From assembly GCA_963743635.1 (NCBI GenBank), contig CAVUQO010000003.1, positions 736,001-800,000 of the forward strand: a DNA stretch of 64,000 nucleotides, read 5' to 3'. Each line of letters opens with the position of its first letter. Within the stretch, counting starts at the first letter, position 1. The translations under genes and the position numbers were made by a program. This stretch comes from Candidatus Babeliales bacterium. Its GTDB lineage: Bacteria; Babelota; Babeliae; Babelales; Vermiphilaceae. The notes under the pieces were generated by a model. That model was not told the origin of the DNA. It saw nothing but the letters and a program-made list of their open reading frames with translations, and ran no database searches. Positions 1 through 64,000 of this stretch are shown here, piece after piece.

Positions 1-754
1 TTACATGATGTTAGAAGAAATCGCGCAAGGCTCTTTGGATTTATTTGTGTACGGTGATTATCCATCGACCGATCAATATACGCATCGATTAGTGCCGGCG
101 ATTAACATAACTACTCTGGATGTCAGAACATCATTTGCAGTGCAGGGTGATGTAGTATTAAAGTTTGCATTAACGCGTGATAATTTTTGCTTTGATATCG
201 GCTATGATTTCTGGGCACGGAGCCATGAAAAGCTTAGTTGTCGTTCAGGTTTTGAACAAAATCGTTATGCATTAAAGGGCGATGCACAAGTCTATGGTTT
301 TGATGTTGATAATTCGTACAACGAGCAAGCAATTCCGCTCAGTGCATCGCAACATATGGCAACGATATTTGCAGGCCAAGGCACCGGGAATTTTGAACCC
401 GGGCTGGAATTTGCTAATGCAAATGCCGATAATCCTACTGAAGCATTTGGGCCTAATGGGGTTCTCATGCAGCTGAATAGTGCTGATGCAGCAGCTTTGT
501 ATCTTGCGCAAGAACCGGTGCAAACATCGCAGCCGTCGATTTTTTTATCTGAGTGTGATTTAGATATAGCGTCTGGTTTAGTGCCCACTTCGTTGACGAG
601 TAAAATATTTACGCATGCGGGATACACTTGGTATTCTGACACATGTAATCCGTTTCTTGGTATCGGTGGTGAAGTAGAATGGGCGCATGGATCATGTGAT
701 CGAGGCGGCATTTCGCAGTGGGGCATTTGGTGCAAAATGGGACTTTCTTATTAA
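1..754 (+). CDS. 5'-truncated putative outer-membrane beta-barrel protein, paralog of 837..2597
   Basis: Shares FDIGYxxW, RYAxKGDAQVYGF, PxxGxGGE and SQWGIWxKxG.xY blocks with the next ORF; C-terminal aromatic residue; frame is open to the window edge. Confidence 0.6.
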   Translation, partial: YMMLEEIAQGSLDLFVYGDYPSTDQYTHRLVPAINITTLDVRTSFAVQGDVVLKFALTRDNFCFDIGYDFWARSHEKLSCRSGFEQNRYALKGDAQVYGFDVDNSYNEQAIPLSASQHMATIFAGQGTGNFEPGLEFANANADNPTEAFGPNGVLMQLNSADAAALYLAQEPVQTSQPSIFLSECDLDIASGLVPTSLTSKIFTHAGYTWYSDTCNPFLGIGGEVEWAHGSCDRGGISQWGIWCKMGLSY

Positions 755-836
755 TGATCGTTGGGATTTTGCAAAAATTGGTATATGGTAATGCCAATAA
801 AAAATGCATACAGAGGCATGACGAGGGTAAAGAATT

Positions 837-2597
837 ATGAAGCGATCATCAGTATTAATGACAATTGGGTTAGTAGGTTTAGGACTGTGTAGTAGGTATA
901 CGCACACCCTTGATACGGGCAGAACATTTTATTGTCAGCGATCACAAAGTGTGAATGCGGCGCGTGAATTGGTTGGCTGGTATTGGGGAATTAATCGCTA
1001 CGACGTTGGTTATTATTATGGCAGTTTTTCTGCGGCCGTAGAGTTTACGCGCACCTTCCAAGCACGTCATATCGCGCGGTACTTTTTTGGTACTGATATC
1101 TTGACCTTTACCGGAAGTCGCGTGCCTAATCGTAGCCCCGAAGATATATTGGCAGATTATTTTGGACTGCCAACCGATTTTAGTAGTACTGTACTTTTCG
1201 CACCGGTTGCAGAAAATGCGCTGTGTGATTTTGATTGGTATTGCGGTCTTGATGCGTGGTGCGATGGGTTATATTTCCGTATACATGCACCATTGGTTTA
1301 TACCAAATGGGGCATGCGTCTTGAAGAATGTGCAGAATATTCCGGCGTAAATAATTATCCCGCAGGTTACATGGCGAGTGAATTAATTACGCGCTCGCAA
1401 ATGGCCGCATCAGTCATGCAGGCATTTACGGGTACGGTGTCTTTTGGTGATTATCATGCATTGCGGTATGGTAAAATTGACGGCAATCAGCACAAAGTTG
1501 GGTTGTCTGAAATTCAAGCAGCGCTTGGCTGGAATATGGTTAATAATGATGGCTATCATTTTGGTATTAATGCACGCACCTCATTTCCAACAGGCAATCG
1601 CCCAGAGGGCATTTATCTATTTGAACCAATTATAGGTAATGGCCATCATTGGGAACTTGGTATTGGATTTACCGGACATGCAGTCAGTTTTTACTGCGAG
1701 GATGAATGGATGATCGGCATCTATGGAGACGCAAATATTACCCACTTATTTAATGCAGAGCAACGACGATCATTTGACTTTCTCAAGCATGGCTCAGGAA
1801 GTCGTTACATCTTGATGCAAGAAATGGGGTCTGCGCAAGAAGGGTTTACCGTTGATGATATTCAAGCGCAGTATCAATACCAAGGCGCGATACTTCCGGG
1901 TATCAATCGCACAACACTCGATTGCAAGGTAAGTACAGCGATTCAGCTTGATTTAGCGGTCATGCTTGTGTGGGAACATAATAATATTAACTTTGATATT
2001 GGATACAATTTGTGGGGGCGTACGGCAGAAAAATTAGCGAGTCGTGATTGCTTCCCTGATAATCGTTATGCTTTCAAGGGTGATGCGCAAGTCTATGGCT
2101 TTGTGGTGGATACGAATGAGCCAGTGAGGCTCAATGCAACGCAAAGTACACCACTAGCCGGCGGCGTGATGGGCCGTGTGCGTATAGAATCGGGGCAAGG
2201 CTTAATGGACAATACCAATGCTGCGCAAACGTTTACCAACGAAAATGCGGATAATGCGGCACTTGCGATGTTTGATGGTATGGATCTCAATCAATCATTT
2301 GAACCCGATGGAATTATTAATACGGGATTAGAGCCAGGAGATATTGCACCAGTGAATGGATCAAATCCACCCGTTTTGTTAATGAATAGTGATATTGATG
2401 ATTATTCAGCGCTTTCCGGATCAGCAATGACGAATAAATTCTTTATGCATATTGGCTACACGTTTGCCGACCGCTACTGCGTAGATCCGTATATCGGATT
2501 AGGCGGAGAAATTGAGCTTGATGGCGCGGCAACGCGTATTGCTAAGAACAGCTTCTCTCAATGGGGCATTTGGCTCAAGGGCGGCTTTGCGTATTAA
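837..2597 (+). CDS. Putative outer-membrane beta-barrel protein
   Basis: N-terminal signal peptide, Gly/aromatic-rich alternating segments, C-terminal WLKGGFAY resembling a beta-signal. Confidence 0.6.
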   Translation: MKRSSVLMTIGLVGLGLCSRYTHTLDTGRTFYCQRSQSVNAARELVGWYWGINRYDVGYYYGSFSAAVEFTRTFQARHIARYFFGTDILTFTGSRVPNRSPEDILADYFGLPTDFSSTVLFAPVAENALCDFDWYCGLDAWCDGLYFRIHAPLVYTKWGMRLEECAEYSGVNNYPAGYMASELITRSQMAASVMQAFTGTVSFGDYHALRYGKIDGNQHKVGLSEIQAALGWNMVNNDGYHFGINARTSFPTGNRPEGIYLFEPIIGNGHHWELGIGFTGHAVSFYCEDEWMIGIYGDANITHLFNAEQRRSFDFLKHGSGSRYILMQEMGSAQEGFTVDDIQAQYQYQGAILPGINRTTLDCKVSTAIQLDLAVMLVWEHNNINFDIGYNLWGRTAEKLASRDCFPDNRYAFKGDAQVYGFVVDTNEPVRLNATQSTPLAGGVMGRVRIESGQGLMDNTNAAQTFTNENADNAALAMFDGMDLNQSFEPDGIINTGLEPGDIAPVNGSNPPVLLMNSDIDDYSALSGSAMTNKFFMHIGYTFADRYCVDPYIGLGGEIELDGAATRIAKNSFSQWGIWLKGGFAY

Positions 2598-2610
2598 TGA
2601 ATAAATAACC

Positions 2611-2647
2611 ATGCGCGGATGTAGAAGATTCTTCTACATCCGCGCAT
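2611..2647. terminator. Hairpin between convergent genes, probable terminator
   Basis: atgcgcggatgtagaag-att-cttctacatccgcgcat, perfect 17-bp stem. Confidence 0.7.
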
Positions 2648-2687
2648 TAATTTTATGACACAAAGATCTTTTTAGAGATCCGTGTTT

Positions 2688-3191
2688 TCAATTGCGCGTG
2701 GCTTTTTTTAAACACGATTTTTTAGGCTGAGCACCGAGATTAATCTCTTTGGTCAAAGGTGTATCTTCATAAAATGTGAAAAGAGTATCGCCATTCGATT
2801 TGTATTCTACTTTCACGGGCCTGCCGCGAGGGCTTTGTTGTTTTGCGGGTTTATCATTTTGCTGCATCTGAGCGGTATGAACATTTACAGGAGGTGCCTC
2901 GTGAGCAATAGAAAAAAATGTTTTTTCTTGTTCTACTGTGGGATGAGAAATTGGAGAATTATTATCGAGTTCGAGTTGGGCTTGATGAGTTCTGTATCCA
3001 TTGACTGGCTCATCGCCAGAAACCAATAGATAGGCGCATACCGTGCCCATACCAATAATACTAGCGGTTACCGTTGCTATTATTGGATGATCAGAAATTT
3101 TTTTCCTAGTCCAAGTCCAATCAAGTGGCCCAGCTTGTATCAAGGGTGACGTTGCAAGTAGAAATGCAACCGTGAGTATTTTTAGATTCAT
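2688..3191 (-). CDS. Hypothetical exported/membrane protein
   Basis: 167-aa ORF with signal peptide and one further hydrophobic segment. Confidence 0.7.
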   Translation of the reverse strand: MNLKILTVAFLLATSPLIQAGPLDWTWTRKKISDHPIIATVTASIIGMGTVCAYLLVSGDEPVNGYRTHQAQLELDNNSPISHPTVEQEKTFFSIAHEAPPVNVHTAQMQQNDKPAKQQSPRGRPVKVEYKSNGDTLFTFYEDTPLTKEINLGAQPKKSCLKKATRN

Positions 3192-3341
3192 TTTTTAACC
3201 TTTTTGTTACTTAAAATATGGATTAACATTTCTATTAGAATACCATGTTGGGAATTTTTGTAAAGGAGGTAAGGCATGGAGGGCAACTTCGTTCCTGAAG
3301 TACCCTCTTTTTCCAGATCTAGAATGCTAAAATGGCTGATA

Positions 3342-4706
3342 TTAGTTGCTTTGGATGACGCTTAGTAGGTAATCAGCACCAGGTTTGAGCGTGCGTTCCT
3401 GAGTAGTGAAATCAACCTTATAGATGCCGTAATGCTTATCGTAAGCGCCCCATTCATAGTTATCGAGCAATGCCCAGTGAATATAACTGCGTACATCGCA
3501 ACCATCTTTAATGGCTTGTGAAATAGCATAGAGATAACGTTGAGCCTGTTCGCGGCGCATATCGTTATCATCGGTTCCAATACCATTTTCGGTGATATAG
3601 ATCGGAATGTTGAGTGGGCGTGCCATTTTTTCATTGATCTCTTTTATCGCACGATACATGCCTTCTGGATAGAGCGTGTATTGTGGGTTTTGGGTATGAT
3701 ATTCTTCAGGATGTTTCAATAAGCCAAAGTTTTTCATGTAGGCATGGGAGTAATAATTGAGTGCAACGAAATCGAGCGACTCAGAAGCTTTTTTATTTTC
3801 GTGATATACGTTTACAAGACCTGGTATATACAGCTTAAATACGCCGGTGGTGCAGAAGGTGTATATGCAATCATTAGTAATGTAATTACCCATAGCGGCT
3901 GCTAAATGATCAAGAGGATTGTATGTGTTCCATGGCTCAAGCTGATAAATATTTTTTGAAAAAGTAATTTGAGATGAAGGATTAATTACTTTCATTGATT
4001 GATAAGCCTGTACGTGACCTTCAAGAATATTTTTCAATACCTCTCCCATGATCTGCATATCTTTCTTGCCAGGAGGTACTGTCCCCCTGAGATAGCCTTT
4101 AGTTGCATATGCACTTGGAGAAGTAAACGTTATCCAAAGATAGACGTATGGATGTAAACGTTCAAATACTTTTTGGCAGTAGGATGCATAATGATGCAGA
4201 TTTTGTTCTTTTTCAAAACCACCTTTATTCATGAACCATTGCGGGTCTGTGTAGTGGTGTAGCGTAAGGACTGGTTTAATACCCTGGCGAACGAGTTCCT
4301 TACAGACATCTTCGTAGTGATCCAATGCTGATTCATCGTACACGCCTTCTTGAGGTTCAATTTTGCTCCATGCGGTAGAAAATTTGAATAATGTAGCGCC
4401 GGTTTCTTTCAAGAGAGCTATGTCTGTTTCATAGCGATTCCAATGATCGCACGCATCCCCTGAGCAGTCAGTGACATGGCGCGTTCCATCAGGGAATGAT
4501 TCCTGTTCCCATTGGTACCAACTATCGTTTTCAGTTGCATGGCCCTCGATTTGGTGATGAGAGCTGCTAAAGCCAAATTCAAGCTTTGAAAGGTCGATAT
4601 TTTGGGTATTAATGGTCTCCCAATCCCAGTGAAGGGGAGAAAGAGGTTCGGCTATAGTGAGTTGAGCTGCGCACAGTATCAGTAAAAGAAGATTGTTCTT
4701 ATTCAT
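3342..4706 (-). CDS. Glycoside hydrolase family 1 protein with signal peptide and atypical acid/base motif
   Basis: QIEG, DHWNRY, FSTAWSKIEP, TLHHY, NYY, ITENG (nucleophile) and DNYEW motifs; TFTSP where TFNEP is expected. Confidence 0.9.
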   Translation of the reverse strand: MNKNNLLLLILCAAQLTIAEPLSPLHWDWETINTQNIDLSKLEFGFSSSHHQIEGHATENDSWYQWEQESFPDGTRHVTDCSGDACDHWNRYETDIALLKETGATLFKFSTAWSKIEPQEGVYDESALDHYEDVCKELVRQGIKPVLTLHHYTDPQWFMNKGGFEKEQNLHHYASYCQKVFERLHPYVYLWITFTSPSAYATKGYLRGTVPPGKKDMQIMGEVLKNILEGHVQAYQSMKVINPSSQITFSKNIYQLEPWNTYNPLDHLAAAMGNYITNDCIYTFCTTGVFKLYIPGLVNVYHENKKASESLDFVALNYYSHAYMKNFGLLKHPEEYHTQNPQYTLYPEGMYRAIKEINEKMARPLNIPIYITENGIGTDDNDMRREQAQRYLYAISQAIKDGCDVRSYIHWALLDNYEWGAYDKHYGIYKVDFTTQERTLKPGADYLLSVIQSN

Positions 4707-4932
4707 GAAGGATTCCTCGGGATTTCTATATTTTTTATGATCAGTTATCAGTATAGCAGGGGCGATGCGGGGGTCAAAGGGGGTCTCTGGATGGGTGTTC
4801 TTAGGTTGGGGGCGATGAAATGCACGGTAAAGGAATAGTTAAAAGCAGCTTTTTAGTCCCTTATTCGCGATTTTGTTTCTTTTTGAAGGTATAAAAGAGT
4901 AACGTGTGGTCGTAACATAGAGAGGGGATCCT

Positions 4933-5988
4933 ATGAAGATGACTCGTGTTCTTATGATAAGTATGATGGGTGGGATATCATTAAACTGTTCAACATTCTT
5001 GATTGCAGGGGGAGATGGCGATGAGCAGATGGCTCTAGCAAGTCCCGGTCATAGAACGCGATTCGGTCAATTATTTCATCGATCGTCTTCTAATATGAGC
5101 GCAACATCCTCCTCCGGTTCAAATCATCACAGTGATAGTGGTTTGATTGTTGGCTCACTGGATTCGATTGAGATCGGTGGGTCATCGCCTTCTGCTAGTA
5201 CGAGTAGTAAAATTAAGATTTTAAAAAAATTCTTATCTCGGTCTTCTCGAAGGATGGATGTTTCATCCTCTCCTAGACAGAGTCAATCATTAAGTGGGCC
5301 GGCTGATGCGATATCGGTGTCATATGGAAAGCTTATAGAAAGAGCAGAGCACGCTTTATTAGGTCTTATGAAAGTGGCGCCAGAGATATTCCTTGATGGC
5401 GATAGTGATATAAGAGGACTCAATGAAATTGATGCTTTTCTTGGAAGATTTGAAAGTATTCAACATAAGCTTAATACCTATTGTAAAAGAATAGATCCTA
5501 ATTTTGCAGTATCATATATGAAAACGTTAAGCATTAATTTTGCAAAAGTCAGCAATACGAATGTTAATCCCTGGCATATGTATAAACATCTTGGGGGTAT
5601 ATATACTCATCTTGGTACAACCGTAGAAGATGGCATAAGTTTATCATGCGCAGACTGTAGAACATTGCTTGAACAGCGGCAGCGCAGTCATCCAGAAGAA
5701 GAAGCTTTATTGCGTCAAGTAGAATACCTATTTCGCAATAGCATAGCCAAGCAGGAGTTTGATATCTTGCTACAAGGCGGAGTCCAAGAGCTTCTGAGGT
5801 TAAAAAAAATTAAACCAGAAAAATCTAAGCAGGAAATTGAGCACTACTTATACTTGATAACCTTTACGAATGGCATGAGAGAGGAATTGCTTGAATTCAA
5901 AAGAAATAATCCCACATCTATCAAATCTCCTCTCGTTGTTCATTCGACTCATGATCTCTCAAGCCATGCATTTTCTCTTGATGACTAA
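4933..5988 (+). CDS. Hypothetical protein with Ser-rich N-terminal region, possibly exported
   Basis: 351-aa ORF, GAGGGG ribosome-binding site upstream, hydrophobic N-terminus. Confidence 0.75.
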   Translation: MKMTRVLMISMMGGISLNCSTFLIAGGDGDEQMALASPGHRTRFGQLFHRSSSNMSATSSSGSNHHSDSGLIVGSLDSIEIGGSSPSASTSSKIKILKKFLSRSSRRMDVSSSPRQSQSLSGPADAISVSYGKLIERAEHALLGLMKVAPEIFLDGDSDIRGLNEIDAFLGRFESIQHKLNTYCKRIDPNFAVSYMKTLSINFAKVSNTNVNPWHMYKHLGGIYTHLGTTVEDGISLSCADCRTLLEQRQRSHPEEEALLRQVEYLFRNSIAKQEFDILLQGGVQELLRLKKIKPEKSKQEIEHYLYLITFTNGMREELLEFKRNNPTSIKSPLVVHSTHDLSSHAFSLDD

Positions 5989-6305
5989 AGGTTAAAACGA
6001 ATATCGAGCAAATCGCCACCCCCTCTATGCTTTCAGCTTCTTCGGGCTTGGGATTATTGCATGCGATTGTTCTCATACATTGAATCGAATATCCAAGAGG
6101 TCGCCATCAGCAACGATATAGTCTTGACCTTCGCGGCGAATCTTTCCTAAATCTTTTAATTTAGCTTCGCTGCCAGCTTGGATGAGATCTTTAGCATTGA
6201 ATACTTCAGCGCAAATAAAACCTCGTTCTAAATCTGAGTGAATTTCTCCCGCTGCTTTACGCACCGTCATGCCATTGCGTATTGGTCAGGCGTGAGCTTT
6301 TGGGT
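5985..6305 (-). pseudogene. Orphan duplicate of the ychF 3' end plus downstream sequence
   Basis: Direct repeat of ~8155..8476; last 64 codons match YchF except one I/L; upstream part has TGG->TGA and a frameshift. Confidence 0.9.
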
Positions 6306-6410
6306 ACATGCGGCAATAAATCTTGTGATTTGATGTAGAAATATGGCAGACTGGATAAAAATGCAAGAAGAGAGATATCTTGGATGGATAATCCTAAAAG
6401 GGGATGTGGG

Positions 6411-8096
6411 ATGAAGAAAGTAATAGTGAGTATAATCTTGGTTGTGGGCTTGACAGGGATCTGTGGTTGGCAATTATTGGCTGTGACCATGCGGGTGATT
6501 GGCGTGCCGCGGCCGTCGGCTGTATCAGGGGAAATTGGGTATATTAATGAAACGGTGGATTTGGATGATGAAGATGTCATGACTTTAGAGACATTTTCAG
6601 ATTTAATAGCGCAAAAGCAAAGATTGAATCTTCCCTATGTTATTGCGCGCGTTGAAAATCCTGGTGGCTTTCATCGTTATTATGATGCGGAGGCATTGAA
6701 TCGTCAGTTGTTTGGAGCTCCGCAAGGTACACCATTGACGGATATTTATCGCGTTCCAATAGAGAGGCTTGATTATTTTATTAAGGATCCTGCTCGGAAT
6801 GAATTTAGGTATATGGAATCGTTTCATGTGGCTGAGCTTAGTGCCAAGAGGGCAGCAATGCATACACGTCTTGGTATGATGTATTATAAAGGTGAAGGAG
6901 TTGCTCGAGATTATGCTAGGGCACGTAATTACTTTGAGCAAGTAATAGCCAATGTGGATCAGCCTGTCTATAGCGTGTATGCGCACCGTGTCAATAGGGC
7001 GTATGCACATACACGTCTTGGTGAGATGTACTATAATGGTGAAGGAGTTGATCGAGATTATGCTAGGGCGCGTGGTCACTATGAGCAAGTAATAGCTGAG
7101 AATGTATCTGATCCCAATAGGCCGTTCGATATACGTGTACTAGTTGATGCGAGTGGGTCTGATCCCAATAGGTCGTTAGCGCAGATACGTCTTGGTGAGA
7201 TCTACTATAATGGTTTAGGAGTTGATCGAGATTATGCTAGGGCGCGTGCTTACTATGAGCAAGCAATAGGTAATACTCGTTCGCCTGGTGTCAATAGGGC
7301 GATGGCGCAGGCGCGTCTTGGTGACATCTATTATAAGGGTGAAGGGGTTGCCCGAGATTATGCTAGGGCACGTGCTTACTTTGAGCAATTAATAGCCAAT
7401 GCGGATGCGTCTGCTCGCAATAGGGCGTATGCGCATACACGTCTTGGTGACATGTATTATAAAGGTGAAGGGGTTGCTCGAGATTATGCTAGGGCACGTG
7501 ATTACTATGAGCAAGTAATAGCTAATGCGAATGCGCAGGGTGTCAATAGGGCGTATGCGCATACACGTCTTGGTGACATGTATTATAAAGGTGAAGGAGT
7601 TGCTCGAGATTATGCTAGGGCACGTGATTACTATGAGCAAGTAATAGCCAATGCGAATGCAAGTGGTGCCGATAGGGCGGTAGCGCAGGTACGTCTTGGT
7701 GACATGTATTATAAAGGTGAAGGAATTGCTCAAGATTATGCTAGGGCACGGGATTACTATGAGCAACTAATAGCTAATGCGAATGTAAGTGGTGCCGATA
7801 GGGCGGTAGCGCAGGTACGTCTTGGTGACATGTATTATAAAGGTGAAGGAATTGCTCAAGATTATGCTAGGGCACGTGATTACTATGAGCAAGTAATAGC
7901 TAATGCGAATGCAAGTGGCGCCGATAGGGCGGTAGCGCAGGTACGTCTTGGTGACATGTATTATAATGGTGAAGGAATTGCTCAAGATTATGATAGGGCA
8001 CGTGATTACTATGAGCAAGTAATAGCTAATCCAGACATAACTTCTCAAGACAAGCAGAATGTGCAAATGCGTCTTGATTCAATGGTTCGCGAATAA
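6411..8096 (+). CDS. Secreted Sel1-like repeat protein, 9 repeats
   Basis: Signal peptide MKKVIVSIILVVGL; repeats RLGDMYYKGEGVARDYARARDYYEQ with a 126-bp period in the 3' part. Confidence 0.9.
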   Translation: MKKVIVSIILVVGLTGICGWQLLAVTMRVIGVPRPSAVSGEIGYINETVDLDDEDVMTLETFSDLIAQKQRLNLPYVIARVENPGGFHRYYDAEALNRQLFGAPQGTPLTDIYRVPIERLDYFIKDPARNEFRYMESFHVAELSAKRAAMHTRLGMMYYKGEGVARDYARARNYFEQVIANVDQPVYSVYAHRVNRAYAHTRLGEMYYNGEGVDRDYARARGHYEQVIAENVSDPNRPFDIRVLVDASGSDPNRSLAQIRLGEIYYNGLGVDRDYARARAYYEQAIGNTRSPGVNRAMAQARLGDIYYKGEGVARDYARARAYFEQLIANADASARNRAYAHTRLGDMYYKGEGVARDYARARDYYEQVIANANAQGVNRAYAHTRLGDMYYKGEGVARDYARARDYYEQVIANANASGADRAVAQVRLGDMYYKGEGIAQDYARARDYYEQLIANANVSGADRAVAQVRLGDMYYKGEGIAQDYARARDYYEQVIANANASGADRAVAQVRLGDMYYNGEGIAQDYDRARDYYEQVIANPDITSQDKQNVQMRLDSMVRE

Positions 8097-8108
8097 GTTA
8101 AATTTATG

Positions 8109-8140
8109 GAGGGCTTATCAGAAAATTCTAATAAGCCCTC
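8109..8140. terminator. Probable bidirectional terminator
   Basis: gagggcttatcagaa/ttctaataagccctc inverted repeat between convergent genes. Confidence 0.6.
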
Positions 8141-8241
8141 ATTTTAATAATTCTTTAAACGTTAAAACGAATGTCGAGTAAATCGCCGCCCGTCTACGCT
8201 TTCAGCTTCTTGGGCCTTGGGATTATTGCATGCGATTGTTC

Positions 8242-9357
8242 TCATACATTGAATCGAATATCCAGGAGGTCGCCATCAGCGACGATATAGTCTTGGCCTT
8301 CGCGGCGAATTTTACCTAAATCTTTCAATTTAGCTTCACTGCCGGCTTGGATGATATCTTTAGCGTTGAACACTTCAGCGCAAATAAAGCCTCGCTCTAA
8401 ATCAGAGTGAATTTCTCCTGCTGCTTTGCGGACAGTAGTGCCACCGCGAATTGGCCATGCGTGTGCTTCTTTTGGCCCGCAGGTGAAGAAGGTTATCATG
8501 CCAAGGTGTTTGTATGTGCTGCGAATAATAACATCAAGTGAGCGTTCTTTGAGACCCACAAGCCCCATCATCTCATCCGCATCTTCATGAGAGAGTTGCG
8601 CAAGTTCGCCTTCTAATTTTGCACAGACCGGAATAACGCGGTCAGCGCCAAACTCTTTAACGAGCGCTTGATAATGAGGATTTTTCGCGAGTTCAACGGG
8701 GTCAACTTCATGTTCAGCAACGTTTGCAATAATGAGTGCATTCTTGGTTGCGAGTAACGGTACTGTTTCAATGTTAGGAGAATCGGCCAGAAGCTTTTTG
8801 GCTTTTGCGACGTCTTCTTTATTGAGGGCAGCCATAAGATTATTAAGGAGTTCAAGCTCCTGCTCGAGTTCACGTTTTTCGAGCGGTTTTTGCTGCGAAG
8901 CTTTGATTTGTTTTACGACCTTTTCAATACGCTTTTCAACTGATTCAATATCTTTGAGTAAAAGCTCTGAAACGATAATGCTATAGTCTTCAAGCGGATC
9001 GATCGTTTCGCCCGAATGTAGGATGTCTGGATCTTCAAAGCAGCGCAGTACGTGCAGAATGAGATCGACTTCTCGAATATGGCTTAAAAATTGGTTACCA
9101 AGGCCTTCGCCCGACGCAGCGCCCTTAACGAGTCCTGCAATGTCAACGAATGTAACATTGGCAGGAATAAGTTTTTGCGAACCATAGATCTTGGCAAGGG
9201 CATTGAGGCGTTCGTCTGGAACTTCAGTAATAGCCACATGCGGATCGATAGTGCAAAAAGGGTAGTTTTCTGCAGGGACGGATGATTTGGTCAAGGCGTT
9301 AAAGAGGGTTGATTTACCAACATTGGGAAGCCCAACAAGGCCAGCTTTTATACCCAT
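8242..9357 (-). CDS. ychF: Redox-regulated ATPase YchF
   Basis: GLVGLPNVGKSTLFNALT, NYPFCTIDP, DIAGLVKGA, TGS domain AGEIHSDLERGFI. Confidence 0.97.
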   Translation of the reverse strand: MGIKAGLVGLPNVGKSTLFNALTKSSVPAENYPFCTIDPHVAITEVPDERLNALAKIYGSQKLIPANVTFVDIAGLVKGAASGEGLGNQFLSHIREVDLILHVLRCFEDPDILHSGETIDPLEDYSIIVSELLLKDIESVEKRIEKVVKQIKASQQKPLEKRELEQELELLNNLMAALNKEDVAKAKKLLADSPNIETVPLLATKNALIIANVAEHEVDPVELAKNPHYQALVKEFGADRVIPVCAKLEGELAQLSHEDADEMMGLVGLKERSLDVIIRSTYKHLGMITFFTCGPKEAHAWPIRGGTTVRKAAGEIHSDLERGFICAEVFNAKDIIQAGSEAKLKDLGKIRREGQDYIVADGDLLDIRFNV

Positions 9358-9553
9358 AGGTTATGATCTCATATATAGGAGGGATAGTGATATGTTTTGT
9401 ATTAAGTGTGCGCTAAATTGGGCAATAATGCAATATCTTGAGCGGTTATAGCCAGCGTGGGGATGAGAACCTTGCATTAAAGGATGAAGGTATGCTACAC
9501 AAAAAGGGTATATGAGAGTATCTCTATTTAACCGCAAATATTAGGAGCGTGTT

Positions 9554-9784
9554 ATGGAAAAATCGTCAACAATGCATTTAATCGGTAAAGCTGCTTGGCT
9601 TTTAACAGCACTTGCATCAATCCATGTTGGGGCAGTTGCATTATTTGGTTCCCAATATAATTTACTGCAATATTTACCTCAATATTTGCCAGAAATGCTT
9701 GTAAGCGCCGTGTACGCTTTATATCTCATAGCGGGTGTTTATAGCCTTGTTATGCTATTTATGCCATGTGGTTGCTGCGAATAG
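9554..9784 (+). CDS. Small two-TM membrane protein (DUF378-like)
   Basis: AGGAG RBS; two hydrophobic helices; paralogous to the next ORF. Confidence 0.65.
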   Translation: MEKSSTMHLIGKAAWLLTALASIHVGAVALFGSQYNLLQYLPQYLPEMLVSAVYALYLIAGVYSLVMLFMPCGCCE

Positions 9785-9813
9785 TCTACAACCAAAGGAT
9801 GTAGGAAGGTATT

Positions 9814-10035
9814 ATGGAAGTCAAAAGAAGGTTTGATGAGCTTGCTTGGTTGTTTACTGCAAGTGCTTCAATACAGTATGGAGTTAAACAATTGCAGCAA
9901 TATACAATGCCTAATCTTCGACCAGAAAATCTAGGTTTTTCAGACTACTTCAATATGTTTTTCTATGGCATGTATATCGTGCTCGGAGTCTACAGTTTGA
10001 TTAGTTTGCTGATAAAGCAGATTCTAAGATCCTAG
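9814..10035 (+). CDS. Small membrane protein, tandem paralog of 9554..9784
   Basis: AWLFTASASI vs AWLLTALASI; shared GVYSL motif. Confidence 0.65.
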   Translation: MEVKRRFDELAWLFTASASIQYGVKQLQQYTMPNLRPENLGFSDYFNMFFYGMYIVLGVYSLISLLIKQILRS

Positions 10036-10062
10036 GTCTTTATGGCTACCTAACGTCTTCCG

Positions 10063-10134
10063 TTCGAGTAATTAAATAAGTAAGGCGGGCTCAGTATATA
10101 CACTGAGCCCGCCTTACTTATTTAATTACTCGAA
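10063..10134. terminator. Perfect 33-bp-stem hairpin abutting the dnaK stop codon
   Basis: ttcgagtaattaaataagtaaggcgggctcagt-atatac-exact reverse complement. Confidence 0.75.
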
Positions 10135-12010
<1,876 letters not shown>

Positions 12011-22738: not shown

Positions 22739-24694
22739 ATGATCAGCGCCATCAGGAAAAAACTTGTTGGAACAAAGTTTTATAAAATAATATTTTGGAT
22801 TGTTATCATCGCCATGCTTGGACTATGGTCTTTGCCTGGAATGCTCGATAAAAAATCTCGAGGCGGCTTAGCCCCTTGGGGAACAGTTAATGGTATTGAT
22901 ATATCTCGTAATGATTTCGATCGAAAGGTAATGGCTTCTGAAGAACATATGCGCATGATTCGTGCAGAATATGGTCAATATGCGGATCAGCTCATGCAAG
23001 CAATGGGAATGCCAACCAATCCTTCATTGATTGCATATGAAGCAGTGATACGAGAAGCTTTGCTTGATCAAGTTGCTGATGCTCTCAATATTAAAGTACA
23101 TCCTGAATATGTGGTTTACTTTCTTGAAAATATCAAAAATCCCTATCATGATTTGAATGATTTAATTCCGCCGTATGCTATTGACCCTCGAACTGGTGGT
23201 ATCAATAGAGAAATTATGCAGCAACATTTGCGTAGATCTCGCATGAGCGTCAGTGAATTTGAAGAAAAACTAGAACAAAGCCTCAAGCGTAAACTTACGA
23301 GCAATCTTATTGCTCATGCAACGTATGTCCCATTATTTGAGCTTGAAAATGAATATGGCTTACGCTATTTGCCAAAAACATTCTCAGTAATGACAATCTC
23401 TAAAAATGAAATTTATGCAGAAATAAAGAAAGATGTTATCTCAGAAAATGATCTTGAAACGTTCTTTAATCGTAAGAATAAAGCGAATGAGGCGTATTGG
23501 ACTCCAGAACGCCGTAGCGTTCGCGTCTGGTCAGTAACTCCCCATACCTATGGAATATCGGTTACTGATGAAGAGGTGACTCATTATTATGAACAATACA
23601 AAGAAAGAGATTTTGTTGCGCAGGCTCCTACTGTGCAGGTGCGTAACATATTGTTAAAAGCATCTAATGCGGCAGAATTCTCTGCAGCGCATGAAAAAGC
23701 TCAACAGCTTCGCCAAAGCCTTCTCGCTAACCCAGGAGAGTTTGCAGCACGCGCTAAAGAACTTTCTGCTGATAAGGAAACGGCGGGCAACGGCGGCCTT
23801 ATGAAACCATTTGCAAAAGGAGATACTGCTATAGATCTCACGCTTGCAAAAGGCGCTTTCTTACTCAAAAATAAGGGTGATATTTCTGAGCCAATCCAAG
23901 TTAAAGACGGCATTGTGCTATTGCAACTCGTTGAGAAAACAGCGAAAGTATACAAGCCGCTTTCAGAAGTACGTAAAAATATCCTTGATAATCTTACAAT
24001 GCAGCAATTTTCTAAACGCTTTGTTTCCGATATGAAGGAAGTGTATAAAGATAAAAATGAGGCGAAACTGCAGGGAATCATCACTCAAAAGGGTGGGACT
24101 GCGGCTCTTAAGGAACTTATCACCAATGATGGTTCTGTACTAGCACGTACCGCCTTTATAACGCCACTTAATGAATATGCCTTCTACGTAGACGGCAAAG
24201 AAGGCCGCATCGTTCAAGTAACCGATATTCAAAAGCGTTATTTGCCGACGCTTGATGCCGTGCGCGAAACAGTCAAAAATGATCTCATTGAGGAACGAGC
24301 TACCTCATTATTGCATGCGCGCGTTATGCAAGCCAAAAAAGATGCAGCAAAACAGTCCCTCAATGAAATTGCTCATAACTATAAAGCACAGGTAAAGAAG
24401 GTTGGTCCTGTGGACGTTACCAATCAAGCACAACTCCAAGCGCTACAAAAAGAAGGGCTCCCTATCGAAAGCATGTTACAAATAGAAAAAGTTGGCATGA
24501 CAACCGTTTCGGCGGACAATGCTCACGGCTATGTGATTCGTCTCGATGAGGTTGCTCCGTTCAATAAAGAGGCTTTTGAGGGTAAACGACTCGCTCTCAG
24601 TGAGCAGACTGATCGGACCCGAATGATGCTGATAACACAGGGTTTTGTTGCTTCTTTGCATAGAAATGCTACAATAAACTTAAATTCAAAATAG
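22739..24694 (+). CDS. ppiD: Periplasmic chaperone/PPIase, PpiD-like
   Basis: N-terminal TM, SurA-like region, parvulin domain (FAARAKELSADKETAGNGGLM). Confidence 0.8.
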   Translation: MISAIRKKLVGTKFYKIIFWIVIIAMLGLWSLPGMLDKKSRGGLAPWGTVNGIDISRNDFDRKVMASEEHMRMIRAEYGQYADQLMQAMGMPTNPSLIAYEAVIREALLDQVADALNIKVHPEYVVYFLENIKNPYHDLNDLIPPYAIDPRTGGINREIMQQHLRRSRMSVSEFEEKLEQSLKRKLTSNLIAHATYVPLFELENEYGLRYLPKTFSVMTISKNEIYAEIKKDVISENDLETFFNRKNKANEAYWTPERRSVRVWSVTPHTYGISVTDEEVTHYYEQYKERDFVAQAPTVQVRNILLKASNAAEFSAAHEKAQQLRQSLLANPGEFAARAKELSADKETAGNGGLMKPFAKGDTAIDLTLAKGAFLLKNKGDISEPIQVKDGIVLLQLVEKTAKVYKPLSEVRKNILDNLTMQQFSKRFVSDMKEVYKDKNEAKLQGIITQKGGTAALKELITNDGSVLARTAFITPLNEYAFYVDGKEGRIVQVTDIQKRYLPTLDAVRETVKNDLIEERATSLLHARVMQAKKDAAKQSLNEIAHNYKAQVKKVGPVDVTNQAQLQALQKEGLPIESMLQIEKVGMTTVSADNAHGYVIRLDEVAPFNKEAFEGKRLALSEQTDRTRMMLITQGFVASLHRNATINLNSK

Positions 24695-24718
24695 ATTTCC
24701 TAGCAGAAGATATTCAAT

Positions 24719-25807
24719 ATGAAAACTAAAACATCGTCAAAAGATACCACTTCGAATAAACAACAAAGTGATATGGATCTCAAGAAAAAAGCCTTAGAAG
24801 TAACGTTTTCCCAGATTGATAAGCATTATGGCACTGGCGCGGTCATGCTTTTGGGGCAGTCGACAAATAGTAATATCGAAGCTATCTCTACTGGCTCAAT
24901 CTTGATTGATGAAGTCACCGGTATTGGCGGACTTCCGCGTGGCAGAATCGTTGAAATTTATGGTCCTGAAGCTTCCGGTAAGACTACCCTAGCAATGCAG
25001 GCAATAGCGCAAGCCCAACGCAATGGAGGTATATGTGCCTTCATAGACGTCGAGCATGCCCTTGATCCTTCTCATGCGCGTAAATTAGGCCTTGATGTGG
25101 ACAATCTTATTATCTCTCAGCCGGATTACGGTGAGCAGGCTCTTGATATTGCTGAAATGTTGGTAAGATCTGGTGCAATTGACATCGTAGTAATCGACTC
25201 GGTAGCGGCTCTGGTTCCAAAGGCTGAGCTTGAAGGGGATATGGGTGATTCTCATATGGGTCTTCAGGCGCGGTTGATGTCCCAGGCATTGCGTAAGTTG
25301 ACTCCAGTGGTTCATAAATCAAAGACGGTTTTGATATTTATCAACCAAATTCGTCAAAATATTGGGGCTATGCCGTTCGCGAACAAAGAAACTACAACTG
25401 GTGGTAATGCCTTAAAATTCTATGCTTCCCTACGCCTTGATGTGCGCCGTATTGCAAGTTTAAAGAAAAATGAAGAGCAAATTGGTAATCGCATTGCGGT
25501 TAAAGTAGTTAAAAATAAAATGGCGCCTCCATTTAGACGTGCAGAGTTAGATCTGCTCTTTAACGAAGGTATCAGTAGAGAACTCGATCTTTTAGATGCA
25601 TCACTTCATTTTGGTGTTATTCTTCAGTCTGGTTCGTGGTTCTCATTTGATGGCGTGAAGTTTGCCCAAGGGCGAGAACAAGCGCTTGCCTATCTGAAAG
25701 AACATAAGGATCAGGTCGCATTGATCTTCTCAAAAATAAAAGAAGCAATAGCTGCAAGAAAACTTGCAATTATTGAAGCTCCAGGGGAAATGGAACAAGA
25801 AGCGTGA
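24719..25807 (+). CDS. recA: Recombinase A
   Basis: [37 protein letters not shown]. Confidence 0.99.
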
Positions 25808-25844
25808 TAATAGTAACAAGAGAAGTTAAAAGGTAGCAATTACA

Positions 25845-26411
25845 TTGAAACACAATAACAAGCAGAATCAACCGCAGCAAAACGGCGATGCACTGATAAA
25901 CGAAAAAATTCGTGCAGAGCGCGTACAGCTCATTGATGAAAAAGGCGAAAATATTGGTGTTGTGTCGCGCAGTCAAGCGTTACGCATGGCGCAGGATGTT
26001 GAACTTGACCTGGTGATGCTTTCAGAATCAGGTAAAGATAACGTGCCGGTTGTTAAAATCATGGATTTTGGCAAGGTGCTTTATGAACGCAAGAAGAAGC
26101 AAACTGAAGCCAAAAAGAATCAAAAAGTAATTCAAGTTAAAGAAATTAAATTGCGACCCAAAATTGGTGAGCATGATTATCAAACAAAGTTAAAGCAGGC
26201 GATACAGTTTCTCAATGAAGGAAAACGAGTAAAGTTTACGCTTTTCTTTAAGGGCCGTGAAAATGTTCTAAAAGATGAGCATGGCAATGAGCTTTTTGAT
26301 AAAATAGATAAATCGCTCGAAAGCGCTGAGCTTTCAGGCGATATAGTCAAAGAACAAGATTCAAAACTAGGCCAGTATTGGTCTCGTATTTATTATTTAA
26401 AGACAAAATAA
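25845..26411 (+). CDS. infC: Translation initiation factor IF-3 (non-ATG start: TTG 25845 or in-frame ATT 25839)
   Basis: INEKIRA, KEIKLRPKIGEHDY; precedes rpmI-rplT. Confidence 0.96.
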   Translation: MKHNNKQNQPQQNGDALINEKIRAERVQLIDEKGENIGVVSRSQALRMAQDVELDLVMLSESGKDNVPVVKIMDFGKVLYERKKKQTEAKKNQKVIQVKEIKLRPKIGEHDYQTKLKQAIQFLNEGKRVKFTLFFKGRENVLKDEHGNELFDKIDKSLESAELSGDIVKEQDSKLGQYWSRIYYLKTK

Positions 26412-26424
26412 TTTAGGGTGATTT

Positions 26425-26619
26425 ATGCCAAAAATGAAAACAAGTTCTGCCGCAAAAAAACGTTTTACCAAGAAAAAATCTGGTATGATCAAGCGTGCTA
26501 AAGCGTACAGAAGACATTTGATGACGAAAAAGACTACAAAGCAAAATCGTCAATCATGCACAACTGCATATGTTCATGCAGCAGATCTTAAAAAAATAGC
26601 GAAAATGTTACCAAATTAA
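26425..26619 (+). CDS. rpmI: 50S ribosomal protein L35
   Basis: MPKMKTSSAAKKRF; operon position. Confidence 0.97.
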   Translation: MPKMKTSSAAKKRFTKKKSGMIKRAKAYRRHLMTKKTTKQNRQSCTTAYVHAADLKKIAKMLPN

Positions 26620-26646
26620 TTGATTATAAGTATATAGGGTTAGATT

Positions 26647-26994
26647 ATGTCACGAGTTAAACGAGGTATTGTTACCAAGAAGCGTCACAAGAAATTGTTA
26701 AAAGAAACCAAGGGTTATTGGGGTCAACGCAGTAATATCTTCAAGCGAGCACGCGAAACTTTAATGCGCGCTATGGCGTACGCATTCAAAGGCCGTAAGA
26801 TGAGAAAACGTGATATGCGTTCTCTTTTCATTACACGTATTAATGCTGCCGCTGAAAAACACGATCTTTCATACAGCAAATTCATCCAAGGCTTAAAAGT
26901 AGCCAATGTTCAACTTAATAGAAAAATGCTCAGTCAGCTTGCGATATTTGATGCAGATGTGTTTGCGTCACTTGCAACTATTGCTAAGGGTTAA
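26647..26994 (+). CDS. rplT: 50S ribosomal protein L20
   Basis: MSRVKRG, RINAA, LNRKMLSQLA. Confidence 0.98.
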   Translation: MSRVKRGIVTKKRHKKLLKETKGYWGQRSNIFKRARETLMRAMAYAFKGRKMRKRDMRSLFITRINAAAEKHDLSYSKFIQGLKVANVQLNRKMLSQLAIFDADVFASLATIAKG

Positions 26995-26995
26995 T

Positions 26996-27130
26996 CCTTC
27001 CTCCTACGCCGAACGGCGAACAGGTCGACGACCCCGCGCATGGTGAGGAGTCCGAAGGACTTCTCGAACCAGGGATGAGCGAAATAATAAGATTCCGCTC
27101 ATGGTGCGTAGTGAAAGTGTATCTAACCAT
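26996..27130. repeat. Cluster of REP-like family A elements
   Basis: ccgcgcatggtgaggagtccgaaggacttctcgaacc and ccgctcatggtg; inverted gatgagcgaa/ttccgctcat. Confidence 0.55.
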
Positions 27131-27203
27131 TGACAATGCATTTACTGCATGACTAAACTGAAGCTGTTTTATAATATTAGGCAACCAAAGAAGGGGGAGC
27201 CGC

Positions 27204-27452
27204 ATGGAAGCATTACAAAATCTTGAAAATAAAATTGCTGCATTGATAGATCTTGTGAATAAAATAAAAAAAGAGAATGCTGAATTGGTTGATCAGAACG
27301 CTCAATTAACAAAGAAATTAAAAGAATCTCAAGACGCCTTATTGCATGATGTCAAAGATTTAGGCAACCTGCAAAAACAACGTCAAGAAGCCATAAGTAT
27401 GGTTGATTCATTAATTAAAAGTATTGATACGTTTGTTGAACGTGAGAAATAG
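27204..27452 (+). CDS. Coiled-coil cell division protein, ZapB-like
   Basis: LENKIAALIDLV heptads; directly upstream of zapA. Confidence 0.65.
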   Translation: MEALQNLENKIAALIDLVNKIKKENAELVDQNAQLTKKLKESQDALLHDVKDLGNLQKQRQEAISMVDSLIKSIDTFVEREK

Positions 27453-27457
27453 TAGTA

Positions 27458-27751
27458 ATGGATAAAGCAAAAAGCCTCAAATTACGTATTTTTGATAAAG
27501 AATATACGATTGTAAGTGACGAGTCAGAAGAGCGCGTTAAGAAGACCGCACATCTTGTTGACTCTCTCATGCGAGAAATAGTTGAACATGCTAAAAAATT
27601 GCCGGAAGAACGCATCGCGGTGCTTGCGGCTCTTCGTCTTGCAAGTGAATTGTTGACGATTGAATCGAAAAAAGAACAAGAAAAGCTCAAAACAGATTCG
27701 CTTAGCTTGCTTCTTGATCGTGAATTAGCGGTGTTATCAAATAGCGAGTAA
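27458..27751 (+). CDS. zapA: Cell division protein ZapA
   Basis: IFDKEYTI, VDSLMREI, IAVLAALRLA; zapA-rny synteny. Confidence 0.85.
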   Translation: MDKAKSLKLRIFDKEYTIVSDESEERVKKTAHLVDSLMREIVEHAKKLPEERIAVLAALRLASELLTIESKKEQEKLKTDSLSLLLDRELAVLSNSE

Positions 27752-27860
27752 TTATTTATTGCTCGCTTTGACTTCAATTCGTAATTGAGTGCCTTTGCCC
27801 CGTCTGCGGGTGTCGCATAAGCGCTCATCTTTTATTTACGTCCACTATTGACGCCAATCT
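27730..27860 (+). ncRNA. Candidate 6S RNA
   Basis: Sits between zapA and rny, a common ssrS position; irregular stem tgagtgc..cccg/cggg..gcgctca and a possible closing stem ggtgt/acgcc; boundaries uncertain. Confidence 0.3.
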
Positions 27861-27927
27861 CAGGCCTCTCTTGATAATTTTGAATCAAGAAAAAGGTGAT
27901 TGTACAGCACATTTAGGAATAATCATT

Positions 27928-29493
27928 ATGGAATTAAGTTCGGCATTTATTGTCATTACCGGGGCATGCTTCGTTATAGGCGCAATACTATTGCTCCTAT
28001 ATGCCAAGAAAGCGCATTGCTGAAGCAAATGAATTATTGTTTGATTCGAAGAATAAATGGAAAGATGTTAAACGCGAAATTGAAAATGAACGTCGTGAAT
28101 CTGCCCTAAAAATAAAAGATGAAATCTATAAAAAGCGCAGCGAATTTGAACTTGAGATGAAGCGGGATCGAGTTGAACTTGATCGTCTTCAAAATAAGCT
28201 CACATCAAAATATGAAAGCATTGAGAAAAAAGAGCAACATATCGATGAGCTTCGCCGTGAACTTCAAGAAAAAGAGCGTACATTTTTTCGCAAAGAAGAT
28301 GCATTGCGAGCGAATGAAAATAAGCTCAAGACTTTTATACAATGATCTCATTACCAAGCTTAGAACGAACCAGCAATATGACACGCGAAGATGCGCGTAA
28401 AGAGTTGGCTCATACGCTTGAAGATGAAGTGCGTCTTTCTAATCAAAAATATATCCAAAAAATTGAAGAAGAAGCTCGTCAATCGGGCAAAGAACGAGCA
28501 TTGGACATTGTTATCGGCGCTATGCAACGATACACTGCCGATCAGGTTGCCCCTCATGCATCAAGCGTTGTACATTTACCCAACGATGAAATGAAGGGTC
28601 GTATTATCGGTAAAGAAGGCCGTAATATTAAGTCGCTCGAAATGGCAACTGGTATGGAATTCGTAATTGGTGATACGCCAGAAATAATCACCATCTCTGG
28701 TTTTAACCCTATACGCCGTGAAGTTGCGCGCCGCACTCTTGAAAAATTGATTTCAGACGGACGCATCAACCCAACTCGCATTGAAGAAACCGTTGCTCAA
28801 GTTGAGAAAGAACTGGAAGAAATAATCCAAGAATACGGAAAAGATGTGGTTCTTGAGTTTAATCTTCAAGGCATGCATCCTGAACTGGTCACTATGCTTG
28901 GAAAGCTACAATTTAGAACGAGTTTCTCTCAAAACGTGTTAATGCATTCTAAGGAAGTAGCATTAATTTCGCGCATGATTGCTCAAGAATTAGGTCTCAA
29001 TCCTGATATCGCATTGCGTGGCGGTCTCTTGCATGATATCGGTAAAGCGGTCAGTGCAGAAGTAGAAGGCCCACATGCTATTATCGGTGGAGATATCGCA
29101 AAACGATGCGGCGAAGATCCACGTGTGGTGAACGCAATTGCTGCCCATCACCAAGAAGTTCCTTACGAATCAGTCTATGGACCGATTGTGGTTATCGCCG
29201 ACACCATTTCAGCGGTACGTCCAGGAGCTCGCCGTGAAACCTTATCTGCCTACATCAAGCGCCTTGAAAAGTTGGAAGAAATTGCCAACTCATTTGAAGG
29301 GGTTAAGAAGGCATATGCGCTTCAAGCGGGTCGAGAGGTTCGCATTATTGTTGAAGAAGATCGTCTGACCGATGATGAAGCTTCAATTATGGCGCGTGAC
29401 ATTGCCAAGAAGGTTGAAGAAGAAATGAACTTCCCTGGCCAAATCAAAGTTAATGTCATTCGTGAAAAACGTTCCATTGAATATGCGCGATAG
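27928..29493 (+). CDS. rny: Ribonuclease Y, frameshifted near 28008 and 28335-28360
   Basis: N-terminal TM, coiled coil, KH (KGRIIGKEGRNI), HD (LLHDIGKA), RPGARRE. Confidence 0.93.
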
Positions 29494-29499
29494 GATCTG

Positions 29500-30318
29500 A
29501 TGGCAACCATTCGAATACTTTTTATCGGTGATTTGGTTGGTAAAGCCGGAAGAGCTATTTTTGAAAAACATATCGATCGCGTGCGCAAAAAGCATGCGAT
29601 CGATGCTTTAATTGTAAATGGTGAAAATAGCGCGCATGGCCGTGGAATTACCCCCAATATCGCTCAGTTCTTCAAGCAGCATGGCGTGGACGTCATCACC
29701 TCTGGCAATCACATCTGGGCAAACAAAGAAATCTATGCCTATCTTGATTCACACAAAGATCTTTTAAGACCGATCAACTTTCCGCAAGGAGCACCCGGCG
29801 TTGGCGTCACTACCTTTACCTGCAAAGGAAGCACCGTTGGTGTTGTCAACGTACAAGGCCGCGTCTTCATGAAAGAAATGGTAACCTGTCCATTTCGGGC
29901 TATGGATTCTCTCCTGACTTATCTCAAAAGCAAAACAAATATCATCGTGGTGGATTTTCACGCTGAGGCAACCTCAGAAAAGCAAGCTTTAGCTTTATAT
30001 CTTGATGGTAAAATTTCAGCACTCGTAGGTACGCATACCCATGTGCAGACTGCAGACGAGCGGATTCTTCCTGGCGGCACTGCTTATATGACTGATCTTG
30101 GTATGGGTGGATCGCTCAATGAATCAATTGGCATGAGAAAAGAAGCAGTTATACAGCAGTTTTTGACTCAGTTACCGGTCAGATTTATTGCGGCAACCTC
30201 AAGTCCGTTTGTAATGAGTGGTGTTTGGATCGAAATTGATACCGAATCCGGTAAAGCCATACATATTGAACGCATCCGTATTGTTGACCATGAGTTGCAA
30301 GTCGATGAAGATGTATAA
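29500..30318 (+). CDS. ymdB: YmdB-like metallophosphoesterase
   Basis: ILFIGDLVG, NGEN, TSGNH, DFHAEATSEK, GTHTHVQTAD. Confidence 0.92.
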   Translation: MATIRILFIGDLVGKAGRAIFEKHIDRVRKKHAIDALIVNGENSAHGRGITPNIAQFFKQHGVDVITSGNHIWANKEIYAYLDSHKDLLRPINFPQGAPGVGVTTFTCKGSTVGVVNVQGRVFMKEMVTCPFRAMDSLLTYLKSKTNIIVVDFHAEATSEKQALALYLDGKISALVGTHTHVQTADERILPGGTAYMTDLGMGGSLNESIGMRKEAVIQQFLTQLPVRFIAATSSPFVMSGVWIEIDTESGKAIHIERIRIVDHELQVDEDV

Positions 30319-31235
30319 TATCGCCCCCATTTTAATCATGTATATGCTCTTTGCAAGTACCTTTACTATTGGTAAAGCAGTCCTTGCATTGGTAAATCCG
30401 GTATTTTTTATTGGGGTTCGCATGACCATAGCAGGGTTATTGCTGCTCGGTTATTCTGCACTCTACCAAAAGAAGTCATTACGGGTCATTAAAGAACATT
30501 GGTGGTTGTTTGCGCTCATAGCATTCTTTCATATTTATATTGCGTATATCGCAGAATTTTGGGCCTTAAAACACGTTTTATCGTCCAAGGCTTGCTTGCT
30601 TTATAATCTATCCCCATTTGTAACCGCGCTTTGCACCTATGCGTTCTTCAAAGAAAAGCTTAGTAAGCAGAAAATTGCAGGGCTCATTATAGGTTTTTTG
30701 GGATTTATACCAATATTGCTTAGTTCTGCGCCTGAAGAATTAGCTGCAGGTTATTGGGGTTTTCTCACCGTCCCAGAGCTCATGCTGATGGTTTCTGTCT
30801 TGTCTTCAGTGTTGGGATGGCTCATTTTTAAAAATCTTATCACGAAACATGGCTATTCGCCGTTTTTAATAAATGGGTATGGCATGTTGATCGGAGGCCT
30901 CATGGCTTTAGTAACGTCATTCGCCATTGAAGGGATCCCTCACGATTGGTCTGACCGGCAGCACTCAAGAAATCACCGCATTTATTGAATACACGGCACT
31001 CATGATCATCGTGGCCAACATCATAGCCTATAATCTTTATGGCTATTTGCTGCATGTATATAGCCCAACATTACTCTCATTTTTCGGGTTTACAACCCCA
31101 TTATTCACTGCTTTTTATGGCTTCTTGTTCTTACATGAGCCAATTTCGACTGCATTTATTCTTTCATTAATCCTGGTTTCAACAGGATTATTCCTCTTTT
31201 ATCAAGAAGAACTGAGACTCAAAATAAAAACCTAA
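30311..31235 (+). CDS. EamA/DMT transporter with one frameshift near 30940
   Basis: About 10 TM segments across two overlapping ORFs; LSPFVTAL and LFLHEPI motifs. Confidence 0.85.
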
Positions 31236-31283
31236 AATCGTGGCTCAAAGAGCAAAGAGTTGTGCCAAAAATCGAACAAAAAA

Positions 31284-31317
31284 AAATATAGGTCCTCTCG
31301 AGAGAGAACCTATATTT
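31284..31317. terminator. Hairpin between convergent genes
   Basis: aaatataggtcctctc/gagagaacctatattt. Confidence 0.6.
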
Positions 31318-31323
31318 GTCTAA

Positions 31324-31701
31324 TTAAGCCTTAACTGGAGCTGCTGCTGGTGTGTGCTTCTTAGCTACACGGCGTTTAGCCATACGGCGTTTACCTGTAG
31401 TCTTTTTAGCTACACGACGTATAGATTTGCGAGCTGCCTTTTTAGCTGTTTTACGCTTTGGAGCTGCTTTTTTAGCAGTTGTTCTGCGTTTAGCTGCTTT
31501 TTTAGCTACTTTACGCTTTGGAGCTGCTTTTTTAGCTGCTGTTTTGCGTTTTGGAGCTGCTTTTTTAGCTGCTGTTTTACGTTTAGCTACGCGTTTTACC
31601 GTTTTCTTCGCAGTAGTTTTTTTAGCTACGCGTTTTACAGTCTTACGTTTAGCAGTAGTAGCTTTTTTAGCTACTTTCTTTCTTTTGATTGCCATTGTCA
31701 T
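31324..31701 (-). CDS. Histone H1-like Lys/Ala/Arg-rich nucleoid protein (Hc2-like)
   Basis: Repeats KKAAPKRKTAA, KRVAKK; no acidic residues; AGGAG RBS upstream. Confidence 0.8.
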   Translation of the reverse strand: MTMAIKRKKVAKKATTAKRKTVKRVAKKTTAKKTVKRVAKRKTAAKKAAPKRKTAAKKAAPKRKVAKKAAKRRTTAKKAAPKRKTAKKAARKSIRRVAKKTTGKRRMAKRRVAKKHTPAAAPVKA

Positions 31702-32055
31702 TCTCCTTCTTTGTGAATGAAATTAGTTCTAATTCTAGTTTTTACTAACCTGAGTTAGTAATATACAAAAGGTAACACTTTTACGATTGCCTTTTGTCTG
31801 ATCATCGTTCCGTGTATTTCAAAGATTTTTTATCTTAATTCAATATTACAAAATTTAATTTTTAAAAATCAAGAGTTGTATGCCAAAATTTCAATTTTAT
31901 GTTTCTATAAAAAGGATTTTCTCATCTAAATGAGTAAAAAAAGGGATTGCGATGATATCGCGCATACTTTGATTGGGACGTGAATCCCAGAGAATGAGAC
32001 TATTGTGAAAAGAAAAAAAATTATTATTAAAAGAAAAAGTGATTAATTTTCATTA

Positions 32056-32445
32056 TTACGTCGATTTTTTGAGCGATTTTTTTAGTTTTTTGTATTTTTC
32101 ATATGATCCGTGAACTTGATCGGCTGGATATTTGAGGGCAACAAGCTTTAATTTTTCCGTTACCGCATCACTGATATCAATATCATAGAGACTGCAAAAG
32201 CTCAGCAGATAGCAAAATATATCTGCGACCTCATGTTTTACTTCTTGAAAATCCTTAACCAAATCATCTTTTGACGCCTCGCTATCGCACCATTGGAACT
32301 TCTCCATCAGTTCCGCGGCTTCTATAGAGATGGACATACTGAGATTTTTGGGGGAGTGGAACTTTTCCCAGTCTCGTTCTTTTACAAACGTAGCCATTTT
32401 AGCCTTGAGTTCCTTGAGGGTGGTCGTTGAATCTGCCATGGTCAT
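32056..32445 (-). CDS. MazG-like nucleotide pyrophosphohydrolase (dCTPase type)
   Basis: FVKERDWEKFHSPKNLSMSISIEAAELME, EVADI, KYP. Confidence 0.92.
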   Translation of the reverse strand: MTMADSTTTLKELKAKMATFVKERDWEKFHSPKNLSMSISIEAAELMEKFQWCDSEASKDDLVKDFQEVKHEVADIFCYLLSFCSLYDIDISDAVTEKLKLVALKYPADQVHGSYEKYKKLKKSLKKST

Positions 32446-32591
32446 GCCTTTATTAAATTGGTAGAAATTCTTTGATTTTCGCGCCGAAGCCAGAACTGGG
32501 CCGCACATACATTATAAGGATAACAATTTTAGAGTCCGGGCACAAAAAAGCCCCGGGGTACTCCCGAGGCTCTTACTTTTTTGTGGCGATC

Positions 32592-33077
32592 TTAGATATT
32601 GTCGTTCTTGATCATGTGCTTCAAAATATCCAAGGATTTTTCAGGCAAACTATGAACTAAATTCCCATTGGCATCGCACGCCTCTAAATCATCCAATATG
32701 CCCATATTAAGAAGCTTTTTAAGCAAATATGCCGGCCATTGGGCTAAAGGTGTATTGTTTTCACAACAGTTTTTAAGATCTTTGCGGTCTGGATTTTCAG
32801 GAAGTTTATTCAAAGATTCGTGTAAATCAGAATATAGTTTAAGTCGACACAAAATACTTCGTTGGGGATAACGAGGACTATAAAATTCATCATCATGAGC
32901 ATTGAATTCTTCCTCCATACTCCATGAAGGACCTGTCCAGGTACTACCTACGATGATTCCTTTGATATGTTTTCGAACTAATTCGGCTTGTAGGCTCTCT
33001 TGTTGATCGTTTGCTACTGCATTCAAAAAAGTCAGCGATAACATAGATAATGCCAGGTATTTTTTTAGGCTTAACAT
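32592..33077 (-). CDS. Hypothetical secreted protein
   Basis: Signal peptide MLSLKKYLALSMLSLTF with AAGGA RBS. Confidence 0.75.
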   Translation of the reverse strand: MLSLKKYLALSMLSLTFLNAVANDQQESLQAELVRKHIKGIIVGSTWTGPSWSMEEEFNAHDDEFYSPRYPQRSILCRLKLYSDLHESLNKLPENPDRKDLKNCCENNTPLAQWPAYLLKKLLNMGILDDLEACDANGNLVHSLPEKSLDILKHMIKNDNI

Positions 33078-33217
33078 AGGTTTGTCCTTTACGTTAGTTT
33101 TTAAATATTTTGGTAAATAATACCATACATAAGGCGTTTTGCAAAAAAACTGAATTCTGAGGGCCACTCTATGCCAAGAAAAATCTAATTAAAAACGAAA
33201 GATCATTTTAAATCCAA

Positions 33218-33268
33218 TTATACCGTCGGCTGGCTTCGCTCGAAGGCTTCTTTGCCAAGCTCTGCGTA
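33218..33268 (-). pseudogene. Orphan copy of the last 16 codons and stop of the 33978..34853 hydrolase
   Basis: Encodes YAELGKEAFERSQPTV* vs YAELGKEAFERSQPAV*. Confidence 0.85.
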
Positions 33269-33371
33269 GTTTAATTTTATCGAAGGGAATGGGAAGAGGT
33301 TTGTGGTTGGATCGCTGAGGCTAAACCCAGAACTTGGCTGCACATATACTATAATATTTGAGAGTTCGGGC

Positions 33372-33410
33372 AAAAAAAAAGCCCCGGGATTTAGTCCCGG
33401 GGCTTTTTTT
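33372..33410. terminator. Intrinsic terminator
   Basis: aaaaaaaaagccccggga-tttag-tcccggggcttttttt. Confidence 0.85.
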
Positions 33411-33438
33411 ACGTATTAAAAATCTTTATGCTTAAACC

Positions 33439-33816
33439 CTATCGTAAATGCTTAAACCCTTCAGTCTGCCTAACCTGAATTTCCTCGAGTTCCTCAAAAA
33501 GACGCTTGAATCCCTGCTTTATAATTTCACTCACATGCTCCGTGCTTTTTGCTATCTTTGTTGTGTTTTCTAGCATCTTGTTCTGTCCAGCTATCAATGT
33601 TGTCATATTTTTATTCAATTCTTCTATCGCAGCAGTTAACCGAGCAGTTTCATTGCTTGGTGCCTGCATAGATGGTTGGTACATGGTTGGAGCAGGGCTT
33701 GGTAGGCTTGGTACCTGAATAGGTGGTTGGGCTGGGCGGTATTGTCCCCGCATATTCTGACTAAATATGGTCAGTGATAGCGCAGATATGGCTAAGTATT
33801 TTTTTAACGTTGACAT
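33439..33816 (-). CDS. Hypothetical secreted protein, Pro-rich then coiled coil
   Basis: Signal peptide MSTLKKYLAISALSLTIF, similar to that of 32592..33077. Confidence 0.75.
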   Translation of the reverse strand: MSTLKKYLAISALSLTIFSQNMRGQYRPAQPPIQVPSLPSPAPTMYQPSMQAPSNETARLTAAIEELNKNMTTLIAGQNKMLENTTKIAKSTEHVSEIIKQGFKRLFEELEEIQVRQTEGFKHLR

Positions 33817-43251: not shown

Positions 43252-44774
43252 ATGAAATATATCTTAAGAACAATGTGCGTCCTCGCTGTATACGTCAATC
43301 ATGCTCATGCCATGGGTCCTACTTTGGTGGAATTGCATAGTGCTATTTTGGCAGAATTGGATAATGATTATTATCAGATTGTTAAGAGCAGTCGCAATCA
43401 CGATGGAGCACCTGCTACCCAAGAACTGGCACGCGTTCGTTTTTCTCTTGAAGTATTGGGCACCGCAATTAGCAATTTGCAAAGCGAAAGCGATAGCGAT
43501 AATCGGCAGCGTCTTGCAAAAAAAATTGCACTCTTATCTATTTCAGATGATGCTTTAAAAGCATTGCATGAAAATCCCTCGAATCATCCGGCATTAACGA
43601 TTACGCCTTCATTAAAAAATGAAATCTATCCTCATACGCGGCATGCATATGCGATGCGTCAGATCATTCCACATGATAAGCATATTGATGCGGCAGTACT
43701 TTCACCCAATGATGCTCTGATAGCGACTATTTCGAATAACCACAATGGAACATGCGGTTATTTGCGAATTTTAAGACCGCTACCGGAGAAGAGATGCGCA
43801 CAATGTGTTATCAATACGATGGTCAAAATTTATGGTACGGTCCTCGAGCAGTTGCATTTCATCCCGATAACACAAATGTAATGATCATAGATTCTGAAGA
43901 TTCAGCAGCTCTCGTTGATGCAGAATCTGGCGTTAAGAGAACGCTGGATTATCTACAGAACGTCGATAAAGTGGCATTCTCACCCGATAGCAGCACGATT
44001 GCAGCTGCATTGAGAGATGGTTCAGTATCACTACATAGTTTGACAAACACGGCACTTGCCCATGCAAGTCAAATCACGCATCAAGGCGCTGTTAAATCGG
44101 TAGCTTTCTCAGCAAACGGCAAACTATTAGCCACCGCATCAAATGACACGACCGCAAAAGTTCTTGATCTTGAGCACAATACATCATTTGAAGTTCAACA
44201 CGATGAATGCGTTAATTCAGCAGCATTATCATCAGATAATACTATGCTTGCAACTGCATCTGATGATTGTTCGGTGAAGGTATTTGATCTTAACACTCAT
44301 GAGCTAATTCTTCATATTAAGCTTGCTACTGCTGCCCGCGGTGTGGCATTCGTACCTCATAAACGAGAACTACTCATACAAAGCGACAAAACCATAAAGG
44401 TGTGTGATATCGATACGGGTGTGCGACGATATCAAGTCAAACACAATCTTTTCCTGCACACTGCAGCGATTTCGACTGACGGTAGCACAATAGTGACTGC
44501 CTCACACCATGGTAATGGAAACGTGGTTGATACTCAGTCAGGCAATATCTTACATCGCATCACATATCGTGGATGGTTTAAAGTAGCTGCAGTTTCACAA
44601 ACGGGTGATACAATAATCACTGCTCCAGGCATGTATACAGGGCCCCTGACTATTACTGAACGATTGACTCGGTTAGCCAACACCTTTGATCAGGCACTCC
44701 TTAAGAAATATTTAGACTGGTGCAAACAAAGCGGGGCCGAACCAAATCAATCAGTCAAAACAGCATTAGAGTAA
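43252..44774 (+). CDS. Secreted WD40 repeat protein, split by a frameshift near 43770
   Basis: Signal peptide in the first ORF; divergent WD40 repeats (SVAFSANGKLLATASNDTTAKV) in the overlapping second ORF. Confidence 0.75.
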
Positions 44775-44795
44775 ATACTTACAATCACTCGTATC

Positions 44796-44861
44796 ATTCG
44801 CCACAATTTTTATTTTTGTCCGAAGGGTAAAATAAAAATTGTGGCGAAGGGTCAGGGAACA
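44796..44861 (-). repeat. REP-like family A palindrome
   Basis: ttcgccacaatttttatttt...aaaataaaaattgtggcgaa hairpin; reverse complement matches 12602..12658. Confidence 0.75.
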
Positions 44862-44975
44862 TAGCGTCTTGGAGTTTCACAATGCGCTCTCTCCTTTTTC
44901 TTTGTATTCTATTTATGGTATGGTACCTCAATGGAATAGTGAGCCACTCTCGCATAAACCCCCGTAAAAAAAGGA

Positions 44976-46181
44976 ATGATCATGATGCATTTACTACTGT
45001 TTTTATTAGCCTTATATGCCCCGACCATGTCAGCAGAATATGTATATCCGGTCGCAGCATGTAGTGCCGAACAAATCTATGTGTTGTATCAAAAATCAAC
45101 CGATCACGTTGAGTTATGGGTATGGAACAGCATCACCAAAAAGGCCTCAAAAGCTTTACTTTCTACCTTTTCTCCAGCCGGATTGCAACTGCTCCCAGAT
45201 GGATCAAGTTTTAGTTTCGTCGATAATGATCGAATACGCGTTAAGTTGCAAGGCAGGCGCCAACCCAAGGCTGTTGGGTTTTGTGAGCCGGTCTATGACA
45301 TCAGTCTCATTCATTGGATCAATAATGAAGCCTTTTACTTCAGCGCCAAGGAAAAAGAACAGTTTAGTATTTTCCATGGGACCATTTATGGAACTTGTCA
45401 CCGAATCATCGGCATCAGGCGCGGGGATTGTATGTACCCCCAGCTGCGAGGCTCGGAGCTCTTTTTCATCGAGCGGGACGATAACAATGATTATGCAATA
45501 GTATCCATGCCATACCCAATGATCCCTCAAGAAGAATGTGTTCCATGTACCGATCCCGAAAAATTTGAAGATCGAGTCCAGGCGATTCTTCGCCAAGCTC
45601 AGGACGATCGCACGGAAGTCACGCGGCGATCGTATGGCGACGTTTCTAAAAAGTCGCTCGTTTTAAATTGCGGAAATCGGGCCATCGCTTTTTTACAAAT
45701 GATATCAGACTCATTCGGTTTTTTTATACAACATCCAGCATCGATCAATCGCTCAGATTCCCTTATTTCATTTACATGCCACGCACTTGAGCACGAGGAT
45801 GGGGAATGGAAAAGTAGTCCGCTATTTTCTTTTGAGCTTCCGACATCATTATTAATTGCGGGAAGCCCAGAGCGACTTTATGAATCATTATTGCCTTTAT
45901 TGGTCCGATACGACGGTCAAAAAACGCTTTATTTTGTAAATAACGATAAAAACGAATCAGGATTAAATATATACGCTTATCAACTCGACGATCGAACTAT
46001 TACAAAAAAATCAAACCTCGGTCAAAATAAAGGCATGTTTTTTTCGCCACTTTGTTCAAAATTTGGAACATGGTACGGCGGCACTCTTATGAAGACCGAT
46101 GAATTAAGTTTGGACCAAGTCTGTATGTACTTCGATAATGAAGAAGATGTATGCATAAACTTGCCTTTGATGAGTGAATAG
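44976..46181 (+). CDS. Hypothetical secreted protein, possibly a beta-propeller
   Basis: Signal peptide; short beta-strand-like segments (LLPDGSSFSFVD). Confidence 0.7.
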   Translation: MIMMHLLLFLLALYAPTMSAEYVYPVAACSAEQIYVLYQKSTDHVELWVWNSITKKASKALLSTFSPAGLQLLPDGSSFSFVDNDRIRVKLQGRRQPKAVGFCEPVYDISLIHWINNEAFYFSAKEKEQFSIFHGTIYGTCHRIIGIRRGDCMYPQLRGSELFFIERDDNNDYAIVSMPYPMIPQEECVPCTDPEKFEDRVQAILRQAQDDRTEVTRRSYGDVSKKSLVLNCGNRAIAFLQMISDSFGFFIQHPASINRSDSLISFTCHALEHEDGEWKSSPLFSFELPTSLLIAGSPERLYESLLPLLVRYDGQKTLYFVNNDKNESGLNIYAYQLDDRTITKKSNLGQNKGMFFSPLCSKFGTWYGGTLMKTDELSLDQVCMYFDNEEDVCINLPLMSE

Positions 46182-46337
46182 TTTATCATAATAGTGTCTT
46201 TGATATGTACGCAATCACCGCTCCTTCAGGAGGAAGTGATTGTTTTTACATAATATGCATTATCAGAATCGAGTAAAATACCCAGGGAATAAACACCCTG
46301 GGTATTTCTGTTATTTTCTTCATATATGTTTCGGACA

Positions 46338-46395
46338 CGTCGAAGCATTAGTGACTGTGTGCGAAGAAGCTGAAAGCGTAGACGCAAGCCTGGGT
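46338..46395. repeat. REP-like family B element
   Basis: aagaagctgaaagcgtagacg is the reverse complement of 8191..8211; ends in aagcctgggt like the 36149 and 54251 copies. Confidence 0.6.
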
Positions 46396-46904
46396 CAATC
46401 CTTAGAGTCATACGAAATACACATGATGGGCATCTTCATATGAAGATTGTGATCAATCAAAAGAGACTTAAACTGCTCAAGCCATGGCTGCGCCAGAAGA
46501 TTGGGCGTAAGTTCAATCCATAAAAAATCGAGTTCATTGTACTCTAGAAAAAACTGCTCAAGGCCATTGGGCAGATATCGACCTTCGATCAAATGAGTCA
46601 AAAGATCATGCGTAGTTGTTGAAAGCGGCATCTCGCTTTCGGTGAGGCATGCAACCATGTGATAATAATCAAGTGACTGCAGCAATTTTGCCATCAACTC
46701 TCTTCCCTCATCTACATTCGGCACCTGAATATGCTGGAAGCCATTGGTGAGAAAGCGAACATGTAATTCTATGATTTGCTGATCTGATAATGCGCGTTCG
46801 TTCTCTGTAGATATAGCCATTGGTGACTCTAGGACAGCTGATAATACGTTATGTGCCGTTATGGTACAACGTTTCATACTGACCTCCTTTCCAAATAGCA
46901 GCAA
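46395..46904 (-). CDS. Hypothetical protein (start may be MKRCTI)
   Basis: 169-aa ORF; GGAGG RBS before the second Met. Confidence 0.7.
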   Translation of the reverse strand: MLLFGKEVSMKRCTITAHNVLSAVLESPMAISTENERALSDQQIIELHVRFLTNGFQHIQVPNVDEGRELMAKLLQSLDYYHMVACLTESEMPLSTTTHDLLTHLIEGRYLPNGLEQFFLEYNELDFLWIELTPNLLAQPWLEQFKSLLIDHNLHMKMPIMCISYDSKD

Positions 46905-47041
46905 TAGATCAAGCGATCAATCTATTATCCGCGATGAGACATCCCTACCCCTCACCAACGATGCTACATCAAAAGAACGATCAGATGCAATGGTTCGATA
47001 CATCGCGAATTCTTCATCTTTTCATAACTGCGATTCAGAGC

Positions 47042-47593
47042 TCATAACTGCCCACTATGAATGATAAAAACGCTCATTTCCGCGCATCCTGAGGCTCGTT
47101 CTTCATTAGCCCATGATGCGCGAGGATCAATGGACCAAAATCCACACAGCGTAACGGCTAAAGCGTCGGTTACATCAAGCTTCTTTTGATCTTTAAGTCC
47201 GGGAAAGAGCTGCTGGACGACGCGTGCAACTTGCTCTTTGCTTGCACCCCCAAATCCAGTAATGGATTGTTTGATTTCTCGTGGAGAAAATTCAAGAATA
47301 TTGGCATTGTGTTTATTGGCCAACAGATACAGATTCCCCCGTAAATAACCAAGTTTTAGAAAGTTCTGCGCATTCTTACCCAAAAACGGCGTTTCCAACG
47401 CAATGTCCGTCACCTTCCACGTCACCATTTTTTCCGTGAAAAAATCATGAAACATACCAATACGTACGACCAAACTCTTGGTTGGTGGCATCTTTAAAAA
47501 TCCATGGTCCAAAAGATAAGCCTTGTTGCCTTCTTTTTTCAAAATCCCATATCCCGCCACCTGAAATCCCGGGTCTACACCTAAAATTATCAT
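47042..47593 (-). CDS. ruvC: Holliday junction resolvase RuvC with C-terminal extension
   Basis: IILGVDPG, ALETPF, IKQSITGFGGASKEQV, DVTDALAV. Confidence 0.95.
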   Translation of the reverse strand: MIILGVDPGFQVAGYGILKKEGNKAYLLDHGFLKMPPTKSLVVRIGMFHDFFTEKMVTWKVTDIALETPFLGKNAQNFLKLGYLRGNLYLLANKHNANILEFSPREIKQSITGFGGASKEQVARVVQQLFPGLKDQKKLDVTDALAVTLCGFWSIDPRASWANEERASGCAEMSVFIIHSGQL

Positions 47594-47878
47594 TTACGCT
47601 CTCCTATTTTGTACCTATGTACGTTAATACCCTTAGTTTATAGAGATAATCGAATAAAATAATCCATTATTTACAGAGATCGCTCTCTGCTTATCCCTGC
47701 ACAGCAATCCCCTGCCCAGAAGCATTTTTAACTGGAAGGCCATTGGATAATCGCTCTGGAAGCCAATTTATTAAAAAAATAATCAAAAAGGAACCTAAAC
47801 TATTGCTTTTTAGGTTCCTTTTTGATTAGACTGATAATTGATAGATAGTATTAATCTTCATACATAGGAGAAAAGAAT

Positions 47879-48196
47879 ATGAAGATACTAAAAGTAATAG
47901 CTGTGGCAGCTATGGTGATTGCAGGCCAGCAACTAATTGCGGGACCTAAACAGGACATTAAAAGTTTTGTTAAGGACCGTGAAAACGCCACTATAGTAGT
48001 TAAGAATGCTGATAAAGCGGAACTACGCGATCTTCATCGTAAAATTGGCGAAGCAATACAAAATTTAGAGCAAGTTCCTATGACAGCATTTGGGGGCGGC
48101 CCGGATTTTAGACGTATGAACGAAATGATGAAATCACAAGAGTGGCAAGATTTAGTCTACATAGAAAAGTTAATCAATGAACGCTTAGCAGAGTAA
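47879..48196 (+). CDS. Small secreted hypothetical protein
   Basis: AGGAG RBS, signal peptide, long hairpins on both sides. Confidence 0.75.
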   Translation: MKILKVIAVAAMVIAGQQLIAGPKQDIKSFVKDRENATIVVKNADKAELRDLHRKIGEAIQNLEQVPMTAFGGGPDFRRMNEMMKSQEWQDLVYIEKLINERLAE

Positions 48197-48202
48197 CTGA
48201 AA

Positions 48203-48259
48203 AACACTAAAAAGCAAAAGAGGTAGGAAAAAATCCTGCCTCTTTTGCTTTTTAGTGTT
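48203..48259. terminator. Long bidirectional terminator hairpin
   Basis: aacactaaaaagcaaaagaggtagga/tcctgcctcttttgctttttagtgtt. Confidence 0.75.
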
Positions 48260-48267
48260 GTATCTAT

Positions 48268-49872
48268 TTATGCCAACTCAAAAAGCTCCGCAACAAAAGG
48301 CGATATCGGATACCGATAATCATTCGCTAATTGCGGTTCCTCTTCAAGAGCCTTTCTAAATGGGACAACCACCAAAATGTTATCTGATGCATTATTGATG
48401 GTATCAACCACAGTGAGTGCTAGAAAATCATTATCGATGCTCTTTTTTACCGCATTTCTGAAATCTTCCAATGTATGAACCGGAATATCATTTACTTTTT
48501 TAAGCACGAATCCAGGGCGCACTATGCGGGTACGAGCACATTGCGATGCTGGAAATACATGGCTAATGAATAGAACTGGTTCGGTTCTATTCTTCATTTC
48601 TGTATATTTTGATAATCCTGCTGCGTGATCAGCTAATAGATTGATATGATTCAAGGTAAGATTCATTACCACGATACCACCAAATATTTCATATTCAATA
48701 GCATCGTATCCTGGATAAATCGTACGAACGGGCAATTCTTGTACATGATTGAAATGTACTGTTGCTTCGCGATATTCGCCACGACGATAGTAAACTAAAT
48801 GCACCTGATCACCAATGGAAAGTCGGGCCACATAATCAGCAAGATCGATTTTATCTTCGCTCCATGGTACGGACATTTGGCCGTAAATATCAAGTTGATA
48901 GCCGTCGACTTCATAAATCATGTCGCCACTCTTGAGACCGGCCTTGTCGAGTGGACTATTTTTGATTACTTCTGCTGCATAACAGCCTCCTGGAGGCGGA
49001 TTGCCCAAAAACGATGTTTGACACTCATTGGCAAACGTCGAAATAATACCAAGGAATGCCTTTTTAACAAATCCACTGACCGTTAAATCATGTAAAATAA
49101 TCTTCAGATCATTAATAGGAATAATGAGACCCACGTTTTGTGCTTCAGTAACGCCTGCACTGCTGATACCAATAACCTGACCATCAATGTTCAAGCATGG
49201 CCCGCCAGAACTTCCGGGGTTAATCGGTGCGCTCATCTGAATGAGATTGTCAGCGCGACCACTAATGTGTCCTGCAGTACTTTTCAGCGATTCATGGCCT
49301 AATGGATAACCAAGCGCGAGCACTTCATCCATACGGCGCACTAAATCAGAATCACCGAGCTCAAGATAGGGAACATGCCCAATTTCTTGTTCTATAAAGG
49401 CTAATCCCTCATCTGAAATTTTAAGAAGCGCTAGATCCCAATCAGGACTTACTCCAATAACAGAAACGCCGATCATATGTTTGCCAAGCGATGGTATTTG
49501 AATCCATACAAAACGGTGCTGATCAACGACGTGCGCATTGGTAATCACGTATCCATCACTACTAATTAAAAAGCAACTTCCGCGCGTTGCATATTGGTTG
49601 GGAGTTTTAAATGGTTGAAAAAGATCATCTTCTACGGCATGTACAAATACCTGTCCAACCGTATCGGTTACGCGCGCTTGTATTGGGCGCCATGGCTGGC
49701 GACTATGATTAAAATCAGATGATGCAAAACTGCAATCTTGCAGTGCAGCATCTTGCGTTTCATCTAACAGCTCTTCAATAGATGACTCATCGACGGCGAC
49801 ATGCGGCATCAGAGTATGCGTACTGAATAAGAGACACAAGCTAAATAATATTGGATGATGGTGATTGTGCAT
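48268..49872 (-). CDS. HtrA/Deg-family serine protease with PDZ domains
   Basis: ITNAHVV, DLALL, INPGSSGGP triad motifs; SPLDKAGLKSGD PDZ. Confidence 0.92.
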   Translation of the reverse strand: MHNHHHPILFSLCLLFSTHTLMPHVAVDESSIEELLDETQDAALQDCSFASSDFNHSRQPWRPIQARVTDTVGQVFVHAVEDDLFQPFKTPNQYATRGSCFLISSDGYVITNAHVVDQHRFVWIQIPSLGKHMIGVSVIGVSPDWDLALLKISDEGLAFIEQEIGHVPYLELGDSDLVRRMDEVLALGYPLGHESLKSTAGHISGRADNLIQMSAPINPGSSGGPCLNIDGQVIGISSAGVTEAQNVGLIIPINDLKIILHDLTVSGFVKKAFLGIISTFANECQTSFLGNPPPGGCYAAEVIKNSPLDKAGLKSGDMIYEVDGYQLDIYGQMSVPWSEDKIDLADYVARLSIGDQVHLVYYRRGEYREATVHFNHVQELPVRTIYPGYDAIEYEIFGGIVVMNLTLNHINLLADHAAGLSKYTEMKNRTEPVLFISHVFPASQCARTRIVRPGFVLKKVNDIPVHTLEDFRNAVKKSIDNDFLALTVVDTINNASDNILVVVPFRKALEEEPQLANDYRYPISPFVAELFELA

Positions 49873-49958
49873 AAGAAACTCCTTTTTATGCTTGGTTGGT
49901 TCGATACCTGCTTAACAGTATGGTGAAAAATGAGAGCCGTAAATTATCGGCAATCTCA

Positions 49959-51350
49959 TCAACTATAATAGTCTTCTTCAATATCCTGGAATTTTGTATA
50001 TTCACGCTCAAAGTTTAGATAAACCGTACCGGTTGGACCATTACGTTGTTTACCAATAATAAGTTCGGACAACGCCGGATTTTCTGCTTCAGGATTGTAC
50101 ACAATATCACGGTATAAAAACATAATAAGATCCGCATCTTGCTCAATCGCACCAGATTCTCGTAAATCAGAAAGCATCGGCCGTTTATCCATACGGCTAT
50201 CAACCGCACGTGAAAGCTGTGAAAGTGCCAGAATTGGAACTTGCAATTCTTTTGCAAGCGCTTTTAATGAACGTGAAATCTCAGATACTTCTTGGTGCCT
50301 GTTTTCATGGCTTCGATTGGTATGAATGAAGCTGCAGATAATCAATCACTAAAAATTGAAAGTTTGCTCAGTTTTAAGCTTGCGTGCTTTGCGCGCGTAA
50401 ATCCATAATGAAATGCCATGGCAGTATCATCGATAAATAATTTATAGTCCGCAAGTTGTGCAGCTACATTAGTGAGCTCAACCCATTCATCGGAAGTGAT
50501 GGTTGCATTACGAATATTATGATGGGCAATACCCGACTGTGATGAAAGCAACCGCAGTGGTCAACTGTTCGGCGGACATTTCAAGGGAAAAAAATCCAAC
50601 AGATAGCCATGCAGTGCGGCATTATTCACCAAATGAAATGCAAGTGCGGTTTTACCCATAGAAGGTCGCGCAGCCAATACAACAAATCACCTTTTTGAAA
50701 ACCAGAAGTCATCGAATCAAGTTTTTTATATCCAGATGGGAACCCCAGTAATACCTTTACTATGGCTCTTGATATCGGAAAGATGCTTAAATGTTTTTTT
50801 GAGCCAAATATTCAGCTGCACAAAGATTTGCTGTGCGCGCTTATTGGATATTTTAAAAATTGCTTGTTCTGCTTGATCCAAGATAGCATCAAGCTCTTTT
50901 TCACTCTGATTATAACAATCACCAATAATTTGCGTAGCCGAATTAATCAGCTCACGCAAAATTGCTTTTTCTTTAATAATTCTTGCATGTTGTTCAATCA
51001 ATCCAATAGCAGGAAGATCTTCTTGTAAAGAAACGAGATACAATATGCCGCCCACATCTTCAAGTTGATTACGTTTAATAAGTTCATCTTGTAGTGTCAG
51101 CAAGTCAATACGCTTACGTTGATGATGTAAATCAACCATCGCGGCGTAAATGTAAGTATTGTGTTGATTATAAAAATCAGTGGGAATTAAGATCTCAGAA
51201 ACGAGCGTGATGTGTTCATCATTGAGCAGCAATGCTCCCAATACTGCTCGCTCCGCTTCAATGCTCGAAGGAAGACTTTTTCCGACCAGTTGTTCGGCGC
51301 TTGGAGTAGGAGGTTGTTGATATCGCGCGAGTAAGTCTTTCCTTCGGCAT
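49959..51350 (-). CDS. dnaB: Replicative helicase DnaB, several frameshifts (start approximate)
   Basis: [40 protein letters not shown] and KQRNGPTG in successive frames. Confidence 0.93.
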
Positions 51351-51409
51351 GCAAAATCCTTTTTATGATAAGATTCACCTTAATTACGTGCGGTTCCGCA
51401 TGTATAATA

Positions 51410-51852
51410 TTATGCAGGTGATACTACCACGGTCATTTGGGGTTGTAATTTTGAGGAAAGTTTGATGGTTACTTTATGTTCACCTTTTTCCTTAATTGAC
51501 TTCCCAAAGTCTACTTGATTTTTAGAAATAGAGACACCTTTTTCTGCAAGAGCATCAACAATTTCTTGCGAGTTTATTGCGCCATAAAGTTTGCCATCGT
51601 CATGGCTTTTGCGCTTAAGCTAATGCGGATAGATTTGATACGTTCAGCAAGAATAGAAGTCTTGCTTTCAATCACTTCTTTACGGTGTTCAACCGTTTTC
51701 ATTTTGCTTCTATAGAATGCTTCATTGTTTTTGGTTACTTCTACGCCGAGTTTGCGCGGAAATACGAAGTTCATTGCGTAACCTTCTGAAACCTTAACAA
51801 TTTCACCCGCTAGACCAACTTTTTCAATGTCTTTAAGTAGATAGATTTGCAT
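51410..51852 (-). CDS. rplI: 50S ribosomal protein L9, frameshifted
   Basis: MQIYLLKDIEKVGLAGEIVKVSEGYAMNF; GKLYGAI in another frame; directly upstream of dnaB. Confidence 0.92.
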
Positions 51853-51937
51853 AATCTATTCCTTTCATAACTCTTTAGTAATACTGATATCCCTATAAGT
51901 ATAGTCTAAATCGCTCCACTTGAAAATGATGATTATA

Positions 51938-53290
51938 CTATCTTATGAGCGGCCATACGTCGCCATCGCGGGAGCAGTAGATTGCCTCCCGGTGTGCCAC
52001 GTAGATAATGTCCTGCCTGCGGGCAATGGCCCCATATTGAGCAGCCAATCGCATGAGTTGTTTCAAGGAGTTCCCTGCAAACCAAGTTTCATTTACCAAA
52101 AGCAATAAGGGTATTTCCAATTTTTGCGGTTCATCATACCAATCCAAATAATAATCCGAACAGATTGCTGGTATAAAAATGGTCTCTACGGCTTCTGATG
52201 AAAGTGAATAATCGCCGTAGAAAAAATCGCCCTTCTTCCTGTTAACGTTCATTATTATTTTATTATGGAGGAAAATCCGATTAATCCCCGCGAAGTTTAA
52301 CCAGTAATTAGGTATATATTCCGCAAAAGGCATCAGTATCGATTTGTCGTAACCTCGAATTATCAGACGATTATGGATATAATAACAAGAATTGTAAAAG
52401 CACCCGTTTTCTTTTCGATGGGCTCCTAAAATCACGGTCAGATCGTCGTTAACGATGTTTTGCGCGAGCGCTTCGTGAATTTCCGGATGCATGTTTAGTG
52501 TGATTTTAAGCGTTGATTCGGGCATTACAATGTGCGTTATGTGCGGATGCCTGGCGATGAGTGCGTTACAACACACTGCCAACTCCCCTGCCCGCTCAAG
52601 GAGATCGTCAGATAATCCCGCTGGAGACACATATCCTATTGTTTCATAATGGATGGGCGGCTCACTTTTTTCGCACACAAAAAAACCGAATATAAACGGA
52701 AGATAGAGCGCGACAGCAAGTCTTAATCGATATTTATGGTACCCACCCCATGCTGCCGCCATGCCCCAACTTGCGGTTATGAGCATGAGTAGCAGAATGT
52801 GCGGATGGAGATAGGATAACGTAAAAAGTGTTTGTGGATATGCGGCGAGTGGAATAAGCGGGAAACTAAATGGGTATCCCTGCACCCTACCAAGCATCCA
52901 AAATGAAAATCGCTGCATGCAAATTATGTAAAGCCAGGTTGAACCAATCCAACTCAGGATCGGTTTTTTGGTTGTAATACTTAAAAGAGACGCGCCCCAG
53001 AACCATATCCCTGCATAGAATGCGCTGCAAATGACTAAAAAAGGCATAACCGCATAGCGCGCGATGCCATGGCCCTGTGCATGCGCAAATAGTGCGATAT
53101 CATACCAATGCAGTGCATACACAATCATTCCCCATAGGAATCCATCATAGAAAGAAAGATTCCCCTTGCGCATGATTGCGCAATAAAAAAGGGGAATAAG
53201 ATAAAGAAAGATGCAAAAAAAGAAGAGCATGGGCAGCGAGAGAGCGCTATAAAAAAGAAGCGCCGATAGACAAACAGGCCTAAACTGCAT
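51938..53290 (-). CDS. lnt: Apolipoprotein N-acyltransferase-like protein
   Basis: N-terminal TMs, GYPF, MPES, YDKSILMPFAEYIP, AIC. Confidence 0.75.
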   Translation of the reverse strand: MQFRPVCLSALLFYSALSLPMLFFFCIFLYLIPLFYCAIMRKGNLSFYDGFLWGMIVYALHWYDIALFAHAQGHGIARYAVMPFLVICSAFYAGIWFWGASLLSITTKKPILSWIGSTWLYIICMQRFSFWMLGRVQGYPFSFPLIPLAAYPQTLFTLSYLHPHILLLMLITASWGMAAAWGGYHKYRLRLAVALYLPFIFGFFVCEKSEPPIHYETIGYVSPAGLSDDLLERAGELAVCCNALIARHPHITHIVMPESTLKITLNMHPEIHEALAQNIVNDDLTVILGAHRKENGCFYNSCYYIHNRLIIRGYDKSILMPFAEYIPNYWLNFAGINRIFLHNKIIMNVNRKKGDFFYGDYSLSSEAVETIFIPAICSDYYLDWYDEPQKLEIPLLLLVNETWFAGNSLKQLMRLAAQYGAIARRQDIIYVAHREAIYCSRDGDVWPLIR

Positions 53291-53747
53291 CTCTTTTCCA
53301 CGCTGAAATCATATAGAGTTCTTCAGGCATAAGACTCTGCGGATTTATGATCTGTTTTTCAAGGCAACAGGAGAAGGATACCTGTTTAACGTCTTTTTCG
53401 TACAACGTCGCCGTAATTTTAAAAAGTCCATCATACTGAATGTCGATGACACCTCGGGCAAAAATGCCTCCACCCAAAGGCCACTGATTAAACATTAATG
53501 CCTCCTGCCCTGATTGCTTTTCAAGCACCGTTGAAAGCAATGTATACTGCTTTTTACAGATGCCGATCCCGTACCACAGCAACGCCTCTGCTGCATATTG
53601 TTTTTTGACGTATTCCATGCGAAGTGCCGTAATTTCACGAAGCGATTCTTGCGCCTTCCATTGCATGACCATAATAAGCGTGAAGATGCTGATAAAGAAA
53701 ATACAGGTAAGTACCATTGAGCCAGATTTATGCCGTAATGGGATCAT
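53280..53747 (-). CDS. Minor pseudopilin, PilX/GspK-like
   Basis: RHKSG|SMVL plus hydrophobic stretch, YAAEA; coupled to two prepilin genes. Confidence 0.55.
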   Translation of the reverse strand: MIPLRHKSGSMVLTCIFFISIFTLIMVMQWKAQESLREITALRMEYVKKQYAAEALLWYGIGICKKQYTLLSTVLEKQSGQEALMFNQWPLGGGIFARGVIDIQYDGLFKITATLYEKDVKQVSFSCCLEKQIINPQSLMPEELYMISAWKRDAV

Positions 53748-54367
53748 AAAATCCTACCATTTCGTATGCGCACATACCGCGATGATTGCGCACTGCCTTC
53801 CAAAGAAAGCGTTGATGTTATGCCCTGCACCCTCTTTTCATCAGCCTGAATTTGGCATGAAAATGCATCTACCCCGGATGCAACGACACTCGCATGATGC
53901 TTACCCCATTGCTGCGTTTGCGTGTTATAGCTGCCCTCTTTACGCACAAGTTGTTTATTCGTGTGATGCCAACCAATGGCCTTCCCATCAGACCCCTGCC
54001 ATATGATATGATCTTTTGCTATCGCAAGCCAAGCGGATCGATCGCTTGGCGCTGGCTGTAAATCACGCACAATCACATCATGCACCAAGACGCCCGTAAG
54101 CGCCCTATCAGTTGACTGTACCGTCCGGCCAGCCTCCAATACGGTTTGGGTAATCCATCGCATAAGGGTCATCATCAATATCGCGCAAATAACCATATAC
54201 ACGCAACATTCAATGAGTAAAAATCCATTCTTTCTATTTCGCGAAATAGAACCCGACGAAGCAAAACACTTCGAGGAGTAGAAACTTCGAAGTAAAAGCG
54301 AAGCCTGGGTCACATTAATTCTGCGCGATACAACGGGTTTTAACCCGCTTAGTGCTTCGTTATCCAT
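53744..54367 (-). CDS. Prepilin-type protein (PilW/GspJ-like) with extended leader
   Basis: RKNG|FLLIE class III cleavage motif; ATG directly follows the upstream TAA. Confidence 0.75.
   Translation of the reverse strand: MDNEALSGLKPVVSRRINVTQASLLLRSFYSSKCFASSGSISRNRKNGFLLIECCVYMVICAILMMTLMRWITQTVLEAGRTVQSTDRALTGVLVHDVIVRDLQPAPSDRSAWLAIAKDHIIWQGSDGKAIGWHHTNKQLVRKEGSYNTQTQQWGKHHASVVASGVDAFSCQIQADEKRVQGITSTLSLEGSAQSSRYVRIRNGRIL
54251..54310. repeat. REP-like family B element inserted in frame in the prepilin leader
   Basis: 60 bp, acccgacgaagc...gcgaagcctgggt; translates as TQASLLLRSFYSSKCFASSG. Confidence 0.8.
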
Positions 54368-54721
54368 TTATCCCCCCGTAATCGCCGATACCGTATGGGT
54401 TCCGGTCGCATCATCATTCCATGATACGATAACTTCAATGCACGATGGAGATGGTAATTCGACACCCGATATCAAAGCCAACGAACCGCCCGGGTGGGCA
54501 ATGGGTATGATTTTTTTTGAGACAGAATAGCATTCAGATTCAGGACTTTTGTCTATTTGCTGTTCAATAAGTGTCATCATGATTGAAACCGCTTTACCCT
54601 GCTGAACCGCTTTTTTATAGCTGCGGGACCACTGGCCATAATGATGGATTATTGCTCCAACGAGCACTGAAAGTAAGGTGCAGGCTAGTAACGCTTCAAG
54701 TAAGAAGAAACCCTTTTTCAT
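54368..54721 (-). CDS. Prepilin-type protein (PilV/GspI-like)
   Basis: MKKG|FFLLEALLA; C-terminal IEVIVSW. Confidence 0.8.
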   Translation of the reverse strand: MKKGFFLLEALLACTLLSVLVGAIIHHYGQWSRSYKKAVQQGKAVSIMMTLIEQQIDKSPESECYSVSKKIIPIAHPGGSLALISGVELPSPSCIEVIVSWNDDATGTHTVSAITGG

Positions 54722-54851
54722 TGCACCCTTTTTACTGATTGTCTAAAATAGAGTATAATATTATATACATACATTGACGGTTACCTTTACCATAGTATGG
54801 ATAATTAAAAAGTTACAAGAATAACATGCCCAATGCAGGAGGAGTAAATCC

Positions 54852-56630
54852 ATGCACGCTAAAAACACATTTCGTCACCTACTTTTAGCCATTCTGAGCG
54901 TCACCGCACTCTGTTTTAACCTATCATATGCTGGTGCGCCAAACATGATGTTCAATCCGCCGAGCATGGAAGAAATTGAAGCGCAAATTGATGAATTTGT
55001 GCGCAGTTTACCGCCTGAACAACAAAAACAATTTTATAAAGACGTTGAAGAATTAACCGGCATCATGGAAAAAATGTCTCCTGATGAGCTTAGCGAATTT
55101 GTCGGCAGCGTATTTACTGAGGCAGGACTTATTGAGCCTGGTCCAGCACCAATGCCGCAACCCGAAGCTAAAAAGGTTGAACCGACGGTGGTCAAAGAGG
55201 CAAAGCCAGGAGCAGTAATTACTACCGCGCCAAGTGGCCCAACTGAAACCGCCATTAATATGCTCAAAACAATTATCGCGCGCACACAAGAATTCATGCG
55301 TAAGGCGCTTATGATTCCGGAACTTCCTGGCACTATGGATAAATGGGTCAGACAAGAAAAGTTACGTGAAATACCAACGAGCAAAGTAAACTGGAAAACC
55401 CTCGATTGGTCGACGGTGGAAAAACAGATTGATGATTTTAGCAATCTGTTACATAAACTCCAAGAAGTCGATGATAAAACAGGTCAATATCGCCACATCG
55501 GCAATCTGATCAAGGATGTAGCGCTCTATAGCAATCTAAATGCATTAGAAGTAATCCTGACGAATTTCGTACCCGATATTAAGGTCCCTGATTTTGGTCT
55601 TGATAAAACATCAGAGCCTTCGCTCAAAGCTATTCGCCAAGTGCTCAATCAATATCTTGAATCATTCCATTTATTGAATGTGCCAACCTCAATTGAAAAT
55701 GTATTGAAGCTTTATGAACCGCGCGCGAAAGAACTGAGCGAAGAAGAAGCTGCTTTAGTAAAAAAAGCAAAAGAAGAAGCTCAAAAACCTCGCGTCTCTA
55801 CCCCTGGCGTCAAAACACCGGGCACTAAGGCACCTTCTACAGGCTATGAACCCTCATATGGTTATGGTGATTATTATGGTGGTGATTACGGATATATGCC
55901 ATCATACTCGCCTCATGACTATTTCGGTCCATCATCTGATTACGGCCCAACACCATCTACCGGCGGCGGCACATTCGGTGCTGGTAAAGGGGCTGGTGCA
56001 GGAGCTGGAAAACCTGGTGAAGCCAAAAAAGAAGAAAAAGAAGGCGGCAAAGAAGGCAAAGAAGGTGCAAAAAAAGAAGAAGGTAAACCTGGAGCTAAAA
56101 AAGATGAAGTTAAAAAAGAAAGCGACACCGATCGCAAACTTTGGAAACTACAAGATAAAATAGAAGCAGTTATCGATTCATTAAAAGCATTCGATGTCGT
56201 ATTCACCAAATTTAAGGATCAGTTTGCCACTGGTTTTGATAAAACATTCATCGATACGAAGCTGCAAGATTTAGTGCTCGCTATACAAACAGCAGATAAG
56301 GAAATTAAGAAATCTATCGAAGATATCAAGGCGTTCAAAAAGAGCCTTGATAAGATGAACAAACCAACTCAAGATTATTATAAAAAGGAATTGACTAAAG
56401 CATTTAAAGACTCAGTCAAATTTCTTGAAACCCTTGAGACGGATATTAAAACCATTGAAGAAAAAGCAGGATCTCCATTCAGAAGCGAATTGAACAAGGA
56501 TAAACTATATGTTTATTTTGGCGAAGGCACTGGATCTGCTGACGTAGTTGCCAAATTACCTACACCTCCTGTGGTCACCATGAAAAATCTTGCAGAAACT
56601 ATCAGGAAGCTTAAAGACGCAGCAAAGTAA
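54852..56630 (+). CDS. Large secreted hypothetical protein with low-complexity linker
   Basis: AGGAGG RBS, signal peptide ending SYA, Tyr/Gly-rich and Lys/Glu-rich tracts. Confidence 0.8.
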   Translation: MHAKNTFRHLLLAILSVTALCFNLSYAGAPNMMFNPPSMEEIEAQIDEFVRSLPPEQQKQFYKDVEELTGIMEKMSPDELSEFVGSVFTEAGLIEPGPAPMPQPEAKKVEPTVVKEAKPGAVITTAPSGPTETAINMLKTIIARTQEFMRKALMIPELPGTMDKWVRQEKLREIPTSKVNWKTLDWSTVEKQIDDFSNLLHKLQEVDDKTGQYRHIGNLIKDVALYSNLNALEVILTNFVPDIKVPDFGLDKTSEPSLKAIRQVLNQYLESFHLLNVPTSIENVLKLYEPRAKELSEEEAALVKKAKEEAQKPRVSTPGVKTPGTKAPSTGYEPSYGYGDYYGGDYGYMPSYSPHDYFGPSSDYGPTPSTGGGTFGAGKGAGAGAGKPGEAKKEEKEGGKEGKEGAKKEEGKPGAKKDEVKKESDTDRKLWKLQDKIEAVIDSLKAFDVVFTKFKDQFATGFDKTFIDTKLQDLVLAIQTADKEIKKSIEDIKAFKKSLDKMNKPTQDYYKKELTKAFKDSVKFLETLETDIKTIEEKAGSPFRSELNKDKLYVYFGEGTGSADVVAKLPTPPVVTMKNLAETIRKLKDAAK

Positions 56631-56654
56631 ATCATTCAAATAATACAAAAAAGG

Positions 56655-56687
56655 AAAAGGCCCTTGCGATTATGCAAGGGCCTTTTT
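56655..56687 (+). terminator. Intrinsic terminator
   Basis: aaaaggcccttgc-gattat-gcaagggccttttt. Confidence 0.8.
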
Positions 56688-56768
56688 GTTACTATCACGC
56701 CACAACTTCAGTGTCAGCTGATTATTTCATATTATAGTGGCCAACATAAATTATCGGAAGGCTTGGCT

Positions 56769-56946
56769 CTGTGAACCAAATTTAAACTTTAGGTTCATAA
56801 AATAATCCCAATTTAGTAACACCCTAACGAAGAACCAAAAATCTCTCGATCGTCTTTGCAAAGACGATCGACGATCATTGACTTACATTAAGTCCGCATT
56901 GATTAAAATTGTTAGATTTTCAGGGTTCTCTAAATTTGGTTCACAG
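56769..56946. mobile_element. Candidate MITE with 16-bp perfect terminal inverted repeats
   Basis: ctgtgaaccaaattta (56769..56784) / taaatttggttcacag (56931..56946); non-coding; internal 26-bp palindrome. Confidence 0.45.
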
Positions 56947-56950
56947 CAGA

Positions 56951-57286
56951 CTAATCACGAACAGAATAATCAACAGACTTAGTATGCATGTGTTCCGGAT
57001 CAATGCCGTCAGTCACGTTTGCTGATAGAGTTTTATTATTTAAGAATTTTATAGATGAAAAACTTGCGCTGTTAGATGAAAACCAGCTGTTGCCACTGCA
57101 CGCGATAGTTTTTATTGCTGCCATAGTTTTTGCGTTCGAGATTTGTATTGATTTGCCATTAACTATAGTTGCAATCACCGTGCCATCTGGAGAAGTTGCA
57201 GTCAAACCCTCTTGTTGCATTGCACACACATTCACCGCGCACAGTAACAATACCATATTCATTTTTATGCGATAGTTCATATACAT
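56951..57286 (-). CDS. Small secreted protein with a single WD-like segment
   Basis: Signal peptide ending VCA-MQQ; ATSPDGTVIAT. Confidence 0.6.
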   Translation of the reverse strand: MYMNYRIKMNMVLLLCAVNVCAMQQEGLTATSPDGTVIATIVNGKSIQISNAKTMAAIKTIACSGNSWFSSNSASFSSIKFLNNKTLSANVTDGIDPEHMHTKSVDYSVRD

Positions 57287-57393
57287 ACTTGGTCCTTTTA
57301 AAAAGCGTTAACAAACACCAAAACCATACTACAAAATTCAGGAATAAAAAAGACCCTCAATTACGAGGGCCTTTTTATAAGACGAATAACAAT

Positions 57394-58857
57394 TTAGATA
57401 GTTATTTTTTTATGCGGCGTCGTTAAAAATGAGGTAAATTGCCATTCATCTTCCGGCTCGATAACGTTGTCCGTGTAATCGATAAATGTTTTTTTGATGC
57501 TAAGCGGAGACCATTCAACAGGTTGAGAAATAAAGGTGCCAAGATATGGTTTTGCAAACGTTAATATTTCTTTGTGATTAAGATCGTCAGGTAAACAAAT
57601 GCCTTCTTCTGGATGATTCATGAGATATTGAGTCGCCGCAGCTATCGAAATCGCAACTTGCACCGTTGTTGCACTCTGATTGGGCACTAATGTGCGCGCT
57701 TGATGAATATCTAATACACTGCCAATCCACCATGATTTAAAATCATGCCCCATAAGCAGACAACCAAGTTCATCTGCACCGTCAAGAATATCATCACTTA
57801 AGATACGCAGATTTGGTTGCATTTCTAATTGTCTCATTTTCAATTCATATAATGAGCTCAAGGTAGAATCTGAAACACAATACGCATAATGCACGGTCGG
57901 CCGATAGATTGCTTTATCACCCTGCCACACCGTCAGGCGATCAGAAATTCCAAATGCTTCTCCATGTCGAATAACCATGCCAATAATTTCACCGCTCGGC
58001 ACCCAAGAACGCACATGCGTATCCATACCTTTTGTTTGAAGACACACTTGATTCTGAGGACCCTCTTTGTGAAACATGATGCCTTCGGGTGCGAACTTTT
58101 CATGCGTACCCCATCCTAATTCTGAGGGAGCTATCCCCTCTTCATAAAGCCCTGGTATGCTCCAGGTATTTACAAATTCATTCACCTTTTTAGGAGCACT
58201 TGTGATTTGGGAATCTCGTTCGGAAATATGTATGGTTTTTACGCCGAGCAGGTGCGCAAGTTGGGCAAAATTTTTTTGAGCTAAATACTTTTCCAATTCT
58301 TTACTGCGGGGACTTTTCGGATCCTTTGCAATTACTGCCTGCGCAATATCTTCGAGCGCTTGTTTGGTAAAATGAGAAACAAGACCAGGATTAGCGCCGT
58401 GATCTAAAATCGCCGTTGCTCCTTTCTTATCCCAACTATTCATCAGTTTGCGCAATGCCATTTGGCGAGCGTAAAGTGTAAGCTCTCGAGGATCTTTTCG
58501 CTGCGCACCATGATAGGCATCCCATAATTCTATTGAGCTGTTAAGGTAACGAACGTTATGATCATGACACCACTGCAACAATGCGCAGGTATCCATTTCC
58601 CATCCAAGATCAATAAAAATATCCCCTGGCGACAAATACTTCTTGAGTATGGCAGCATAGTTTTCAGGAGTAATGCGCTCTTGAATATAGGTAATGCCCT
58701 TTTTTAAAAGATCCGCGATGCGCGATCGATTATCAGTAAAATCCATTACGGTAATACGCGATGGATCTATGTTAAGCTCTTTGATCAAAAGCGGTAAAGC
58801 GCACTGGGAAACGGCACCACACCCCACCACAAAAATACGTCCACGAAATGCTTCCAT
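57394..58857 (-). CDS. hss: Homospermidine synthase
   Basis: VVGCGAVSQ, HGANPGLVSHF, EFVNTWS, ELGWGTHE, YRPTVHYAY, GADELG. Confidence 0.92.
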   Translation of the reverse strand: MEAFRGRIFVVGCGAVSQCALPLLIKELNIDPSRITVMDFTDNRSRIADLLKKGITYIQERITPENYAAILKKYLSPGDIFIDLGWEMDTCALLQWCHDHNVRYLNSSIELWDAYHGAQRKDPRELTLYARQMALRKLMNSWDKKGATAILDHGANPGLVSHFTKQALEDIAQAVIAKDPKSPRSKELEKYLAQKNFAQLAHLLGVKTIHISERDSQITSAPKKVNEFVNTWSIPGLYEEGIAPSELGWGTHEKFAPEGIMFHKEGPQNQVCLQTKGMDTHVRSWVPSGEIIGMVIRHGEAFGISDRLTVWQGDKAIYRPTVHYAYCVSDSTLSSLYELKMRQLEMQPNLRILSDDILDGADELGCLLMGHDFKSWWIGSVLDIHQARTLVPNQSATTVQVAISIAAATQYLMNHPEEGICLPDDLNHKEILTFAKPYLGTFISQPVEWSPLSIKKTFIDYTDNVIEPEDEWQFTSFLTTPHKKITI

Positions 58858-59120
58858 TACAAAAACCTCCTTTTAATGTTCATGACGATCCGACTATACC
58901 AAAAAAAGATCCTCAATTACGAAGGTCTTTCTCTGAAAAGGATAAAAAAGTCTAGGATATTGTATTCTAAGGCACTTCAAGACCTTGAAAAACTTGAAAA
59001 TGAACTCAAACACCTTGAATGAAAATATAAGAATTTAAAAGACCCTCAATTGCGAGGGTCTTTTGCGTATCATGAATAAGCCATGTTAGTTAGAAGATTA
59101 GACATCTCTATCCTGAAGCA

Positions 59121-60251
59121 TCATTCCGGAAACATATTTTCTAATGCCTTCTTATAACGATGCTCCGCAAGCGCTTGCGTGATCCATTCATCTTCATTGC
59201 ATGCGTATCCCTTTTTGCGGCACCATCTCAAATAGTGCACCGCAAGTGGATTTTCAACGGTTAAACACGCATGAATACGCGCAAGGCCATCATGTGATCC
59301 CGTTGCAAGCAGTTCACCATCAGGCGAAAATGCCACTGACCAAACCCAATCACCATGCTTAATGGTATGCAACACTGCACCCGTAGTAGCCTTGATTATC
59401 CGTGCATTATTATCACCTGATCCCGTTGCAAGCAGTGCACCATTAGGCGAAAATGCCACTGAAATAACCCAATCACCATGCTTAATGGTATGTAACACCG
59501 CACCCGTAGCAGCTTCGATTATCCGTGCATTCTTATCACCTGATCCCGTTGCAAGCAGTTCACCATCAGGCGAAAATGCCACTGAACAAACCCAATCACC
59601 ATGCTTAATTTTATGTAACACTGCACCCGTAGTAGCATTGATTATCCGTGCATTATTATCACCTGATCCCGTTGCAAGCAGTTCACTATTGGGCGAAAAT
59701 GCCACTGAATAAACCGAACCATAATGCTCAATAGTTTTGAAACGACCCCATATCTGAGGCATATACTCATCAATCATCTGCCTTGATGCTTCAGAAAGCG
59801 AAAGTGCTGGATGCTGCGCAGCATCTTCATGCAACGACCGCATTGACTCATCAGACACCAACCTTTTTGCCATTGCGCTCGCATATTTTTTTGTTGATAT
59901 CGATGCGCCTAAATATATCGCTCCATCAAGCAAGGGCTTGGCACTCTCAATGCTCAAAGAATTATCATCATTCGCTTGCGCATCATCAGCATCACGCACC
60001 AATCGCTTTAAAATTGCAGCGGAAATACATCCCAACGGAATCGGTTCACTTTGCGCCGCGTAATCAATCGCGCCATCCGCTGTTTTTGAGAATGCGTCCT
60101 CCACGACATCTTTAATCGTTCCGAACAACGGCACTTTACTTGCATCAAGCATTACCGTTTCATTATCATTGCTCTTCACTGCAAGCTGCATCGCCTGCAG
60201 ATTACTCATTGAAAGTCCCAGCACAGCCATCAATATCACTATTCGTTTCAT
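59121..60251 (-). CDS. Secreted Skp1-like/WD40 protein, array copy with 4 repeats
   Basis: Signal peptide MKRIVILMAVLGL; KSND...TIKDVVED...PIPLGCISAAILKRL; 123-bp repeats. Confidence 0.88.
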   Translation of the reverse strand: MKRIVILMAVLGLSMSNLQAMQLAVKSNDNETVMLDASKVPLFGTIKDVVEDAFSKTADGAIDYAAQSEPIPLGCISAAILKRLVRDADDAQANDDNSLSIESAKPLLDGAIYLGASISTKKYASAMAKRLVSDESMRSLHEDAAQHPALSLSEASRQMIDEYMPQIWGRFKTIEHYGSVYSVAFSPNSELLATGSGDNNARIINATTGAVLHKIKHGDWVCSVAFSPDGELLATGSGDKNARIIEAATGAVLHTIKHGDWVISVAFSPNGALLATGSGDNNARIIKATTGAVLHTIKHGDWVWSVAFSPDGELLATGSHDGLARIHACLTVENPLAVHYLRWCRKKGYACNEDEWITQALAEHRYKKALENMFPE

Positions 60252-60310
60252 ATTCTTTTTTCGATTACAAGGATATATAATTTTTTTTACCGTATTCAAC
60301 ATGAATCTTC

Positions 60311-61927
60311 TCATTCAAGAATCATATTTTCTAGTGCCTTCTTATAACGATGCTCCGCAAGCGCTTGCGTGATCCATTCATCTTCATTGCATGCGTATCC
60401 CTTTTTGCGGCACCATCTCAAATAGTGCACCGCAAGCGGATTTTCAACGGTTAAACACGCATGAATTTGCGCAAGGCCATCATGTGATCCCGTTGCAAGC
60501 AGTTCACCATCAGGCGAAAATGCCACTGAACAAACACAATGATCATGCTTAATTTTATGTAACACTGCACCCGTAGTAGCCTTGATTATCCGTGCATTCT
60601 TATCATATGATCCCGTTGCCAGCAGTGAACCATCAGGCGAAAATGCCACTGAACGAACCCAATCACCATGCTTAATGGTATGTAACACTGCACCCGTAGT
60701 AGCATTGATTATCCGTGCATTATCATCACTTGATCCCGTTGCCAGCAGTGAACCATCAGGCGAAAATGCCACTGAACGAACCCAATCACCATGCTTAATG
60801 GTATGTAACACTGCACCCGTAGTAGCGTTGATTGTCCGTGTATTCTTATCATCTGATCCCGTTGCCAGCAGTTCACTATTAGGCGAAAATGCCACTGAAC
60901 AAACATAATCACCATGCTTAATGGTATGTAACACTGCACCTGTAGCAGCTTCGATTATCCGTGCATTCTCATCACCTGATCCCGTTGCCAGCAATTGACT
61001 GTCAGGCGAAAATGCCACTGACCGAACACAATCACCATGCTCAATTTTATGTAACACTGCACCCGTAGTAGCCTTGATTATCCGTGCATTATTATCACCT
61101 GATCCCGTTGCAAGCAGTTCACCATTAGGCGAAAATGCCACTGAGCGAACCCAATAACCATGCTTAATAGCATGCAACACTGCACCCGTGGTAGCGTTGA
61201 TTATCCGTGCACTATTATCATCTGATCCCGTTGCCAGCAGTTCACTATTAGGTGAAAATACCACTGAGCGAACCCAATCACCATGCTCAATTTTATGTAA
61301 CACTTCATAGGTAGTAGCGTTGATTATCCGTGCATGACCTGATCCCGTTGCAAGCAGTTCACCATCAGGCGAAAATGCCATTGACAACACACAATTATCA
61401 TGCTTAATGGTGTTCAAAGTACCCCATATTTGAGGCATGTACTTACAAACTACCTGCTTTGATGCTTCAGAAAGCGAAAATGCTGGATGATCTTTTGTAT
61501 TGTCATGCAACGACCGCATTGACTGATCCGATACCAACCTTTTTGCCATTATGCTCGCATATTTTTTTGTTGATATCGATGCGCCTAAATATATCGCTCC
61601 ATCAAGAAAGGGCTTTGCTCTCTCAATGGTTAAAGAATTATCATCATTCATTTGCGCATCATCAGTATCACGCATCAATCGCTTTAAAACTTCAGATGAG
61701 ATATACCGCAGCGGAATCGGTTCTTTTTGTGCTCCGTAATCAACCGCGCCATCCGCTGTTTTTAGGAATGCGTTCTCCACGACATCTTTAATCATTCCGA
61801 ACAACGGCACTTTGCTTGCATCAAGCATTACCACCTGCCCATCATTGCTCTTCAATGCCAGCTGCATCGCCTGCAGATTACTCATCGAAAGTCCCAGCAC
61901 AACCATCAATATCACTATTCGTTTCAT
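60311..61927 (-). CDS. Secreted Skp1-like/WD40 protein, array copy with 8 repeats
   Basis: Same architecture; 8 SxxFSP..LLATGS repeats. Confidence 0.88.
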   Translation of the reverse strand: MKRIVILMVVLGLSMSNLQAMQLALKSNDGQVVMLDASKVPLFGMIKDVVENAFLKTADGAVDYGAQKEPIPLRYISSEVLKRLMRDTDDAQMNDDNSLTIERAKPFLDGAIYLGASISTKKYASIMAKRLVSDQSMRSLHDNTKDHPAFSLSEASKQVVCKYMPQIWGTLNTIKHDNCVLSMAFSPDGELLATGSGHARIINATTYEVLHKIEHGDWVRSVVFSPNSELLATGSDDNSARIINATTGAVLHAIKHGYWVRSVAFSPNGELLATGSGDNNARIIKATTGAVLHKIEHGDCVRSVAFSPDSQLLATGSGDENARIIEAATGAVLHTIKHGDYVCSVAFSPNSELLATGSDDKNTRTINATTGAVLHTIKHGDWVRSVAFSPDGSLLATGSSDDNARIINATTGAVLHTIKHGDWVRSVAFSPDGSLLATGSYDKNARIIKATTGAVLHKIKHDHCVCSVAFSPDGELLATGSHDGLAQIHACLTVENPLAVHYLRWCRKKGYACNEDEWITQALAEHRYKKALENMILE

Positions 61928-61962
61928 ATTCTTTTTTCGATTACAAGGATATATAAATTTTT

Positions 61963-63486
61963 TTACAGTATTGAACATGAATCTTCTCGTTCAAGAATCA
62001 TATTTTCTAATGCCTTCTTATAACGATGCTCCGCAAGCTCCTGCGCGATCCATCCCTCTCTTTTGCATGCGTATCCCTTTTTGCGGCACCATCTCAAATA
62101 GTGCACCGCAAGCGGATTTTCAACGGTTAAACACGCACAAATCCGTGCATTCTTATCATCTGATGCCGTTGCAAGCAGTTCCCCATCAGGCGAAAATGCC
62201 ACTGAACGAACCCAATCACCATGCTTAATGGTATGCAACACTGCACCCGTAGTAGCCTTGATTATCCGTGCATTATTATCATTTGATCCCGTTGCAAGCA
62301 GTGCACTATCAGGCGAAAATGCCACTGATAAAACCGTCCCACCATGCTTAATCGTCTGCAACACCGCACCCGTAGCAGCCTTGATTATCCGTGCATTATC
62401 ATCCCGTGATCCGGTTGCCAGCAGTTCACCATCACCCGAAAATGCCACTGACCGAACCCAATTATCATGCTTAATGATATGTAACACTTCACCCGTAGCA
62501 GCTTTGATTATCCGTGCATTATCATCACTTGATCCCGTTGCCAGCAGTGAACCATCAGGCGAAAATGCCACTGAACGAACCCAATCACCATGCTTAATGG
62601 TATGTAACACTGCACCCGTAGTAGCGTTGATTGTCCGTGTATTCTTATCAACTGATCCCGTTGCAAGCAGTTCACCATCAGGCGAAAATGCCACTGAAAT
62701 AACCCAATCACCATGCTTAATGGTATGTAACACCGCACCCGTAGCAGCTTCGATTATCCGTGCATTCTTATCACCTGATCCCGTTGCAAGCAGTTCACCA
62801 TCAGGCGAAAATGCCACTGAACAAACCCAATCACCATGCTTAATTTTATGTAACACTGCACCCGTAGTAGCATTGATTATCCGTGCATTATTATCACCTG
62901 ATCCCGTTGCAAGCAGTTCACTATTGGGCGAAAATGCCACTGAATAAATATAATTATCATGCTTAATAGTGTTCAAAGTACCCCATATCTGAGGCATATA
63001 CTTACAAACTATCTGCTTTGATGCTTCAGAAAGCGAAAATGCTGGATGATCTTTTGTATTGGCATGCAATTGACGCATTGACTCATTAGACACAAAAAAC
63101 TTTGCCATTGCGCTCGCATATTTTTTTGTTGATATCGATGCGCCTAAATATATCGCTCCATCAAGCAAGGGCTTGGCACTCTCAATGGTTAAAGAATTAT
63201 CATCATTCGTTTGCGCATCATCGGCATCGCGCACCAATCGCTTTAAAATTGCAGCGGAAACACATCCCAACGGAATCGGTTCACTTTGCGCCGCGTAATC
63301 CACCGCGCCATCCGCTGTTTTTGGGAATGCATCTTCAACCACATCTTTAATCGTTCCGAACAACGGCACTTTGATTGCATCAAGCATTACCACCTGCCCA
63401 TCATTGCTCTTCAATGCCAGCTGCATCGCCTGCAGATTACTCATTGAAAGTCCCAGCCCCACCATCAACATCACTATTCGTTTCAT
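61963..63486 (-). CDS. Secreted Skp1-like/WD40 protein, array copy with 7 repeats
   Basis: Same architecture; TGA->CGA change extends the C-terminus by 8 aa. Confidence 0.88.
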   Translation of the reverse strand: MKRIVMLMVGLGLSMSNLQAMQLALKSNDGQVVMLDAIKVPLFGTIKDVVEDAFPKTADGAVDYAAQSEPIPLGCVSAAILKRLVRDADDAQTNDDNSLTIESAKPLLDGAIYLGASISTKKYASAMAKFFVSNESMRQLHANTKDHPAFSLSEASKQIVCKYMPQIWGTLNTIKHDNYIYSVAFSPNSELLATGSGDNNARIINATTGAVLHKIKHGDWVCSVAFSPDGELLATGSGDKNARIIEAATGAVLHTIKHGDWVISVAFSPDGELLATGSVDKNTRTINATTGAVLHTIKHGDWVRSVAFSPDGSLLATGSSDDNARIIKAATGEVLHIIKHDNWVRSVAFSGDGELLATGSRDDNARIIKAATGAVLQTIKHGGTVLSVAFSPDSALLATGSNDNNARIIKATTGAVLHTIKHGDWVRSVAFSPDGELLATASDDKNARICACLTVENPLAVHYLRWCRKKGYACKREGWIAQELAEHRYKKALENMILEREDSCSIL

Positions 63487-63543
63487 ATTCTTTTTTCGAT
63501 TATAGAAATATAAATTTTTTTGCCGTATTGAACATGAATCTTC

Positions 63544-64000
63544 TCATTCAAGAATCATATTTTCTAGTGCCTTCTTATAACGATGCTCCGCAAGCGCTTG
63601 CGAGATCCATTCATCTTCATTGCATGCGTATCCCTTTTTGCGGCACCATCTCAAATAGTGCACCGCGAGCGGATTTTCAACGGTTAAACATGCATAAATC
63701 CGTGCATTATTATCATCTGATCCCGTTGCAAGCAGTTCACTATTGGGCGAAAATGCCACTGAACGAACCCAATCACCATGCTTAATGGTATGTAACACTG
63801 CACCCGTAGTAGCCTTGATTATCCGTGCATTCTTATCATCTGATCCCGTTGCAAGCAGTTCACCATCAGGCGAAAATGCCACTGAAATAACCCAATCACC
63901 ATGCTTAATTTCATGTAACACTGCACCCGTAGTAGCCTTGATTATCCGTGCATTCTTATCATCTGATCCCGTTGCAAGCAGTTCACCATCAGGCGAAAAT
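63544..64000 (-). CDS. Fourth array copy, 5' part outside the window
   Basis: At least 3 WD40 repeats visible and the same C-terminus LAVHYLRWCRKKG. Confidence 0.85.
   Translation of the reverse strand, partial: FSPDGELLATGSDDKNARIIKATTGAVLHEIKHGDWVISVAFSPDGELLATGSDDKNARIIKATTGAVLHTIKHGDWVRSVAFSPNSELLATGSDDNNARIYACLTVENPLAVHYLRWCRKKGYACNEDEWISQALAEHRYKKALENMILE

Follow-up and report, generated by a model that had tools for sequence, protein, structure and literature searches.

Tandem genes for putatively exported Skp1-like/WD40 proteins in a Dependentiae genome: candidate one-chain receptors of a host cullin-RING ligase

Introduction

Pathogens and symbionts hijack host ubiquitination through F-box, U-box, RING-like and BTB-box effectors, and to our knowledge none of these works without either host adaptors or a Cul3-type BTB. 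Can a bacterium instead copy the adaptor Skp1 itself, and join it to a substrate receptor in one chain? The question is raised by a group of genes near the end of a bacterial window of 64,000 nucleotides (the whole stretch of DNA analyzed here), which a first-pass annotation had read as Skp1-like/WD40 fusions.

Results

Array layout and relatives

A minus-strand tandem array of three complete paralogs and one paralog truncated by the window end occupied 59121-64000. The copies followed one plan, in which a signal-peptide-like N-terminus precedes a domain of ~150 aa (the N-domain), near-identical WD40 blades of 41 aa and a conserved helical tail. The minus-strand ORFs were listed as 59121-60314 (397 aa), 60311-61978 (555 aa) and 61963-63486 (507 aa), with a 5'-open fragment at 63544-63999; the ORFs of copies 1 and 2 started 21 and 17 codons upstream of MKRIV, which was taken as the real start because the relatives P0003 and P0007 begin at MKRI.

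61963-63486, minus strand: copy 3, complete gene encoding 507 aa; signal-peptide-like N-terminus, Skp1-like domain, seven WD40 blades, tail and CaaX box
60311-61927, minus strand: copy 2, complete gene from the conserved MKRIV start; eight WD40 blades, TGA end, no CaaX box
59121-60251, minus strand: copy 1, complete gene from the MKRIV start; four WD40 blades only, ending in ENMFPE, no CaaX box
63544-64000, minus strand: copy 4, 3' part only, open at its 5' end; WD40 blades and tail, TGA end
59037-59064, minus strand: terminator-like hairpin 3' of copy 1, at the array end; the sole one found in 58800-64000

ORFs and Pfam matches both agreed with the annotation's description of three complete copies sharing an N-terminus and a motif string followed by four to eight WD40 repeats. 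Judged by the N-domain dN/dS among them (0.36-0.66), the array copies are maintained as coding sequence. Frame breaks were abundant in the assembly, with dnaK and dnaB each in at least four pieces, and details of a single copy may therefore be errors. Two more paralogs were located on the plus strand, each split over two ORFs.

15807-17653, plus strand: paralog locus B (ORFs 15807-17063 and 17027-17653); signal-peptide-like N-terminus, Skp1-like domain in diverged form, WD40 blades, FNALL..W tail, no CaaX box
43252-44771, plus strand: paralog locus C (ORFs 43252-43881 and 43740-44771); signal-peptide-like N-terminus, N-domain represented by its C-terminal half, WD40-like blades, FDQALLKKYLDWC tail, no CaaX box

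RecA was 77% identical to that of Vermiphilus pyriformis and 74-79% identical to those of six MAGs, and on this protein the genome is placed in Dependentiae, near Vermiphilus. The family was very small, with 8 credible matches among 1.84 billion representatives; relatives outside the window were assumed to be of bacterial origin. The array paralogs probably form a small, lineage-restricted effector family of this amoeba-parasite-type member of Dependentiae (Babeliales, Vermiphilus-like).

Putative export signal

The array N-terminus, MKRIV(M/I)LM..LGLSMSNLQA followed by MQLA, had a basic start, a hydrophobic core of 12 aa (Kyte-Doolittle mean 2.4-3.0) and an end site of small residues. Inspection and hydropathy suggest a Sec-type signal peptide, and a segment of this kind was common to all copies and relatives.

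63427-63486, minus strand: signal-peptide-like N-terminus of copy 3 (MKRIVMLMVGLGLSMSNLQA), from inspection and hydropathy only
61868-61927, minus strand: signal-peptide-like N-terminus of copy 2, counterpart of the copy 3 segment
60192-60251, minus strand: signal-peptide-like N-terminus of copy 1, counterpart of the copy 3 segment

Dependentiae have been reported to export many eukaryote-like proteins that bear signal peptides; in Chromulinavorax, signal peptides were found on 44% of CDS and on 78% of ankyrin proteins (PMC6561590). Type II secretion genes are described as conserved in Dependentiae (PMC4776705).

The N-domain is related to Skp1

62977-63426, minus strand: Skp1-like domain of copy 3, with a length of 150 aa; a BTB/POZ core, then an acidic loop, then further C-terminal helices to YMPQIW
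61418-61867, minus strand: Skp1-like domain of copy 2, from Pfam and N-domain comparison
59742-60191, minus strand: Skp1-like domain of copy 1, from Pfam and N-domain comparison

The three N-domains showed 83% identity to copy 3 as the reference, and the Skp1-like motif string quoted in the annotation was found in all three complete copies. When the N-domains were searched in isolation, Skp1_POZ (PF03931) was the sole Pfam match (E 0.016, 0.024 and 0.15). The scores of the window copies (15.8, 15.3 and 12.7 bits) lay below the curated cut-off of 21.9 bits; matches at E<=10 were obtained for five of eight family members, and none of the eight reached the cut-off (best 16.3 bits, E 0.0027). No match to PF00651 (BTB) or BACK was found by Pfam at E<=10 in the N-domains or the eight members.

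Single sequences searched against the PDB with phmmer matched only Skp1 (12 of 12 matches, E 0.076-0.2). When the alignment of eight family members (A3) was used as a profile against the PDB, Skp1 was again best (E=1.2e-7), the alignment pairing profile positions 1-117 with residues 1-126 of Skp1. Every one of the 22 matches at E<=1e-3 was Skp1; the 38 distinct sequences at E<=10 comprised 25 Skp1 or SKP1-like proteins, 11 Elongin C (E 0.0055 or worse) and 2 unrelated proteins, with no BTB-ZF, Kelch or T1 chain among them. The closest ESM Atlas clusters were Skp1 or Elongin C (score 0.94, 179 of 256 features in common), and one neighbor cluster was mostly Nucleocytoviricota. In the A3 profile, a conserved Met after the putative signal peptide was aligned with Met1 of Skp1. 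The domain was retained down to 27% identity in A3, where conservation was strongest in the C-terminal half, the site of the invariant residues Y103, A104, S113, H127, P128, Y143 and W148.

The AlphaFold2 model of the N-domain, built from a 10-row alignment of family members only and without templates, had a pLDDT of 89.1 and a pTM of 0.82. Foldseek returned 54 PDB matches at E<=1e-3, and among the matches listed (45 of 54) all were in entries containing Skp1 or ASK1 (best E 3.9e-5, probability 1.00). Superposition on 1fs1_B gave a TM score of 0.79 and an rmsd of 2.7 over 126 columns. The predicted fold is of the Skp1 type, a BTB core with extra C-terminal helices. Its sole low-confidence stretch, the acidic loop at residues 71-80, coincided with the position at which Skp1 has a disordered low-complexity insertion (PMC1257465). 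Among viral models, giant-virus Skp1 proteins ranked first (Pithovirus, Pandoravirus and Cedratvirus; E 2.4e-4 to 4.9e-4), ahead of the BTB-kelch models of poxviruses and giant viruses.

The N-domain is almost certainly a homologue of Skp1 across the whole BTB/POZ core. The annotation had matched Skp1 motifs in the same order, and phmmer, the A3 profile, the Atlas and the model with its Foldseek matches concurred. Its proposed structure prediction of the domain alone gave the same answer, Skp1 chains leading the listed PDB matches. The profile match that it had proposed to look for was borne out by Skp1_POZ as the sole Pfam hit and by the A3 search; it fell short at the Pfam cut-off and for PF01466 and PF00651.

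Cullin-contact and F-box-binding features

In Skp1, the 'PxPN' motif of strand B3 contacts Cul1 (PMC1257465). Opposite the PLPN of Skp1, the A3 rows read PLGC, PLRY, PLGC, PLRN, PVSR, LLKN, PLMH and VLSR. The Cul1-contact residues that the annotation had named as a check were therefore only partly kept: the first P was present in six of eight rows, the N in two and the second P in none. The C-terminal, F-box-binding Pfam domain of Skp1 (PF01466) was absent at E<=10 in all eight members, and the HMM alignment of A3 stopped at Skp1 residue 126; helices predicted beyond this point are candidate equivalents of alpha7 and alpha8.

ORFs, Pfam, the profile and the model together placed an adaptor fold and a beta-propeller receptor in one polypeptide. 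On sequence and model, a one-chain cullin-ligase component is plausible; productive docking of the array proteins on a cullin is possible but somewhat doubtful.

WD40 propeller

Pfam found 4, 8 and 7 WD40 stretches in copies 1, 2 and 3 (E 2e-36, 1.5e-65 and 3.3e-60; PF00400 scores of 123, 215 and 198 bits, all above the cut-off of 27) and 3 in the partial copy 4. Direct counting of 41-aa units gave 4, 8, 7 and 2 blades in copies 1 to 4, and TRF detected a 123-nt period with 86-95% matches.

62141-62967, minus strand: WD40 array of copy 3; 123-nt units, TRF 6.7 copies, seven blades
60479-61411, minus strand: WD40 array of copy 2; TRF 7.6 copies, eight blades
59295-59715, minus strand: WD40 array of copy 1; TRF 3.4 copies, four blades

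The four blades of copy 1 are too few for the usual closed propeller. In 21 aligned blades, 9 positions were invariant and positions 23, 7, 25 and 31 were the most variable (entropy 2.1-2.5 bits); position 7 (R/C/I/Y/L/W) agrees with the protruding site that PMC3419727 calls 'R1'. A gap of only ~6 residues separated the end of the N-domain from the first blade.

C-terminal tail and CaaX box

61966-62124, minus strand: conserved C-terminal tail of copy 3 (VENPLAVHYLRWCRKKG...GW...), no family recognized
60314-60448, 59124-59258 and 63547-63681, minus strand: counterparts of this tail in the other array copies
61966-61977, minus strand: C-terminal CaaX box of copy 3, CSIL, with TAA next at 61963-61965
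61987-61989, minus strand: CGA (Arg) codon of copy 3, at the site of the TGA stop in copies 1, 2 and 4
60311-60313, 63544-63546 and 59121-59123, minus strand: TGA stops of copies 2, 4 and 1, equivalent to the CGA of copy 3

Pfam recognized no family in three array tails or in the tails of loci B and C, a tail profile gave eight PDB matches with no F-box chain among them, and an ESM Atlas search with the tail gave no usable match.

Copies 1, 2 and 4 ended eight codons before copy 3. In them TGA stood in place of the CGA of copy 3, which takes away the CaaX end; TGA was an ordinary stop in the window, ending 5 of 25 other genes. The box was absent from three of four array copies and from both other paralogs. 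Three of the four distant relatives with a tail ended in such a box (P0003 CTIS, P0009 CVIQ, P0010 CIIM), and the array proteins appear to have carried it ancestrally. In the window, C-x-[ILVM]-x ends occurred in 3 of 668 stop-to-stop ORFs and in one of 58 ORFs of at least 150 aa, which was copy 3. Both the CaaX box and the host association of the taxon suggest action in the cytosol of a eukaryotic host.

Discussion

Proposed function and rival explanations

The array proteins are likely to be host-directed effectors, and they probably serve to hijack host protein degradation. The best explanation overall, to which we give slightly less than an even chance, is that the proteins leave the bacterium and each serve a host cullin-RING ligase as a substrate receptor in one chain. 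They would be exported by Sec and then reach the amoeba cytosol through the type II system or the vesicles reported for Dependentiae, where host prenyltransferases may lipidate the copies that retain a CaaX box. The Skp1-like module would replace the adaptor on the N-terminal domain of the cullin, and the WD40 propeller would recruit host proteins for ubiquitination.

Instead of building a productive ligase, the Skp1-like module might capture host cullin or F-box proteins, by sequestering them or by membrane tethering via the CaaX anchor, so that SCF is blocked and not redirected; we consider this unlikely. Homology to Skp1 would be equally expected of such a decoy, the most conserved C-terminal half of the N-domain lies at the position of the F-box-binding part of Skp1 (PMC1257465, PMC4403949), and the divergence of 'PxPN' would fit a loss of normal Cul1 docking. 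However, a large propeller that varies at few blade positions would be needless in a decoy, and since PF01466 was unmatched, F-box binding is supported no better than cullin binding. The poor conservation of the Cul1-contact motif also suits a BTB-fold module that serves only for self-association or as a rigid neck of the propeller, in a protein that binds its host or bacterial target for reasons unrelated to ubiquitination. Several modes of self-association are described for the versatile BTB fold (PMC1257465), and with only ~6 residues between it and the first blade, the N-domain may pack against propeller and tail. Such a role is nevertheless improbable, as the domain is specifically Skp1-like and not a generic BTB (E=1.2e-7 against 0.0055 or worse for Elongin C), the listed Foldseek PDB matches (45 of 54) all came from Skp1-containing entries, and the CaaX box and host-associated taxon indicate the host cytosol.

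Beta-propellers are common in the periplasm. A propeller protein of the bacterial periplasm or outer membrane, with its Skp1 likeness a remnant of a captured gene, would accord with the signal-peptide-like N-terminus of all copies and relatives and with low-scoring NCBIfam matches to propellers of the TolB and YncE types. The scores of these matches were far under their cut-offs, a CaaX box (copy 3 and three of four relatives with a tail) would be useless in a bacterial periplasm, and the Skp1-like domain was kept to 27% identity with dN/dS below 1, all of which makes an envelope role very improbable.

Within the one-chain receptor reading, a bolder version can be stated: the family would be the first among bacterial effectors to descend from Skp1 itself. 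In it, adaptor and receptor would plug into the host cullin, bypassing host Skp1 and F-box; the conserved tail would occupy the groove normally filled by the F-box; a host-added lipid anchor would put the rogue ligase on a membrane; and a protist or giant virus would be the donor of the gene, whose original start Met would still show behind the added signal peptide. As a joint claim, this is rather unlikely to hold in full. A Skp1-derived module with its own propeller would be a different solution to hijacking, with adaptor and receptor copied in one chain. If cullin is bound, the array would offer a compact natural single-chain cullin-RING substrate receptor, a handle on the control of protist hosts by the poorly known Dependentiae, and a case of gene capture from eukaryote or virus to bacterium with a visible 'fossil' start codon. 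Within this one array a few positions vary from blade to blade, and blades and CaaX ends come and go, a picture of putative effector diversification under way.

Comparison with known systems

The N-domain resembles eukaryotic Skp1 in its homologous BTB/POZ core, in its fold including the extra C-terminal helices, and in an acidic, poorly ordered loop at the equivalent place. Unlike Skp1, the array proteins lie in a bacterial genome and add a putative signal peptide, a WD40 propeller of their own, a tail and a CaaX box, while their N-domain is below the Pfam cut-off, is without PF01466 and keeps 'PxPN' only partly. Skp1 with an F-box/WD40 receptor (Cdc4, Fbw7, beta-TrCP) is the two-chain counterpart (PMC1257465); the array proteins differ from this pair in having no recognizable F-box and in their order of Skp1-like domain, propeller and tail. 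In BTB proteins a single chain serves as adaptor and receptor, and BTB binds Cul3 through an interface structurally analogous to that of Skp1 with Cul1 (PMC4403949). BTB-Kelch adaptors of Cul3 (KLHL, Keap1 and poxvirus BTB-kelch) likewise have a BTB-fold adaptor and a beta-propeller in one chain (PMC4403949), whereas the array N-domain is of the Skp1 type and not a dimeric long-form BTB, does not match PF00651, and is joined to a WD40 propeller.

Among bacterial effectors, Legionella AnkB is similar in coming from an amoeba-associated bacterium and in combining a mimic of an SCF component with a repeat domain, made of ankyrin repeats in AnkB, and with a CaaX box at the C-terminus. This F-box effector is anchored through host farnesylation of its CaaX motif, and one strain has lost the CaaX end by a frameshift mutation (PMC2916131, PMC5506055). 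AnkB copies the F-box and depends on host Skp1, whereas the array proteins copy the Skp1 side itself; AnkB relies on a type IV system for delivery, whereas they carry a putative Sec signal peptide. The F-box and BTB-box families of Parachlamydiaceae are also amoeba-associated, tandemly duplicated and fast-evolving, with ubiquitin-ligase adaptor domains and repeats (PMC4209131). They differ in joining a BTB-box or F-box to LRR or TPR and in having type III secretion signals (PMC4209131). The first-pass remark that pathogen SCF mimics mostly carry F-boxes and not Skp1 is in line with the available part of that paper, in which Skp1 appears only as a host SCF component (three occurrences) with no Skp1-type domain described, the spelling 'WD40' does not occur, and WD-40 repeats are mentioned in general (PMC4209131). 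No bacterial Skp1-like effector was found in the literature searched.

Skp1 family proteins of amoeba-infecting giant viruses gave the best viral structural matches; they are viral and are without a signal peptide. Mimivirus encodes fusions of BTB and WD repeats, a combination that was not found for mimivirus in the literature searched. Bacterial BTB-box effectors have been described before, as have Skp1 and BTB proteins of giant viruses.

Tandem array and WD40 repeats

The array consists of tandem paralogs spaced 0-57 nt apart, and the only terminator-like hairpin in the array region lies 3' of the last copy, at 59064-59037.

Open reading frames of the tandem array
59121-60314, minus strand: copy 1, complete
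60311-61978, minus strand: copy 2, complete
61963-63486, minus strand: copy 3, complete
63544-63999, minus strand: copy 4, running off the window end

Each copy is made of four parts: a short N-terminus, a 150-residue domain (the N-domain), WD40 repeats and a tail of ~45 residues. The succession of N-terminus, Skp1-like domain and 4-8 WD40 repeats described in the first-pass annotation was seen in all three complete copies. The N-terminus reads MKRIV(M/I)LM..LGLSMSNLQA; its start is basic, its hydrophobic core spans 12 residues (mean hydropathy 2.4-3.0), and it was predicted by inspection to be a Sec-type signal peptide. The listed ORFs begin upstream of MKRIV by 21 codons in copy 1 and 17 codons in copy 2; MKRI was taken as the true start of both because P0003 and P0007, two relatives recovered by protein search, begin there. 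The N-domain was 83% identical between copies with a dN/dS of 0.36-0.66, and the sequences indicate that the array copies are kept under purifying selection.

Pfam found 4, 8 and 7 WD40 repeats in copies 1, 2 and 3, respectively (E 2e-36, 1.5e-65 and 3.3e-60), built of 123-nt units with an 86-95% match. When 21 blades were compared, 9 positions were invariant, and the most variable were positions 23, 7, 25 and 31 (entropy 2.1-2.5 bits). Position 7, occupied by R/C/I/Y/L/W, fits the protruding 'R1' site described for WD40 blades (PMC3419727). The blade variation would thus be a variation of the binding face on an otherwise fixed scaffold. Long open frames of up to 239 aa run antisense to the WD40 repeats on the plus strand (59362-59712, 60582-60908, 62228-62947 and 63743-64000); they share the 123-nt period of the repeats and are most likely repeat by-products, not genes.

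Relationship of the N-domain to Skp1

When the Skp1-like assignment made in the first-pass annotation was checked against Pfam and by structure, the N-domain gave a sub-threshold match to Skp1_POZ and a model matching Skp1/ASK1 entries. Skp1_POZ was the sole Pfam match of the isolated N-domains, whose scores of 15.8, 15.3 and 12.7 bits were below the cut-off of 21.9. Single N-domain sequences searched against the PDB with phmmer found 12 sequences, all of them Skp1 (E 0.076-0.2). A profile was built from an alignment (A3) of eight family members, comprising the three window copies and the N-terminal parts of relatives P0003, P0004, P0007, P0008 and P0009, with 27-46% identity to copy 3. Its best PDB match was Skp1 at E=1.2e-7, with profile positions 1-117 lying over Skp1 residues 1-126. 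All 22 matches at E<=1e-3 were Skp1, and the 38 matches at E<=10 comprised 25 Skp1/SKP1-like proteins, 11 Elongin C and 2 unrelated proteins.

An AlphaFold2 model of the N-domain, made from a 10-row alignment of family members only and with no templates, reached a pLDDT of 89.1 and a pTM of 0.82; full-length copy 3 folded from its single sequence had a pLDDT of 38.1, too low for use. Foldseek returned 54 PDB matches to the N-domain model at E<=1e-3, and all 45 matches listed of these 54 came from entries containing Skp1 or plant ASK1. Many of the chains were those named Skp1 in sequence searches (1fs1_B: TM 0.79, rmsd 2.7, 126 columns). The sole poorly predicted stretch was an acidic loop at residues 71-80 (DDAQTNDDNS), where Skp1 has a disordered low-complexity insertion (PMC1257465). 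In the ESM Atlas, the neighbours of the N-domain fell into clusters of Skp1 or Elongin C (score 0.94, 179/256 features), and giant-virus Skp1 proteins ranked first in a structure search of a viral model library. Because the profile, the AlphaFold2/Foldseek comparison, the Atlas neighbours and the viral models point to Skp1, the motif match in the first-pass annotation reflects genuine homology and not chance.

By profile and predicted fold, the N-domain is a divergent Skp1 homologue. It lies outside the Skp1 family by the Pfam cut-off, and two defining sequence features are missing. The 'PxPN' motif in strand B3 of Skp1 is said to contact Cul1 (PMC1257465). Its equivalents in the eight A3 rows were PLGC, PLRY, PLGC, PLRN, PVSR, LLKN, PLMH and VLSR, with the second P retained in none and the N in two of the eight. 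No Pfam match to PF01466, the F-box-binding part of Skp1, was found in the N-domains. Skp1 also contacts Cul1 through Asn108/Tyr109. Conservation within the N-domain is highest in the C-terminal half (Y103, A104, S113, H127, P128, Y143 and W148), which stops ~6 residues ahead of the first WD40 blade; this half and the tail may therefore make up a rigid neck.

A Met stands directly after the predicted signal-peptide cleavage site in 8/8 A3 rows (codon 63424-63426 in copy 3) and is aligned to Met1 of Skp1. This would fit the capture of a gene whose own start codon now lies behind a signal peptide added in front of it; the Met may be such a fossil start, or it may serve as an alternative one yielding a non-exported form.

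Further paralogs and relatives

When a local family HMM was run over all 668 ORFs in the six frames of the window, two additional members emerged.

Additional paralogs in the window
15807-17653, plus strand: paralog locus B, family HMM E 1.1e-6
43252-44771, plus strand: paralog locus C, family HMM E 1.8e-9

At both loci, a signal-peptide-like start is followed by a diverged Skp1-like domain, WD40-type blades and the tail motif (FNALLFEHLLLW.. and FDQALLKKYLDWC.., respectively); each is read as two ORFs in different frames, and neither has a CaaX box. The family thus occupies three loci within 64 kb, B and C being far from the array. Two more eukaryote-like repeat proteins are encoded in the window, one with ankyrin repeats (14918-15793, plus strand) immediately upstream of locus B, the other a Sel1 protein of nine repeats (6384-8096, plus strand) at a greater distance.

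Exhaustive HMMER searches with the three N-domains against 1.84 billion representative proteins gave 9 matches at E<=1e-3. P0005 (1355 aa, 10 short matched stretches) was judged on inspection to be an artefact of ankyrin-like repeats and was removed. Word-based protein searches recovered P0009, P0002 and P0004 besides the protein of the window itself, and no others, and scanning a genome contig collection with family patterns gave 33 pattern matches and no relatives. P0002 (270 aa, on a 1183-nt NCBI contig) differs from copy 2 at 1 residue over its first ~215 residues and has one WD40 blade only, followed by the tail. Either the repeat collapsed in a short-read assembly, or blades were lost naturally and left a short variant.

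C-terminal tail and CaaX box

The tail of the array copies reads VENPLAVHYLRWCRKKGYAC..(G/E)W...ALENM, and its conservation was assessed on full-length relative proteins together with the window copies. Copy 3 ends in ...ENMILEREDSCSIL, with the CaaX box CSIL at 61966-61977. Its CGA codon (61987-61989) is TGA in copies 2, 4 and 1 (60311-60313, 63544-63546 and 59121-59123, respectively), which stop eight codons before the copy 3 end, leaving the CaaX box to copy 3 alone. Past the TGA of copy 4, the frame remains open into copy 3. Reading TGA as sense was rejected because TGA terminates 5 of 25 other genes.

Three of the four distant relatives with the tail end in a CaaX box (P0003, CTIS; P0009, CVIQ; P0010, CIIM), and the fourth, P0008, has none. 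As a baseline, of the 668 stop-to-stop ORFs in the window, 3 have a C-x-[ILVM]-x end; among the 58 ORFs of at least 150 aa, copy 3 is the only one. The CaaX box is an ancestral part of the family architecture and, to our knowledge, is used solely by eukaryotic prenyltransferases.

By eye, the FDxALLxxLxxWC...GW pattern of the tail resembles the first helix of an F-box; this F-box-like reading was dropped as unsupported, not as refuted. Pfam assigned no family to the tails of the three array copies and loci B and C, a profile of six window tails gave eight weak PDB matches with no F-box chain among them, and an ESM Atlas search with the tail gave no usable match.

Proposed mechanism and comparison with known systems

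One exported-looking chain combines a Skp1-type adaptor fold with a WD40 propeller, a conserved tail and an ancestral CaaX box. We propose that the fusion protein would exit the bacterium, arrive in the host cytosol, be prenylated where the CaaX box remains, and act there as the single-chain substrate receptor for a cullin-RING ligase. In such a mechanism it would work most like a BTB-Kelch adaptor, and it would join in one chain the same parts as Skp1 plus an F-box/WD40 receptor. BTB proteins likewise unite an adaptor with a receptor, and the interface of BTB with Cul3 is analogous to that of Skp1 with Cul1 (PMC4403949). Speaking against the cullin-ligase reading are the PxPN divergence, the unmatched PF01466, the need for a route from the periplasm to the host cytosol, and copy 1 with its mere four blades. 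The protein could instead be a decoy that engages host SCF parts unproductively, or use the BTB fold as a mere scaffold. A role as a bacterial envelope protein is unlikely because of the CaaX box.

As an effector, the fusion protein resembles Legionella AnkB, which likewise joins a mimic of an SCF part to repeats and a CaaX box. AnkB is an F-box effector that is CaaX-anchored by host prenylation, and its CaaX motif was lost in one strain via a frameshift mutation (PMC2916131, PMC5506055). Expansions of bacterial F-box and BTB-box effectors are already known in Parachlamydiaceae (PMC4209131). Giant viruses encode Skp1 and BTB proteins, as seen in the viral model library. Mimivirus has BTB plus WD-repeat fusions, for which no paper was found in the literature searched. 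No bacterial Skp1-like effector was found in that literature, which covered few subscription journals; the supplements of Dependentiae papers may list such domains.

Genomic context and assembly quality

Dependentiae are parasites of protists. RecA from the window shared 77% identity with the Vermiphilus pyriformis protein, 74-79% with those of six MAGs, 63% with that of a 'Candidatus Babeliales' MAG, and at most 63% with the remainder of the 80 loci kept. The window also encodes ankyrin, Sel1 and more WD40 proteins, and this content together with RecA is consistent with Dependentiae. Very many eukaryote-like proteins with signal peptides, and Sec as the only route, have been described for this group (PMC6561590), as have conserved type II secretion genes and WD40 and F-box proteins (PMC4776705); BTB does not occur in the available text of the latter.

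Both dnaK (Hsp70; 10138-12054, minus strand) and dnaB (49962-51379, minus strand) are broken into at least four ORFs in different frames, reflecting either an indel-rich assembly or gene decay. Such frequent frame breaks in the assembly affect every feature of the window that depends on the reading frame, and the splitting of loci B and C, the blade counts and the differences at single codons are provisional until the region is re-sequenced.

A 592-aa ORF (54852-56630, plus strand) with a signal-peptide-like start and a low-complexity centre rich in Gly/Lys/Glu/Tyr matched no Pfam family. Pfam likewise gave no match for three small adjoining ORFs with hydrophobic N-termini (53280-54721, minus strand); one begins MKKGFFLLEALLAC, prepilin-like by eye, and the three may be pseudopilins of type II secretion or a type IV pilus. 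A tyrosine recombinase of the phage-integrase family (XerC/D-like; 38185-39099, plus strand) is flanked by a prolyl-tRNA synthetase gene (36237-37658) and dnaN-recF (40630-42846).
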